This document shows, piece after piece, positions 1 through 64,000 of a stretch of DNA of 64,000 nucleotides. The stretch is from an uncultured Actinomycetota bacterium (lineage in GTDB: Bacteria > Actinomycetota > Actinomycetes > Propionibacteriales > Nocardioidaceae). The stretch's first letter is position 1. Each line of letters starts with the position of its first letter. The notes beneath the pieces are model-generated. The model was not told where the DNA came from, ran no database searches, and worked only from the letters and a program-made list of their open reading frames with translations. The translations under genes and the position numbers were made by a program. Location: assembly GCA_963825275.1 (NCBI GenBank), contig CAWGSW010000005.1, positions 34,171 through 98,170 on the forward strand, in the 5' to 3' direction.

Positions 1-807
1 TGACTGGCCGAGCAGGGCATCGACGTTGGGTAGGCCCTCGAACCGCGAGAACGTTCCCTCGTCCGCGATCTCGGTGGCGGCCTTCAGGAATCCGTCCCAT
101 GCGGTCCGTGCGAGCGTGCCCCCCACGCTGATTCGCCGTACGCCCAGTTGCGCCGCCTCCGCAACCGTGGTGAACGGAGCGTTGATCAGGAGGTTCACCG
201 GTTTCGGTGACACCGCGGCCACGATGGCGGACACGTGCGCGAGGTTGTCGATCCGGGGAGCGTAGAGGCAGTCAGCGCCGGCTTCGGCGTACGCCCGGAG
301 CCGGCGAATCGTCTCGTCGATGTCGGGGCGCCCACACACGAAACCCTCGGAGCGGCCCGTGAGAAGGATCCCCGTGCCGCTCTCGTCGATCGCCGCTCGC
401 GCGGCGGCCACCCGTTCCACGGCCAGCTCGAACTCGTACAGCGGATCGGCCTCGTCACCCGAGGCGTCCTCGATCGAGAGCCCGGCAATCCCCGTCTCCG
501 CGGCCAGCTTCACGTTCGCCGCGACGTCGGCCGGAGCCACCGCATAACCGCCCTCGAAGTCGGCGTTCACCGGAACCGTCACAGCGCCGGCGATGAGGCG
601 GAGATGCTCGAGCACCTGATCACGAGAGGCGTGGGTGTCCGCGCGACCCAGCGTCCAGGCGAATCCGGCACTTGTCGTGGCCAACGCCTGGAATCCCAGC
701 TGTTCCAGGGCCCGAGCGCTCCCCACGTCCCACGGGTTCGCCATCACGAAGCACCCCGAGGCGTGCAACCGGTGGAACTCTGCGACTCGATCGTCCTGCA
801 TGTCCAT
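1..807 (-). CDS. Isocitrate lyase/PEP mutase family protein (3' end runs off the window)
   Basis: Own translation from ATG 807 (RBS GAGGTG): MDMQDDRVAEFHRLH...NPWDVGSARALEQLGFQALATTSAG...VPVNADFEGGY...GLSIED...RRISVG. Typical ICL/PEPM motifs; no stop before base 1, so it is missing from the ORF track. Confidence 0.85.
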   Translation of the reverse strand, partial: MDMQDDRVAEFHRLHASGCFVMANPWDVGSARALEQLGFQALATTSAGFAWTLGRADTHASRDQVLEHLRLIAGAVTVPVNADFEGGYAVAPADVAANVKLAAETGIAGLSIEDASGDEADPLYEFELAVERVAAARAAIDESGTGILLTGRSEGFVCGRPDIDETIRRLRAYAEAGADCLYAPRIDNLAHVSAIVAAVSPKPVNLLINAPFTTVAEAAQLGVRRISVGGTLARTAWDGFLKAATEIADEGTFSRFEGLPNVDALLGQS

Positions 808-1086
808 GTGACACCTCGTCAACGTGCCGGGAGTGTCTACTCTAGTCCGGCCCTGGTCCGCCCAGGCGGGCTCGACATCGAGGTCGCGGATCCGGGCACG
901 CTGGCGAGGTTCCGGGCGACAGTCACCGGCGACACACCCGCCCCAGCCGCCTCACGATCCACCTCGATCTGACCGTGGCCGGCGGCAGGGTGTCCCCGAG
1001 GAGAGCCCACTCCTACGACGAGGCTCCTCCGGCGATCCGGTCATCAAAGGTCTTCACCAGGCCGGACGGCGCACTAGCGTCGGGGG

Positions 1087-2430
1087 ATGGAACTGCGAGG
1101 GATCACCTCCGCGCGCAATCTCGGCCCGGTCACGATCGTCGGACTGCTCGTCGGCTACGTCGTGCTCTGGGTGTTCGCACGCCCGTCCGGGGAACCGGCC
1201 GGCGCGTACGTCGGGCAGCTGGTCGGCGCAGTCTCCATCCTGCTGCTGTCCGCCGCGCTGGTCCTGATCAGCTCCTTGCCGTGGGTCGAGGAATGGTTCG
1301 ACGGCATCGACCGTGCGGCGATCTGGCACCGGCGGATGGCGATCGCCGGCCTGGTCCTGTTGGCGGCTCACATCCCGTTGTCGTCGAGCCCGATCCACTC
1401 GCGTTGGGGCGGCCAGCTCGGCGCCATCGGGGCCTGGGGGCTGGTGGCCCTGGCACTGTGGGCGGTTCTCCCGCGCTGGCAGTCGGTCGTTCCACGACCT
1501 CTGCGCGGCTCGATCAAGGTGCTCAAGGACGCACCGGTGATCCGCGAGGTCCGGAAGCTCTTCGGGGGCTACGAACGCTGGCGCCAGGTCCACCGCCTCA
1601 CCGGACTGCTGGTCGCAGCGGCGTTCTTCCACGGACTGCTCGATGGCTCACCGTTCCCGAAGTCACCGCTGCTGCGCTGGTCGTACGTCGTGATCGGTGG
1701 CATCGGTCTCGCGTTCTACGTCTACCGCGAGCTGCTGGCCCGCTACTTCCGGTCGCTGCACGACTACGAAGTCGACCAGGTGACCCCGGTCGGAGAAGGA
1801 CTCGTCGAGATCACCCTGCGGCCGCTCGGTCGACCGGTCTCCTTCGTCCCGGGCCAGTTCGCCTTGGTCTACATCGAAGCCAAGGACGGCTGGCACCGAC
1901 ACCCCTTCACGATCGCCAGCGCACCCGCCGAGCGGGCCGTCCGGGTCACGGTCAAGGCATTGGGCGACTACACGTCGTCGCTGGGCAATCTCCTGGAACC
2001 CGGGATGCCGGCGGTCATCGGCGGTCCTCACGGTCGTTTCAACCACGCCAAGGGAACCAGGGACCAGGTCTGGATCGCCGGCGGTGTCGGCATCGCCCCT
2101 TTCCTCAGCTGGATGCGGGCGCTCGCGGACCACCCGCCTCCGGGCAACGTGGATCTCTACTACGCCTTCACCGGGGGACCGGCACCGTTCGCCGAGGAGC
2201 TCACCGCCCTCGGATCGACCACTGACAACGTCCGGGTGCATCTCGTCGACTCCGCCGTCGACGGTCGGCTCACCGCCGACCGCATCATCACCGCGTCGAC
2301 CGCACAGCCAGCGGACCTCTCCGTCTTCCTCTGTGGCCCCGAGGCGATGTTGCGGGACCTCCAGGCCGGCCTGCGCCAACACGGAGTCCAGTCGAGGAAC
2401 ATTCACAGGGAGTACTTCGATTGGCGATAG
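1087..2430 (+). CDS. Ferric reductase-like transmembrane domain + FAD/NAD-binding oxidoreductase (ferredoxin reductase family)
   Basis: N-terminal TM helices with paired His (WHR...AHI; VHR...FHG), then RHPFTIAS (FAD), WIAGGVGIAPF (NAD), FLCGP and a terminal EYFDWR. Confidence 0.85.
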   Translation: MELRGITSARNLGPVTIVGLLVGYVVLWVFARPSGEPAGAYVGQLVGAVSILLLSAALVLISSLPWVEEWFDGIDRAAIWHRRMAIAGLVLLAAHIPLSSSPIHSRWGGQLGAIGAWGLVALALWAVLPRWQSVVPRPLRGSIKVLKDAPVIREVRKLFGGYERWRQVHRLTGLLVAAAFFHGLLDGSPFPKSPLLRWSYVVIGGIGLAFYVYRELLARYFRSLHDYEVDQVTPVGEGLVEITLRPLGRPVSFVPGQFALVYIEAKDGWHRHPFTIASAPAERAVRVTVKALGDYTSSLGNLLEPGMPAVIGGPHGRFNHAKGTRDQVWIAGGVGIAPFLSWMRALADHPPPGNVDLYYAFTGGPAPFAEELTALGSTTDNVRVHLVDSAVDGRLTADRIITASTAQPADLSVFLCGPEAMLRDLQAGLRQHGVQSRNIHREYFDWR

Positions 2431-2599
2431 GCCCCGCCCCGAAGTCAGCCAGGAGAAGTTGCCCCGGGTCAGCGAATGACCTCGAGCGGACCCTCGTCAT
2501 GCGCCGCCTTCCAGCGTCGGCCGTCACCGATCGATGACCGATGAGTCAGGGCGTGTGGGCAGGTCAGTAGGTGAAACCCCCGTCAGCGAGGAGCGTCAG

Positions 2600-3187
2600 A
2601 TGCATGACCTCGGACCTTTGGCCCACGAGATGGCCCGGCTGGTGAACGGTGTGCGCGACGACCAGCTCGGCGACCCGACCCCATGCCCGCGCTACGCGTT
2701 GGGCGACCTGCTGCATCACGTCCGCGGGCTCGCCGAGGCGTTCACGCTGGCTGCGCGCAAGGAGCAGCCGCCCGGCGGCTCGAAGCCTCCTCCGCAGGGC
2801 GATGCCGCGCTGCTGCCGGATGACTGGCGAGGGGAGACCGTCGAGTGGCTGGACCGGCTGGTCGAGGCGTGGGCCGACCCGGCCGCCTGGGAGGGCACCA
2901 CCTGGATCGCGGGCTTCGAGGCACCGTCCTTTGCCGTGGGCATCACCGCTGCCAACGAGCTGGTCGCGCACGGTTGGGACGTAGCCCGCGCCAGCGGCCA
3001 ACCACTCGCTCTCGACGACGCGTCACTCGCACCGTCCAGGGAGTTCGTCGCGATGATGTCCGGCCCCGGGTCGGACGAGGCACGCGGTGACTTCTTCGGT
3101 CCGGCCCTGCCGGTCCCCGCCGGCGCGTCCGTGCTGGACGAGGTCATCGCCGGCAACGGCCGCGACCCTGCCTGGTCCGCCGGGTGA
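2600..3187 (+). CDS. TIGR03086 family metal-binding protein (MDMPI-like N-domain)
   Basis: PTPCPRYALGDLLHHV, ELVAHGWDVARASGQ and a C-terminal GRDP motif; RBS GAGGAG before ATG 2600. Confidence 0.85.
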   Translation: MHDLGPLAHEMARLVNGVRDDQLGDPTPCPRYALGDLLHHVRGLAEAFTLAARKEQPPGGSKPPPQGDAALLPDDWRGETVEWLDRLVEAWADPAAWEGTTWIAGFEAPSFAVGITAANELVAHGWDVARASGQPLALDDASLAPSREFVAMMSGPGSDEARGDFFGPALPVPAGASVLDEVIAGNGRDPAWSAG

Positions 3188-3305
3188 GCGGCTTGGCCGA
3201 CCAGCGTCTCGTCGTCGCGAAGTCCCAGCGGTAGCCCGCGCGTCCATGGGTGGGCGGTTGCTCCGGGCGCGTGGGTCCGGACCTGGCCCGGTATCGTCAC
3301 GATCC

Positions 3306-3803
3306 GTGAAGCCACCCCACCCCACGTACGAACAGCTCGCTGACCTGCCGGCGTACGCCGAACAGCCCGTCCCGGTCGCCTTCGAGGACGTCAACGGCCA
3401 CCTCAACGTCCGCCACTACACCGGCATCGCCAGCGAGGGGCTCGACGAGTCCCTGGTCGAGCTGGGCATCCCGCAGAACTGGCCGGTCTCCGGCCACGCC
3501 TGCTTCTCGGCCGAGCACCACATGACCTATGTCGCCGAACTGCGCACCGGCGACACGATGTCGGCGCGGGTGCGGCTGCTCGGGCGTTCCGCGCGGGCTG
3601 TGCACGCCCTGGTCTACCTGCTCGACGATTCGCACCAGCGACTGAGCTTCGTGATGGAGGAGGTCTTCCTGCACATCGACATGGAGACCCGTCGCACTGC
3701 TGCGTGGCCCGAGGACGTCGCGGCCGCCCTGGACAAGCGCATCGCCGCGGACGCCGACCTGCCGTGGGAGCCCGACGTGTCAGGTTCGATGAACCTGCGC
3801 TGA
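3306..3803 (+). CDS. Acyl-CoA thioesterase (4HBT-like hot-dog fold)
   Basis: EDVNGHLNVRHY motif, FSAEHHMTYVAELRTGD, LHIDMETRR. Confidence 0.8.
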   Translation: MKPPHPTYEQLADLPAYAEQPVPVAFEDVNGHLNVRHYTGIASEGLDESLVELGIPQNWPVSGHACFSAEHHMTYVAELRTGDTMSARVRLLGRSARAVHALVYLLDDSHQRLSFVMEEVFLHIDMETRRTAAWPEDVAAALDKRIAADADLPWEPDVSGSMNLR

Positions 3804-3905
3804 ACCACGCAGTCGTCGAAGCGCGCCGAGCACGTTCGCATCGGCAGCGTGTCCGGGAGTGAGGGGATGCTTGCCCCGCGCGACCCCTGAGGACAGACTC
3901 AGCGC

Positions 3906-4334
3906 ATGCGCGGGGCCGGGATGATCTGCGCACGCGCCACGGTGGGTGGTCTGCTTCCGCTCCTGGTCCTGACCTCGTGCGGGGGCGCGGGCGATGTGGC
4001 CCCCGGTGAGGTCCTGCGGGGCCACGGCGGCACGGTTCTGGTCAACGCCGAGCCCGATGGCGGCGCCATGGCCGGCGTCGGCTACGGGGGCCGCGTCACG
4101 CTGGTGGGCGAATGCCTGGGCATCGACGACGCCACGGTCATCTGGCCGCATGGCACCGAGCTCGTCTCTGACGAGCCGTTCGTGGTTGAGGTCCCAGGCA
4201 TGGGACAGGTGACGATCGGCGATCGTGTGGCGGGCGGAGCGGACCAGTACGTCGACCACCTGCCGGACGGCATCGACGCCATCCCGCCCGGTTGCCCGAC
4301 GGTCTCAGTCTTCGCCTTCTACCCCGACCGATGA
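3906..4334 (+). CDS. Hypothetical lipoprotein
   Basis: Hydrophobic stretch ending in lipobox LTSC-GG; Cys pair (GECL...PGCP). Confidence 0.55.
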   Translation: MRGAGMICARATVGGLLPLLVLTSCGGAGDVAPGEVLRGHGGTVLVNAEPDGGAMAGVGYGGRVTLVGECLGIDDATVIWPHGTELVSDEPFVVEVPGMGQVTIGDRVAGGADQYVDHLPDGIDAIPPGCPTVSVFAFYPDR

Positions 4335-4364
4335 ACCTGGCCCCCGTCCCGAGTCAGAGGTGAC

Positions 4365-4979
4365 ATGACCTTCACGACCGCACACATGACGATCTCGCTC
4401 GACGGCTTCGTCGCCGGACCCGATCAATCGATGGCCGACCCCCTCGGGCGAGGCGGGATGGCCATCCACCAGTGGCACTTCGATGCTGAGCAGCCGGGCC
4501 ACGAGGTCGATGCGCGCTGGGCCTCGATGCTGCTGCGGCCGCGCGGTGCCTATGTGATGGGGCGCAACATGTTCGGTCCGGTGCGCGGCCCGTGGGCGTC
4601 GTACGACGGCGACTGGCGCGGCTGGTGGGGCGAGGAACCGCCGTACCACGCACCCGTCTTCGTGCTGACCCACCATGACCATCAGCCGATCGAGATGGCG
4701 GGCGGAACCACCTTCCACTTCGTCACGGAGGGTTTCGAGACGGCGCTGGCGATGGCCCGCCAGGCGGGCGACGGGGATGTCGACGTGGCTGGCGGAGCGT
4801 CGACCGTCCGCCAGGCCCTCCGCAGCGGTGAGCTCGACGAGCTCACCCTGGACATCGCGCCGGTGTTGCTCGGCTCGGGCGAGCGGCTCTTCGACGGTGT
4901 CCTCGAGGTCGGCCTGGAGCCGGTCGAGGCCGAGCACTCACCGTTGGCCACGCACGTGCGATACCGGATCCGTCACTGA
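4365..4979 (+). CDS. Dihydrofolate reductase family (RibD C-terminal-like) protein
   Basis: ISLDGFVAGP, VMGRNMF, PPYHAPVFVLTH, VAGGASTVRQ, IAPVLLGSGERLF. Confidence 0.9.
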   Translation: MTFTTAHMTISLDGFVAGPDQSMADPLGRGGMAIHQWHFDAEQPGHEVDARWASMLLRPRGAYVMGRNMFGPVRGPWASYDGDWRGWWGEEPPYHAPVFVLTHHDHQPIEMAGGTTFHFVTEGFETALAMARQAGDGDVDVAGGASTVRQALRSGELDELTLDIAPVLLGSGERLFDGVLEVGLEPVEAEHSPLATHVRYRIRH

Positions 4980-5204
4980 GGCGCACAGAGGGCACGTCAG
5001 GACGTCGGTTGCCCCGGCAGCTCGATGCCGTGCTCCTCGGCGTACTGCAGTCCTTCAGCGTGATGGGTCGTGCCGAGTCCGCTGAGCCACGGCCTTACGT
5101 CACTGCCGATGATGTGCAACCCCTGTGGCACGTCCCCAGAGGCTTGGGTCCCACGCGGGCTCCGGGACTACGCCGGGAGCCGGAAGCGTGCCTACGCTCA
5201 CGGC

Positions 5205-5882
5205 ATGCCCCTTGCCCCGGCGCACCCGGCGGTGGTGTTGCCGCTCCAGCGGCTCGGCCTGCCGCTGAGCGCTCTGGTGGTGGGCGCCGTGGCGTCGGAT
5301 GCGCCGGTGTACCTGCCGGTCGGGGTGAGCTACGCGACGACGCACAGCTGGCCGGGGCTCGCCGCCGTGGTCGTCATCGGTCTGGTCGTCCTGTGGGTGT
5401 GGTTCGCCCTGCTGCGGGATGCCGTCGTGGACCTGACCCCGTGGCTGCGCGAGCGCACACCCGCGCAGGCTCGACTCGGTCGGCGGGCCTGGCTGCTCGC
5501 GCCGCTCGCGGTCGCGCTCGGCGCCGCAACGCATGTGCTGTGGGACTCCGCGACCCACGACTGGGGGTTCACCGTGCGCGAGGTCGCGTTCCTGCGTGAG
5601 GCCTACGGCCCGGTCCCGCTCTACCGCTGGCTCCAGCACGGGTCCACCGTCGTCGGCTCCGTCGTGGTGGCGGCGTACGGCGTGCGCCGGCTGAGCAGAC
5701 GGCCCGTGGTCCCGCGGCCGTCGGGGGTACGCCGCCCAGGACTCTGGCTGGCTCCGATACCCCTGGCCGCGCTCATCGTCGGGATCGTGTGGCGGGATCT
5801 CGAGGCGGCCGTCGGTGCCGCCCTGCTCGCGCTGCTCGGCGTCGCGATCCTGTGGCGGTCCGCCCGGCAGCCGCAGACCTGA
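5205..5882 (+). CDS. DUF4184 family membrane protein
   Basis: MPLAPAHPAVVLPL...THVLWDSATH...LQHGSTVVG pattern; TACGCT -10-like hexamer 6 nt before the ATG. Confidence 0.8.
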   Translation: MPLAPAHPAVVLPLQRLGLPLSALVVGAVASDAPVYLPVGVSYATTHSWPGLAAVVVIGLVVLWVWFALLRDAVVDLTPWLRERTPAQARLGRRAWLLAPLAVALGAATHVLWDSATHDWGFTVREVAFLREAYGPVPLYRWLQHGSTVVGSVVVAAYGVRRLSRRPVVPRPSGVRRPGLWLAPIPLAALIVGIVWRDLEAAVGAALLALLGVAILWRSARQPQT

Positions 5883-5960
5883 CTGTCCCCGGATGGAACT
5901 ACCCGTTGCCCCACGCAGTCAGAGACACAGAAGACCGGCGGACTCGTCGACGCCGACCGG

Positions 5961-6920
5961 TCAGTGCCCGTCGTACCAGTCGAGGACGCGCAGCGCCCGC
6001 AGGGTGTTCCACCGGCTCGGGCGCCCGTCGCCGTCCTCGAACCCGAGCTGGGTCTCGCCCGGGTGGGTGTTCTCGAGCAGCCAGGTGCCATCGGGCTGTC
6101 GCTTGTCGCGGACGAGCTGCGCGGCCTCAGCGACCCGCCTGTCGGGGGCCTCGCCGGTGCGGCGGAAGTGATCGAGGGCGCGCAGGGCGTCGTAGTGCCA
6201 GCGCGGCGGCCACGAGAACTGCAGCCAGCGCTCGGCCGGCACCTCGCCGGTGCTCCTGCGTCTGAACAGCTGTCGCTCCAGCAGGTACTCCTCGCCGCGC
6301 CGGCGGGCCCCGGCCACGTCCACACGTCCGCCGGACAGCTCGTACTCGAGCAGCCCCTCGAGCACGCAGATCGTCGAGTCGAACGACGACACGGTGGCGC
6401 CGTTCTCGGTCTCGCAGTTCCAGCCGCCGTCGTCGAGCTGCTCGGCGAGCAGGCCCGTGGCGAGGCCGTCGACGTCCGCACCGAAGTAGGCGCCGATCGA
6501 CAGCGTCCGGCCGTTGATGCACGCCTCGACCTCGCCGTCGAAGAACGCCTGGCCGTCGTGCTCCCACCGGCAGTTCGCCGTGACCAGGGAGATCGTCTCG
6601 CGTGCGGCGGCACTCGCCGGGTCCAGGCCGAGGTCGCGCAGCAGCATCAGCGTGGGCAGCGTCGAGGTCCAGGGCTGGCCGTGGGAGAAGTCCGGCTCGA
6701 TGCCGGCCCGCCAGTCGTCGGCGATGCGCCGCGGGAAGCACGCGCCGCCGTCCCACTGGCCGTCGGGGTCGCGCATGCTGAGCAGGCGAGCGCCCCAGCC
6801 CTCGGTCTCGACGAGGGCGCGCTCGGCTGCGACCTGCTCGGCCGGCGCCCCGGTGAGGTCACCCAGCACCTGCCACCGGATCGCCGGGTCACCGTCGAGC
6901 AGCCAGTCCATGACCTCCAT
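5961..6920 (-). CDS. Prenyltransferase/squalene-cyclase-like (alpha/alpha barrel) protein, function unknown
   Basis: WLLDGDPAIRWQV start; QW-like repeats (RDPDGQW, EQLDDGGWNC, RQPDGTW); WHYDALRALD; GRPSRWNTLRALRVL. No DXDD motif. Confidence 0.7.
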   Translation of the reverse strand: MEVMDWLLDGDPAIRWQVLGDLTGAPAEQVAAERALVETEGWGARLLSMRDPDGQWDGGACFPRRIADDWRAGIEPDFSHGQPWTSTLPTLMLLRDLGLDPASAAARETISLVTANCRWEHDGQAFFDGEVEACINGRTLSIGAYFGADVDGLATGLLAEQLDDGGWNCETENGATVSSFDSTICVLEGLLEYELSGGRVDVAGARRRGEEYLLERQLFRRRSTGEVPAERWLQFSWPPRWHYDALRALDHFRRTGEAPDRRVAEAAQLVRDKRQPDGTWLLENTHPGETQLGFEDGDGRPSRWNTLRALRVLDWYDGH

Positions 6921-6987
6921 GGCCGCGATGCTACGTCCCGGCTCCGGCACGGTGTCTCCACCAGAATCGGTCAGAGTCAGCGGGGGA

Positions 6988-7677
6988 TCAGTCCGCCCTG
7001 GCCAGCAGGACGGCTTGGTCGTCCCTCTCGTTGCCCTGGGCACGTCGCACCAGGCGGCAGACTTCTCGCAGGCCGGCAGCCTCGATCTGCGATGCGACCT
7101 GGTCCGCCGTGTAGAGGTGTCGCTCCAGCTGGACCTCGTGGCCGAACCGGCGGTACGCCGCCGACACGTCGCGCGTGCCTTCGCCGGCCTGGAAGCCGAC
7201 GAGCAGGTGGCCACCCGGGCGCAGGACCCGGGTCGCCTCCGCGAAGATGCGTGCCTGGCCGGCGGGAGGCGTGTGGATGATCGAGTACCACAGCATCACG
7301 CCCGCGAACTGGTCGTCGGCGTACGGGAGGTCGGTCAACGAGCCCACCGTGAACACCAGGTCGCCGTGGTCGCGCCGGGCCACGGCGACCATGCTCGACG
7401 ACAGGTCGACTCCCTGGACAGGGCAGCCCCGTTCGGTGAGGTACCGGCTCATCCGACCCGCTCCGCACCCCGCGTCGAGGACCCCGCCGTCCAGGACCCC
7501 CGCGCCGTCACCCGACGTCACCGCCTCGGCGAAGGCATCGACCATGGCGAGGTCGAGTGGCGCCTCGGCACGGGTGTCCGGCACATGGGTGGCGTAGTCC
7601 TCCGCCACCGTGTCGTAGGCGTGCCGCACGCTGCGGAAGTCGAGGGGACCGGGCGGCGACGAGAGCACGAGCCGCAT
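6988..7677 (-). CDS. Class I SAM-dependent methyltransferase
   Basis: VLDAGCGAGR motif I, GVDLSSSMV, YSIIH, RVLRPGG. Confidence 0.9.
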   Translation of the reverse strand: MRLVLSSPPGPLDFRSVRHAYDTVAEDYATHVPDTRAEAPLDLAMVDAFAEAVTSGDGAGVLDGGVLDAGCGAGRMSRYLTERGCPVQGVDLSSSMVAVARRDHGDLVFTVGSLTDLPYADDQFAGVMLWYSIIHTPPAGQARIFAEATRVLRPGGHLLVGFQAGEGTRDVSAAYRRFGHEVQLERHLYTADQVASQIEAAGLREVCRLVRRAQGNERDDQAVLLARAD

Positions 7678-7788
7678 GATGGCACGACCGACCTGCCCCT
7701 GGCCGTGGGGACATCCGCTCGACCTGCGCGTGCCCAGCCGCGACGTTGGTCCCTTGCGATGGGGTGCAGAGGCTTCGATGCTCGTCGT

Positions 7789-8481
7789 ATGACGTTCGCA
7801 CGCAGGCTGGCTTGTACGGCGGCGCTGGCAACCGTCGCCTATGGCGGCTGGGTGCGCCCGCGGCTCCTGCGGTGGGGTGCAAGCGATGAGGAGGTCGCGG
7901 GGCCCTACCCCGGCGCCGAGGTGGTCCCCGAAGGCCGGCGGGGGGCGACCATGGCCACCACGATCAACGCGCCGCCCGACCAGGTCTGGCCGTGGCTCGT
8001 GCAGCTGGGCGGGGACCGCGGGGGTTGGTACTCCTGGGACCACCTCGACAACGGTGGTCGCCCGAGTGCTCGAGAAGTCCACCCCGAGTGGCAGGACCTC
8101 GCGCTGGGCGACCACGTGAAGTACTGGACGCGCCGCTACGGCCCCGTCGACGCGTGGGAGGTTGCGGCGCTCGAACCGAACCGGTTCCTGGGGCTGCACG
8201 GGTTGAGCGATCTGCGGGGCCGACCGCTTGATCCACGGCGGCCACGACCATCGACGTACACCGAAGGACTGTGGGGCTTCCTGCTGACCGAGCTGCCAGG
8301 CGGGCGCACACGGCTCGTGATCGGCGGTTACGAAGTCTTCCGTCCTCGATGGCTGGGACGTGTCATCTCGTTCTGGATCTTCCCGCCGGTCGTCTGGGTG
8401 ATGCAGGCGCGGATGCTGGTGGTGCTCAGGCGCAATGCGGAAGGAGCGGCCCCACGCAGCGCCGCTAGCCTGCCCCCGTGA
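7789..8481 (+). CDS. SRPBCC (polyketide cyclase/START-like) family protein
   Basis: RWGASDEEV...TINAPPDQVWPWLVQLG..RGGWYS...WGFLL..LPGGRTRL. Confidence 0.75.
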   Translation: MTFARRLACTAALATVAYGGWVRPRLLRWGASDEEVAGPYPGAEVVPEGRRGATMATTINAPPDQVWPWLVQLGGDRGGWYSWDHLDNGGRPSAREVHPEWQDLALGDHVKYWTRRYGPVDAWEVAALEPNRFLGLHGLSDLRGRPLDPRRPRPSTYTEGLWGFLLTELPGGRTRLVIGGYEVFRPRWLGRVISFWIFPPVVWVMQARMLVVLRRNAEGAAPRSAASLPP

Positions 8482-9170
8482 CCATCGCTGAGCTCGAGGG
8501 AGAACTCGCCACCCGTCGGGGGTTCGCGACGCGGGTCGAGCCCCCCGCGGGTCTGCGCAACGTGGGGTTCTTCATCGGCGTCGTGGGGCTCCTCGCCGCC
8601 GCGGGCTCGCTCGCTCAGGGGCGTGGCGGCAGGGCCGCCCTGTCCGCCCTGGTGCTCTGCCTCGCCGTGGGGCTCGTCGTGGTCGTCCTGGGGCTCATGA
8701 AGGAGCGACGGAGCACACGCCCCCTGCATCAGAAGTACGTCGCCCGCGGGTGGGTCTCCCTGCAGGTCCCCTGCGGCCTCGTCCAGGACAACTCCGGTGA
8801 CAGCACGACCGTGCGGCGCGACCGCAGCCTCGACTCCGGAGTGAGCGAGGATGCCACCCCGATCGTCCTCGTCGGCGGCCCCGGACAGTCAGCCGAGAGC
8901 ATCGAGGCGGCCGGGGCTGCGGCCCGGGACGACCTGGCGCGCATGACCAGGGACGAGGCGTCGACGTTCGCTCAACGCGTCCACGGGGAGGGGCTCCACC
9001 GCGACAGCGACGCGGCGCGGTTCTTCCCGGTGCCCCCGGGGATGTCGATCACGGTGCACCAGGGACGCTCGCCCTTCGTCCTCGTCATCCCCGCCTCCAA
9101 CAGGTCCCTCCGTGGCCGTTGCCGCTACTACGGCATCAAGACCCCACGACAGAGGCGCGCACGCGCCTGA
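8478..9170 (+). CDS. Hypothetical protein with two N-terminal TM helices
   Basis: GTGA overlap with the upstream stop; two hydrophobic segments followed by a soluble domain; no recognised motif. Confidence 0.55.
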   Translation: MTIAELEGELATRRGFATRVEPPAGLRNVGFFIGVVGLLAAAGSLAQGRGGRAALSALVLCLAVGLVVVVLGLMKERRSTRPLHQKYVARGWVSLQVPCGLVQDNSGDSTTVRRDRSLDSGVSEDATPIVLVGGPGQSAESIEAAGAAARDDLARMTRDEASTFAQRVHGEGLHRDSDAARFFPVPPGMSITVHQGRSPFVLVIPASNRSLRGRCRYYGIKTPRQRRARA

Positions 9171-9471
9171 GGTGTTGGTGGGCGTGGTCCCTTCTTCGGC
9201 GTGGCGATTGCGGAGTCTCTCAGACGCACTCTCATGCCGAGTTCCGTTCAGTCCTGCTCACGCCCGCATGCATCGCCGGTGCGATGACGACGGTTGCGCC
9301 GACGCGCCGGGACCTCATTGAACTGCGCAGCGCACTCCTTGACACGCGCGACGCGGCGGCGCACGCTCGCGATATCTGGCAGCGTTTGCGAGTCGGTCGC
9401 TGAGACGACCACCTGCTCGGTCAGGACGGCGACGATCCGCATCGCGGGTTTGAGCAGAAGAGGTGGGGACC

Positions 9472-10266
9472 ATGTCGGCAGCGCAGCCCGTCAATCCCTC
9501 TCCCGATCAGGAAGTTGATCGGTATGAAGCCGTTAGGCAGTACTCGAAGCTGGAGATCCTTGCGGTTTGGGCCGCCGCAGCCGTCCCCATGGGCCTTCTG
9601 GCGTGGGTGGTCGCTCCCTGGCTCGAGGACCAACTCGGGGGCGATGAGCCCCTCACCAAGGCACTGCTGATCCTCCTCACGGCGGGGCTCGTCTGGCAGT
9701 TCGTGCTGGTCCTGATCCTTCTCAGGTGGGAGCTCGGGTCACTCGACTGGCCGCGGGTGCGCGACGCTCTCTGGCTCCGGCCACCACGAGATCCGAGGAC
9801 CGGGCGCGTGGGCGGAAAGGTCTGGTGGTGGGCGCTGCCCTTCGTCGTCCTCGGTGCCGTGTGGGCACTGGTGCCCGCGATCCCGGGTCCGTCCGAGCGA
9901 GACTTCGCCGATTTCCTTGGCTCCGACCGTGGCGAGGCTTTCTTCAGCGGCGCCTGGGGCTGGTTCGCACTCATCGTCGTATTCGTCATCTTCAACACCG
10001 TGCTCGGCGAGGAGCTTCTCTTCCGGGGGCTGCTGCTGCCGCGCATGCGAGCCGCCTTCGGCAGGGGCGACTGGGTCGTCAACGGCGTGCTGTTCACCCT
10101 TTATCACCTGCACGTGCCGTGGGTCATACCCACCACCTTGGTGGAGGGCATCTTTCTCGAGGCCTATCCGTCGCGGCGCTTCCAGAGCGCATGGATGGGA
10201 ATCATCGTGCACTCACTTCAGAGCGTCTTTGTGATCGTCTTCGTCCTTGCCCTCGTGCTCAAGTAG
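9472..10266 (+). CDS. CPBP family intramembrane glutamic endopeptidase (CAAX protease/Abi-like)
   Basis: GEELLFRG (EExxxR), FTLYH (FxxxH) and VHSLQS motifs in a multi-TM protein. Confidence 0.9.
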   Translation: MSAAQPVNPSPDQEVDRYEAVRQYSKLEILAVWAAAAVPMGLLAWVVAPWLEDQLGGDEPLTKALLILLTAGLVWQFVLVLILLRWELGSLDWPRVRDALWLRPPRDPRTGRVGGKVWWWALPFVVLGAVWALVPAIPGPSERDFADFLGSDRGEAFFSGAWGWFALIVVFVIFNTVLGEELLFRGLLLPRMRAAFGRGDWVVNGVLFTLYHLHVPWVIPTTLVEGIFLEAYPSRRFQSAWMGIIVHSLQSVFVIVFVLALVLK

Positions 10267-10393
10267 TGCGGTACTGCCTCGTGGCGACCGGACGGCGCTT
10301 CACCGGTGGGCGCGTCACAGCCTGGCCCGACATGACCGCCGGATGGAACGAACCTGCGTCCCACGGAACATCCTCATCTGTGCGGCCTGAGCC

Positions 10394-10858
10394 ATGACAA
10401 CGGACACCGGCCCGAGCTTCAGGTTGTGGCCGCCCGTGGCGGTGGGCGCGCCGCTCGGGCTCGGGCTGCTGCTCACGTGGCTCCTCGATGACCCGCTCTC
10501 CCCTTCTCCGGTGACGACCTGGCTCGGTTGGCTGCTCGTCGCCACCTTCGCCTGCTGGAACGGGTGGGCGCTGCTGACGATGGCGCGCCGCCGGACTGCG
10601 CTGCTGCCCGGCGGCGCCACCACGAGTCTCCTCGACATCGGCCCCTTCGCCTGGTCGCGCAATCCGCTGTACGTCGGCCTGCTCGTCGGGTCGGCCGGGG
10701 CGTCCCTCCTCGCCGGCTCGCTGTGGGCCCTCGTCCTGCTGCCGCTCGAGTGGGCGCTGCTCAGATGGGGCGCGGTGCTGCCCGAGGAGCGCTACCTCGC
10801 CGCGAAGTTCGGGTCGGAGTACGCCGACTACACCGCCCGGGTCCGGCGCTGGCTGTGA
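10394..10858 (+). CDS. Isoprenylcysteine carboxylmethyltransferase/PEMT family membrane methyltransferase
   Basis: GPFAWSRNPLYVG and EERYLAAKFGSEYADYTARVRRWL motifs. Confidence 0.85.
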   Translation: MTTDTGPSFRLWPPVAVGAPLGLGLLLTWLLDDPLSPSPVTTWLGWLLVATFACWNGWALLTMARRRTALLPGGATTSLLDIGPFAWSRNPLYVGLLVGSAGASLLAGSLWALVLLPLEWALLRWGAVLPEERYLAAKFGSEYADYTARVRRWL

Positions 10859-10865
10859 CCTCCGA

Positions 10866-11630
10866 TCAGGATCGGTGGTCGCCCCGGTCCACGCGATGCT
10901 GAGGGACCAGGCTCCGGGCCGTCTCGAGCAGATCGCTGTCGACCGGCACGGGGAGTGCCGGCCCACCCGCACCGTAGGCATCCACGACTGACGCCTCCAC
11001 GGCGTCGAGGTCGAGACCCGGGACCTCGCGCGCGAGCGAACCCACCGAGCTCTCGTCGAAGTCCTGGCCCAGACACGCGTAGACCTCCGCCAACACGGGG
11101 CGGAGCCGGTCCTCGTCCCCGAGCACGATCAACGAGCTGAACAGCCACGCCCCGGGGACCATCCGTTGTGCAGTCCCGACCAGCTTCGCCACTCCGCGCG
11201 CATTCACGCTGTGGGCGCCGGGGCAGTACTCGCCCGGCACCGCGCCCAGCCGGGCGTCGACGCCGAACCCCCGGAACAGCTCCACGAACCGCTGGCCGAA
11301 CTCGGTGAAGCGGGCGTCCTGCCCCCCGGTCGCCCCCGGCTCGTGCCGCACGTGGTCCACCACCAGGGCCGCTCCTGTGTAGGCCACCGCCCGCCCACCC
11401 GTCGCACGCACGACCGGTTCGAAGCCGGCGGCCCGCGCCGCTGCGACGGCCCGGGGGAAGCCCGGTAGCCGCGTGTCACGACGACCGAAGACCACCACCG
11501 CCGAGGCGGGTCGATAGATCCGGAGCGACTCCTCGATCTGCCCGAGACGCGCTTCCATCACCATCGCGCGGGCGAGCGCGAGCTCGAGCGCCGGCTCGCC
11601 GTCGACGAGAGCACCGCGCAGGAACCGCAT
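10866..11630 (-). CDS. Lipoate-protein ligase family protein (LipL-like, YCPG motif)
   Basis: VVFGRRD, VVRATGGRAVAY, GEYCPG, KLVGTAQR. Confidence 0.8.
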   Translation of the reverse strand: MRFLRGALVDGEPALELALARAMVMEARLGQIEESLRIYRPASAVVVFGRRDTRLPGFPRAVAAARAAGFEPVVRATGGRAVAYTGAALVVDHVRHEPGATGGQDARFTEFGQRFVELFRGFGVDARLGAVPGEYCPGAHSVNARGVAKLVGTAQRMVPGAWLFSSLIVLGDEDRLRPVLAEVYACLGQDFDESSVGSLAREVPGLDLDAVEASVVDAYGAGGPALPVPVDSDLLETARSLVPQHRVDRGDHRS

Positions 11631-11685
11631 GGGCACATCATCGCCCGGGCCCGACGCTGTCGCGCGCACTGGGCAAGATGTGCCC

Positions 11686-12899
11686 ATGGACTCCCCGATC
11701 GACCAGGAACCTGACCGCGGCGACAGCATGGCGGCAGACGGCTGGTTCACCACGTCCATCACGCCCGGCATCCTGCGCGGGGCCCTCGACCTGGAGCGCA
11801 CCCCACACGGGGTGCTGCCGCACCGGCTGCCCGCCTGGGCGCGCGCACAGATCCCCGATGACCAGCTCGCCATGGCCGAGGCCCAGCCCTCCGGCGTACG
11901 CCTGGCGTTTCGGACCCGCGCCACGGTCGTGGAGCTGGACGTGATCCCCACCAAGGTGGCCTACCAGGGCGCCCCGCCCCGACCCGACGGTGTCTACGAC
12001 CTGCTCGTCGACGGCCGCCTCGCCGGCCGGGCCACGGCGACCGGTGGCAACGTGCGCACGATCGACATGGCGACCGGCTCCGTCGTCACCCGGCCCGGTC
12101 CGGTCGCCACGCTCCGGTTCGCCGACCTGCCCGCCGGTGCGAAGGACGTCGAGATCTGGCTGCCGCACAACGAGATCACCGAGCTGGTCGCCCTGCGGAC
12201 CGACGCCCCGGCCGAGGCGCTCGCGAAGCGGGACCGGAAGGTGTGGCTGCACCACGGCAGCTCGATCAGCCACGGCTCCGATGCCGAGAGCCCCACGACG
12301 ACCTGGCCGGCACTCGCCGCCTCCCTCGGTGGCGTGGAGCTGATCAACCTGGGCTTCGGCGGCGGCGCCCTCCTCGACCCGTTCACCGGGCGGGCCATGC
12401 GGGACACCCCCGCGGACCTGATCAGCGTCAAGATCGGGATCAACCTGGTCAACACCGACCTGATGCGCCTGCGCGCCTTCGCCCCGGCGGTCCACGGCTT
12501 CCTCGACACCATCCGCGAGGGGCACCCCACCACGCCCCTGCTGGTCATCTCGCCGATCTACTGCCCCATCCACGAGGACACCCCCGGCCCCGCAGCCCCC
12601 GACTTCACCCGGCTCAGCGCCGGGAAGCTCAGCTTCCTCGCCACCGGAGATCCCGCGGACCGCACCCGCCTGACGCTCAACGCCATCCGGGACGAGCTCT
12701 CCCGCATCACGGCGTCGCGGGCGGAGGCGATCCCGACCTGTACTACCTCGACGGCCGCGAGCTCTACGGCGAAGCGGACTTCGCCGAGCTGCCCCTGCCC
12801 GACCAGCTCCACCCTGACGCCGCCTCACATCGCCTCATCGGCCGGCGATTCGCCGAGCGGGCCTTCGGCGACGGCGACCCGCTCGCCGTCAAGACCTGA
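11686..12899 (+). CDS. GDSL/SGNH hydrolase with N-terminal galactose-binding-like domain (one frameshift near 12728)
   Basis: HHGSSISHG, INLGFGG, IKIGINLVN. The C-terminus with DQLHPD (DxxH) and the stop at 12899 lie in another frame. Confidence 0.8.
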
Positions 12900-13012
12900 G
12901 CCGCTCCCGTCGGCGGTCTCCACGCCCAGGTCCGTGTCTCGGGGGTGCGTGCGTCCAGGGATCACCTAGGGTCACGCCGTACGGCGCGCTTCGACCAGTG
13001 AAAGGGGGCCGC

Positions 13013-13294
13013 GTGGTGGATGTGGTCAACGGCGGCTCCGGCCGGGATCGTCCGTATGCGGACACCAGGAATGACCAGGGACTGCTGCGGCTCATCGCGG
13101 TCGGCGTCCTCCTGATCGCCGTCTTCACCGGACTCGCGAGCTGGAACCTCTATCGCCAGGCTGAGATGACCCGCACGCTCAACTGCCAGACGGTCTCGGA
13201 ACGCTTCTCCCAGGGCGCGACGAACTACGACGACCTGGAGCCGCTCGCCAAGAAGATGGTCGACGAGTTCGACTGCGACATTCCGGGACGGTAG
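13013..13294 (+). CDS. Small single-TM hypothetical protein
   Basis: RBS AAAGGGGG before GTG 13013; one TM helix, then a domain with two Cys. Confidence 0.55.
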   Translation: MVDVVNGGSGRDRPYADTRNDQGLLRLIAVGVLLIAVFTGLASWNLYRQAEMTRTLNCQTVSERFSQGATNYDDLEPLAKKMVDEFDCDIPGR

Positions 13295-13333
13295 CCAGCG
13301 CCGGAGTGCGTGCGGGCGGCTAGCGTCGATCGC

Positions 13334-13948
13334 ATGGACTCCTCCTGGGATGACTCGCGTCGGGCCTTCACCGACGCCGCGGGATGGTTCGTGCACACCG
13401 CCGCGCTCGTGGGCGACCGCTGGGGCCAGCCCGGGTTGGGTGAGTGGGACGTCCGTGCCCTCGTCGGCCACACGAGTCGTTCCTTCCTGACCGTCGAGAC
13501 GTACCTCGACCGCCCTGCCGCGACCGTCGAGGTCGCCTCCGCCGCGGACTACTTCCGCGCCGCGAGGGCAATTGCGGCCGGGCCGGCTGTCGCGGCACGC
13601 GGGCGCGAGGCCGGCACCGCGTTGGGCCCAGACCCGGCGAGCGCAGTGGGCCAGATCGCCGACCGCGTGCTTCGGCTCCTTCAGGCCCAGGACGGCACCG
13701 CGCTGGTGACGACGGTCGTGGGCGGGATGCGGCTCAGGGACTACCTGCCCACCCGGACGTTCGAGCTGGTCGTTCACACCGCGGACCTGGCCAGCGCCCT
13801 CGGAGAGCCCCTGGACGTCCCGACCACGGCAGCGGCGCAGGCGCTGCAGGTCGTCACGGACCTCGCCCTCGCCGACGGGCTCGCCGGCCCGCTCCTGCTC
13901 GCCGCCACCGGCCGACCGGACCTGCCGCCGGGCTTCTCCGTGCTGTGA
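13334..13948 (+). CDS. Maleylpyruvate isomerase N-terminal domain (MDMPI/DinB-like) protein
   Basis: GLGEWDVRALVGH and YLPTRTFELVVHTADL. Confidence 0.8.
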   Translation: MDSSWDDSRRAFTDAAGWFVHTAALVGDRWGQPGLGEWDVRALVGHTSRSFLTVETYLDRPAATVEVASAADYFRAARAIAAGPAVAARGREAGTALGPDPASAVGQIADRVLRLLQAQDGTALVTTVVGGMRLRDYLPTRTFELVVHTADLASALGEPLDVPTTAAAQALQVVTDLALADGLAGPLLLAATGRPDLPPGFSVL

Positions 13949-14050
13949 CCCCTGGACCCCGTCCCATTGACCTCGGGTAGGTCCGGGGGGAAGATTTTTC
14001 CACGACAGCTCAGGGAATGCCTTCGACGTGCAGGCCTCGAGGAGAAGCCG

Positions 14051-14620
14051 ATGACGACCATGGAGCGGCCCCCCAGGATCGTGCGCTGGACCCTGCGGCT
14101 CGAGGAGACGGCGGCGCTGGACGGGCCGGTGGAGGCGTTGACGCCGGCGATCCGGGCCCTGTTCGGCACCGGGACGTGGGCGTCGGTGCTCCGCGGCGAA
14201 TGGCTCGGCCACGCCGTCCACCCGCTGCTCACCGACGTCGCGATCGGCACCTGGACCTCCGCCACCGTGCTCGACCTGGTCGGCGGCCGCGACTCGTCCG
14301 CCGCGGCCCAGCGGCTCGTCGCGACCGGCTTGCTGGCCGCCGGCCCGACAGCCTGGACCGGGTGGGCCGAGTGGTCGGCAGCCGGGCCGCGAGAGAAGCG
14401 GGTGGGCCTCGTCCACGCGGTGACCAACGGCGTCGCGATCGGCACCTACGCCGCGTCGTGGCGCGCGCGCCGGCGTGGCGAGCACGGCACCGGGGTCCGG
14501 CTGGCCCTGGCCGGGGCGGCCGTGGCGGGCGTCGGTGCCTACCTGGGCGGCCACCTCACCGAGGCGCGCAAGGTGGCGAGCCACCATCCCGCCTACGACG
14601 AGGCTCCGCCGGGGCCCTGA
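14051..14620 (+). CDS. DUF2231 domain membrane protein
   Basis: WLGHAVHPLLTDVAIG, GWAEW, RVGLVHA, GAYLGGHL. Confidence 0.8.
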   Translation: MTTMERPPRIVRWTLRLEETAALDGPVEALTPAIRALFGTGTWASVLRGEWLGHAVHPLLTDVAIGTWTSATVLDLVGGRDSSAAAQRLVATGLLAAGPTAWTGWAEWSAAGPREKRVGLVHAVTNGVAIGTYAASWRARRRGEHGTGVRLALAGAAVAGVGAYLGGHLTEARKVASHHPAYDEAPPGP

Positions 14621-14650
14621 CCGGCGCCGCGTCGTCACCAGCGGGGGACA

Positions 14651-14689
14651 GCGGTGATCTGACGTCACCAGGTGACCTGAGATCACCGC
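14651..14689. terminator. Hairpin between convergent DUF2231 and treZ genes (putative bidirectional terminator)
   Basis: GCGGTGATCTGACGTCACC-A-GGTGACCTGAGATCACCGC: 19-bp arms, 17/19 complementary. Confidence 0.55.
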
Positions 14690-14700
14690 CATCCCTGGCT

Positions 14701-16476
14701 TCACCAGCGGGTCGGCGCGACCATCGCTCCCGCGTGGGCCGGGAGGGTGAGTCGGCCGTCCGCGCCGAGCTCGACGCCCGACTCGGTCTCGAAGAGCAGC
14801 TCGCCGGGGCCGCCGAGCTCCACGACGGCGTCGCGGTCGGCGAAGTTCACCACGATCCGCAGCGTCCCGCGGCGCAGCTCGAAGAGCCGGGCGTCCTCGT
14901 CCACCGTGCAGGAGGTCGCCCCGAACGCCGGGTCGGTCAGCTCGGGGCGCTCCCGGCGCAGCGTGGCGAGCCGGCGGTAGACCTCGAGCATCCGGGCGTG
15001 CCGCCCGGACGAGGGCTCGGCCCAGTCCAGCTTGGAGCGCTCGAACGTGGCGGGGTCCTGCGGGTCCGGCACGACCGCGGGGTCCCAGCCCATCCGCTCG
15101 AACTCCGCGATCCGCCCCTCGGCGGTCGCCCTGCCGAGCTCGGGCTCGGGGTGCGAGGTGAAGAACTGGAACGGCGTCGAGGCCGCCCACTCCTCACCCT
15201 GGAACAGCATCGGCGTGAACGGCCCGGCCAGGGTGAGCAGGGCAGCACAGGCCAGCTGGTCGTCGTCGAGCGCCTCGGTGATCCGGTCGCCACGGGCGCG
15301 GTTGCCGATCTGGTCGTGGTTCTGGCTGCAGACCACCAACCGCCAGGTCGGCATCGCGGCGGTGTCGATCGGCACGCCGTGGTCGTGCTCGCGGAACGAC
15401 GAGAACGTGCCGTCGTGGAAGAAGCCGCGCTCGCACACCTTGGCCAGCGCACCCAGCGGCTCGAAGTCGGCGTAGTAGCCCGCGGTCTCCCGGGTCAGCG
15501 CCACGTGCACCGCGTGGTGGAAGTCGTCGCTCCACTGGGCGTCGAGGCCGTAGCCGCCGGCCTCGCGCGGCGTGATCAGCCGCGGGTCGTTGAGGTCGGA
15601 CTCCGCGATCAGCGTGAGCGGGCGGCGCTGGTGGGCGGACAGGGCGGCGACCTCGACCGCCATCTCCTCCAGCAGGTGCGTCTGTGAGCCGTCGGACAGC
15701 GCGTGCACGGCGTCGAGCCGCAGCCCGTCGACGTGGAAGTCCGCCAGCCACATCCGCACGTTGTCGAGGATGTAGCGGCGCACCTCCGCCGACCCCGGGC
15801 CATCGAGGTTGACCAGGTCGCCCCACGTGTTGGCGCCGGCCTTCAGGTAGGGGCCGAACATCGGCAGGTAGTTCCCGGACGGACCGAGGTGGTTGTAGAC
15901 CACGTCCTGGATGACGCCGAGCCCGGCCGCGTGGCAGCCGTCGACGAAGCGCTGGTACGCCGCGGGGCCGCCGTACGGCTCGTGGACCGCGGACCACAGG
16001 ACGCCGTCGTAGCCCCAGTTGTGGGTGCCGTTGACCGCGTTGACCGGCATCAGCTCGACGAAGTCCACGCCGATCGAGCGCAGGTGGTCGAGCTTGCCCA
16101 GCGCCGCGTCGAGGGTGCCCTCGGGGGTGAACGTGCCGACGTGCAGCTCGTAGATCACCGCGCCGGCGAGCTGGCGGCCGGTCCAGGCGCCGTCGCTCCA
16201 GGCGTACGCCGCCGGGTCGAACGTGCGCGAGCGCTGGTGCACCCCGGACGGCTGGCGCCGCGAGCGGGGGTCCGGCACGGGGGAGTCCTCGTCGTCGATC
16301 AGGTAGCCGTAGTCGACCTCGCCGGCGGGCACCGGCTCGACCGGCGTCCACCAGTCGTCGTCGCCGCGCTTCATCTCGACGACCCGCTCCTGCGCGCCGG
16401 CGTCCAGCGAGGAGCCCAGCGACAGGCGGAGCCGCTGGGCCCTGGGCGCCCAGACGTCGAAGGTTCCGTGCGTCAT
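14701..16476 (-). CDS. treZ: Malto-oligosyltrehalose trehalohydrolase
   Basis: GH13 motifs: [65 protein letters not shown]. Confidence 0.95.
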
Positions 16477-16477
16477 G

Positions 16478-18811
16478 TCAGTCCTCCTGGACCAGCAGGG
16501 CGACGGGGTAGGTCGCCAGGATCTCGGCGACCGACCCGGTCGAGACCGCACTCCCGGAGAGCGCGTCTCGCCACCGGCCCGCGGGCAGCTCGATCGTGGT
16601 GTCGCCCCAGCCGCCGCGCTCGGCGAGGCCGAGCGGCAGCCGGGTGGCCACGGTGACAGCGCCACCGCGGTCGAAGGCCAGCACATGGCCGGCCGCCTCG
16701 CCCGTGGCCGTGAGCCCGGCGTACGTCGTGAACAGCTCGGGCCGGTCCCGGCGCACGGTCAGCGCCCGGTGGGTGACCAGGAGCTTGGCGGCACCCGGGT
16801 CGTCGGGGGCCGCGGTGAGCAGCGGGCCCGAGCCCTCGCGCAGCGCGCCGAGCAGGTCGATGCGGGCGTCGAAGTCGACGGGGCGCCGGTTGTCGGGGTC
16901 GACCAGGCTCTGCTCCCACAGCTCGCTGCCCTGGTAGACGTCGGGCACGCCGGGCATCGTGATCGCGACCAGCTTGGCGGCCAGGGCGTTGCTCCACCCG
17001 GGCGCGGCCAGCCGGTCCACCAGGCCGGTGAGCACCTTGCCGACGGCGCTGTCGTCGTACGCCGCGTCGACGGCCGCGTGCACGGCCGCCTCGTAGGCCT
17101 CGTCCGGCGCGGTCCACGTGGTCCGGTCGCCGGCCTCGCGCATCGCCTTCTCGGCGTAGCCGTGCAGCCGTTCGCGGCCCGCCGGCCAGGCACCGAGCAC
17201 GGCCTGCCAGATCAGGCTCGCGAAGCCGGGGTCGGGCAGCGGTGCGAGGGCGAGCAGCTCGTCGAGCGCCGCCTCCCACTCGTCGGGGACCTCGGCGAGC
17301 ACGCTGATCCGGGCGCGGACGTCCTCGCCGCGCTTGGTGTCGTGGGTGGAGAGCGCGGTCATCGCGTGCGGCCACTCGGCCTGGCGCGTGTCCATGTGGG
17401 CGTGGAACTCGTCCGGCGTGATCGCGAAGACGCTCGGGTCGCCGCCCACCTCGTTGAGCGAGGTCAGCCGGGAGAAACGGTAGAACGCGCAGTCCTCGAC
17501 GCCCTTGGCCATCACCATGCCGCTGGTCTGCTGGAAGCGCCGGGCCGGGTCGGCGTCGGGGTCCGCGAGCACCGGCAGGAGTACGTCGAGCGTGTCGGCC
17601 AGGTCGGGTCGGTGCTCCCGCGCCAGGGCGAACGCCTGGTCGAGGTGCTCGCGGCCCTCGGGCAGGTAGGACCGGTAGACGGGGAAGCAGGCCAGGAGCT
17701 CGGCCACCGCATCCGCGATCCGCGCCTCGTCGGTCACCGACGCGTCACCCATCGCAAGGATCTCGCGGGTGATCCGGTTGACCTCGGAGTTGAGGATGCC
17801 GTCGGCGACCGCGCGCTTCGTGTCGTGGATCATCGCGTGCCAGTCCACCGGGCCACCGCGCAGCCGCGACTCCAGTGCGTCGAGCGGCGCCTGCCCGGCC
17901 GGGTCGGTGAGGACCCGGTCGAGGTGCGCGAGGGCGTCGTACCCGGTGGTGCCGGCCGTCGCCCACGAGGTGGGCAGCGCCTCGCCGGGCTCGAGGATCT
18001 TCTCGACCAGGACGTAGGCGTTGCCGGTCAGCTCCGCCAGGTCCTCGAGGTAGCCCTTCGGGTCGCGCAGCCCGTCGGGGTGGTCGACGCGCAGGCCGTC
18101 GACGAGCCCCTCGTCGAACCACCGCTTGATCTCGACGTGCGAGTCGGCGAAGACCTCGGGGTCCTCGACCCGCACCGCGGCCAGGCTGTTGACCGCGAAG
18201 AAGCGCCGGTAGTTCAGGCCGGCGTCGGCGACGCGCCAGTTGACCAGCTCGTAGTGCTGGCGGTCGTGCACGGTGTTGGCGTCGGCGCCGTCATCGGCGG
18301 TCCCGGGCGCCAGCGGGAAGCGGTTGTCGTGGTAGCGCAGCTCGCCGTCGACGACCTCGAGGTGGGCGATCGGTCCGCCCTCCGGGGAGCGGTCGTCGTC
18401 GCCGACGACCGGGATCCGGATCCGGCCGCCGCCGGCCTCCCACTCCACGTCGAAGGCATGGGCGTGCTCCCACTCCGGACCGTGGGTGAGCAGCTCCCAC
18501 CACCACGTCGACTCGTGCGGCGTCGCGACCCCGACGTGGTTGGGCACGATGTCGACCAGCACGCCCAGCCCGAGCCGTCTGGCCTCCGCGGACAGGGCGG
18601 CCAGCCCCTCCGCACCGCCGCGCGAGGCGTCGATGTGGTCGTGGGCCACGACGTCGTAGCCGTGGTCACTGCCCGGCTCGGCCGCCAGCAGCGGCGAGAG
18701 GTAGACCCAGTCCACCCCCAGCTCGTGGAGGTAGCCCAGTCGCCGGGTGGCCTCGAACAGGTCGAAGTCCCCGGTGATCTGGAACCGGTAGGTGCTGACG
18801 GGGGTGCGCAT
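16478..18811 (-). CDS. treY: Malto-oligosyltrehalose synthase
   Basis: [70 protein letters not shown]. Confidence 0.95.
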
Positions 18812-18846
18812 GGAACCTTTCGTGGTCGCGGACGGTGCGGCGGGGC

Positions 18847-21074
<2,228 letters not shown>

Positions 21075-21258
21075 GAATGCCTCCGTAGGTCGATGCACGG
21101 CAGATCGCCGCCACTTGGATCGATCAAACCACACCGTGCCCAGACGGTCTCCCGGGCAAACGCCTGCCGGCGACCTGTCGCGCAGATCACCCCGAGGGCG
21201 TCCGATGGGCCGCACCTGGCCGGCGACGGCTGGGCTACCCGGCAGTAGTATCGGGGCC

Positions 21259-22404
21259 ATGAAGCGCACCATCTACGACGAGGACCACGAGGCCTTCCGC
21301 GCCTCGGTCAAGGAGTTCCTCGACCGGCAGGTCGTCCCCCACCTCGAGGAGCACGCCGCCGAGAAGGCGATCCCGCGCGAGTTCTGGACCGAGGCCGGCA
21401 AGCAGGGCTTCCTCGGGCTGGAGATCCCCGAGGAGTACGGCGGCTCCGAGGCGGGCGACTACCGCTTCAACGCGGTGCTCACCGAGGAGCTGTCCAAGGT
21501 CAACATGGCGCTGCCCTCGTGCGTGGGCATCCACGCCGACATCGTGGCGCCGTACCTCGTGCACCTCACCACCGACGAGCAGAGAAGCGCTGGCTCCCGG
21601 GCTTCTGCGCCGGTGAGATCCTCACCGCGATCGGCATGACCGAGCCCTCCGGCGGCTCCGACCTGGCCGCGCTCAAGACCACCGCCGTCAAGGACGGCGA
21701 CGACTGGGTGCTCAACGGCTCCAAGACCTTCATCACCAACGGCTACTCCGCCGACCTGGTGATCGTCGCCGCACGCACCGTCGCCGGAGAAGAAGGCCCG
21801 CGGCATCACGCTGTTCGGCGTCGAGACCAGCAAGGACGGCTACAGCCGCGGCCGCAAGCTCGACAAGGTGGGCCAGGACGAGTCCGACACCGCCGAGCTG
21901 TTCTTCGAGGACGTCCGGGTCTCCGACGACGACATCATCGGCGAGCTCGACAACGGCTTCATCCACATGATGACGTTCCTGCCGCAGGAGCGGCTCGGCT
22001 CGGCGATCACCAACCTCGCCCACGCCGCGCAGATCCTCGTCGAGACGCTGCAGTACACCAAGGACCGCAAGGCGTTCGGCCAGTCGATCGGCCAGTTCCA
22101 GCACAACAAGTTCCTGCTCGCCGACCTGGTCACCCGGGTCGAGGTCACCCAGGCCTACGTCGACCAGTGCGTGCTGGCCCACACCCGGCAGGAGCTCACC
22201 CCCATCGACGCCGCCAAGGCGAAGTGGTGGACCGCCCAGGTGCAGAGCGAGGTCCTCGACCACTGCGTGCAGCTGCACGGTGGCTACGGCTACATGAACG
22301 AGTACCGCGTCGCCCGCGCCTGGCGCGACGCCCGGGTCACCAAGATCTGGGCCGGCTCGAACGAGATCATGAAGGAGCTCATCGGGCGTGACCTCGGGCT
22401 GTGA
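21259..22404 (+). CDS. Acyl-CoA dehydrogenase (long-chain type; frameshifts near 21585 and 21780)
   Basis: [62 protein letters not shown]. Confidence 0.9.
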
Positions 22405-22451
22405 GGCTCGCCTTGCTTGCAGGCGCCTCGTCGACCGTCAACGATTGAGCC

Positions 22452-23190
22452 ATGACGACCGACGCTGACGAGCTCGACGCCCCCGCCGGGCCGCACGAGG
22501 ATGAGCCCCACGGGGGCGGCGTCAACAGCCGCCTGAACTGGCTGCGGGCGGGTGTCCTCGGGGCCAACGACGGCATCGTGTCCACCGCCGGCCTCGTCGT
22601 CGGCGTCGCCGGCGCGACCAGCGACCGCACCGCGATCATGGTGGCCGGCGTGGCCGGTCTCGCGGCCGGGGCGCTCAGCATGGCGGCGGGCGAGTACGTC
22701 TCGGTCAGCACCCAGCGCGACTCCGAGCACGCGCTGCTGGAGAAGGAGCGCCGCGAGCTGATCGAGGAGCCCGAGGAGGAGCTCGCCGAGCTGGCCGGCA
22801 TCTACGTCGGCAAGGGGCTCAGCGAGGAGCTGGCCCTCCGGGTGGCGACCGAGCTCACCGAGCACGACGCGCTGGGTGCCCACGCCGAGGCCGAGCTGGG
22901 CATCGACCCCGACGACCTCACGAACCCGTGGGCACGCGGCCTGGGCCTCGATGATCGCGTTCACGGTCGGCGCGCTGCTGCCGCTGCTGACGATCGTGCT
23001 CGTCGTGGCCGACTTCCGGGTGCCGGTGACGGTCGTCGCCGTGGTGCTCGCCCTCGCCCTGACCGGGTGGGCCAGCGCCAGGTTCGGCTACGGACCCACC
23101 AGGCGCGCGGTCTACCGCAACGTGGCCGGTGGCGTCTTCGCGATGCTCGTGACCTACGGGATCGGGGCGCTGATCGGCACCCAGGTCTGA
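22452..23190 (+). CDS. VIT1/CCC1 family Fe2+/Mn2+ transporter (frameshift near 22930)
   Basis: LRAGVLGANDGIVS, ALSMAAGEYVSV, HAEAELG; C-terminal TMs in a second frame. Confidence 0.9.
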
Positions 23191-23820
23191 TGACCGGGCA
23201 CCGTTCCGCCGGCACGCGGATGTTCGTGGCGCTGGTGCCGCCGGAGGAGGCCGTCGAGCACCTCGAGGAGTTCCTCGAGCCACGTCGCCCGGCCGGGGAG
23301 TTCCGCTGGGCCGGGCCCGAGCAGTTCCACGTCACGCTGGCCTTCCTCGCCGTCGGTCGAGGATCACCGGCTCGACGAGCTCGTCGAGCGGCTCGGGCGT
23401 GCCGCGGCACGACGTACCGCCTTCCCGACGCGGCTCGCCGGCGGCGGCGCCTTCCCCAACGTCGGCCGGGCCCGGGTGCTCTGGGCCGGCCTCGACCTCG
23501 ACGAGCAGGGCGCCACCGAGCTCGACCGGCTCGCGACGGGCGCCCGTGCGGCCGCGTCCCGCGCCGGGATCGACGTGGAGGGCAAGCGCTTCAAGCCGCA
23601 CCTCACCCTGGCGCGGCTCGGCCGGCCCGCCGAGGTCACTCGGTGGGTGCAGCTCCTCGACGCGTACGCCGGTCCGCCCTGGACCGCCGACCGGGTCACG
23701 CTCGTCGCCTCCCACCTCGGTGAAGGGCCGCGCAACCGGCCCCGCTACGAGACCGTCGAGGAGTTCGTCCTGGCGGAACGACCCGGTGAGGTGGGACGTG
23801 TCACCACGCCGAGAACGTGA
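23190..23820 (+). CDS. thpR: RNA 2',3'-cyclic phosphodiesterase (2H family; frameshift near 23355)
   Basis: RMFVALVPP, two HxT motifs (FHVTLAF, PHLTLAR), YET near the end. Confidence 0.85.
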
Positions 23821-23862
23821 GATGCCTGTTCGGATGGCGAGAACTGCCCTAGGTTGCGGCGG

Positions 23863-25013
23863 GTGAAGATCGCAGTAGCAAGGGAGACCCGCGACGGGGA
23901 GGCCCGGGTCGCGATGGTGCCCGAGCTGGTCGGCAAGCTGACCGGCCTGGGGTACGACGTCGCCGTCGAGCCGGGCGCCGGGCCGCGCGGCGCTGATCGC
24001 CGACGAGGAGTTCCTGGACGCCGGGGCGACCGTCGACGACCGGGCGCTCGAGGACGCCGACCTGGTCGTCTCGGTCCAGCCGTTGTCCATCGACGCGATC
24101 CGCCGGCTCCCACGGGGTGCCTCGACGATCTCGTTCCTGCCGACCGGTCAGGAGCGCGACGTGGTGCGCGACCTGCGGGACTGCGGCGATCACGTCGTTC
24201 GCGATGGAGCTGGTGCCGCGCATCTCGCGCGCGCAGTCGATGGACGCGCTGTCCTCGCAGGCGCTGGTCGCGGGCTACCGCTGCGCGATCGTCGCGGCCG
24301 GCCTGCTGCGCCGCTTCTTCCCGCTGAACATGACCGCCGCCGGCACGGTGCAGCCGGCCCAGATCGTGGTGCTCGGCGCCGGCGTCGCCGGGCTGCAGGC
24401 GATCGCGACCGCGAAGCGCCTCGGCGCCGTCGTCAAGGCGTACGACGTGCGCGCCGCCGCCGCCGAGGAGATCCGCTCGATGGGCGCCCAGGCGATCGAG
24501 CTCGAGCTCGAGACGCTCGAGGGGGCCGGTGGCTACGCCCGCGAGATGACCGAGGACCGGGCTGCCCGGCAGCGCGAGCTGCTCGACGCCGTACATCGCG
24601 GACGCGGACGCCCTGATCACGACCGCCGCCGTGCCCGGCCGGCAGGCGCCGATGCTGGTGACGCAGCGAGATGGTCGAGCAGATGAAGCCCGGGTCGGTC
24701 GTGGTCGACCTGGCCGCCGAGACCGGCGGCAACGTCGAGGGCTCGGTCGCCGGCGAGGTCGTGCGGATCGGCAACGCCCAGGTCTGGGGCGGGCGCAACG
24801 TGCCCTCGCAGATGCCCGGCCCGGCCTCGCGGCTCTACGCGCAGAACGTCGTCAACCTGGTCACCCTGATGACCGAGTCGTCCGAGGACGAGGGCGGCGC
24901 GCAGTTCGCCCCCGACTTCGACGACGAGATCGTGACCGGCTCCTGCGTCACCCACGACGGCGCCATCCGGCACGAGCCCACCCGTGAACGTCCTGGAAGG
25001 GGCCGACCAGTGA
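23863..25013 (+). CDS. pntA: NAD(P) transhydrogenase alpha subunit part 1 (domain I; multiple frameshifts)
   Basis: ETRDGEARVAMVP, RAQSMDALSSQ, VVLGAGVAGLQAI, VVDLAAETGGN, SRLYAQN; ends at a GTGA overlap with the next gene. Confidence 0.9.
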
Positions 25014-25350
25014 GCGAGCCCATCGTCTGGCTGACGATCTTCGTGCTCAGCGTCTTCGTCGGCATCGAGGTGATCTCCAAGGTCTCCTCGACGCTGCACA
25101 CGCCGCTGATGTCCGGCGCCAACGCCATCCACGGGATCATCCTGCTCGGCGCGATCATCGTGACCGGCACGACCGACAACACGGTCGCCCTGGTCGTCGG
25201 GCTGGTCGCGATCGTGCTGGCGGCGATCAACATGGTCGGCGGCTTCGTGGTCACCGACCGGATGCTGCAGATGTTCGTGCGCAAGAAGAAGAGGTCCCGA
25301 GCGCGACCGACGGAGCCGGCTCGACCGGCACGGCCGGGGGTGCGGCATGA
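25010..25350 (+). CDS. pntA: NAD(P) transhydrogenase alpha subunit part 2 (membrane; frameshift in tail)
   Basis: LHTPLMSGANAIHG, INMVGGFVVTDRMLQMF. Confidence 0.85.
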
Positions 25351-26733
25351 CTCCCACCTGGGTCCAGCTGACCTACCTCGCCTGCGCGGTCTGCTTCATC
25401 CTCGCGCTCAAGGGCCTCTCCGGGCCGAAGACCGCCCGGATCGGCAACCTCATCGGGGCCGCTGGCGGCGGTCGTCGCCGTGGCCGTCCCGTTCTTCTAC
25501 CTCGACCTCGACCACATCCCGCTGATCCTGGTCGCGATCGCGCTCGGCACGGCCGGCGGCGTCGTCGGGGCCCAGCGGGTCCAGATGACGCAGATGCCGC
25601 AGATGGTGGCGCTGTTCAACGGCGTCGGCGGTGGCGCCGCGGCCCTGGTCGCCCTGCTGGAGCTGCACGAGATCCTGCCGCACGCCGACGAGCGAGAACT
25701 GGTTCGTGCTGGCCGCGACCGCGTTCACGATCGTGGTCGGCTCGATCTCCTTCGCCGGCTCGGTCGTCACCTTCGCCAAGCTCCAGGAGCTGATGACCTC
25801 GCGTCCGGTGGTCTTCCCGGGCCTGCCGATCGCGTTCGCCGTCGCGCTGCTCGCCGCGATCGCGCTCTCGGTGATGACCGTGACCGACCCGGCGGTCTGG
25901 ATCGGCATCGTGCTCGGCCTGCTCGGCCTGGTCATCGGGCTGCTGCTGGTGCTGCCCGGTCGGCGGCGCCGACGTCCCGATCGTGATCTCGCTGCTCAAC
26001 GCGTTCACCGGCCTGACCGTGGCCGCGGGCGGCTACGTGCTGGACAACGTCGTGCTCCTCGTCGCCGGCACGCTCGTCGGTGCCTCCGGAACGTTCCTGA
26101 CCATGCTCATGGCCAACGCGATGGGCCGCTCGGTCGCCAACATCCTGTTCGGCGCCCTCAAGGGCGGCTCCACGCTCGGTGCCGGCGTGGCGAGTCGACC
26201 GGCCGGTCCGGAGTGCCGGCCCCGAGGACGTCGCGATCCTGCTCGGGTACGCCGACCGCGTGATCATCGTGCCCGGCTACGGCCTGGCCGTGGCCCAGGC
26301 GCAGCACACGCTGCGCGAGCTGGTCGACGTGCTCATCGCGCGGGGGACGCGCGTCGACTACGCGATCCACCCGGTCGCCGGCCGGATGCCCGGTCACATG
26401 AACGTGCTGCTCGCCGAGGCCCAGGTGCCCTACGAGCAGCTCAAGGAGATGGACGAGATCAACAGCGAGTTCAAGCAGACCGACGTGGTGCTGGTCGTCG
26501 GCGCCAACGACGTGGTCAACCCGGCGGCGAAGACCAGCCCGGGTGCGCCGATCTACGGGATGCCGATCCTCAACGCCGACGAGGCCCAGCAGGTCGTCTT
26601 CATGAAGCGGTCGATGCGCCCCGGCTTCGCCGGCATCGAGAACGAGCTGCTCTTCGAGCCCAAGACCACGCTGCTCTTCGGCGACGCCAAGGAGTCGCTC
26701 GGCAAGCTGCTCAGCGCGGTCAAGGCCCTGTGA
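25347..26733 (+). CDS. pntB: NAD(P) transhydrogenase beta subunit (multiple frameshifts)
   Basis: TQMPQMVALFNGVGG, ISLLNAFTG, MANAMGRS, IVPGYGLAVAQAQH, HPVAGRMPGHMNVLLAE, GANDVVNPAA, GMPIL, LFGDAK. Confidence 0.92.
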
Positions 26734-26804
26734 CGCTGGGCCCCGTGAGATCGGGCCCCGTGAGATCGGGCCCTGTGACGCAGGGCCCAGTGACCTCGGG
26801 ACCG
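26730..26804 (+). repeat. Five degenerate tandem copies of a 15-bp unit (GTGAnnnnGGGCCCn)
   Basis: GTGACGCTGGGCCCC / GTGAGATCGGGCCCC / GTGAGATCGGGCCCT / GTGACGCAGGGCCCA / GTGACCTCGGGACCG, read directly. Confidence 0.9.
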
Positions 26805-26822
26805 CAGGATCGTTGGACCACC

Positions 26823-26999
26823 ATGGTTGACGAGGACGACGAGCGCATGGCGCGCCCCGACGGACACCGCTACGACGCCCCCGAGTCGGAGGAGTCCCGG
26901 AGCAGCAAGGAGTGGACCTACGCCGTGCTCGGCATCCTGGTCGTCCTGCTCATGGTCCTGATCGCGACCGGCAAGGTCCAGATCTTCCCGGGCGGTTAG
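26823..26999 (+). CDS. Small acidic protein with a C-terminal TM helix
   Basis: [18 protein letters not shown]...[29 protein letters not shown]; alternative in-frame GTG at 26730. Confidence 0.55.
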
Positions 27000-27637
27000 C
27001 CCGCGACGCCGTACAACCGGTCGCCCGCGTCGCCCAGCCCGGGCACGATGTAGCCCTTCTCGTTGAGCTTCTCGTCCATGGCGGCCGTGACGATGGTGAC
27101 CGGCACCTCGAGCCCGGCCAGGTCGCGCTCCAGCCGCTCGCAGCCCTCGGGCGCGGCGAGCAGGCAGATCGCGGTGATGTGGTCGGCGCCCCGGTCGGTG
27201 AGGAACTTGATGGCGGCGGCGAGCGTGCCACCGGTGGCCAGCATCGGGTCGAGGACGTAGCACTGGCGGCCGGAGAGGTCCTCGGGCAGCCGCTCGGCGT
27301 ACGTCGCCGCCTCCAGCGTCTCCTCGTTGCGCACCATGCCGAGGAAGCCCACCTCGGCCGTCGGCAGCAGCCGCATCATCCCGTCGAGCATGCCGAGCCC
27401 GGCGCGCAGGATCGGCACCACCAGCGGCTTCGGCGTCGCGAGCTTCACGCCCGTCGTGGGCGCCACCGGGGTCATGATCTCGCTGGGCTCGACGCGCACG
27501 TCCCGGGTCGCTTCGTAGGCCAGCAGGGTGACCAGCTCGTCGGCCAGCCGGCGGAACGTCGGCGAGTCGGTGGTCTCGTCGCGCAGGGCGGTGAGCTTGT
27601 GGGCCACGAGAGGGTGGTCGACGACGTGGGTGCGCAT
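26996..27637 (-). CDS. upp: Uracil phosphoribosyltransferase
   Basis: [50 protein letters not shown]. Confidence 0.97.
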
Positions 27638-27764
27638 GGCGCAAACCCTAGTCCAGCCGGGCGGTACGACGACGGTGGACCACTGCGTATGGGGGTTGGC
27701 CGTGCGGTCCCCGTCTGTCAGTCTGGTGGCGTTCCGGAGTCACGCACACGAGCGGAGGAGTGCC

Positions 27765-28250
27765 ATGACAGAGCAGGCCGACGGAGTCGACTTCGCCCTG
27801 GCCGCCTATCGTGAGGAAGGCGTCTGGCGGGTCCAGGAGCTCGCCCACGACGTCCTCGGTGACCTCGAGACCCTCGCCCACGCCCTGCGCCGGTTCCCCG
27901 GTGACGGTGGTGCGGTGGGCCTGATCGCGATCGACGAGGACTTCTTCGTGATCGTGCGCGCCGTCGGTGCCACGACCCGGGTGCTGCTGTCCGACGTCAC
28001 CGCGGCCGACGAGTGGGAGCTCGCCAGCTCGGTGCTCGAGTTCCTCCACCTCCCGATGCCGGAGGACGAGGACGAGCAGGTGCCGGCCGGCGACCTCGAC
28101 CTGCTGGGCGACATGGGCATGCACGCCATGGACATGGCCGTGCTCGTCGACGACTACGAGCTCTACCCCGACGAGATGCTCTCCGACATCGCCCGGCGCC
28201 TGGGCTTCGGCACCCTCTTCGACGAGGCCGTCGGCCTCGCGTCTGCCTGA
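27765..28250 (+). CDS. tRNA adenosine deaminase-associated protein (TIGR03941-like)
   Basis: Acidic protein (DFALAAYREEGVW...DEDFFVIVR...PAGDLDLL.D.G...LYPDEML..IA.RLGF) directly upstream of tadA. Confidence 0.8.
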   Translation: MTEQADGVDFALAAYREEGVWRVQELAHDVLGDLETLAHALRRFPGDGGAVGLIAIDEDFFVIVRAVGATTRVLLSDVTAADEWELASSVLEFLHLPMPEDEDEQVPAGDLDLLGDMGMHAMDMAVLVDDYELYPDEMLSDIARRLGFGTLFDEAVGLASA

Positions 28251-28269
28251 CCCGGCTGCTGACCGCCCG

Positions 28270-28737
28270 ATGACCTCGTCGTACGACGCGTGGCGCGAGC
28301 CGATGCGCGCCGCCCTGGCCGAGGCGGTCGCCGCACGCGACACCGGCGACGTCCCGATCGGCGCCGTCGTGCTCGACGCCGACGGGGTGGTGCTCGGCCG
28401 CGGGCGCAACGTCCGCGAGGCCGACGCGGACCCCACGGGCCATGCCGAGGTGGTCGCCCTGCGCGAGGCCGCCCGCCGGCGGGGGGAGTGGCGGCTGGAG
28501 GGCTGCACCCTCGTCGTGACCCTGGAGCCGTGCACGATGTGCGCCGGCGCCGCCGTGCTGAGCCGGGTCGAGCGGATCGTCTTCGGCGCCTTCGACCCGA
28601 AGGCGGGCGCCGTGGGCAGCCTGTGGGACGTCGTGCGGGACCGGCGGCTCAACCACCGGCCCGAGGTGGTGTCCGGGGTGCTGGCCGAGGAGTCCACCGC
28701 GCTGCTCGACGACTTCTTCCGGGCCCAGCGGGCCTGA
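28270..28737 (+). CDS. tadA: tRNA adenosine(34) deaminase
   Basis: DVPIGAV, DPTGHAEVVALR, TLEPCTMCAGA, DPKAGAVGS, LNHRP. Confidence 0.92.
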   Translation: MTSSYDAWREPMRAALAEAVAARDTGDVPIGAVVLDADGVVLGRGRNVREADADPTGHAEVVALREAARRRGEWRLEGCTLVVTLEPCTMCAGAAVLSRVERIVFGAFDPKAGAVGSLWDVVRDRRLNHRPEVVSGVLAEESTALLDDFFRAQRA

Positions 28738-28749
28738 ACGGGAGGCGAA

Positions 28750-28855
28750 CCCGCCCCCAGCCCATGTCCCGCCCCCAGCCCATGTAACGCGGGGTTATTG
28801 CTACCGCCACAGCGGCAGGACGCCCTGATGGCAGCCACAACCCCGCGTTACATGG
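28750..28855. repeat. REP-like palindromic element preceded by an 18-bp tandem duplication
   Basis: CCCGCCCCCAGCCCATGT twice (28750-28785); perfect 17-bp inverted arms CCATGTAACGCGGGGTT (28780-28796) and AACCCCGCGTTACATGG (28839-28855). Confidence 0.85.
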
Positions 28856-28871
28856 CCTGAGCGCGCCGCCC

Positions 28872-29249
28872 TTACTCGGGGGGACCCTGTCGAGCCGCTG
28901 GCGTCCGACCCGCCGACGGGCGGACGCTTTCGCGGGGCCGATGCCGGGCCAACGCTGTCGCCACCGCTGCCAGGGCCACCGCTGCGGAGCCGCCGGCGAC
29001 TGCCCAGGCGAAGCGGCCGTGCCCCGCGTCGCGGCACCTGGTAGCGATCTCCTCAGCGTCGGACGGCGGTTCGCCGCCGGGGTAGTTGTCCGCGTGGTTG
29101 AGCGTCGTGTCCCACGGCGCGAGGCAGGTGTAGTCCCCGCCTCGGCTCGTGCCGCTGATGTCGGGGTTGTCGAACGTCAGCCAGATCGCCGCCACGGCGA
29201 GCGCCCCCGCGAGCGCGGCAAGGAGGGCAGGGACTCGTGGGGCAGGCAT
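28872..29249 (-). CDS. Hypothetical membrane protein (two TM helices around a Cys-paired loop)
   Basis: Hydrophobic N- and C-terminal segments; YTCLAPWD...RCRDAG. Confidence 0.6.
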   Translation of the reverse strand: MPAPRVPALLAALAGALAVAAIWLTFDNPDISGTSRGGDYTCLAPWDTTLNHADNYPGGEPPSDAEEIATRCRDAGHGRFAWAVAGGSAAVALAAVATALARHRPRESVRPSAGRTPAARQGPPE

Positions 29250-29336
29250 GCCGTGCATGGTGACGGTGATCGGCTCGCCCGGAAACCGCGACACACCGTG
29301 TCAGTCCAGCGTCGAGGCCCGGGCCACCGGCTCCGC

Positions 29337-30158
29337 TCAGGTGGACAACGCAGCTTGGTCCCGCCGATTCACGATCGTGTCGCTAGGCAGCGCGGCCAGG
29401 TCGCCGAACTCGTCTCGGATGACCTCGTACTGATGGATGGCCTCCCAGAATTGGGAACTCACCCTCTCGATCCAGTTCGGCGAGGGCTTCCATCCGCAGG
29501 AATCGAGGACCCCGATGCTGCCTCCAAGACGTATCTGTTCCTGCAGCAGCTCCAGCGCGTCCGTCAACTGTCGCATGCGACCCAGGTCTTCTGCATGTCG
29601 CGCGGACGTAAGCATCACCGGCGACCAAAGAGCCGTCACCTCCTGCAGCCGCCGGCGCATGAGTGCGGTACGGCGAAACATCCGGCTGACAAATTCCGGG
29701 TCATGCAGGAGGTCGCGCAGCACTGGGCGGAGGGCCTGACCACGCTCTCGGTTCCATGAACCGGTGGTCTCCGCGAAGGTGGGTCGGTGTCCCCGTCCCT
29801 CCAGCAATTCGAGGTCCTCATCTGCCTGAGACGGAGTCGCTCCCGGAATGCCGAGCAGGTAGAGGTCAGCGCCCGTCAGGGGCGCCAAGAGTGTCCGGCC
29901 GGCGTCGTTGGCGTACTGCGCCAGGCTGCGGTAAGCCACCGTTGAGATAAGGCTGAGGCGCCCGGCTTCGCGCTCGCGAAGCCACTCTTCCAGGAACATG
30001 CCGGCAGCGACGAAGCCGAGCGTGGTCGCAATGGCTGACGAAGTCATCGGATGTGTGGCGTACCACCCGCCTGAGGGCATCACGAAGTCGAGGAGGCAGA
30101 GAAGGAGCAGCACCCCACCTGCAGCGAAGACCCGTGTCAGATGACGGCGTTGGAACAT
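29337..30158 (-). CDS. Orphan protein with two N-terminal TM helices
   Basis: 273-aa open frame, visibly more AT-rich than its neighbours; no recognised motif. Confidence 0.55.
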   Translation of the reverse strand: MFQRRHLTRVFAAGGVLLLLCLLDFVMPSGGWYATHPMTSSAIATTLGFVAAGMFLEEWLREREAGRLSLISTVAYRSLAQYANDAGRTLLAPLTGADLYLLGIPGATPSQADEDLELLEGRGHRPTFAETTGSWNRERGQALRPVLRDLLHDPEFVSRMFRRTALMRRRLQEVTALWSPVMLTSARHAEDLGRMRQLTDALELLQEQIRLGGSIGVLDSCGWKPSPNWIERVSSQFWEAIHQYEVIRDEFGDLAALPSDTIVNRRDQAALST

Positions 30159-30230
30159 TGGGCGATCGTAGGCGGCCGAGAGCTTCGCGCCGTCCTTCGC
30201 CGCGCACGCCCGAGGGGCATGATGAGCGGC

Positions 30231-30971
30231 ATGCGAGTCGCGTTGATGGTCACCTGCATCAACGACGCGATGTATCCCGACACCGGCAAGGCCGTGGTCA
30301 CCCTGCTGCGCCGCCTCGGCGTGGACGTCGAGTTCCCGGCGGCCCAGACCTGCTGCGCGCAGCCGATGGTCAACACCGGCTACCTCGACGAGGCGGTCCC
30401 CGTGGTCCGCACCTTCGTCGACGCGTTCGCGGGGTACGACGCGATCGTGACGCCGTCCGGCTCGTGCGCCGGGGCCGCCCGGCACCAGCACGGGATCGTG
30501 GCCCGGCGCTCGGGTGACCCGGCGCTGGCCTCGGCGGTGGCCGAGACCGCGCCGAGGGTGCACGAGCTGAGCGAGTTCCTCGTCGACGTGCTGGGCGTGA
30601 CCGACGTGGGGGCCTACTTCCCGCACCGGGTGACCTACCACCCCACCTGCCACTCGCTGCGGATGCTCGGCGTGGGGGACCGGCCGCGCCGGCTGCTCGA
30701 GGCGGTGCAGGGGCTGACCCTGGTCGACCTGCCGGCGGCCGAGGAGTGCTGCGGGTTCGGGGGCACGTTCGCGATGAAGAACGCCGACACGTCGGTGGCG
30801 ATGGGCTCCGACAAGGCCCGCCACGTCCGGGAGACCGGCGCGGAGATCCTCGTGGCCGGCGACAACTCCTGCCTGATGCACGTGGGCGGGCTGCTGTCGC
30901 GGCAGCGCTCGGGCGTGCGCACCATGCACCTGGCCGAGATCCTGGTCGCGACGCAGGGAGCGACACCATGA
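30231..30971 (+). CDS. lutA: L-lactate utilization protein A (CCG-domain Fe-S protein)
   Basis: VTCINDAMYP, QTCCAQP, SGSCAG, YHPTCHSLR, ECCGFGGTF, DNSCLMH. Confidence 0.9.
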   Translation: MRVALMVTCINDAMYPDTGKAVVTLLRRLGVDVEFPAAQTCCAQPMVNTGYLDEAVPVVRTFVDAFAGYDAIVTPSGSCAGAARHQHGIVARRSGDPALASAVAETAPRVHELSEFLVDVLGVTDVGAYFPHRVTYHPTCHSLRMLGVGDRPRRLLEAVQGLTLVDLPAAEECCGFGGTFAMKNADTSVAMGSDKARHVRETGAEILVAGDNSCLMHVGGLLSRQRSGVRTMHLAEILVATQGATP

Positions 30972-32449
30972 GCGGCACGTTCGTCGGCATGCCTGCCTTC
31001 CCCGAGGCCGCCCGGGCCGCGCTCGGCGACAGCCAGCTGCGGCACAACCTGGCCCACGCGACCGCCACGATCCGCGACAAGCGGGCCCGGGTCGTCGCCG
31101 AGGTCGACGGCTGGGAGGACCTGCGGCTCACCGGCGCGGCGATCAAGGAGTCGGCGCTGCGCGACCTGGAGCGTCATCTCGTGGAGCTCGAGGCCTCGCT
31201 GCAGGCCCGCGGGGCCGTCGTGCACTGGGCCAACGACGCGGCCGAGGCCAACGCGATCGTGGCGCAGATCGCGCGGGACCACGGGGTGGACGAGGTCGTG
31301 AAGGTCAAGTCGATGGCCACCCAGGAGATCGGCCTCAACGAGGCGCTGGCCGAGCACGGCATCGCCGCCTGGGAGACCGACCTGGCCGAGCTGATCGTGC
31401 AGCTCGGGGAGGACCTGCCGTCCCACATCCTGGTGCCGGCCATCCACCGCAACCGGGCCGAGATCCGCGAGATCTTCCGGGAGCGGATGGCGGGCGCCGG
31501 CCGGCCCGCGCCCGAGGGACTCACCGACGACCCCGCCGCGCTCGCGGGTGCCGCCCGGCTGCACCTGCGGGAGAAGTTCCTGCGCGCCAAGGTCGCCGTC
31601 TCCGGAGCCAACTTCGCCATCGCCGAGACCGGCACCCTCGTGGTGGTCGAGTCCGAGGGCAACGGCCGGATGTGCCTGACGCTGCCCGAGGTGCTCGTCT
31701 CGGTCGTCGGGATCGAGAAGGTGGTGCCGACCTGGTCCGACCTCGACGCGTTCCTCCGGCTCCTGCCCCGGTCCTCGACCGGTGAGCGGATGAACCCCTA
31801 CACCTCGACCTGGTCCGGGGTCACCCCTGGCGACGGCCCGCAGGAGGTGCACGTCGTACTCCTCGACAACGGACGCACGCGTGCCCTCGCCGACGACGTC
31901 GGCCGCCAGGCGCTGCGCTGCATCCGCTGCTCGGCCTGCCTCAACGTCTGCCCGGTCTACGAGCGGGTCGGCGGCCACGCCTACGGCTCGGTCTACCCCG
32001 GCCCGATCGGCGCGATCCTCAACCCGCTGATGAAGGGGGTGGGGGTCGACGAGCAGACCGACTCCCTGCCCTACGCCTCGTCCCTGTGCGGCGCGTGCTT
32101 CGAGGTCTGCCCCGTGCGGATCGACATCCCCGAGGTCCTGGTGCACCTGCGGTCGAAGGTCGTCGACGGGCACCGCGACGACACCGTGCCCAAGGCCGAG
32201 GCGGTCGCCATGAAGGCCACGGCCTGGACGTTCTCCGACGCGCGTCGCCTGGCCCGGGCCGAACGCGCGTCCGGCGTCGCCGGGCGGGTGCTCGGCCGCT
32301 TCGGTCGTACGACGTTGCCCGGCGGGCGCGCTGCCGCGGGACGCCTGCCCGGGCCGGCCTCGGCCTGGACCGGGGCCCGCGACCTGCCCGCGCCGCCGCG
32401 TGAGTCGTTCCGGGCCTGGTGGCAGCGGACGAGGGGAGGCCGCTCATGA
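30968..32449 (+). CDS. lutB: L-lactate utilization protein B (LUD + 4Fe-4S)
   Basis: VKVKSMATQEI, ETDLAE, PSHILVPAIH, ESEGNGR, CIRCSACLNVCP, YPGPIGA, CGACFEVCPVRIDIP. Confidence 0.92.
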   Translation: MSGTFVGMPAFPEAARAALGDSQLRHNLAHATATIRDKRARVVAEVDGWEDLRLTGAAIKESALRDLERHLVELEASLQARGAVVHWANDAAEANAIVAQIARDHGVDEVVKVKSMATQEIGLNEALAEHGIAAWETDLAELIVQLGEDLPSHILVPAIHRNRAEIREIFRERMAGAGRPAPEGLTDDPAALAGAARLHLREKFLRAKVAVSGANFAIAETGTLVVVESEGNGRMCLTLPEVLVSVVGIEKVVPTWSDLDAFLRLLPRSSTGERMNPYTSTWSGVTPGDGPQEVHVVLLDNGRTRALADDVGRQALRCIRCSACLNVCPVYERVGGHAYGSVYPGPIGAILNPLMKGVGVDEQTDSLPYASSLCGACFEVCPVRIDIPEVLVHLRSKVVDGHRDDTVPKAEAVAMKATAWTFSDARRLARAERASGVAGRVLGRFGRTTLPGGRAAAGRLPGPASAWTGARDLPAPPRESFRAWWQRTRGGRS

Positions 32450-33045
32450 GCGCCCGCGACGAGATCCTCGGCCGGGTCCGGTCCGCCCTGGCCGGCGTCG
32501 ACCCCGGCGGCGAGGTACCCGCTCCACCGCGGGCCGCGCCGGTGCCCGCCGGAGACCCTGTCCTGGTGGACCTGTTCGCCGAGCGGGTCGCGGACTACCG
32601 GGCCGTCGTCCAGCGGTGCACCCCGGAGGACCTGGCCGCCACCGTGGCTGCCGCACTGCCCCCGGGCGCCAGCGTGGTCGTGGCTCCCGGTCTGGGCTTC
32701 GACGTCCCCGGCGCGGTGGTCGACGACGGGTTGTCGTCCGCGGAGCTGGACCGCATCGACGCTGTGGTGACCGAGGCCCGCGTGGGGATCGCCGAGACCG
32801 GCACCGTCGTGCTCGACCACGGCCCGGGCCAGGGTCGTCGCGCGATCTCGCTGGTCCCCGACCGGCACGTCTGCGTCGTACGCGCCGAGCAGATCGTCGC
32901 GGACGTCCCGGACGCCGTCGCCCTGCTGGATCCGCTGCGCCCGCTCACCTGGATCAGCGGGCCGAGCGCCACCAGCGACATCGAGCTCGACCGGGTCGAG
33001 GGCGTGCACGGTCCCCGGCACCTGCACGTGATCGTGGTCGGCTGA
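32446..33045 (+). CDS. lutC: L-lactate utilization protein C (LUD domain)
   Basis: MSARDEILGRVR, GIAETGT, RRAISLVPDRH, ISGPSATSDIELDRVEGVHGPR. Confidence 0.9.
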   Translation: MSARDEILGRVRSALAGVDPGGEVPAPPRAAPVPAGDPVLVDLFAERVADYRAVVQRCTPEDLAATVAAALPPGASVVVAPGLGFDVPGAVVDDGLSSAELDRIDAVVTEARVGIAETGTVVLDHGPGQGRRAISLVPDRHVCVVRAEQIVADVPDAVALLDPLRPLTWISGPSATSDIELDRVEGVHGPRHLHVIVVG

Positions 33046-33072
33046 GCGCGCCCCCGGCCCAGCCCCCGCGCT

Positions 33073-33135
33073 TGTAACGCGGTGTTGTTGCTACCTCCAC
33101 AGCGTCAGGACGCCCGGGTGGCAGCCACAACCCCG
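33073..33135. repeat. Second, truncated copy of the REP-like element at 28783-28845
   Basis: TGTAACGCGGTGTTGTTGCTACCTCCACAGCGTCAGGACGCCCGGGTGGCAGCCACAACCCCG; 57/63 identical to the first copy, same orientation. Confidence 0.85.
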
Positions 33136-33196
33136 TGCCAGAGCCCGCGCGAGGGTCGATTTCACCCCGCGAGACGGCTCCGGTAATCTCTCCGGC

Positions 33197-33286
33197 GGTG
33201 GCGTGTCCGAGCGGCCTAAGGAGAACGCCTCGAAAGCGTTTGTCGGTGCAAGCCGACCGAGGGTTCAAATCCCTCCGCCACCGCCA
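33197..33286 (+). tRNA. trnS-CGA: tRNA-Ser (anticodon CGA)
   Basis: Acceptor GGTGGCG/CGCCACC + G + CCA; anticodon arm AACGC-CT-CGA-AA-GCGTT; long variable arm GTCGG-TGCAAG-CCGAC; T-loop GGTTCAAATCC. Confidence 0.97.
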
Positions 33287-33315
33287 TGGGGCTTCGACAG
33301 TTTCGGAGCCCATCG

Positions 33316-33358
33316 ATCGACAGAAACCCGCCCTTTGCCGGGGCGGGTTTCTGTCGAT
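33316..33358. terminator. Strong hairpin downstream of tRNA-Ser
   Basis: ATCGACAGAAACCCGCCC-TTTGCCG-GGGCGGGTTTCTGTCGAT: perfect 18-bp stem. Confidence 0.75.
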
Positions 33359-33645
33359 GGTGAGGCACCAGGCCACCAGGTCGGATCGCCGCGACGGCGA
33401 ACTCACGGAGCGCGCCCCGCCGGCTCCGAGGTTGACCTAGGGCCCGTCCGGGACCGGCGTCACCCGCCGTGTGTCGGCGCACCGAACATCCGCTCATGGA
33501 CCGCGTGCCCCGAAGTCCGCCCGAGCAAGTCCACAGCACCGGACACCAATTGCTGGCGCCGTTCGACCTGCGGGCTCGGCCGATGCGTCTTTCTGGGTGG
33601 AGGATCGTTCACGAGCCTTGGCCCGGAGGATGTGAGGAGGGCCAC

Positions 33646-33882
33646 GTGACAGTGCGACATGAGTTGGACGTCTCTGCCTTCTCCGAGTTCGTCACCGCCC
33701 GGTCGGCCAGCCTTTTCCGGACGGCGTACCTCGTCATGGGCGACCACCAGCTTGCCCAGGACCTGGTGCAGGAGTCCCTGGTCCGCGCGTACGTCGCGTG
33801 GCCGCGGCTGCGCGACGTGACGAAAGCCGAGGCGTACACCCGCCGGATCATGGTGACCACGGCGATCTCGTGGCGTCGTCGC
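33646..33882 (+). pseudogene. Truncated SigE-family ECF sigma factor (region 2 only)
   Basis: RBS GAGGAGG, then FSEFVTARSASLFRTAYLVMGDHQLAQDLVQESLVRAYVAWPRLRD..KAEAYTRRIMVTTAISWRRR. Similarity ends abruptly at 33882; no region 4 follows. Confidence 0.75.
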
Positions 33883-34194
33883 CTAACGATCGACGGCCCA
33901 TCTCCGCGCGTTGACGGAGAGCATGCAACCAGATCCGGTCTTGCCGCGGATCAGCGCGATCGGTCGGGTGCGTCGTACCGCCGCGATTCACGTATTGCGC
34001 GCCGCATTGGTCTCGTGCCGTGCCGAGGGTCACCGTGGAACTCCACGGATGCGGCGTAGCCGGCTATCGCCTCACCTGCCGAGTGCAGCTCCACGGATGC
34101 CGTTCATCCACCATCCGGCGTCTGTTCAACATGGGTCCCCCTCCTCTGTCTACGTTCGTGGGTCACGACCCTCTCTCGGACGGAGCTCCCCCAC

Positions 34195-35154
34195 ATGCGC
34201 CTCTCCTTCAAGCGACTTGCCCTCGGCGGCGGTGCCCTTGCCGTCGTCCTCGGAGGTGCCGCAACAGCGTCGGCCGGACCGGCCACCACCGACGGCGACC
34301 TGGCCACCTCCTTCATGAAGGTCGACCGAAACACCGCGTGGAGCGAGGTCGACAGGCTCCACCTGGACTTTCCGACCTACCACACCGAGGGACTGGCGAT
34401 CACGCCCGACCACATCTTCCTGTCCTCGGTGCAGATTATTGAGCCGACCCAGAAGTACCCGTCGCCCGTCGGCGGTTACGACCGAACAGCGGGCAAGGGG
34501 GTTGGACACCTGTTCGTGATGGACCGCGAGGGTCACTTGCAGAAGGACATCACTCTCGGCGAGGGCGACATGTACCACCCGGGCGGCATCGACTACGACG
34601 GCACCAGCGTCTGGGTCCCGGTCGCGCAATACCGTCCCGACAGCAGCGCGATCATCTACAAGGTCAACGCCAAGACCCTGAAGGTCAGCAAGCAGTTCGA
34701 GGTGGCCGACCACATCGGGGGCATCGTCCTGGACCCGACCACGCACCGTCTCGTCGGCAACAACTGGGGTTCGCGTCGGTTCTACTCCTGGACCCTCGAC
34801 GGCGCACAGACCGAGGACTGGCTCAATCCCAGCCACTTCATCGACGCCCAGGACTGCCAGTACGTGGAGTCCGCCCAGATGATTTGCGGCGGCGTCACGA
34901 ACCTGCCGCAGGCTCCCGGCGCCACGGGGAGCTACGAGCTGGGCGGAATGACGTTGACCGATCTGCGGACGCATCAGATCCTGCACGAGGTGCCGTTCCA
35001 GCAGTGGTCAACCGCCGGCCACGTGATGACCCGAAACCCCCTCAAGCTCGCGGGCGACGGCAACACCATCGATCTGTGGGCCGCGCCAGACAATGGCGAT
35101 GAGGGCAACGGCACCGAACTCTGGCACTTCAGGGCAACGGTCCCGGCGCCCTGA
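34195..35154 (+). CDS. Secreted DUF6454-like (beta-propeller-type) protein
   Basis: Signal peptide (MRLSFKRLALGG...ATASA); TYHTEGL, YHPGGIDYDGTSVWVPVAQYRPDSS, DHIGG, GNNWGSR, QDCQY. Confidence 0.65.
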   Translation: MRLSFKRLALGGGALAVVLGGAATASAGPATTDGDLATSFMKVDRNTAWSEVDRLHLDFPTYHTEGLAITPDHIFLSSVQIIEPTQKYPSPVGGYDRTAGKGVGHLFVMDREGHLQKDITLGEGDMYHPGGIDYDGTSVWVPVAQYRPDSSAIIYKVNAKTLKVSKQFEVADHIGGIVLDPTTHRLVGNNWGSRRFYSWTLDGAQTEDWLNPSHFIDAQDCQYVESAQMICGGVTNLPQAPGATGSYELGGMTLTDLRTHQILHEVPFQQWSTAGHVMTRNPLKLAGDGNTIDLWAAPDNGDEGNGTELWHFRATVPAP

Positions 35155-35362
35155 GCCTCGATCCACCGAGGGAGCCGAGTCACGGGAAAGTCTCAGCCGC
35201 AACCCTGGTCATCGAACGTCCGGTCTTCAGGTCAGGGCCTGCTCACCCGGAGCGGCTCGGCCCCGTGGACACTGCCGCGGTCCCGCCCGTGTCCGCCGTG
35301 CCGGTCCAGGCACGACACGGTGACCTGGTGGCTCGGATCTCCGGCGTCTCCCTGGCTCGGAA

Positions 35363-35452
35363 TCACGCCACCAGTGGTTGGAAGTCGCGGCCGGGATCGA
35401 GGACCAGTTCGCGCAGGAGTTTGCCGATGACGGCGTCGATGATCTTGATCCT
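35363..35452 (-). mobile_element. Remnant of an IS481-like transposase C-terminus
   Basis: Reads RIKIIDAVIGKLLRELVLDPGRDFQPLVA*. It resembles the I..ATGE.LRELTLDPTRDYQP tail I recall from actinobacterial IS481-type transposases; no DDE core upstream. Confidence 0.6.
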
Positions 35453-35471
35453 GCTCTGACAGAGTCGCCTC

Positions 35472-36323
35472 ATGAGTGGTGATGTCGAGAAGCGGCACAT
35501 CGGCCGGGACTTTGTTTTCGTCCCCAGCACGGCTGATGCGGTGTCGGCATCGGTCGCCTGTGGTCGTGCACTGGGGCTCCCCGCCGACGATCCCGAGGTC
35601 ATCGCTGAGGGCTACAGCGTCCGCGTTCGTCTGAGGCCCGCAGCGGTGGTGACTCGCGTCGTGACCGTCGGGCGAGAGCTGCGTCCAGATCCTCTGCCGT
35701 GGCTCGAACGGGAAGTGGCTGTTGCGCAGTTCCTGGCGGCGTCGGGGATTCCCGTCGTCGCTCCTTGGGAGAACCCGGGGCCTCACGTCGCTGAGGGGCT
35801 CGAAGTGTCGTTGTGGCACTGGGTCGACCACGATTCCGGCGAGGTGACGGCTGCTGACTTTGGAAGGATGCTCGGACAGTTGCACGCAACACTCGCTTCC
35901 TACCAAGGCGACCTGCCCACTCTGGTCGGCCCCCTCACCGACATCTCCACGGCACTGACTGTCTCGTCAGATCCGACACTCCACCGCGCTGCGGACGAGC
36001 TGCTTCCCTTGGCGCTGTCCTGGCCGCGCCGTCCCCTGCATGGGGACGCCCACACGGGAAACGTGCTCATGACGCCGAGCGGACCTCGATGGACCGATTT
36101 CGAAGACGTCTGTGTCGGGCCAGCGGAGTGGGACATGGCCTCGATGACGGTCACGGACGACGCACTGGCGGCATACCCGGGGCCCATCGACCGGGTGCGC
36201 CTCTCCGACTGCCGTGACCTGCGCCGTCTGCAGATACTTGCCAGCCTGCTGGTAGGGGATGGCGACGATGCTTCGCTCTACAAGACGCTCGTCACGCACC
36301 TCGACAAGCGTCCTCACGGCTGA
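35472..36323 (+). CDS. Aminoglycoside phosphotransferase/kinase-like family protein
   Basis: LHGDAHTGNVL (Brenner motif), WTDFED, GPAEWD. Confidence 0.85.
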   Translation: MSGDVEKRHIGRDFVFVPSTADAVSASVACGRALGLPADDPEVIAEGYSVRVRLRPAAVVTRVVTVGRELRPDPLPWLEREVAVAQFLAASGIPVVAPWENPGPHVAEGLEVSLWHWVDHDSGEVTAADFGRMLGQLHATLASYQGDLPTLVGPLTDISTALTVSSDPTLHRAADELLPLALSWPRRPLHGDAHTGNVLMTPSGPRWTDFEDVCVGPAEWDMASMTVTDDALAAYPGPIDRVRLSDCRDLRRLQILASLLVGDGDDASLYKTLVTHLDKRPHG

Positions 36324-36612
36324 TCGGATGCCGCATGAGTGGCCCCTTTCCCGACCCTGGCGGTTTGGTGGGGCCAGACCCGCACGCCGCTCTCGCAACC
36401 ACAACGCCGGACCATCGACCTCGCCCACCTGGCTTGCGCGAATCGTTCTGCGTTTCGAGGCCTGGCCGGTGGGCGCGGGTCGGGTTGACCAGCTTGGCTC
36501 TCGACGCGACCGAGCTTCGTGCCCACCGCAAGGTTTCCCATGTCTCGAGACATCTGTCCGGACGGGCGCCACGATGTCCCTGAATGCACGAGGGCTGATC
36601 GGGAGAAGACTC

Positions 36613-37272
36613 ATGGATCCAGACGTCGAGCCGCGCAACACGGCGGTGATCGCATCCCTCGCATTGTCGGTGTCGGCGGTCGCCGCGCTCTTCATTGGAC
36701 GGTTCATCCTGTTCGACGACACGTCCGGCTTCGGTAGCGATCGATGGATCGTGCCGCTGGGTGTGCTGGCCGTGCTGTTGACGACAGGCAGTGTCGGCGT
36801 CGGGATTCGTGACCGCGCGGCTCGTCGTGCGCTGGGGGCCGCGCTCGCGGTGCTCGACGCGTTCTTGATCGTGCTGGCCGCTGCGGACGACGGCTTCCGG
36901 TTCATCTGGGGCGGCGACGAAGGTGAACTGATCTTCCTGCAGATCGCGCTCGGGCTGGCAGCACTGTTTCTCCTCACGCCACGTTTCGTGTCCCCGCGGA
37001 CGACGGACGAGGCGGGTCCTGCTCGGGAGCTGACTGGCTGGGCACGGTTCGCCGTCTACTCAGCCACGCTCGTCGTCGTCGTGTTCGCCGCCTTCCATGC
37101 CGGGATGGCGCACTTCGAGGCGACGGCGTGCAGGGGTCCCGGCTTCGACGGAGAATGCGATGTCGCGGCCCTCGAAGGAGTGGTGTGGGCAGGAGCGGCC
37201 TTGGTCCTCGTCGTGGTTGCGGCCACCTTCCTGGAGGTGGAGCGCGCGAGGCGCAGTCGACAGCGCACCTGA
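36613..37272 (+). CDS. Hypothetical multi-pass membrane protein
   Basis: About six hydrophobic segments; Cys pair ACRGPGFDGEC in the last loop. Confidence 0.6.
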   Translation: MDPDVEPRNTAVIASLALSVSAVAALFIGRFILFDDTSGFGSDRWIVPLGVLAVLLTTGSVGVGIRDRAARRALGAALAVLDAFLIVLAAADDGFRFIWGGDEGELIFLQIALGLAALFLLTPRFVSPRTTDEAGPARELTGWARFAVYSATLVVVVFAAFHAGMAHFEATACRGPGFDGECDVAALEGVVWAGAALVLVVVAATFLEVERARRSRQRT

Positions 37273-37303
37273 CAGGGGTTCATTCCGGCGCGGTCGGCTC
37301 GGC

Positions 37304-38330
37304 TCACACGACCGAGGCCGCCTCGCCGGTGGCGAAGAGGACGACCCCGCGCTTCCCGGCATCGGTGACCGCCGCGATGGTGTCGCACTCCGTCGTGCGC
37401 AGGGAGCACCGCAGCACGGCGGAGCGCCCGGTCAAGCCGTCCGGGAACCGGCCGTCGGAGCCGACCCCGAGGAACTCCTCCCCATTGACCCAGCGGCCGA
37501 GCAGCACGTGCCGGAAGTCGCTGCGTACGACGACCTCCTCGCCGGCGGCGACATCGAAGAAGACCGTGGGCCCCCAGCTGTTCGCGGAGGCGAACTCCCC
37601 GTTCGGGGACAGGCTTCCCCCATCGGTCGTGCCGTCACCGTCGTCGGGGATCGTGAACTGCCCACCGTCGGCCCGGACCCAGACCCGGTCACCGCCCGCG
37701 GACGCCACCGGCCAGGACCCCGCCATGTCACCGACGTCGCCGACCTTCTCCGGGTCGCCACCGTCGAGGGGCAACCGGTAGACGTCGTTGCTCGAGGCGG
37801 CCACGTAGCCGGCCGACCGGTCGAACCCGAGGAAGCGCGGAGCCGACTCGGCGTACAGGTCGGAGAGGTCGCCCGCCTCGGAACCGTTGCCGGCGGTGGA
37901 ATGGTTGAGCCAGTTCGCCGGTGGTGGTGTCGTAGAGGATTGCCTCGGCGACACGAGCGCCGAACTCCGGCCCGTAGTCGACGTAGCCGAGGTAGCGCCC
38001 GTCCGCCGAGGCCCGCAGCTGGGACTGGTCGCCCACCTCGTCGACCTGGCGCGTCCCCCCGTCGTCCGCGAAGTAGAGGACACCGTGCGCGAGGTAGTAG
38101 AGGCCGCTCGCTCCGACCACGAACGCCTCGGGTGCCGGGTCGAGGGCGAACGATCGATCGCCGACGTGCGCGGTCGCGCCCTCCACCCAGACCGGATCTG
38201 CGACGTCGAAGGTGCCTGACCCGGTCGGGAGCGGCAGGACGACCGGCTCGTCGCCGGTCTCGAACCCGCAGGCGGCGGCCAGTGCTCCGATCGCCACGAG
38301 CGCAGCGACCGCTGTCCTCGGATGACGCAT
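37304..38330 (-). CDS. Lipoprotein with beta-propeller-like repeats (frameshift near 37905)
   Basis: MRHPRTAVAALVAIGALAAAC lipobox; ASADGRYL, LSPNGEF repeats; two halves in different frames. Confidence 0.6.
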
Positions 38331-38441
38331 CAACGCACTTCCTCCCCGGTCCGGGCACCCACGGTGCCCGATCCCGGCCGGGAAAGCATCGACCGCCGCG
38401 TGTCGAGAAGGGACAGGCACGTGGGTGCCTACGCTGGGGCG

Positions 38442-38807
38442 GTGGCGGTCAACCGGAGTCGCAAGGCCAGGGGTGCGCGCAAGCGCAAGCTCCGGATGAG
38501 CCGCGTCGAGCACGACCTGAGCGCCGAGCAGTGGGCCGCGCTCCAGGCGGCCTGGGCCGGCTGCGCCTACTGCGGGGCGACCGACAAGCCGCTGCAGCGT
38601 GACTGCGTGCTGCCCCTGTCCCGCGGCGGCCGCTACACGCTCGACAACATCGCGCCGGCCTGCGGCTCCTGCAACGCCAGCAAGTGCAACGACGAGGTCA
38701 CCGGCTGGCTGCGGCGCAAGCGGCTCGACGAGCACGCCTTCCTGGTGCGCTACGTCGAGATCAGGGCGATGCTCGCGCTGAGGTTCCCCGCCCTGCCGGA
38801 CGCCTAG
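38442..38807 (+). CDS. HNH-fold protein (Zn-binding CxxC...CxxC)
   Basis: Basic N-terminus, then CAYCG...LQRDCVLPLSRGGRYTLDNIAPACGSCNASK. Confidence 0.85.
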   Translation: MAVNRSRKARGARKRKLRMSRVEHDLSAEQWAALQAAWAGCAYCGATDKPLQRDCVLPLSRGGRYTLDNIAPACGSCNASKCNDEVTGWLRRKRLDEHAFLVRYVEIRAMLALRFPALPDA

Positions 38808-38932
38808 GTTGGCGTCGTGGCACTCGGGCACCGTCCGTCCCTGGTGGCGGGCGCGGCAGAACGACGTCGCTCTCATGACGTTCTCAGGACGCTGGCGCAC
38901 CATGGAGGCACCACCTCGCTCCCAGGAGACCG

Positions 38933-39334
38933 ATGAGCCGCGCCCCGATCACGCCCCGAGCACACGACCTCGTCGAGCGCATCGACGCCTGGGCCCACCG
39001 CGGACGCGGACGGGCCCTCGTGGTCAAGATCGGCGTCTCCCTGGTCGGGCCGCTGCTGGTCCTGGCGGGCATCGCCATGACCGTGCTCCCCGGCCCGGGC
39101 CTGGTCGTCGTCGCGCTCGGGTTGGCGCTCCTCGCGTTGGAGTACGAGTGGGCCCGCACCGCGCTTGGCCGGATGGGTCGCGTGCTGTCGAAGGCCCGCG
39201 ATGCCGCGCTCCCCCGCGAGGGCTCGCGTCGGCGCCGGGTTGTCGGTGTCGTGACCGCCGCGGGGTTCGTGGTGGGGACCACCGTCCTGACCGCTGCGGT
39301 CACGACGTTCGTCGGGGCCCAGACGCTGCTCTGA
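38933..39334 (+). CDS. PGPGW domain-containing membrane protein
   Basis: GIAMTVLPGPGLVVVALGLALLALEYEWAR. Confidence 0.8.
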   Translation: MSRAPITPRAHDLVERIDAWAHRGRGRALVVKIGVSLVGPLLVLAGIAMTVLPGPGLVVVALGLALLALEYEWARTALGRMGRVLSKARDAALPREGSRRRRVVGVVTAAGFVVGTTVLTAAVTTFVGAQTLL

Positions 39335-39430
39335 TGCGGCGTACGGCGCCCGTCGTCCGCAGGGGATGATGCGGACGCTCCGAGAACGGATCAGGCTCGT
39401 CGCAGCAGATCCGAACCGGGAGGCAGGCGG

Positions 39431-39913
39431 ATGTCCGACTACGCAAGCAAGAAGCAGGCAGCCGATCTGGCTCAGTCCGCCCATCTCCGGGGCTACGAAC
39501 GCAGCCCGCAGTCCATGGAGTCCGACTACTCGGCATGGGCCGGTTGGATCCTGTTCGCCGCCTTGATGTTGATGCTGACGGGCGCGTTCCACCTGATCCA
39601 GGGCCTCGCCGCCCTGTTCAACGACGACTACTACCTGGTCGGCTCGTCCGGGCTGGTCCTCGACGTCAGCTACACGGCGTGGGGATGGGTGCATCTCCTG
39701 GCCGGAGCCGTGGCCGTGCTCACCGGCGTCTTCCTGCTGGTCGGCCGGATGTGGGCACGTGTCGTGGGCACGGTCATCGCAGGTGTGAGCGCGATCGTGA
39801 ACATCGGCTTCCTGGCGGCCTACCCGATCTGGTCCACCCTGGTGATCGTCCTGGACATCGTCATCATCATGGCCCTGACCGTGCACGGCGGGGCGATCAG
39901 GGACCGGGGGTAG
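39431..39913 (+). CDS. DUF7144-like four-TM membrane protein
   Basis: GWILFAALM..LTG.FH.IQGL.AL..D, WGWVHL..G, WARVVG, AYPIWS. Confidence 0.7.
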   Translation: MSDYASKKQAADLAQSAHLRGYERSPQSMESDYSAWAGWILFAALMLMLTGAFHLIQGLAALFNDDYYLVGSSGLVLDVSYTAWGWVHLLAGAVAVLTGVFLLVGRMWARVVGTVIAGVSAIVNIGFLAAYPIWSTLVIVLDIVIIMALTVHGGAIRDRG

Positions 39914-40289
39914 CCCCGGGCTTCCGGCCGTCCGATGGGCCCGGGACCGGTGGCGGAGTCCGGTGCCCCGTGAGCCGGGGACCTTGTCCTCTGCCGCGTG
40001 ACCGGGCCGCCGCGGGTTGATGGGAGCACAGCCATCACACCGCAGGAGGAACGCATGAACACCAAGACCTGGAACGTCGAGATCTACATCGGCGAGCAGG
40101 AAGGCCGCACGCACGCCGAGGCCCGCCTGATGTCCGGGGCCAGCAAGACCCTGAGCGGCACGGGAAGTGCGCGGCGCAGCCCGACCGACTCCGACGTCCC
40201 GGAGATCGGCGACGAGCTGGCCTGCGCCCGGGCCCTCTCGGACCTCGCCCACCAGCTGCTGGACGCCACCGCCGGGGACATCGAGGCCA

Positions 40290-42860
<2,571 letters not shown>

Positions 42861-42873
42861 CGGCTCGCGGGGG

Positions 42874-43101
42874 TCACGAGTCCGCGGGGTGCTCGGCAGC
42901 CTGGTCGGCCGGGTGCTCGAAGTGCTGCACGTAGGCGTCCGGGCCCGGGAAGGTCAGGGACTCGTGCCCGTTGTCGGACCAGCGCACGACGTACGGCGGG
43001 CCGCCGTCCTGACCGTGGACCTCGATGATCTCGCCGTCCCGGACCGGTTCGTCGAGGTGGGCGCTGCGGACGATCAGGCGGTCTCCGACTTTGGCTTGCA
43101 T
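42874..43101 (-). CDS. DUF1918 (Rv0569-like) protein
   Basis: MQAKVGDRLIV...DGEIIEVHGQDGGPPYVVRWSDNGHESLTFPGPDA. Confidence 0.88.
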   Translation of the reverse strand: MQAKVGDRLIVRSAHLDEPVRDGEIIEVHGQDGGPPYVVRWSDNGHESLTFPGPDAYVQHFEHPADQAAEHPADS

Positions 43102-43136
43102 GGCGTTCTCCTTCTGACGTTGCTGGATGGATCGGA

Positions 43137-43997
43137 TCAGCCGGGCGCGGCGATGTCCCGGCGGTCGAGGGTCGGCAGGGAGAGCAGCGTGACCACGACG
43201 ATCCCGAGCGCCGGCCACAGGAACGACAGGGGAAGCCCGGTGCCCAACGGGCCGTCGGCGATCGCCTGCTCGAAGGGGGAGAGGTGCTGCCACGGGTCCA
43301 CTCCCGGGACCAGCAGGCCCGCGACGTACAGCACGTAGGCCCCGACCGCGAGGGCGGTGGACACGGCGATGGCCAGCACCCGCAGCCCGGTGGCGGCCCC
43401 GATGGCCAGCGACAGCACGCCGAACTCCGCGCCCAGCAGGAACAACGACACCGAGCCCGAGAGGGCGTCACCGGGCCCGATGCCCATCCCGATCGCGAGG
43501 CTCGAGAGGACCGTCACGAGCCACAGCACGGCGGCCAGCGCGGCCAGGCAGGTCAGCAGCGCCGCCGTCTTCTCGAGCACGACCCGGGCCCCGGACACCG
43601 GCATGACCAGCAGGACGTCGAGGGTGCCCGCGTCCTCCTCGCCGGCCAGCAGGCGTGCCCCGCGGGCGATGCCGTAGACGAGGAACAGTGCGGGCAGCAG
43701 CAGCGTGAACAGCTCGGCGTTCATGAAGCCGGTGCCGGTGGTCATCGCCTCGATGTCGAACATCTCCTTCATGTAGTCCGGGTAGGAGGCGAACAGCTTC
43801 TCGATGTCGGGTATGTCGCGGATGGAGGGCCAGAACAGCGCCTCGATCAGCACGAGGACCGACACCCCGATCGACCAGCCGACCAGGCCGTGCCGCTGGT
43901 CGCGCAGCGTCTTCAGGTAGACGCTGCGCAGCAGCAGGGGCGTCGGGATCCGCGTCGCGGTCGGGGTGGCAGCCGGGGTGTGGGCGATCGTGGCCAT
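43137..43997 (-). CDS. ABC-2 type transporter permease
   Basis: Six TM helices; [16 protein letters not shown] motif; follows the ATPase gene. Confidence 0.85.
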   Translation of the reverse strand: MATIAHTPAATPTATRIPTPLLLRSVYLKTLRDQRHGLVGWSIGVSVLVLIEALFWPSIRDIPDIEKLFASYPDYMKEMFDIEAMTTGTGFMNAELFTLLLPALFLVYGIARGARLLAGEEDAGTLDVLLVMPVSGARVVLEKTAALLTCLAALAAVLWLVTVLSSLAIGMGIGPGDALSGSVSLFLLGAEFGVLSLAIGAATGLRVLAIAVSTALAVGAYVLYVAGLLVPGVDPWQHLSPFEQAIADGPLGTGLPLSFLWPALGIVVVTLLSLPTLDRRDIAAPG

Positions 43998-43999
43998 GC

Positions 44000-44890
44000 T
44001 CAGCTCCGCTCGGTGTAGTAGCGGAGGAAGACCTCGGTCAGGTCGGCCTCGTGGGTCTGGATGTTCTCGATCCCCTGCGGAGCGATCGCCTTGAGCAGGT
44101 TCTCCGAGGATCCCTCGACCACGAGGTGCGCCGTACGGTCGTGGACCGTCAGCTCCATGACCTCGGGGCAGCTGCGCAGCACCTCGAGGGGCACCTGCCG
44201 GGTGAAGGTCACGTCCCAGCGCCGCACCACCTGGGCGCGGAGCTCGTCGACGGAGGAGGTCGTCACCAGCACGCCGTCGCGCAGGATCGCGACCTGGCTG
44301 GCGATCGCCTCGACCTCGGAGAGGATGTGGGAGGACAGGAAGACGGTGACCCCGACCCGGTTCACCTCGCCGACCAGGGTGAGGAACTCCTGCTGCATGA
44401 GCGGGTCCAGCCCGGAGGTGGGCTCGTCGAGGACGAGCAGCTCCGGGCGGTGCATGAAGGCCTGCACGATGCCGACCTTCTGCCGGCTTCCGTGGGACAG
44501 CGTCCCGATCCGGCGGGTCAGGTCGAGGTCGAACCGCTTGGCGAGCCGCTCGACCTCCAGCGCGTCGACGCCTCCGCGCAGGGCGCCCAGGTAGCCGAGG
44601 TACTGCTCCCCGGTGAGATCGGGGTAGGCCACGAAGCTGCCGGGCAGGTAGCCGATCCGGCGCTGCACCTCCTCGCGGTGCTCGTTGACGTCGAGGCCGA
44701 GCACCTCGACCCGGCCCGACGAGGGGCGGAGCAGCCCGGCCAGCAGCCGGATGGTCGTCGTCTTGCCGGCTGCGTTGGGGCCCAGGTAGCCGAAGACCGA
44801 GCCCTCGGGGACCACGAGGTCCAGGTCGCGCAGCGCCGTCTTGCCGCGGTAGTGCTTGGTGAGGCCGTGGGTGCGTACGGCGGCATCCAT
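44000..44890 (-). CDS. ABC transporter ATP-binding protein
   Basis: GPNAAGKTT (Walker A), LSHGSRQKV, LLVLDEPTSGLDP, SSHILSE. Confidence 0.93.
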   Translation of the reverse strand: MDAAVRTHGLTKHYRGKTALRDLDLVVPEGSVFGYLGPNAAGKTTTIRLLAGLLRPSSGRVEVLGLDVNEHREEVQRRIGYLPGSFVAYPDLTGEQYLGYLGALRGGVDALEVERLAKRFDLDLTRRIGTLSHGSRQKVGIVQAFMHRPELLVLDEPTSGLDPLMQQEFLTLVGEVNRVGVTVFLSSHILSEVEAIASQVAILRDGVLVTTSSVDELRAQVVRRWDVTFTRQVPLEVLRSCPEVMELTVHDRTAHLVVEGSSENLLKAIAPQGIENIQTHEADLTEVFLRYYTERS

Positions 44891-44952
44891 CTCGGCCCCT
44901 CCTCACCCTCGGTCTTCGCCTCGACGCTACGGCTCACCGACGCCGGAGCTCA

Positions 44953-44966
44953 GGGGCCAAAGTCCC
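44953..44966. promoter_or_regulatory. DosR/DevR-like box
   Basis: GGGGC-CAAA-GTCCC, 1 mismatch to GGGAC-NWWN-GNCCC, 62 nt upstream of the ABC operon start. Confidence 0.45.
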
Positions 44967-45029
44967 TCGTGGCGGTGCGCTTCGCCACCCCCCGCCGGGG
45001 CCGGCGAGGAGCCGCCGGTCGGACAAGAA

Positions 45030-45043
45030 CGGACCTTCGTCCC
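45030..45043. promoter_or_regulatory. Second DosR/DevR-like box
   Basis: CGGAC-CTTC-GTCCC, 1 mismatch, same intergenic region. Confidence 0.4.
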
Positions 45044-45214
45044 TGTCGGTGTCGCACCGGTGACGGTTGACTGAGGAGCAGGACGAGGAGAACCAGATTT
45101 GGGTTTGCGGTGCACAGATGACCGGGCAACCGGTACATCGGCCGAGACTCCCTGCTCGTGTCAAACGAGCTGAGGTTCTTCTCGTCCGCCCACGTCTCGA
45201 CCTAGGCTGCCGCG

Positions 45215-45973
45215 ATGAGCGTGCGCACCGAACGTGAGGGCCCCGTCACCACCGTCGTCATCGATCGGCCCCAGGCACGCAACGCCGTCGACGGGCCGAC
45301 GGCGCGTGCGCTCGCGGAGGCCTTCCGGGCCTTCGAGGACGACGACTCCGCCGCCGTGGCCGTTCTGTACGGCGCGGGCGGGACGTTCTGCGCGGGGGCC
45401 GACCTCAAGGCCGTCGGCACCGGGAGCGGCAACCAGGTGACCGAGGAGGGCGACGGGCCGATGGGGCCCACGCGGATGCGGCTCTCCAAGCCGGTCATCG
45501 CCGCGGTCGAGGGGTACGCCGTCGCCGGTGGTCTCGAGCTGGCGCTCTGGTGCGACCTCCGGGTGGCAGCGGACGACGCGACCTTCGGCGTCTTCTGCCG
45601 GCGGTGGGGCGTGCCCCTGATCGACGGCGGAACGGTCCGGCTGCCCCGGCTGATCGGCACGAGCCGCGCGATGGACCTCGTCCTCACCGGGCGCCCGGTC
45701 GACGCGGTCGAGGCGGAACGGATCGGGCTGGTGAACCGGGTGGTGCCCAGCGGCACGGCCCGCACGGAGGCCGAGGCGCTGGCCCGGGTGCTGGCGGGGT
45801 TCCCGCAGGAGTGCCTGCGCCAGGACCGGTTCTCGCTGCTCGAGCAGGACGGCCTGGGTGAGCGTGAGGCGCTGCACGGGGAGTACGAGCACGGGCTCCG
45901 CTCGCTGGCGGCCGGTGCGCTCGAAGGGGCGGCGCGCTTCGCCGAGGGCTCCGGGCGGCACGGCGAGTTCTGA
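45215..45973 (+). CDS. Enoyl-CoA hydratase/isomerase (crotonase) family protein
   Basis: ARNAVDG, FCAGADLK, GYAVAGGLELALWCDLRVA, WGVPLIDGGT. Confidence 0.92.
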   Translation: MSVRTEREGPVTTVVIDRPQARNAVDGPTARALAEAFRAFEDDDSAAVAVLYGAGGTFCAGADLKAVGTGSGNQVTEEGDGPMGPTRMRLSKPVIAAVEGYAVAGGLELALWCDLRVAADDATFGVFCRRWGVPLIDGGTVRLPRLIGTSRAMDLVLTGRPVDAVEAERIGLVNRVVPSGTARTEAEALARVLAGFPQECLRQDRFSLLEQDGLGEREALHGEYEHGLRSLAAGALEGAARFAEGSGRHGEF

Positions 45974-45991
45974 GCCCGGGAACGCGTTCGC

Positions 45992-47383
45992 TCAGTCGAC
46001 GCGCACCCGTTCGCCGAAGCGGGGCACGACGCTGTTCCAGCCCAGCTTGGTCTGCAGGTCGCCCGCGAGGGCCTGGGCGGCGGCCGGCTCCCCGTGGACC
46101 ACGAAGGCGCAGTCGGGCGGCGGTGACGTGGCCAGCCAGTCCAGGAGCTGCGCCGCGTCGGCGTGCGCGGAGAACCCGCCGACGTCGACGACCTCGGCAC
46201 GCACCGGCACGTAGCGCCCGTGGATCTTGAGCTGGTGGGCGCCTTCGGCGAGCGCACGTCCCCGGGTCCCGGGCACCTGGAAGCCGGTGAGGATCACGCT
46301 GTTGCGGGCATGGGGGAGCTGGTGCTCGAGGTGGTGCAGGACGCGACCGCCCGTGGCCATCCCCGAGGCCGAGATGACGATGCACGGGTGGCGCGGGTCG
46401 TTGAGCAGCTCCGAGTCCGCCGGCCCCGGCACCAGGTGCAGGTGCCCGGGGTCGAACGGGTCGCCGGCAGCGACGACCTCGGGACGGAAGTCGGTGCCGG
46501 GATCGTCCAGCGCGGAGCGGTAGACGTCGAGCGCACGCAGGGCCATCGGGCTGTCGACGTAGACGGGGACCCGGGGGACCTGGCCGGCCTCGGTGAGCAG
46601 CCGGAGCTGGTACAGCAGCATCGCCGTCCGGTCCACGGCGAAGGCGGGCAGCAGGGCCACGCCTCCCCGCGCGAGGGTCCGGCGCAGCGCGGCAGCCAGC
46701 TGCTCGGCGCCGTGCGGCTCGTGCAGCCGGTCGCCGTACGTCGACTCCACGACGAAGACGTCGGCGCGGCCGGCCGGTTCGGGCGGGAGCAGCAGGGGGT
46801 GATCGGTCCGGCCGAGGTCGCCGCTGAACACCAGGCGGGTCCCGCCGTACTCCAGGGCAGCGAAGGACGACCCCAGGATGTGCCCGGCCCGGTGGAGGGT
46901 GAGGGTGAGGCCGCCGCCCAGCTCCACGGGGACGTGCAGCCCGACCGGCCGCAGCAGCGTGAGGGCGCGCTCCGCGTCGTCGGTGTCGTAGAGCGGCCGG
47001 TTGTCGGGGTGTCGGGAGGTGCGCGCCTGGCGGGCGTCGTGCGCCTCCTGCTCCTGCAGGTGCGCGGCGTCACGCAGCACGATGGCCATGAGCTGGGCGG
47101 TGACCGGGGTGCTGATGATGCGACCCGTGAAGCCCTGCGCGCTCAGGGCCGGCAGGTAGCCGGAGTGGTCCAGGTGGGCGTGGGTCACGACCACCGCCTC
47201 GATGGTGGTCGGGTCGACCGGGAACTCGTCCCAGTTGCGGCGCCGCCACTCCCGGTCACCCTGGAAGAGCCCGCAGTCGACGAGCATCCGGTGGGTTCCC
47301 GTCTCGAGCAGGAACTTGCTCCCGGTGACGGTGCCGGCGGCCCCGAGGAACGTCAGGGACAGGGGCAGGTTCGGCTCGGTCAT
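45992..47383 (-). CDS. MBL-fold metallo-hydrolase with beta-CASP domain (RNA-processing type)
   Basis: FLGAAGTVTGS, DCGLFQG, THAHLDHSG, AGHILGS, FSGDLG, ESTYGDR, GFSAHAD. Confidence 0.9.
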   Translation of the reverse strand: MTEPNLPLSLTFLGAAGTVTGSKFLLETGTHRMLVDCGLFQGDREWRRRNWDEFPVDPTTIEAVVVTHAHLDHSGYLPALSAQGFTGRIISTPVTAQLMAIVLRDAAHLQEQEAHDARQARTSRHPDNRPLYDTDDAERALTLLRPVGLHVPVELGGGLTLTLHRAGHILGSSFAALEYGGTRLVFSGDLGRTDHPLLLPPEPAGRADVFVVESTYGDRLHEPHGAEQLAAALRRTLARGGVALLPAFAVDRTAMLLYQLRLLTEAGQVPRVPVYVDSPMALRALDVYRSALDDPGTDFRPEVVAAGDPFDPGHLHLVPGPADSELLNDPRHPCIVISASGMATGGRVLHHLEHQLPHARNSVILTGFQVPGTRGRALAEGAHQLKIHGRYVPVRAEVVDVGGFSAHADAAQLLDWLATSPPPDCAFVVHGEPAAAQALAGDLQTKLGWNSVVPRFGERVRVD

Positions 47384-47477
47384 GACGGACACCTCCGTGG
47401 GAGGCCCCCAGCCTGCTCACCCCGGAGTGGCTGCGAACAGGGCCGTTGGACTCCCGTCGCGGTCCGTGCGGTCGGGG

Positions 47478-47849
47478 TCAGTCCTGGCGTGAGGGCGGCG
47501 CGTCGTCCAGGCAGACGGCGACCAGCGCGCCGGGACCATTCCCGGTGTAGACGGCCCAGCCCTCCTCGAAGGTCACGACGCGCAGCCGACCCTGCTCGGT
47601 GCGGATCAGGGCCGTCAGGGGTTCGGCGTTCGCGCCGAACCCGGTGGTCGAGCAGTGGTGCCGGCGCATGACCCGGTGGACCGCCTTCGAGGTGGACGCG
47701 TCGACCGAGACCGCGTCCGGGGTGGCCCGGCCGGTGGGGAGGGCGGCATCGGGGACCAGGCCGATGCTCAGCGAGAGCAGGTACCCCAGGACGATCGCCT
47801 TGAGGGTGGTGAGGGCGGCGGACGCCGACCGTGACAGGTTCCTGTGCAT
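47478..47849 (-). CDS. Small hypothetical exported/membrane protein
   Basis: RBS GAGGAG; N-terminal hydrophobic helix; HHCSTTG...VTFEEGWAVY...VAVCLD. Confidence 0.55.
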   Translation of the reverse strand: MHRNLSRSASAALTTLKAIVLGYLLSLSIGLVPDAALPTGRATPDAVSVDASTSKAVHRVMRRHHCSTTGFGANAEPLTALIRTEQGRLRVVTFEEGWAVYTGNGPGALVAVCLDDAPPSRQD

Positions 47850-47972
47850 CCCGACTCCTCGGCACCAGGTCTGGTCGCCCGGATCGAGCGATGTCGTTGC
47901 CCGAACCAACGACTGCTGCCCCGAAGGGTCACGAGCGGCGCTGCGAGGCCCAGCCGGGCTGGACGGCCGAGC

Positions 47973-49547
47973 TCAGGTCGCTGGGGTGCACCCCAGCGGC
48001 GGGGCCGGCAGGGGGCGCAGGTGGTCGGCATGGAGGAAGACGGGTACGCCGCAGACGGTCGCGGCGAGCACGTAGTGGCGGTCCAACCCGCGCTGGACCC
48101 GCCCGTGCGGGTCGAGGTCCCAGGAGTTCAGGGCGGAGACCCGGATCACCCAGGTGGGGGCCCGGTGCCCGTTCAGCTGCCGCACCAGGCGGTCGAGCCG
48201 CGGGTCGAGCGTGCGCATGGGCAGGCTCCACAGGTAGGGGTAGCGCGGCGTCAGATCGGCCGCCTCGAGGATGTCGGCGTGGCCGTAGGTCACGGTGCCG
48301 GTGTCGCCCGGCAGGCTCGCGTCGCGCAGCCACCCGGCGAGCTGGCTGCGCTGGCCCAGCGCGGGTGGCTCGTACGCCGCGGCCCGCACGGTCGAGACGA
48401 CCAGGGCAGAGCCGACCACGAACACGAGACCCACCGCCACGGCGCGCGGCCGGAGCTCGGCGGAGCCGGCCGCGGCACCCACCAGGAGCACGATCCCCGG
48501 CACCAGTCCGAGCAGGTAGTGCGGCCAGTAGCTCCCGCCGAGCGCGACCGCCACGATCTCGTAGCCGAGCATGGCGACGATGGCGACCGTGACCGGATCG
48601 GCGCGACGCAGGCGTTCCCGGAGGGCCCACAGGCCGGGCAGGGCGACGACGGCGATCCCGCTCACGACCGCCAGGACGACGAGCATGCCGAGGCGGTGCT
48701 GCGTGCGGGTGGAGGGCTGGTCGACGATCACCGCGGACGCGTCGATCCGGAACTGGTAGAGCGTGTACCAGAGCGTGTGCAGCCCCGGTCCCCGCGTGGC
48801 TGCCCACAGCGCCGTCGCGGCCAGCGGGACGGCCGCGCCGACCACGCCGAGGACGAGCACCCGGAGCGCGCGGCGCCACGGCCACTGCCGGGACAGGCCC
48901 GCCGTCGTGGCCAGCACCGCCCCGAACACGAGCCCGTCGGCCAGGCTCTGCTTCATCAGCAGGGCGCCGGCCGCACTGGTGCCGGCGAGGAGGACGAGCA
49001 GGTCGTCCCGGCGGCGGTGCTGTCGACCGCGCCCGGCCGAGGTCGCGACCGTGACCAGGGCCAGGCAGGCCAGCAGCGTGAGCGGGGCGCCGAGCAGCTC
49101 GGCGTTGACCTCCAGGACGCCCAGGGTCGGGTTCGCGACCAGCGCGGCCGCCACGGCGACCGACCACGTCGTACCCCGCCGGCCCCCGAGCAGGTGCCCG
49201 CAGCGCCCAGCCACGACCACGACCATGGCGACCGCCACCAGCGTCAGCAGTCGCGCGGCCAGGAGGCCGCCGAGCTCGAGCGCCAGCTTCCAGAACAGCA
49301 GGAGCAGGGGTGGGCGGTCGACGAACAGGTGGCCGTAGAGCCAGGGGCCGTTGCCGTGCCACTGCTCCGCGACGATGAGCAGCCCACCCTCGTCGGGATA
49401 GGGGGCGTGCCCGAGGAAGGGGAGTCGCAGCAGCACAGCCGTGGCGGTCGCCAGCGCCGTGACGCCGACCCCGGGACCGACTCGCGAGCGCACCGCCGCG
49501 GGCAGCCGTCCGAGGCCCCTGCCAGCGCGGATCCCCCTCCCAGCCAC
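47973..49547 (-). CDS. GT-C membrane glycosyltransferase (ArnT/PMT-like, GT39/83)
   Basis: YPDEGG in the first loop, DRPPL, about 12 TM helices, MKQS, WPHY. Confidence 0.75.
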   Translation of the reverse strand: MAGRGIRAGRGLGRLPAAVRSRVGPGVGVTALATATAVLLRLPFLGHAPYPDEGGLLIVAEQWHGNGPWLYGHLFVDRPPLLLLFWKLALELGGLLAARLLTLVAVAMVVVVAGRCGHLLGGRRGTTWSVAVAAALVANPTLGVLEVNAELLGAPLTLLACLALVTVATSAGRGRQHRRRDDLLVLLAGTSAAGALLMKQSLADGLVFGAVLATTAGLSRQWPWRRALRVLVLGVVGAAVPLAATALWAATRGPGLHTLWYTLYQFRIDASAVIVDQPSTRTQHRLGMLVVLAVVSGIAVVALPGLWALRERLRRADPVTVAIVAMLGYEIVAVALGGSYWPHYLLGLVPGIVLLVGAAAGSAELRPRAVAVGLVFVVGSALVVSTVRAAAYEPPALGQRSQLAGWLRDASLPGDTGTVTYGHADILEAADLTPRYPYLWSLPMRTLDPRLDRLVRQLNGHRAPTWVIRVSALNSWDLDPHGRVQRGLDRHYVLAATVCGVPVFLHADHLRPLPAPPLGCTPAT

Positions 49548-49640
49548 GAGACGACGCTAGGTCGGCGGTGTGAAGGGCACGTGAAGCCCGAGCGGTGAAC
49601 GGCCGCCGGCAGGCGCACGGCCGCGGCCTATGCTCGCGCC

Positions 49641-50510
<870 letters not shown>

Positions 50511-50514
50511 CCCG

Positions 50515-51955
50515 ATGAGCAGCGAGTGGCCGGCACGACGCGGCGGGGCCACGCAGTGGCCTGGTCGACCGTCACATCGCCTTCCTGGAGGCGCTGCGGG
50601 GCGCCGGGCTGCCGGTGTCGCTGGCCGAGGACCTCGACGCGATCGAGGCCCTGACCGCGCTGGACTGGGGCCACCGCACCACGATCCGCGACGGGTACGC
50701 CGCCACCCTGGTCAAGCGGCAGTCGCAGCGCCCGACCTTCGACACGCTGTTCGACCTCTACTTCCCACGCCTGGTCGGCGAGGGGGTCGGCGAGGGGTTC
50801 GGCGAGGGTTCGGGGGCCGAGGGCGAGGCAGGCGCGCCCGCGGAGGAGGCCGGCGTACGCGACAACGCCCAGGCCCTCGCCGCGTTCCGTGCGGCGCTCC
50901 TCGACGCGCTGGCGGCGGGCGACGAGCAGGCCCTCGCCGGCCTGGCGGTGGAGGCCGTCGCCCGGTTCGGCGCGATGCCCGGGCGTGGTCCGGGGCTGTC
51001 GTCGTGGTCGGCCTACACCGCGCTCCAGCGGGTCTCGCCGGCCGACCTGATCGAGCAGATCGTCCGGGCGCTGCTCGCCGAGGGCCGGGTCGAGGGCGAG
51101 GCGCAGCGGGCCGCCGGGCGCCGCGTCGGCGGCTTCACCCGGCAGGTCGAGGACGACGCCCGGCGCCGGATCGCGGAGGAGAAGGGGCCCGACCACGTCG
51201 CCAACGTGGCGGTGCGCCCGAGCATCGACCGGCTCGACTTCACCTCCGCCCGTCGGGCCGACCTCGAGGAGATGCGCCGCGAGATCTATCCGCTGGCCCG
51301 GCGCCTGGCCACCCGGCTGACCCAGGAGCACCACGCGCGCCGCCGCGGCCCGCTCGACTTCCGGCGTACCGTGCGCGCCTCGATCTCCACCGGCGGCGTC
51401 CCGCTCGTCACCCACCACAAGCCGAAGCGGCCGCACCGCACCGAGCTCGTCGTGCTCTGCGACGTCAGCGGCTCGGTGGCGAACTTCGCCCAGTTCACGC
51501 TGCTGCTGGTCTTCGCGCTGCGTGACCAGTTCCAGAAGGTGCGGGCGTTCACCTTCATCGACCATGTCCACGAGGTCACCCAGCACTTCAAGCCCGGCGC
51601 GGACGTCGCGGACGTGATGGCCGACCTGGCCGCGAGCACCGCGCACGCCGCGCTGTGGGGACGCACGAACTACGGGCGCGCGTTCACGAAGTTCCAGGAG
51701 CAGCACCCCGACGCGATCGGGCCGAAGTCGTCGCTGCTGATCCTGGGCGACGCCCGCTCGAACTACAGCGACCTCTCGGTGGGGGTGCTGCGGGACCTGG
51801 CCGGCGCCGCGCGGCACGCCTGGTGGCTCAACCCCGAGCACACCCGGCACTGGGACACGGGCGACTCGGCCGCTCGCGCGTACGGCGAGGTGGTCCCGAT
51901 GGTGGAGTGCCGCAACCTCACCCAGCTGGGCGAGTTCGTGCACGACATCCTCTGA
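50515..51955 (+). CDS. vWA domain protein (CoxE-like; frameshift near the start)
   Basis: LD.RRTVRAS..TGG, LCDVSGS (MIDAS), GRTNYG, ILGDARSN, WLNPE, ECRNL. Confidence 0.85.
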
Positions 51956-52080
51956 CGGGTGTGTCCCCATCGGTCGCTGCCTTCGGCGCCCGATGCCCAC
52001 CGGATCTGCCGCTCCGGGGGGATCGGCGAAGGTGACTCTGGAGCGCACCAGCACACTGACCGGTCATCGAGTTCGATCAC

Positions 52081-52115
52081 GCGGCAGGCGGCAGGCGGCA
52101 TGCGGCAGGCGGTGG
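52081..52115 (+). repeat. 7-bp tandem repeat (GCGGCAG) x4-5
   Basis: GCGGCAG GCGGCAG GCGGCAT GCGGCAG GCGGTGG, intergenic between convergent genes. Confidence 0.75.
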
Positions 52116-52219
52116 GAGCCGAATCTGTCCAGTAGCGGGAGAGCCTGCGCGGTCGTGTGCGATGAACTCGTGGCGGCGGCCGTCGGGGCCGCCTCGATGG
52201 CCGCGGTCCGAGCGCCCCG

Positions 52220-53323
52220 TCATGAGACGGATCCCGCTCCGGCCATGCGGAACCGCCGCGACAGGAGGGCCGTGCACACGCCACCGATGAGGATCGGCCC
52301 GAGGTAGGTGAACATCCGGAAGACGAACACGGCCGCGACGATGGCGTCGGCGTCGCGTCCACCCGCAGCCCAGTTCAAGGCGCCGATGTAGAGCGCCTCG
52401 GCGATGCCGACATTGCCCGGTGTGATCTCTACGAGCGTCGCGAGGCGGACCACCGTGTAGACCGCGAAGACCTCGATGGGAGTGAGGACCTGGGCTTCGA
52501 CGCCCAGCCCGCGGAGCGAGGCGAGGAGGATCAGGTAGGTGGCGACCTCGCGGAGCACGAAGAGGCCGACCAGGCCCAGCGCGTGTTCTCGGAAGATTTC
52601 GACGACGTCGCGGCGCCACTCCACGACCGTCTCCCCGAACTCCTCGCCCGGGGGCCTGCGGGCCATCCCCCGGAGCCAGTTGAGGAATCGACCCAGGCGC
52701 GCCCCGAAGCGCCTGGCGAACTGCTCGTTGCGCATGATGAGGACGGCGAGGACGAGCAGCACGAGCGAGACGCCAAGGCCGACCAGGGCGAGCGTCCAGA
52801 CCGCTCCCGGCACGTCCGCCTGCGTCGAGAGGAGGACGAGCCCGATCGAGGGCAGGACGAGTGGCAGCACGTTGCTGACCGAGCTGTTGACGACGTAGGA
52901 CGTGGCGAAGTCCTCCGTGCTGATGCCGAGCTTGCGGTAGGTCACGTAGCGCGCTGCCGTGCCGGAAGGTCCCGGCACGGTGTTCGAGACCACGGCGGCC
53001 GACTCCTGCGCGAGGAAGGCGTCCGGGAAGCGAAGGGGTTCAATGATCAGGGCGAACGCGCCGGCCTTGCACCCCTCCACCACCAGGGTCAGCGCGGTCA
53101 GGAAGAGCACTGCGACCGGATCGAGCGACGTGAGTGCGTCCCAGACGTCCTCGTAGGAGGCGAAGCTCGGGATCAGCACGCCAAAGATGAGATAAAGCAG
53201 CAGCAGGGTGAGGGTGATCCGGATGATGCTCTGCCCGGGTGAGGTCTTCTCCGGCTCCAGGATCGGAGGCATGCGACGGTCCGCGTCGCTCCCGGGCGAC
53301 GTCGGCGGATCCGATTCGCTCAC
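52220..53323 (-). CDS. Lysylphosphatidylglycerol synthase TM-domain (YbhN/UPF0104, flippase-like) protein
   Basis: VSNTVPG, ITPGNVGIAE, VFVFRMFTY; multi-TM. Confidence 0.75.
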   Translation of the reverse strand: MSESDPPTSPGSDADRRMPPILEPEKTSPGQSIIRITLTLLLLYLIFGVLIPSFASYEDVWDALTSLDPVAVLFLTALTLVVEGCKAGAFALIIEPLRFPDAFLAQESAAVVSNTVPGPSGTAARYVTYRKLGISTEDFATSYVVNSSVSNVLPLVLPSIGLVLLSTQADVPGAVWTLALVGLGVSLVLLVLAVLIMRNEQFARRFGARLGRFLNWLRGMARRPPGEEFGETVVEWRRDVVEIFREHALGLVGLFVLREVATYLILLASLRGLGVEAQVLTPIEVFAVYTVVRLATLVEITPGNVGIAEALYIGALNWAAGGRDADAIVAAVFVFRMFTYLGPILIGGVCTALLSRRFRMAGAGSVS

Positions 53324-53441
53324 ATTATGAGGCTAGCTCCGTGAGGCCGCTCCTGGTCATCGGTGAGGTCACGCGGGTGCGACATGGCCGACACGGTGAC
53401 CACGGCCGACTTCAGGACAGGTGGACACAACCAGCAAGACC

Positions 53442-54734
53442 TCAGCCGGTGAGGTAACCGAGTCCCCGGATCCGCGCAATCGCGGCGCGGAGCTCCGGGT
53501 GCTCTGCCCGGTCGGCGGCCCGTCCGCCCGCGAGGTGGGCGGCCTCGCCGCGGGCGTCGCCCCCGTCGAAGACCACCGTCAGCCGGTTGGCCGCGCCGGC
53601 GTTGACGAGGGATCCGAGCAGCGCCACCGGGTCTGACCGGTCCTCCAGCGACAGCACGTGGGTGCCCTCGGGGATGCGCGGCACCTGGGCCGACGGCGCA
53701 CCGGCGGTCACGACCTGCTCGACGACGAACGCCTCGGAGGAGACCGTGGCGGCGATCTCGGCCGCGGTCACCCCACCCCGGGCGGACCCGACCAGCATCA
53801 CCCGGGCGCCGGGGTCGCCCTCGACGGCGGACTCGAGGGCGCGCACGACCTGGGCGGCGTACGTCGTGTGGTCGCCGCCCACGAGCCGCAGCCGGCGACC
53901 CGTGCCGCCGTCGGGCCCGGGCAGGAAGGCGATGTAGCGACCGGGTGCGACCTTCTGGACGGTGACCTTGCGCACGGCACCGGCCAGGGCCGCCATCAGC
54001 TCCTCCAGGTTCCGGGGGGTGGCGCCACCGGGCCGGTCGACCGGAGTGGCGGGCGGCGGGGTGTCCGCCTCGACGAGCCCGCCGGCGATGTCGCGTAGCG
54101 CCGAGCCGGGTTCGGCCTCGAAGGGGTCGATGCCGACAGCGCGCAGGCCCCCTCGGGCTGCGAGCCGCCCGGACTCGCCCGCGAGCACGCTCGCGGTGAG
54201 CAGCGACCGCATCTGCAGGCCGTCGATCAGGCCGCCGCCGCCGCTGGTGACGTGGTCCAGCAGCTGCGGGTTGTTCTCGGCGAGCTCGTTGAGGTAGCTC
54301 GCCACCTCGTCGCGGTCGAGCGCGTCGGTCTCGATCAGGCCGGCCGAGACGATCGCCCCGCCGAGGGCCACCTCGGGCGCGAGGTAGCCGATGGCGCGGC
54401 CCGCGATCGAGCCGAGGGTCTTGTAGGCGGCGTCCTGCAGCTCGTCGATCCACTGGTAGGTCAGCACGGTCGCCCGCACCACCAGGGCGTCGGCGTCGAG
54501 CTCGAGGGAGCGGGTGAGCAGGCCCTGCTTGCCGGTCGTGGCCGCACGGATGTCGCTCTCGGCCTCGGCGAACGTCGGACGGGACAGCTCGGCCGACTCC
54601 GAGACCGCCGGGTCGTCGAGGATCTCGGGACCGAGCCGCGCACGGCTGCGGACCTCCTCGCCGGAGGAGTCGAAGAGGTCGGCCAGTCGGAGCATCCGCT
54701 CGTACTTGTCGGCCAGGTCGGCAGCCTGCGTCAT
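53442..54734 (-). CDS. Helical N-domain + degenerate alpha/beta-hydrolase (cassette B, gene 3)
   Basis: Aligns by eye over its full length with 57605-59101, but the nucleophile elbow is GSARGG. YQWID at aa 93-97. ATGA overlap with the upstream gene. Confidence 0.75.
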   Translation of the reverse strand: MTQAADLADKYERMLRLADLFDSSGEEVRSRARLGPEILDDPAVSESAELSRPTFAEAESDIRAATTGKQGLLTRSLELDADALVVRATVLTYQWIDELQDAAYKTLGSIAGRAIGYLAPEVALGGAIVSAGLIETDALDRDEVASYLNELAENNPQLLDHVTSGGGGLIDGLQMRSLLTASVLAGESGRLAARGGLRAVGIDPFEAEPGSALRDIAGGLVEADTPPPATPVDRPGGATPRNLEELMAALAGAVRKVTVQKVAPGRYIAFLPGPDGGTGRRLRLVGGDHTTYAAQVVRALESAVEGDPGARVMLVGSARGGVTAAEIAATVSSEAFVVEQVVTAGAPSAQVPRIPEGTHVLSLEDRSDPVALLGSLVNAGAANRLTVVFDGGDARGEAAHLAGGRAADRAEHPELRAAIARIRGLGYLTG

Positions 54735-55657
54735 GCGATCACCTCGGCGAGCACGGGCGCCAGCTCGGGCGCGAGGTCGGCCGGTTCGAGCCGTCGTACC
54801 TCCACCCGGTGGACGCCGTCGACCTGGTGCGGGCGCAGCGTGTGCCAGCCGTCGGCCAGCAGTACCCACGACACGACGCCGACGACGCTGGTCTCGTCGC
54901 CGGACACGTCGGCGACCAGCGCCCGGATCCGTCCCCGGCACTCGGTGGCGAGGGCCGAGAGGACCCCGGTGACGTCGGCGTCGGTCATCGCTCCGCCCCG
55001 GCCGTCGGTGACGTCACCGCTGTGCTGGGCGACGAGCACGGCCACGAGGTCGGACCGTCCGGTGCGCAGCGCCTCGCCGGCGGCATCGGCCAGCTCGTAG
55101 GGCAGGTCGACGACGGGAGGCAGGCTCGAGTCGTGCAGGGTGAGGTCCTCGGGGACCACGGCCACCCGGGCCAGCTCGATGGGCCACTGGCTGGTCGCGA
55201 ACCACGCGAGCTCGAACACCACCCCGTCCACGGTCGCCAGCGTGGCCACGGCGCTGCGGTCCTGCCGGTGCCAGGCCTTGGCGTGGACGCCGCCGACGCT
55301 GACGTCGAGGTCGAGCGCCACGGTGGGGGTCGCCAGCAGGCCGACCGCGCCCACGAGGCCCTCGTCGACGGCGCCGTCGGAGAGCAGGCCGCGGCGGGCC
55401 AGCGAGGTGGCCGGGTCGGCCAAGGCCTCGAGGGCCGCGGCGTACGCCGTGTCCTCGGCCGAGCCGGGGCTCTGGCCGAGCCGGCCGTCGAGGCTGGTGC
55501 TGCCCGCCGCGGTGACGGCCTCGAACGGCAGCGGGGCGCCGCCCGCCCGCTCGGCCACGAGGCGCAGCTCGGGAAGGGTCAGCGCGACCCGGCGTGGCAG
55601 CGCCTCGAGCAGGCCGGGCGGCGGGGGCGGAGCAGTGCTCAGGTCGATCGTGGCCAT
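54731..55657 (-). CDS. EspG-like protein (cassette B, gene 2)
   Basis: LTLPEL..VAE.AG..PLP, LARRGLL..G.VD..L..AV.LLATP..ALDL, and a C-terminal VSWVL..DGW..L.P pattern reminiscent of EspG-family chaperones. Confidence 0.55.
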   Translation of the reverse strand: MATIDLSTAPPPPPGLLEALPRRVALTLPELRLVAERAGGAPLPFEAVTAAGSTSLDGRLGQSPGSAEDTAYAAALEALADPATSLARRGLLSDGAVDEGLVGAVGLLATPTVALDLDVSVGGVHAKAWHRQDRSAVATLATVDGVVFELAWFATSQWPIELARVAVVPEDLTLHDSSLPPVVDLPYELADAAGEALRTGRSDLVAVLVAQHSGDVTDGRGGAMTDADVTGVLSALATECRGRIRALVADVSGDETSVVGVVSWVLLADGWHTLRPHQVDGVHRVEVRRLEPADLAPELAPVLAEVIA

Positions 55658-55658
55658 G

Positions 55659-56102
55659 TCAGAGTCCCGGAAGGTCGACGGTCAGCCAGTCCTGGTGACC
55701 GGGCGGTGGGGGCGTGAACCCGGCGAGCCTCTGGTCGCCGGGCTCGGCAGTGCGGCGTACGCCGGCGGGGTCGTCGTGGGACTCGACGCGCACGACGCGG
55801 GTGCGAGCGTCCGCGACCAGTGCTGCAGCCCGGCGCTCCGCCCCGGCGATGGCGTCGTTGAGCCGGTCCACCTCGTGCAGGTGCTGCTCGAGGGAGTCGG
55901 CCGCGGCGTCGTGCTGGGCGGCCGCCTCGCGCAGGTGGGCCGCTCGGTCGCGGATGCGCTCGCGCATCGAGTCGGCAGCCCGACCGCTCCAGACGATCCC
56001 CTCGGTCCGTGCCACCAGCTGGTCGGCCAGCGCCCGGATGTCCAGGCCCTGCTCGCGCAGCTGGGCGGCTCGTTTCCGCATCACGTCGGTGTCGCCGTAC
56101 AT
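55659..56102 (-). CDS. WXG100/PPE-like helical protein (cassette B, gene 1)
   Basis: 147 aa, Ala-rich helices with W38-S-G turn (WSGRAADSM), C-terminal FTPPPPGHQDWLTVDLPGL. Confidence 0.7.
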   Translation of the reverse strand: MYGDTDVMRKRAAQLREQGLDIRALADQLVARTEGIVWSGRAADSMRERIRDRAAHLREAAAQHDAAADSLEQHLHEVDRLNDAIAGAERRAAALVADARTRVVRVESHDDPAGVRRTAEPGDQRLAGFTPPPPGHQDWLTVDLPGL

Positions 56103-56312
56103 GCCTCACGTCCTTCGGGTGATACCCGCCGCGTGCCCGATATCGGCGGGGGCGAAACCCCGGTGGACGCAATGTGGGGACGCAATCTCCCCACAGTCCC
56201 GGCATGTGGAACGGGTGGCGCTCCTCACGTCGCGTAACCCGCCGCCCCCGGGGCTCGTTTCCCGGGGAGACCGGGCGGTGTCGCGCTGCGCCGGCCTCGA
56301 AAGGTGGAGTCC

Positions 56313-57587
56313 ATGCCGCGCTCAGTCCCGGGCAGCACCGCCCGCACGTCCGTCCGTCCGCTCGTGATGGGGCTGGTGACGCTGCTGGTGTCCGTGCTGA
56401 CGGCGACGGCCGGCCCCGCCCACGCCGCAACCACCCCGACGCCGGACGACGTACGCCGCGCGGTGTTCGTCGGCAACAACTGGGACGGCACCGCCGACAT
56501 CCTGGCGCCCGGCACCTTCAAGCGCCTCGGGCGGATCAACGTGATCCCCGACTACGACGAGCGCATGCAGGAGATCGCGACCACCCCGGACCGGTTGGCC
56601 TACTTCCTGGCCATCCGCGAGCTGATCGGCGAGGGCCACGACCAGTTCGTCGACGACATGTACTCCTCCAACGACGGCACCCTCCTGGTGGTCTCGCGTC
56701 CGTCCTTCGCGGACGTCGTCGCGATCAGCCTGCAGACCAGGCAGATCGTGTGGCGCTTCCCGGTCGCCGGCTACCGCTCGGACCACATGGCGATGTCGCC
56801 CGACGGCAGGCGGGTCGTCGTGAGTGCCTCGACCGCCAACGTCGTGCACGTGCTGCGCGTCGCCGACGGCAAGGAGATCGGCCAGTTCCCGTCCGGGGGG
56901 TCGCCTCACGAGAGCGTCTTCATCGACGGCGGGAAGAAGATCCTGCACGCGAGCATCGGCATGGTCTACAGCCCGGTCGACCAGCCGGAGGCCGACGCGA
57001 CCAAGCAGGAGCGGGTGCTGCAGATCGTCGATGCCAGGACGTTCGAGGTGCTGCGCAGGTACGACCTGCGCAAGGCGCTCGACGAGCGCGGGATGAAGGA
57101 CACCAGCACCGCGGTGCGTCCGATGACGCTGTCACCGGACGAGAAGAAGTTCTACTTCCAGCTGTCGTTCTTCCACGGCTTCGTCGAGCTGGACCGGGCC
57201 TCGGGCAAGATCACCCGGGTCAAGCACCTGCCCAACCTGGTGAAGGACACCCCGCGCGAGCAGTACCTCCTCGACTCCGCCCAGCACGGGATCGCCATGA
57301 ACCCCCGCGGGACCAAGATCTGCGTCGCCGGCACCATGTCCGACTACGCCACCGTCGTGGACGCCCGCACGTTCGAGCGGGGCACGCTCATCAAGGGCGG
57401 TCTCAAGCCCTACTGGGTGACGCCGAGCTGGGACGGTCGGACCTGCTACATCTCCTGGAGCGGCTCGGACAAGATCTCGAAGATCTCCTACCGCACCGGC
57501 CGGATCACCCAGAGCGTCGCGGTGGGCGACCACCCGCAACGGGTCCGCAACGGCTTCGTCGCGACCTCGCTCGTGGACGGGCTCTGA
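56313..57587 (+). CDS. Secreted YncE-like beta-propeller protein
   Basis: Signal peptide ending AHA-A; repeats DHMAMSPDG, PHES, TLSPDEKK, HGIAMNP, PYWVTPSWDG, HPQRVR. Confidence 0.7.
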   Translation: MPRSVPGSTARTSVRPLVMGLVTLLVSVLTATAGPAHAATTPTPDDVRRAVFVGNNWDGTADILAPGTFKRLGRINVIPDYDERMQEIATTPDRLAYFLAIRELIGEGHDQFVDDMYSSNDGTLLVVSRPSFADVVAISLQTRQIVWRFPVAGYRSDHMAMSPDGRRVVVSASTANVVHVLRVADGKEIGQFPSGGSPHESVFIDGGKKILHASIGMVYSPVDQPEADATKQERVLQIVDARTFEVLRRYDLRKALDERGMKDTSTAVRPMTLSPDEKKFYFQLSFFHGFVELDRASGKITRVKHLPNLVKDTPREQYLLDSAQHGIAMNPRGTKICVAGTMSDYATVVDARTFERGTLIKGGLKPYWVTPSWDGRTCYISWSGSDKISKISYRTGRITQSVAVGDHPQRVRNGFVATSLVDGL

Positions 57588-57604
57588 AACAACCCGCGTG
57601 CGAG

Positions 57605-59101
57605 CTACGGGTCGCGGGTGATCTGGAAGACCTGGCTCGCCACCGTCTGGTCGGGCTGAGCGCCGTTGCCGAGGAAGCCGTGGGCGTGCAGGCTGTCGAG
57701 CTGCTCGACCAGCGACGGGTCGTCGGAGGCGTCCACCGCAGCCGCACCGCTGGTGTAGTGGCTGAGGCTGTGGTTGTCGCCGATGTCGGTGCCCTGGGCG
57801 TCGAACTGGACGGTCACCTGCTGGGCTGAGTCCGGGTTGTCCTCACCGTCGAGCAGCGGCACCACGTCGCCCTGGTTCTCCAGCGAGAGGACGTGGGTGC
57901 CGGGCGGGAACCCGTCGACCTGTGCGGTCGGGGAGCCGGCGGTCACGACGTTGGTGACGTTGTAGTCGCTGCCCTGGCTCAGGATCGCCGCCGCCTCCAT
58001 GCCGCCCTGGGAGTGCCCGGCGAGCAGCACCGGGTCGCCGGGGTGGATGCCCGCGGCGTCCATGGCGTGCTGGATGCCCTGCAGGTAGGCGTTGTCCTGG
58101 CCGTGGATCAGCAGGAAGTTGGTGGGCATGTCCCGCACGTCGCCGTCCTGGGTCCACGGCAGCGTCGCCAGGTCGTCGGTCCCGGGCAGGTAGACGATGT
58201 GCCGGATGTGGCCGTGGCCGTCGTCGATCGTCTGGATCTCGATCGTGCCGTTGTTCTCGGGGTGCTGCTCGTCGGACAGGTCGTTGGTCTGGTCGAGGTG
58301 GGCCAGCAGGTCGGCGAGGCTCCCCGGCTGGGTTCCGCCGCTGTCGACACTGAGGTCGCTCGGCCGGACCTGGACGTCGCCGTCGTCGCCGTAGAGCAGG
58401 GCCAGCAGGCCCGCCGCCGACTCCGTGTCGGGGGTGAGCGAGGGGATCCCGAACGGGCCGCCCGGGGTGAGGGGGGTCGTGCCGTCCCAGAGGCCGTCGA
58501 GCAGGCCGCCACCGCCGTTGATCAGGTGCTGCATCACCTCGGGGTGGTCGGCGAGCCAGTCCTGCAGCGCCTCGCCACCCCCGGCGGCGTCCTCCTCGAG
58601 CTGCTGCTGCAGGGCGGGGGGCAAGTTCTGCCAGACGACGTAGGCCAGGGGCCCGACCGTCACGGCGGTGGCCAGCAGTGCCGGGATCGACGCCGTCAGC
58701 GTGAACCCGATGGCGCGGCCGACGAGGTGGTCGACGGCCTCGAACGTGAGGTGGACCAGCTCGTCGGCCTCCTGCAGGACGCGGACCGTGACCCGGATCA
58801 GCACCGCATCGGTCTCCCACCCGAGCGACTCGACCAGCACGCCGTCCGGGCCGGTCGTGGCGGCCAGGACGGCCACCTCGGCCTCGCCGAAGCTGAGCGG
58901 CGACAGGATTGCCGACTCCACCAGGTCGCCGTTGTGCAGGGTGCGCCCACCGAGCGCGGCCCAGTCCCGCAACTGGTTGCCGGCCGTGTCGTACGTCGTG
59001 GCCAGCGCGAGGACCTTGGCATAGGTCGCGGCCAGCCCCTCGGAGCCGCCGGTGATCCGGGTGATCGGTGCGGGGTCGCCCCCGCCCCCGGGTGGTTTCA
59101 T
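57605..59101 (-). CDS. Helical N-domain + alpha/beta-hydrolase/lipase (cassette A, gene 3)
   Basis: IVYLPGT (oxyanion), LAGHSQGGM (58001-58018), VVTAGSP, ENQGDVVP, NHS; complete Ser-Asp-His triad. ATGA overlap with the upstream gene. Confidence 0.8.
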   Translation of the reverse strand: MKPPGGGGDPAPITRITGGSEGLAATYAKVLALATTYDTAGNQLRDWAALGGRTLHNGDLVESAILSPLSFGEAEVAVLAATTGPDGVLVESLGWETDAVLIRVTVRVLQEADELVHLTFEAVDHLVGRAIGFTLTASIPALLATAVTVGPLAYVVWQNLPPALQQQLEEDAAGGGEALQDWLADHPEVMQHLINGGGGLLDGLWDGTTPLTPGGPFGIPSLTPDTESAAGLLALLYGDDGDVQVRPSDLSVDSGGTQPGSLADLLAHLDQTNDLSDEQHPENNGTIEIQTIDDGHGHIRHIVYLPGTDDLATLPWTQDGDVRDMPTNFLLIHGQDNAYLQGIQHAMDAAGIHPGDPVLLAGHSQGGMEAAAILSQGSDYNVTNVVTAGSPTAQVDGFPPGTHVLSLENQGDVVPLLDGEDNPDSAQQVTVQFDAQGTDIGDNHSLSHYTSGAAAVDASDDPSLVEQLDSLHAHGFLGNGAQPDQTVASQVFQITRDP

Positions 59102-60039
59102 GCCCGGACTCCCGTCACGAGGCGGGCGACCTCGACGCCGAGTCGCAGGGGCTCGACCGGCTCGACCCGCACCATCGGGGTCTGCCCGGAGGTGTGCGGG
59201 GTGAGCGCACGCCAGCCGTCGGGGAAGAGCAGCCAGCTGACCCACCCCGCCTTCCGGGAGCCCCGGCGGCCGAGGCCGGAGACGACGGTCTGCATGCGGC
59301 CGAGGGTGCTGGCGTGGAGGAGCCGCAGCTGCTCGTCGCTGGCGGCCGGCCCGAGGGGGGCCTCCGCGTCGTCGACCCGGACCCTGCCCACGTGTCGCCG
59401 GACGAGCTCGCCGAACACGTCCTCGCGGTGCAGGCGCAGCGCCTCGCCGGTGCCGAGCAGGAGCTCGTGCGGCAGCTCCACCACGCGGGCGGGTGGGGCG
59501 GCGCTGGTCGTCGGCGTGGGCACGGTGACCGCGCGGGCGAGCTCGACCTGCCAGAGGTCGTCGTCGAACCAGCCGAGCTCGAGCAGGGGAGAGCCGGCCG
59601 TCGCGAGCGTGGTGACCCGTCCCGCCCGCAGCCGCTGCCACGAGTGGACCTGCGCGATCCCGGACGCGGCGGCCGCGCGACGCACGGAGACATCCACCTC
59701 GACGAGCACCTCCGGCGCGCCGAGGACGGCCATCGCGGCCACGACCTCGGGGTGCAGCTCGCCGTCCTCGGTGAGGAGCCGCAGCTGCCGCAGCTCGGCC
59801 TCGGGGTCGGGCGCCGGGTCAGCGGCGGGAGCCTGGTCCGCCCGGGCGCCCGGGGCGTCGAGGGCGCGCAGGGTCCGTGACGGCTCGGGCAGGTGGTGCC
59901 AGGGCAGGGGGGTGTCGGTGAGCTCCGCGACGTGCTCGACGGTGGTGCGGGAGATCCGGAACCGGCGCGGCAGCCGGGCCACCGGGTCGGTCAGGGGCGG
60001 CGCCGGCGTGCCGTCGAGGCGGAGCGCGACCGCGGCCAT
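59098..60039 (-). CDS. EspG-like protein (cassette A, gene 2)
   Basis: Paralog of 54731-55657 (LPRR..., PLP, LELGWF..LW.VELAR..VP, LPHEL..GTGEALR, GWVSWLL..DGW.ALTP). TGATG overlap with the upstream gene. Confidence 0.55.
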   Translation of the reverse strand: MAAVALRLDGTPAPPLTDPVARLPRRFRISRTTVEHVAELTDTPLPWHHLPEPSRTLRALDAPGARADQAPAADPAPDPEAELRQLRLLTEDGELHPEVVAAMAVLGAPEVLVEVDVSVRRAAAASGIAQVHSWQRLRAGRVTTLATAGSPLLELGWFDDDLWQVELARAVTVPTPTTSAAPPARVVELPHELLLGTGEALRLHREDVFGELVRRHVGRVRVDDAEAPLGPAASDEQLRLLHASTLGRMQTVVSGLGRRGSRKAGWVSWLLFPDGWRALTPHTSGQTPMVRVEPVEPLRLGVEVARLVTGVRA

Positions 60040-60497
60040 CAGCGCAGCCCCGGCAGCTCGACGTCGAGCCAGTCGCGGCTGCCGGACGGCGGCGGCACGA
60101 ACCGGTCGAGCAGCTCGTCGCCGGCGTCGGGCAGCACGTGCCGGAGCCCGTCGGCCACCCCGTTGAGGATCCCGTGGCCGATGTCGGCAAGGCGGTCGCG
60201 GGCGCCGTCCACGAGGCTGCGCACCCGGTGCTCGATCGAGGCGATCAGGTCCTTGAGCCGGTCGACCTCGTGCGCGTGGTGGTCGAGGGCGTCGGCGGCG
60301 TCCTCGTGCAGGCCGGCGGTGCGGCGCAGCGCGGCGGCGCGGTCCCGGGTGCGGCGGCGCAGCGCGTCGGCCGCGAGTCCGGTCCAGTGCACCTGGTCGG
60401 CCTGGGTGACGAGGCTGTCGGCCTCGCTGCGGATGTCGGTGGCCTGGTCGCGCAGGGCGCGGGCCAGGCCGCGGATCACGGTGGTGTCGCCGTACAT
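60039..60497 (-). CDS. WXG100/PPE-like helical protein (cassette A, gene 1)
   Basis: 152 aa; MYGDT start, W38-T-G (WTGLAADAL), H..AAD.L..H..EVDRL, tail FVPPPSGSRDWLDVELPGLR; RBS GAGGAG. Confidence 0.7.
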   Translation of the reverse strand: MYGDTTVIRGLARALRDQATDIRSEADSLVTQADQVHWTGLAADALRRRTRDRAAALRRTAGLHEDAADALDHHAHEVDRLKDLIASIEHRVRSLVDGARDRLADIGHGILNGVADGLRHVLPDAGDELLDRFVPPPSGSRDWLDVELPGLR

Positions 60498-60555
60498 CTC
60501 GCACTCCTCGGGTCCGGGTCGAGGTGATGCTGCCCGGACCCCCCGCCGCGAAACG

Positions 60556-61737
60556 TCAGTGCGGCAGTGCTGTGGACAGGCGGTCCAGGGCAATCTCGAT
60601 GTCGGCGCCCGGGCCGGCGAAGCTGAGCCGGATGAACCGGCCACCCTCGACGGTGTCGAAGTCGATGCCCGGTGCCACCGCGACGCCGGTGCGGTCGAGC
60701 AGGTCGTGGGCGAAGGCCATCGTGTCGTGGGTGAGGTGGCCGATGTCGGCGTAGACGTAGAACGCCCCGTCGGCCGGGGCCAGCTCGGTGATGCCCAGCC
60801 GGGGCAGGCCCTCCAGCAGCAGGCGGCGGTTGGCGGCGTACCTCGCGACGTGGCCGTCGAGCTCGGCGTACGACGCGTCGTCGAACGCTGCGATGCCGGC
60901 GCGCTGGGAGAGGACCGGGGGGCAGATCGTGAAGTTGCCGGTGAGCACGTCCACCGCCCGTCGCAGCCGGTCGGGCACCAGCATCCAGCCGATCCGCCAG
61001 CCGGTCATGGAGAAGTACTTGGAGAACGAGTTGAAGACGACCGCCTCCCGGCTGGTCCCCCAGGCGCTGCGCGACAGCGGGGTGTGTCCGTCGAGGGGGG
61101 CGTACTCGATGCCGTGGTAGATCTCGTCGGAGATGAGCTGGACGCCGTTCTCCTCGCACCAGGTGGCCAGCGCGGCCAGCTCGTCCGGCAGCAGCATCGT
61201 GCCCGTCGGGTTGGCGGGGCTGGCGAGGACCAGGCCCTTGAGGTCCGGGATGGCCGCGACCTGTTCGACCGTGGGCTGGAAGCGGGTCTCCGGCCCGGTC
61301 GCGATCTCGACGACCTCGCAGCCGAGGGCGCTCAGCACGTTGCGGTAGCAGGGGTAGCCGGGTCGGGCCATCGCCACCCGGTCGCCGTTCTCGAACGCCG
61401 CGAGGAACGCGAGCAGGAAGCCGCCGCTGGAGCCCGTGGTCACGACCACCTCGTCGGCGCTGACGGCGATGCCGTGCGTGCGGCGGTGGTGCCCGGCGAT
61501 CGCCTCGCGCAGCTCGAGGAGCCCGGTCGCGGGCGTGTAGCCCAGCGCGTCGCCCGAGCTGAGCAGCCGGAGCGCCTCGTCGCGAACCGGTGCCGGGGCG
61601 CCCGTGCTGGGCTGGCCCGCCAGCAGGTCGACCAGGTCGCCGTGGGTGCGCTGGCGTGCCGACGCCGCCGCCAGCAGGTCCATCACGTGGAACGGCGGCA
61701 CGTTGGCGCGGCTCGCCACCTGGAGTCGGTCGCTCAT
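60556..61737 (-). CDS. PLP-dependent aminotransferase class I/II
   Basis: GQPST, YTPATG, TTGSSG, ASPANPTG, ISDEIYHG, NSFSKYFSMTGWRIGW. Confidence 0.93.
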   Translation of the reverse strand: MSDRLQVASRANVPPFHVMDLLAAASARQRTHGDLVDLLAGQPSTGAPAPVRDEALRLLSSGDALGYTPATGLLELREAIAGHHRRTHGIAVSADEVVVTTGSSGGFLLAFLAAFENGDRVAMARPGYPCYRNVLSALGCEVVEIATGPETRFQPTVEQVAAIPDLKGLVLASPANPTGTMLLPDELAALATWCEENGVQLISDEIYHGIEYAPLDGHTPLSRSAWGTSREAVVFNSFSKYFSMTGWRIGWMLVPDRLRRAVDVLTGNFTICPPVLSQRAGIAAFDDASYAELDGHVARYAANRRLLLEGLPRLGITELAPADGAFYVYADIGHLTHDTMAFAHDLLDRTGVAVAPGIDFDTVEGGRFIRLSFAGPGADIEIALDRLSTALPH

Positions 61738-61756
61738 GTGGCCTCCTTGCTCTGCA

Positions 61757-61843
61757 GGATTCCCCGGTTACCCGGGGGTTCCTGACGTTATCGGGCGAAG
61801 CTTCGGCCGATAACGTCAGGTTTCACCGGTTGACCGGGGATCC
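61757..61843. repeat. Long palindromic element between the flavoprotein and aminotransferase genes
   Basis: Core 61781-61820 CCTGACGTTATCGG-G-CGAAGCTTCG-G-CCGATAACGTCAGG (one mismatched pair), plus imperfect outer arms GGATTCCCCGGTT / AACCGG...GGGGATCC. Confidence 0.8.
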
Positions 61844-63330
61844 CGACGCCGCGCGCCGGCCCGCACGCCGGCCGAAGAACGAGCCCTCGCCGAGCTGGGT
61901 GCCGGAGCAGTAGCCCTTGCCGTCCTGGGCGAGGTTGGAGGCGCAGGCGCCGGCGGCGTACAGCCCGAGGACCACCGAGCCGTCGGCGCGCTGGACCTCG
62001 CCGTCCACGGTGGTGCGCATGCCGCCGAGGGTGAAACCGGCATAGAGCGCGTGGCCCAGCCGCAGGTCGAAGACCGCCCACGGGCCCTTGTCCTGGGGTG
62101 CCAGCCAGTCCGGGCTCTTGTGGAAGTCGGGGTCCTCGCCGCTGCGCGGCGTACTCGTTGTAGCGGGCCAGGGTCTCCTGGAGCGAGCCGTCGGGCAGGC
62201 CCAGCCCGGACTCCATCTCCTCGACCGTCTCGTACCCGTCGAGGAACGGCACCAGCGGCATCTTCGGGTACTCCACGTGCTCGCTGTCGACGATGAGGTA
62301 CGCCGCGGAGTCGGGCTGCTCCATCACGAACTGGCTGGTGCGCGAGTGGTAGGAGTCCTCGGCCACGAAGCGGCGGCCCGCCTGGTTCACGATCAGGCCC
62401 GTCACCAGGATCGACGGGGGGTAGACCGGCGCGGTGATGAACGGCTCGTTCATGTGCTTGAGCTCCGCGCCGACGAGACGGCCGAGCCGGATGCCCAGCC
62501 CGTCGTCGTACGTCGATCCCAGCGTGAACAGCTTCGACCCGAGCGCGGGCGTGTGCTCGGCGACCATGTCCGCGTTCATCACGAAGCCGCCGGCGGCGAT
62601 CACCACGGCGCGGGCGCGCACGAGACCGGTCTCGGCGAAGCGGCGCCAGGCGAGCCCGGCGATGCCGCCCGCCGTCGTCGGTGACGAGGTGGGTCGCCCC
62701 GGTCTCGTAGCGCACCTCGACACCGGCCTCCTCGACCCGCTCGCGCAGGAGGTCCATCACCAGCCGGGTGCCCTCGGTGTCGCCGGGCACCGGGACCTTG
62801 TGGCCGCGCGGCGCGGGCACGGCCTGCTCCTTGAAGGGCCACACCTTCTCGTTGCCGGTGAACATCAGCCCCTCGGTGCCGGGCTGGATCACGGCCTTGC
62901 CGGGGAAGTAGGAGCGCTCGAACTCGAAGCCCAGCGACTCGATCCAGTCGAAGTGCTCGACCGATCCCTCGCAGTAGGCGCGGATCTTGTCGTGCTCGGG
63001 CTCCTTGGAGGTGGCGACGAGGTACTTGTACATCTCCTCGACGGAGTCCTGGTGTCCGGTGGCCTGCTGCACCGCCGTACCGCCGCCGAGGTAGAAGTGG
63101 CCGCCGGACATGCTCGAGGTGCCGCCGTGGACCGCAGCCCGCTCGAGCAGCAGCACCCGGGCCCCGGCGCGGGCGGCCTCCAGGGCTGCGCAGCCGCCGG
63201 CGATGCCGAAGCCGACCACCACGACGTCGAAGGCCTCGGCGTCCTCCGGGATCACGGAGGCGGGGAGGACCTCGGGCAGCTGGGTGCCCTTGGTCTCGAC
63301 GGTCGGTTCGCCCGGGGACGTGTCTGCCAT
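61823..63330 (-). CDS. FAD-dependent oxidoreductase, 3-ketosteroid dehydrogenase (delta4-5alpha-KSTD-like) family (frameshifts near 62680 and 62140)
   Basis: DVVVVGFGIAGGCAA, SSMSGGHFYLGGG, GLMFTGNE, IAAGGF, FTLGG, GLYAAG, SGTQLGEGSFFGRRAG; upstream KstR box. Confidence 0.75.
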
Positions 63331-63358
63331 GAGCCGAGGGTAGGCCGAGTCGGGGAAC

Positions 63359-63372
63359 TAGAACAAGTTCCA
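63359..63372. promoter_or_regulatory. KstR operator
   Basis: TAGAACAAGTTCCA is an exact match to TnnAACnnGTTnnA, flanked by further palindromic bases (GGGAAC...GTTTCCC). Confidence 0.75.
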
Positions 63373-63407
63373 GTTTCCCGACCGTCTCGCGACGCTAGCC
63401 TGTGCGC

Positions 63408-64000
63408 GTGGCAGGGTGGCAGGGGCGGGTGGGCGGCGCGGTCGAGCGGCTGACGCCCGGCTACTTCGCGCTCGTGATGGCAGACGGGCATCATCTCCGT
63501 GGGGATGCACCTGAGGGCTTCGAGGTGATCTCGGCGATCCTGTTCGTCGTCTGCGCGACGGCCTTCGTCGTGCTGGTGCTGCTGACGGGCTGGCGGCTGC
63601 ACGCCTACCGGGCGTCCGTGGTCGACGACTTCGCCGACCCCCGCCGGGCGTTCGGCTTCTTCACCTTCGTCGCGGGCACCAACGTGCTCGGGGTGCGGCT
63701 CGCGGCGCAGGGCTGGACCTCCGGGGCGGCGGCCCTGCTGGTGCGTGTCCGGCGTCCACCTGGCTGGTGCTCGGGTACGTCGTGCCCTGGACCGCCGTGC
63801 TCGGCCGGCAGGAGCGGCCGGTGATCGCGACCGCCAACGGGACCTGGTTCATCTGGGTGGTGGCCAGCCAGTCGGTCGCCGCCTCGGCGGCCAGCCTCGA
63901 GCCCGTCTTCGACGGTGCCCGACGCGAGCTCGCCCTGCTCGCGGTCGTCTCCTGGTCGGTCGGCGTCTTCCTGTACGGCGCGGTCGCCGTCTTCGTGTCG
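63408..64000 (+). CDS. Tellurite resistance/C4-dicarboxylate transporter (SLAC1/TehA) family, partial, frameshifted
   Basis: LTPGYFALVMA-TGIIS, DPRRAFGFFTFVAGTNVLG, ANGTWFIWVVASQS; runs off the window. Confidence 0.8.

Follow-up and report, generated by a model that had tools for sequence, protein, structure and literature searches.

Two paralogous three-gene cassettes in Nocardioides as probable substrate sets of a neighbouring ESX-4-like type VII secretion system

The Nocardioides genome studied here contains two paralogous, translationally coupled three-gene cassettes, both on the minus strand of a 64,000-nucleotide stretch of DNA (the window). Cassette A occupies positions 57605-60497 and cassette B positions 53442-56102. 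Each is likely to be a substrate set of the neighbouring ESX-4-like type VII secretion system (T7SS), a reading based on the EspG fold of the second gene product, the signal motifs, the linkage to the secretion machine, the conservation of the cassette, and the precedent of Mycobacterium abscessus. It is credible that the cassette is a variant of recently described secreted-effector loci rather than a new system, and no new mechanism is revealed by it.

Table 1. Features of cassettes A and B. Positions are those of the window unless residues are given.
Feature	Position	Strand	Description or basis
A1	60039..60497	-	152-aa WXG100/T7SS_signal-like helical partner, Tap-like
A1 WxG	60378-60386	-	From translation
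A2	59098..60039	-	313-aa candidate chaperone with EspG fold
A3	57605..59101	-	498-aa putative effector: helical N-region and Ser-Asp-His hydrolase domain
A3 helical N-region	nt ~58390-59040, residues ~20-237	-	Structure model
A3 degenerate YxxxD, LQEAD	residues 109-113	-	Alignment
A3 Ser-Asp-His hydrolase domain	residues ~280-498	-	Family matches, triad alignment
A3 nucleophile motif, GHSQGG	58001-58018	-	Translation
B1	55659..56102	-	147 aa, A1 paralog
B1 WxG	55983-55991	-	From translation
B2	54731..55657	-	308 aa, A2 paralog, EspG-like
B3	53442..54734	-	430 aa, A3 paralog, dead active site
B3 canonical YxxxD, YQWID	54444-54458	-	Alignment
B3 GSARGG in place of nucleophile motif	53772-53789	-	Ser to Ala; catalytic His lost

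A first-pass annotation of this DNA had described two paralogous minus-strand cassettes with coupled junctions, and the six genes and their overlaps were found where it had placed them. Read from the sequence and the ORF coordinates, the A1/A2 junction is TGATG, a 1-nt overlap, and the A2/A3 junction is ATGA, a 4-nt overlap; B1 and B2 are separated by a 1-nt gap, and the B2/B3 junction is again ATGA. Identities between the copies are 49% for A1/B1 (E 2e-37), 35% for A2/B2 (E 3e-30) and 31% for A3/B3 (E 7e-45), which by alignment places the paralogy of A and B far above chance. A survey of synteny found the order gene 1-2-3 on a single strand in all 80 related loci fetched. When the six proteins were scanned alone against Pfam and NCBIfam the matches were borderline or sub-threshold, and family-wide scans and structure were required. 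A promoter and terminator scan of the locus, in DNA of 72% G+C, was uninformative.

The cassettes had been thought to be encoded away from an ESX core, which proved to be an effect of the window edge. A search of the genome revealed a complete ESX-4-like locus on the same contig, beginning with eccC 11.3 kb from A1, just past the edge of the window, and consisting of EccC, two copies of EccD, two WXG100 genes, EccB and mycosin. The distance from the end of eccC to gene 1, which lies downstream on the same strand, is 2.6-6.4 kb in 26 of the 80 Nocardioides loci, and in five of five further genomes checked eccC lies at most ~10 kb from the cassette. In another family an EccC-like gene sits immediately upstream of gene 1. 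The window's own genome has unrelated genes between the cassette and eccC, which was counted against the substrate-set reading. The site of the cassette on the chromosome is fixed and syntenic across the genus. The neighbours of gene 3 are a convergent beta-propeller gene, a conserved VWA/AAA pair, or the next cassette, and no conserved co-directional gene follows gene 3.

Gene 1 is a WxG-bearing member of the WXG100/T7SS_signal group, as judged on PF21725, PF25547 and PF06013. The WxG motif noted in the first pass at W38-G40 is present in both A1 and B1; among 43 gene 1 relatives G40 never varies, and W38 is conserved at 90% or more. A1 has a borderline match to T7SS_signal (PF21725; 26.9 bits, cut-off 27) and also matches WXG100_2. 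The T7SS_signal family is matched by 42 of the 43 relatives (best E 5.5e-8), WXG100_2 by 20 and WXG100 by 24. Many of the relatives carry a precomputed PF21725 assignment. The C-terminus of A1 has a conserved tail, FVPPPxGxxDWLxVxLPGL.

An assignment of gene 1 to the PPE proteins had been proposed, of which the WxG motif and the WXG100 superfamily remain and the PPE label does not. Against PPE (PF00823) A1 scores 14.6 bits and B1 13.5 bits, with a cut-off of 26, and the matches in 30 of the 43 relatives are weak (best E 3.5e-4), all of them under the Pfam cut-off. The Pro-Pro-Glu motif was looked for in gene 1 and is absent, the N-terminus being MYGDT. Membership of the PPE family was rejected on these two grounds. 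The placing of WxG in a hairpin turn is a feature that gene 1 has in common with PPE, and with the entire WXG100 superfamily. A search of PDB sequences with the gene 1 profile returned coiled-coil noise and a weak EsxG-type match only.

For gene 2, the proposed relationship to EspG was borne out by the AlphaFold (AF2) model of A2 (pLDDT 92.2, pTM 0.84). The best 18 Foldseek matches in the PDB are all EspG1, EspG3 or EspG5 (E 3e-13 to 2e-8), each with a probability of 1.00 and TM-scores of 0.43-0.58 on the query and 0.41-0.66 on the target, and ~300 columns are aligned in 17 of the 18; the match that follows these has E 1e-3. The fold that this model gives gene 2 is that of EspG chaperones. The sole PDB sequence match of the gene 2 profile is EspG3 (E 0.1-0.7), and the Pfam EspG family (PF14011) is matched by 12 of 69 gene 2 family members (best E 9.7e-10). 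A2 does not match PF14011, B2 matches it faintly (E 0.17, 11.9 bits vs. a cut-off of 27, residues 77-295), and a PF14011 search of the window's own genome gave no match; B2 is matched by the gene 2 profile with E 1.8e-77. Gene 2 is placed between the WxG partner and the YxxxD partner in 80/80 loci, a co-location consistent with a role as chaperone of the pair. The pair formed by gene 1 and gene 3 is widespread in Actinomycetes, and finds of the EspG-like gene were confined to Nocardioides and two further families. Since many of these pairs are without an EspG-like gene, the chaperone is not obligatory; their existence was also counted against the substrate-set reading.

The helical N-domain of gene 3 was first estimated at ~95-110 aa. 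In the model of A3 it is much longer, with helices from residue 20 to ~208 and from 226 to 237 ahead of the hydrolase, and in gene 3 generally the helical N-region is ~210-240 aa. No Pfam family covers this region and a fold search gave no significant match (all E > 1), both of which were counted against the substrate-set reading. Matches to ESCRT-III, Vipp1 and BAR folds were set aside as generic long-helix matches. Locally, the first hairpin of the region superposes on those of WXG100 proteins (2vrz_A, TMt 0.72, rmsd 2.3 A). Profile-profile comparison of gene 1 with the gene 3 N-region gave an hhalign probability of 0.2%; thus the two are not detectably homologous.

The YxxxD/E motif is, on the evidence of the alignment, ancestral in the gene 3 family. 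In the B clade Tyr is present in 64/64 proteins and Asp or Glu in 64/64, and among 16 outgroup proteins the figures are 10 and 15. In the A clade Tyr has been replaced by Phe, Leu or Thr (Leu in A3) and Asp is invariant; this loss of Tyr was another point counted against the substrate-set reading. The model places the motif within a long predicted helix, not at a helix end.

Gene 3 had been read as a PE-lipase fusion. The ancestral YxxxD and the Ser-Asp-His hydrolase payload of A3 are in keeping with that reading; the PE label and the PE hairpin have been given up. When 49 gene 3 proteins were compared with Pfam models (E up to 1), PE (PF00934) was absent from the 25 most often matched of the 40 families, and also from the full A3 family-match table. 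The Pro-Glu motif is absent from gene 3, and there are no PE or PPE structures among the fold matches of the N-region. On the missing motif and family match, and on the contrast between a long multi-helix domain and the ~100-aa two-helix PE, the N-region was rejected as PE.

Inspection of the translations and alignment by eye shows nothing resembling a Sec-type signal peptide at the start of the gene 1 and gene 3 proteins. A3 has a hydrophobic helix at residues 130-160, with Kyte-Doolittle values up to 1.7-2.4 across the family, and a hydrophobic stretch of 24-44 residues without charge goes far back in the gene 3 family. The idea that this helix tracks the presence of gene 2 was rejected: in gene 3 families without gene 2 the segments are as hydrophobic or more so. 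The B clade has mostly lost the stretch, its longest uncharged run being 13 residues, and has kept genes 1 and 2. Alternatively, the helix may be a membrane anchor that Sec/YidC inserts. Gene 3 would then encode an envelope hydrolase that is independent of type VII secretion, the helix serving as its signal anchor and genes 1 and 2 as cytoplasmic partners or regulators of the N-terminal domain, and the nearness to ESX would be inherited synteny. Such an anchor is consistent with the age of the stretch, with its hydropathy of up to 2.4 in other families, and with the genes unrelated to secretion that separate the cassette from eccC. It is nevertheless improbable, given that WXG100-like and EspG-fold partners are otherwise known from the handling of T7SS substrates, that YxxxD/E is conserved, that linkage to eccC recurs, even in an unrelated family, and that genes 1 and 2 outlast most of the stretch in the B clade.

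The payload of A3 is a Ser-Asp-His hydrolase of the PGAP1/lipase type. A PGAP1-like match was found in 49/49 gene 3 proteins (best E 3.6e-6), with Abhydrolase_8 in 16, Lipase_3 in 11, and one weak match to Tle3. The A3 triad S364/D412/H444 is invariant in 42/42 A-clade and 16/16 outgroup proteins. In the B clade the His is kept in 0/64 and the Ser in 11/64 (lost in 53/64), and the Asp in 64/64; to judge from these residues the B-type enzyme is catalytically dead, yet it is intact and conserved. In the genomes sampled, matches to the gene 3 N-region profile always have the hydrolase domain in the same reading frame, and no other payloads were seen on this region.

A second alternative is an interbacterial toxin locus of the Eat/Tap type, in which A3 would be an antibacterial lipase or phospholipase exported via ESX-4, and B3, or something unseen, would protect the producer or act as a decoy. 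The layout is that of Eat/Tap loci, where alpha/beta hydrolases are frequent and among the commonest predicted payloads (PMC13444075), lipase toxins of the T7SS are known in Bacillota (PMC10730906), and the lipase-type family matches, including that to Tle3, fit such an enzyme. We regard a toxin locus as unlikely. Neither A3 nor B3 is followed by an immunity-like gene in the same orientation, in the window or in the majority of related loci, and the cassette has its fixed chromosomal site genus-wide rather than in a variable island. The gene 3 family does not look polymorphic, since its N-region is always joined to the same hydrolase domain in the genomes sampled. Loci with A only and loci with B only both occur, and B is therefore not simply the immunity partner of A.

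If each cassette is a substrate set of the ESX-4-like system, gene 1 would pair with the gene 3 N-region, the bearer of the YxxxD/E half of the export signal, the two together making up a composite helical bundle for targeting. By shielding a hydrophobic surface, be it the tip of the gene 3 hydrophobic helix or the conserved tail at the gene 1 C-terminus, gene 2 would hold the complex in solution and ready for export in the cytoplasm. The complex would then be exported by EccC, bringing A3, a lipase/esterase-like serine hydrolase, either to the envelope or out of the cell. In this reading cassette B is an old paralog, its hydrolase without catalytic Ser and His retained under selection. B3 is probably exported likewise and serves a non-catalytic purpose, in binding, in regulation or as a partner.

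Among type VII systems ESX-4 is considered the ancestral form. The presence of the cassette genus-wide beside an ESX-4-like locus suggests that chaperoned, multi-part targeting predates the mycobacterial PE/PPE expansion and extends beyond it. A bolder proposal, which we put forward only tentatively, is that the logic of a WxG partner, a YxxxD payload partner and an EspG chaperone predates mycobacterial PE/PPE, existing in non-mycolate ESX-4-type systems, and that in Nocardioides it was duplicated to give an active enzyme and a conserved exported pseudoenzyme, perhaps a non-catalytic partner, inhibitor or lipid-binding factor. If true, the module would shed light on how PE-PPE-EspG arose and would be an instance of a secreted pseudoenzyme that has its own function. 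The cassette also makes harmless soil bacteria available for the study of cargo recognition by EspG-type chaperones, and the conserved dead-enzyme paralog lends itself well to the question of what secreted pseudoenzymes do.

The first-pass annotation knew of no characterized example of this arrangement, a statement now outdated. Loci with Tap-like partners and ESX-4 effectors that have helical N-domains were described in 2026 in M. abscessus and other Actinomycetota, EatA occurring with TapA1/TapA2 and EatI, and ESX-4-dependent export of the Tap/Eat complex was demonstrated in M. abscessus (PMC13444075). The likeness, which is by description and not by sequence, lies in an effector that has an elongated helical N-domain, ends in an enzyme and is immediately preceded by one or more genes for small partners of the WXG100 family, and in an ESX-4-type T7SSa, export in Nocardioides being predicted from genomic linkage. 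Eat/Tap loci have two partner genes, whereas the Nocardioides cassette has one. Unlike them, it also has a gene for an EspG-fold chaperone between partner and effector, lacks a downstream immunity gene, occupies a fixed core-genome position beside the ESX locus, and is accompanied by a conserved, catalytically dead second cassette. EspG is named only in the cited references of the Eat/Tap paper (PMC13444075), and a literature search on EspG in Nocardioides, DUF1023 and the Pfam families found nothing relevant.

EspG-fold chaperones for substrates other than PE/PPE are known, as are the sets of LXG toxin, Lap partner and EsaE chaperone in T7SSb, and TscG/TshG, which are EspG-like, in other T7SS variants (PMC11217815). 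These resemble the Nocardioides cassette in having an effector with a helical N-domain, small helical partners, sometimes a chaperone of predicted EspG fold, and a composite targeting signal. They belong to another phylum and another machine (T7SSb and others vs. T7SSa with EccB/D and mycosin), and the LXG systems are polymorphic toxins with immunity genes. The cassette has no LXG domain match.

Heterotrimers of PE, PPE and EspG belong to mycobacterial ESX-1/3/5, as in PE25-PPE41-EspG5 (PDB 4KXR/4W4L), and LipY is a PE-fused lipase. Compared through Pfam models and PDB entries by name, the two systems share a WxG helical partner, a YxxxD/E helical partner able to carry a hydrolase, and an EspG-fold chaperone. 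They differ in that gene 1 lacks the motif and an above-threshold family match of PPE, and the gene 3 N-region likewise those of PE, and in that the YxxxD-bearing partner is a ~210-240-aa multi-helix region with a hydrophobic helix. ESX-4 is usually described as being without EspG, PE or PPE (PMC4791881, PMC11217815); the Nocardioides system is ESX-4-like and its host is a non-mycolate actinobacterium.

The G+C content of the region is 70–75%, so most of its long open reading frames are spurious, and genuine genes were chosen by codon-position G+C together with homology. Among these are two three-gene sets, cassettes A and B, each consisting of gene 1 (a WxG partner), gene 2 (EspG-like) and gene 3 (a helical N-region joined to a hydrolase). 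The first-pass annotation had described the genes as tightly coupled, the cassettes as paralogous and the WxG as identically placed, and all three points hold. The junctions are TGATG at A1/A2, ATGA at A2/A3 and B2/B3, and a 1-nt gap at B1/B2; identities are 49% for A1/B1 (E 2e-37), 35% for A2/B2 (E 3e-30) and 31% for A3/B3 (E 7e-45); and WxG occupies residues 38–40 in both A1 and B1. The module is probably a chaperoned type VII secretion substrate set that would deliver a lipase-like hydrolase.

Coordinates of the cassette genes and of neighboring and related features
Feature	Position	Strand	Length or remark
A1	window 60039-60497	-	152 aa
A1 C-terminal tail	window 60039-60110	-	
A2	window 59098-60039	-	313 aa
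A3	window 57605-59101	-	498 aa
YNCE-like beta-propeller gene	window 56304-57587	+	between cassettes A and B
B1	window 55659-56102	-	147 aa
B1 C-terminal tail	window 55659-55730	-	
B2	window 54731-55657	-	308 aa
B3	window 53442-54734	-	430 aa
LPG_synthase_TM gene	window 52220-53323	-	118 nt 3' of B3
AAA (MoxR-like) and VWA CoxE-like genes	window 49599-51955	+	flank
VapB-like and HerA-like genes	contig C5 100714-102791 (L004 6715-8792)		divergent
EccC gene	contig C5 105979-110622	-	7.8 kb past the window's end
ESX locus	contig C5 105979-118902		loci L004, L005
Second WXG100 pair	contig C9, ~403.3-403.9 kb		

The YNCE-like beta-propeller gene, whose product has an apparent N-terminal signal sequence, is outside the module; in many relatives the cassettes directly abut, and among 80 related Nocardioides loci a propeller gene adjoins the cassette in 14. 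On the other side of B3, the gene for LPG_synthase_TM, an MprF-like membrane region, lies on the same strand. At none of the 80 loci does the cassette have it as a neighbor, and it thus looks like a local insertion, likewise outside the module.

The EspG-like nature of gene 2, proposed in the first-pass annotation, was borne out by its fold, and the sequence evidence leans the same way. A Pfam scan of A2 by itself matched no family, and B2 alone matched EspG faintly (E 0.17). From an alignment of 47 relatives, A2 was modelled by AlphaFold2 with a pLDDT of 92.2 and a pTM of 0.84. When this model was compared with the PDB by Foldseek, the best 18 matches were all chains of EspG1, EspG3 or EspG5 (E 3e-13 to 2e-8, probability 1.00), with about 300 columns aligned in 17 of them; the next PDB match had an E value of 1e-3. 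The sole match of the gene 2 family profile in a PDB sequence search was EspG3 (E 0.69 and 0.11). A wider gene 2 alignment drew on 301 representative clusters from an exhaustive profile search; 12 of its 69 members individually matched Pfam EspG, the best with an E value of 9.7e-10. Taken together, these results place gene 2 within the EspG lineage, on a divergent branch of which the Pfam model detects little: across the class it matches 12 of 301 genomes, almost all from a single family, and none of the 13 in the window's family.

Gene 1 is a partner of the WXG100/T7SS_signal type. A1 scored 26.9 bits against PF21725 (T7SS_signal), for which the cut-off is 27, with weaker Pfam matches to WXG100_2, EspA/EspE, PPE and WXG100. 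Among 43 relatives, T7SS_signal was matched by 42, WXG100 by 24 and WXG100_2 by 20. The PPE label given to it earlier did not survive: PPE was matched by 30 of the 43, every one under the cut-off, and the N-terminus is an invariant MYGDT, with no Pro-Pro-Glu. G40 is invariant in the family and W38 nearly so.

A strongly conserved tail, FVPPPxGxxDWLxVxLPGL, closes the protein and is found in 81 of the 94 Nocardioides gene 1 proteins that precede gene 2. It is absent from all 12 gene 1 proteins examined in families without gene 2, and the short gene 1 proteins that Nocardioides has in pairs without gene 2 lack it too. A similar DWL segment, missed by the pattern, can be seen by eye in L116, a locus from a different family and one of three outgroup loci with gene 2. 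By these sequence comparisons the tail mostly co-occurs with gene 2, which, with few lineages sampled, gives a weak hint that the chaperone binds it; the tail may be where either the chaperone or EccC docks.

The first-pass annotation saw in gene 3 a helical hairpin of about 100 residues, labelled PE. The modelled domain is much larger. When residues 1–245 of A3 were modelled with 49 relatives (pLDDT 82), helices were found at 20–55, 58–63, 68–82, 88–159 (very long), 162–185, 187–208 and 226–237. This region had no significant match among PDB structures (all E > 1), and the good local fits were to WXG100 hairpins only, such as that of S. aureus EsxA (2vrz_A, TMt 0.72, rmsd 2.3 Å). The PE label also fell away: neither PE nor PPE entries occurred among the fold matches, and PE was missing both from the 25 Pfam families with the most matches among 49 gene 3 relatives and from A3's own table. 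No relationship was detectable between gene 1 and the N-region of gene 3.

The C-terminal domain of A3, judged from its sequence, is a serine hydrolase, its Pfam matches being of lipase or esterase type, with a triad of S364 (in GHSQGG), D412 and H444. A PGAP1-like Pfam match was present in 49/49 relatives, followed by Abhydrolase_1, Palm_thioest, Abhydrolase_8 and Lipase_3, and in the PDB sequence search the matches, to lipases and esterases, cluster around the nucleophile elbow. Within Nocardioides, a maximum-likelihood tree sets an A clade apart from a long-branched B clade. Catalytic Ser, His and Asp are present in all 42 A-clade proteins and all 16 outgroup proteins, whereas among 64 B-clade proteins Asp is kept in 64, Ser in 11 and His in none. 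The B-clade proteins are nonetheless intact and have a median identity of 61%, compared to 51% in the A clade, which indicates that B3 is a conserved pseudoenzyme. It retains its own partner and chaperone genes.

A two-part signal of WxG and YxxxD/E is known from EsxA/B and PE/PPE. The second part was scored in an alignment of 122 gene 3 proteins at the column of A3 residues 109–113. The YQWID noticed earlier in B3 has the canonical YxxxD/E form, with Y and, at +4, D/E each present in 64/64 B-clade proteins. In other families Y is found in 10 of 16 and D/E in 15, and in the A clade the Y position holds F, L or T, with D at +4 in all 42. A3 itself has the weakened form LQEAD. This pattern suggests that the ancestral gene 3 carried a canonical YxxxD/E, paired with the WxG of gene 1.

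Residues 130–160 of A3, just ahead of a turn at 160–161, are hydrophobic and uncharged, an old feature of the gene 3 family (Kyte-Doolittle up to 2.4 in other families). Such a segment might serve to anchor the protein in the membrane independently of type VII secretion. This stretch is mostly decayed in the B clade, in which the export motif is universal, and anchoring of this kind seems improbable.

Export as a type VII substrate, the preferred reading, is consistent with the genomic setting. The cassettes had been described as encoded away from the ESX core; this is correct for the window, but the same contig carries the core genes, with EccC 11.3 kb from A1. After EccC come a second gene that weakly resembles EccD and two WXG100 genes in a segment whose third-position G+C is lower. 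Next are the genes for two proteins, one of 155 aa that belongs to no Pfam family and one of 440 aa that is rich in Pro and Gly and starts with a helical part. EccD, EccB and a mycosin complete the locus, and dnaX and recR lie beyond it. This is a complete ESX-4-like core without EspG, PE or PPE. A second WXG100 pair lies on another contig.

In 26 of the 80 loci eccC and gene 1 share a strand, with eccC upstream and 2.6–6.4 kb (median 4.3 kb) between its end and gene 1; in five further genomes eccC and the cassette are no more than about 10 kb apart, and in L116 an EccC-like gene is immediately upstream of gene 1. The cassette is flanked by aminotransferase and FAD oxidoreductase genes on one side and by the AAA and VWA genes, kept in 59 and 63 of the 80 loci, on the other, which points to a fixed chromosomal site across the genus. 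In the window, 58 nt lie between A1 and the aminotransferase gene. About 8 kb between cassette and eccC, present in this genome and not in relatives, holds a Na+/H+ exchanger, an ABC transporter, and a VapB-like antitoxin-family gene that overlaps the start of a divergent HerA-like ATPase gene.

The order 1-2-3 is kept in 80/80 loci, with a single cassette in 44, a double one in 12, and in 15 a full cassette preceded by a gene 1–gene 3 pair that has no gene 2. In six loci (L017, L019, L032, L034, L035 and L069) a complete B-type cassette comes straight after a pair with an active-site-intact gene 3; that pair has a longer gene 1 (165–185 aa), with the tail variant VPxPGDxAWLxxDxPGL, and lacks a gene 2 of its own, and a single chaperone may serve both pairs. 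The gene 2 profile was found in 8 of 10 sampled genomes of the genus and, at a convincing score, in no other genera of the class. Gene 3, including its N-region, occurs in 65 of 301 genomes and 34 of 150 genera of the class. Outside Nocardioides a gene 1 relative is nearly always upstream of it, joined in two other families by a gene 2 relative. The core module would therefore be the partner-cargo pair, with the chaperone as a lineage-specific addition.

The closest known systems are PE-PPE-EspG, the Eat/Tap loci of ESX-4, and the LXG-Lap sets of T7SSb with EsaE, an EspG-fold protein, together with TscG/TshG (PMC11217815). PE-PPE-EspG has three roles in common with the cassette, but the cassette proteins fail the PE and PPE family tests. 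In M. abscessus, export of EatA depends on EccC4, and small Tap proteins of the WXG100 family bind EatA at its long helical N-domain; alpha/beta hydrolases are among the most common Actinomycetota payloads in the Eat/Tap survey (PMC13444075). An antibacterial toxin role, which such payloads might suggest, is unlikely for the module; a downstream immunity gene is expected at Eat/Tap loci (PMC13444075) but is absent at the cassette. The cassette also differs in having an EspG-like gene, while none is described in the text of PMC13444075. Its eccC-adjacent position across the genus and its conserved pseudoenzyme cassette are of interest. According to reviews, EspG, PE and PPE are later ESX additions absent from ESX-4 (PMC4791881; PMC11217815), and here a candidate chaperone with the EspG fold is found in an ESX-4-type, non-mycolate setting.
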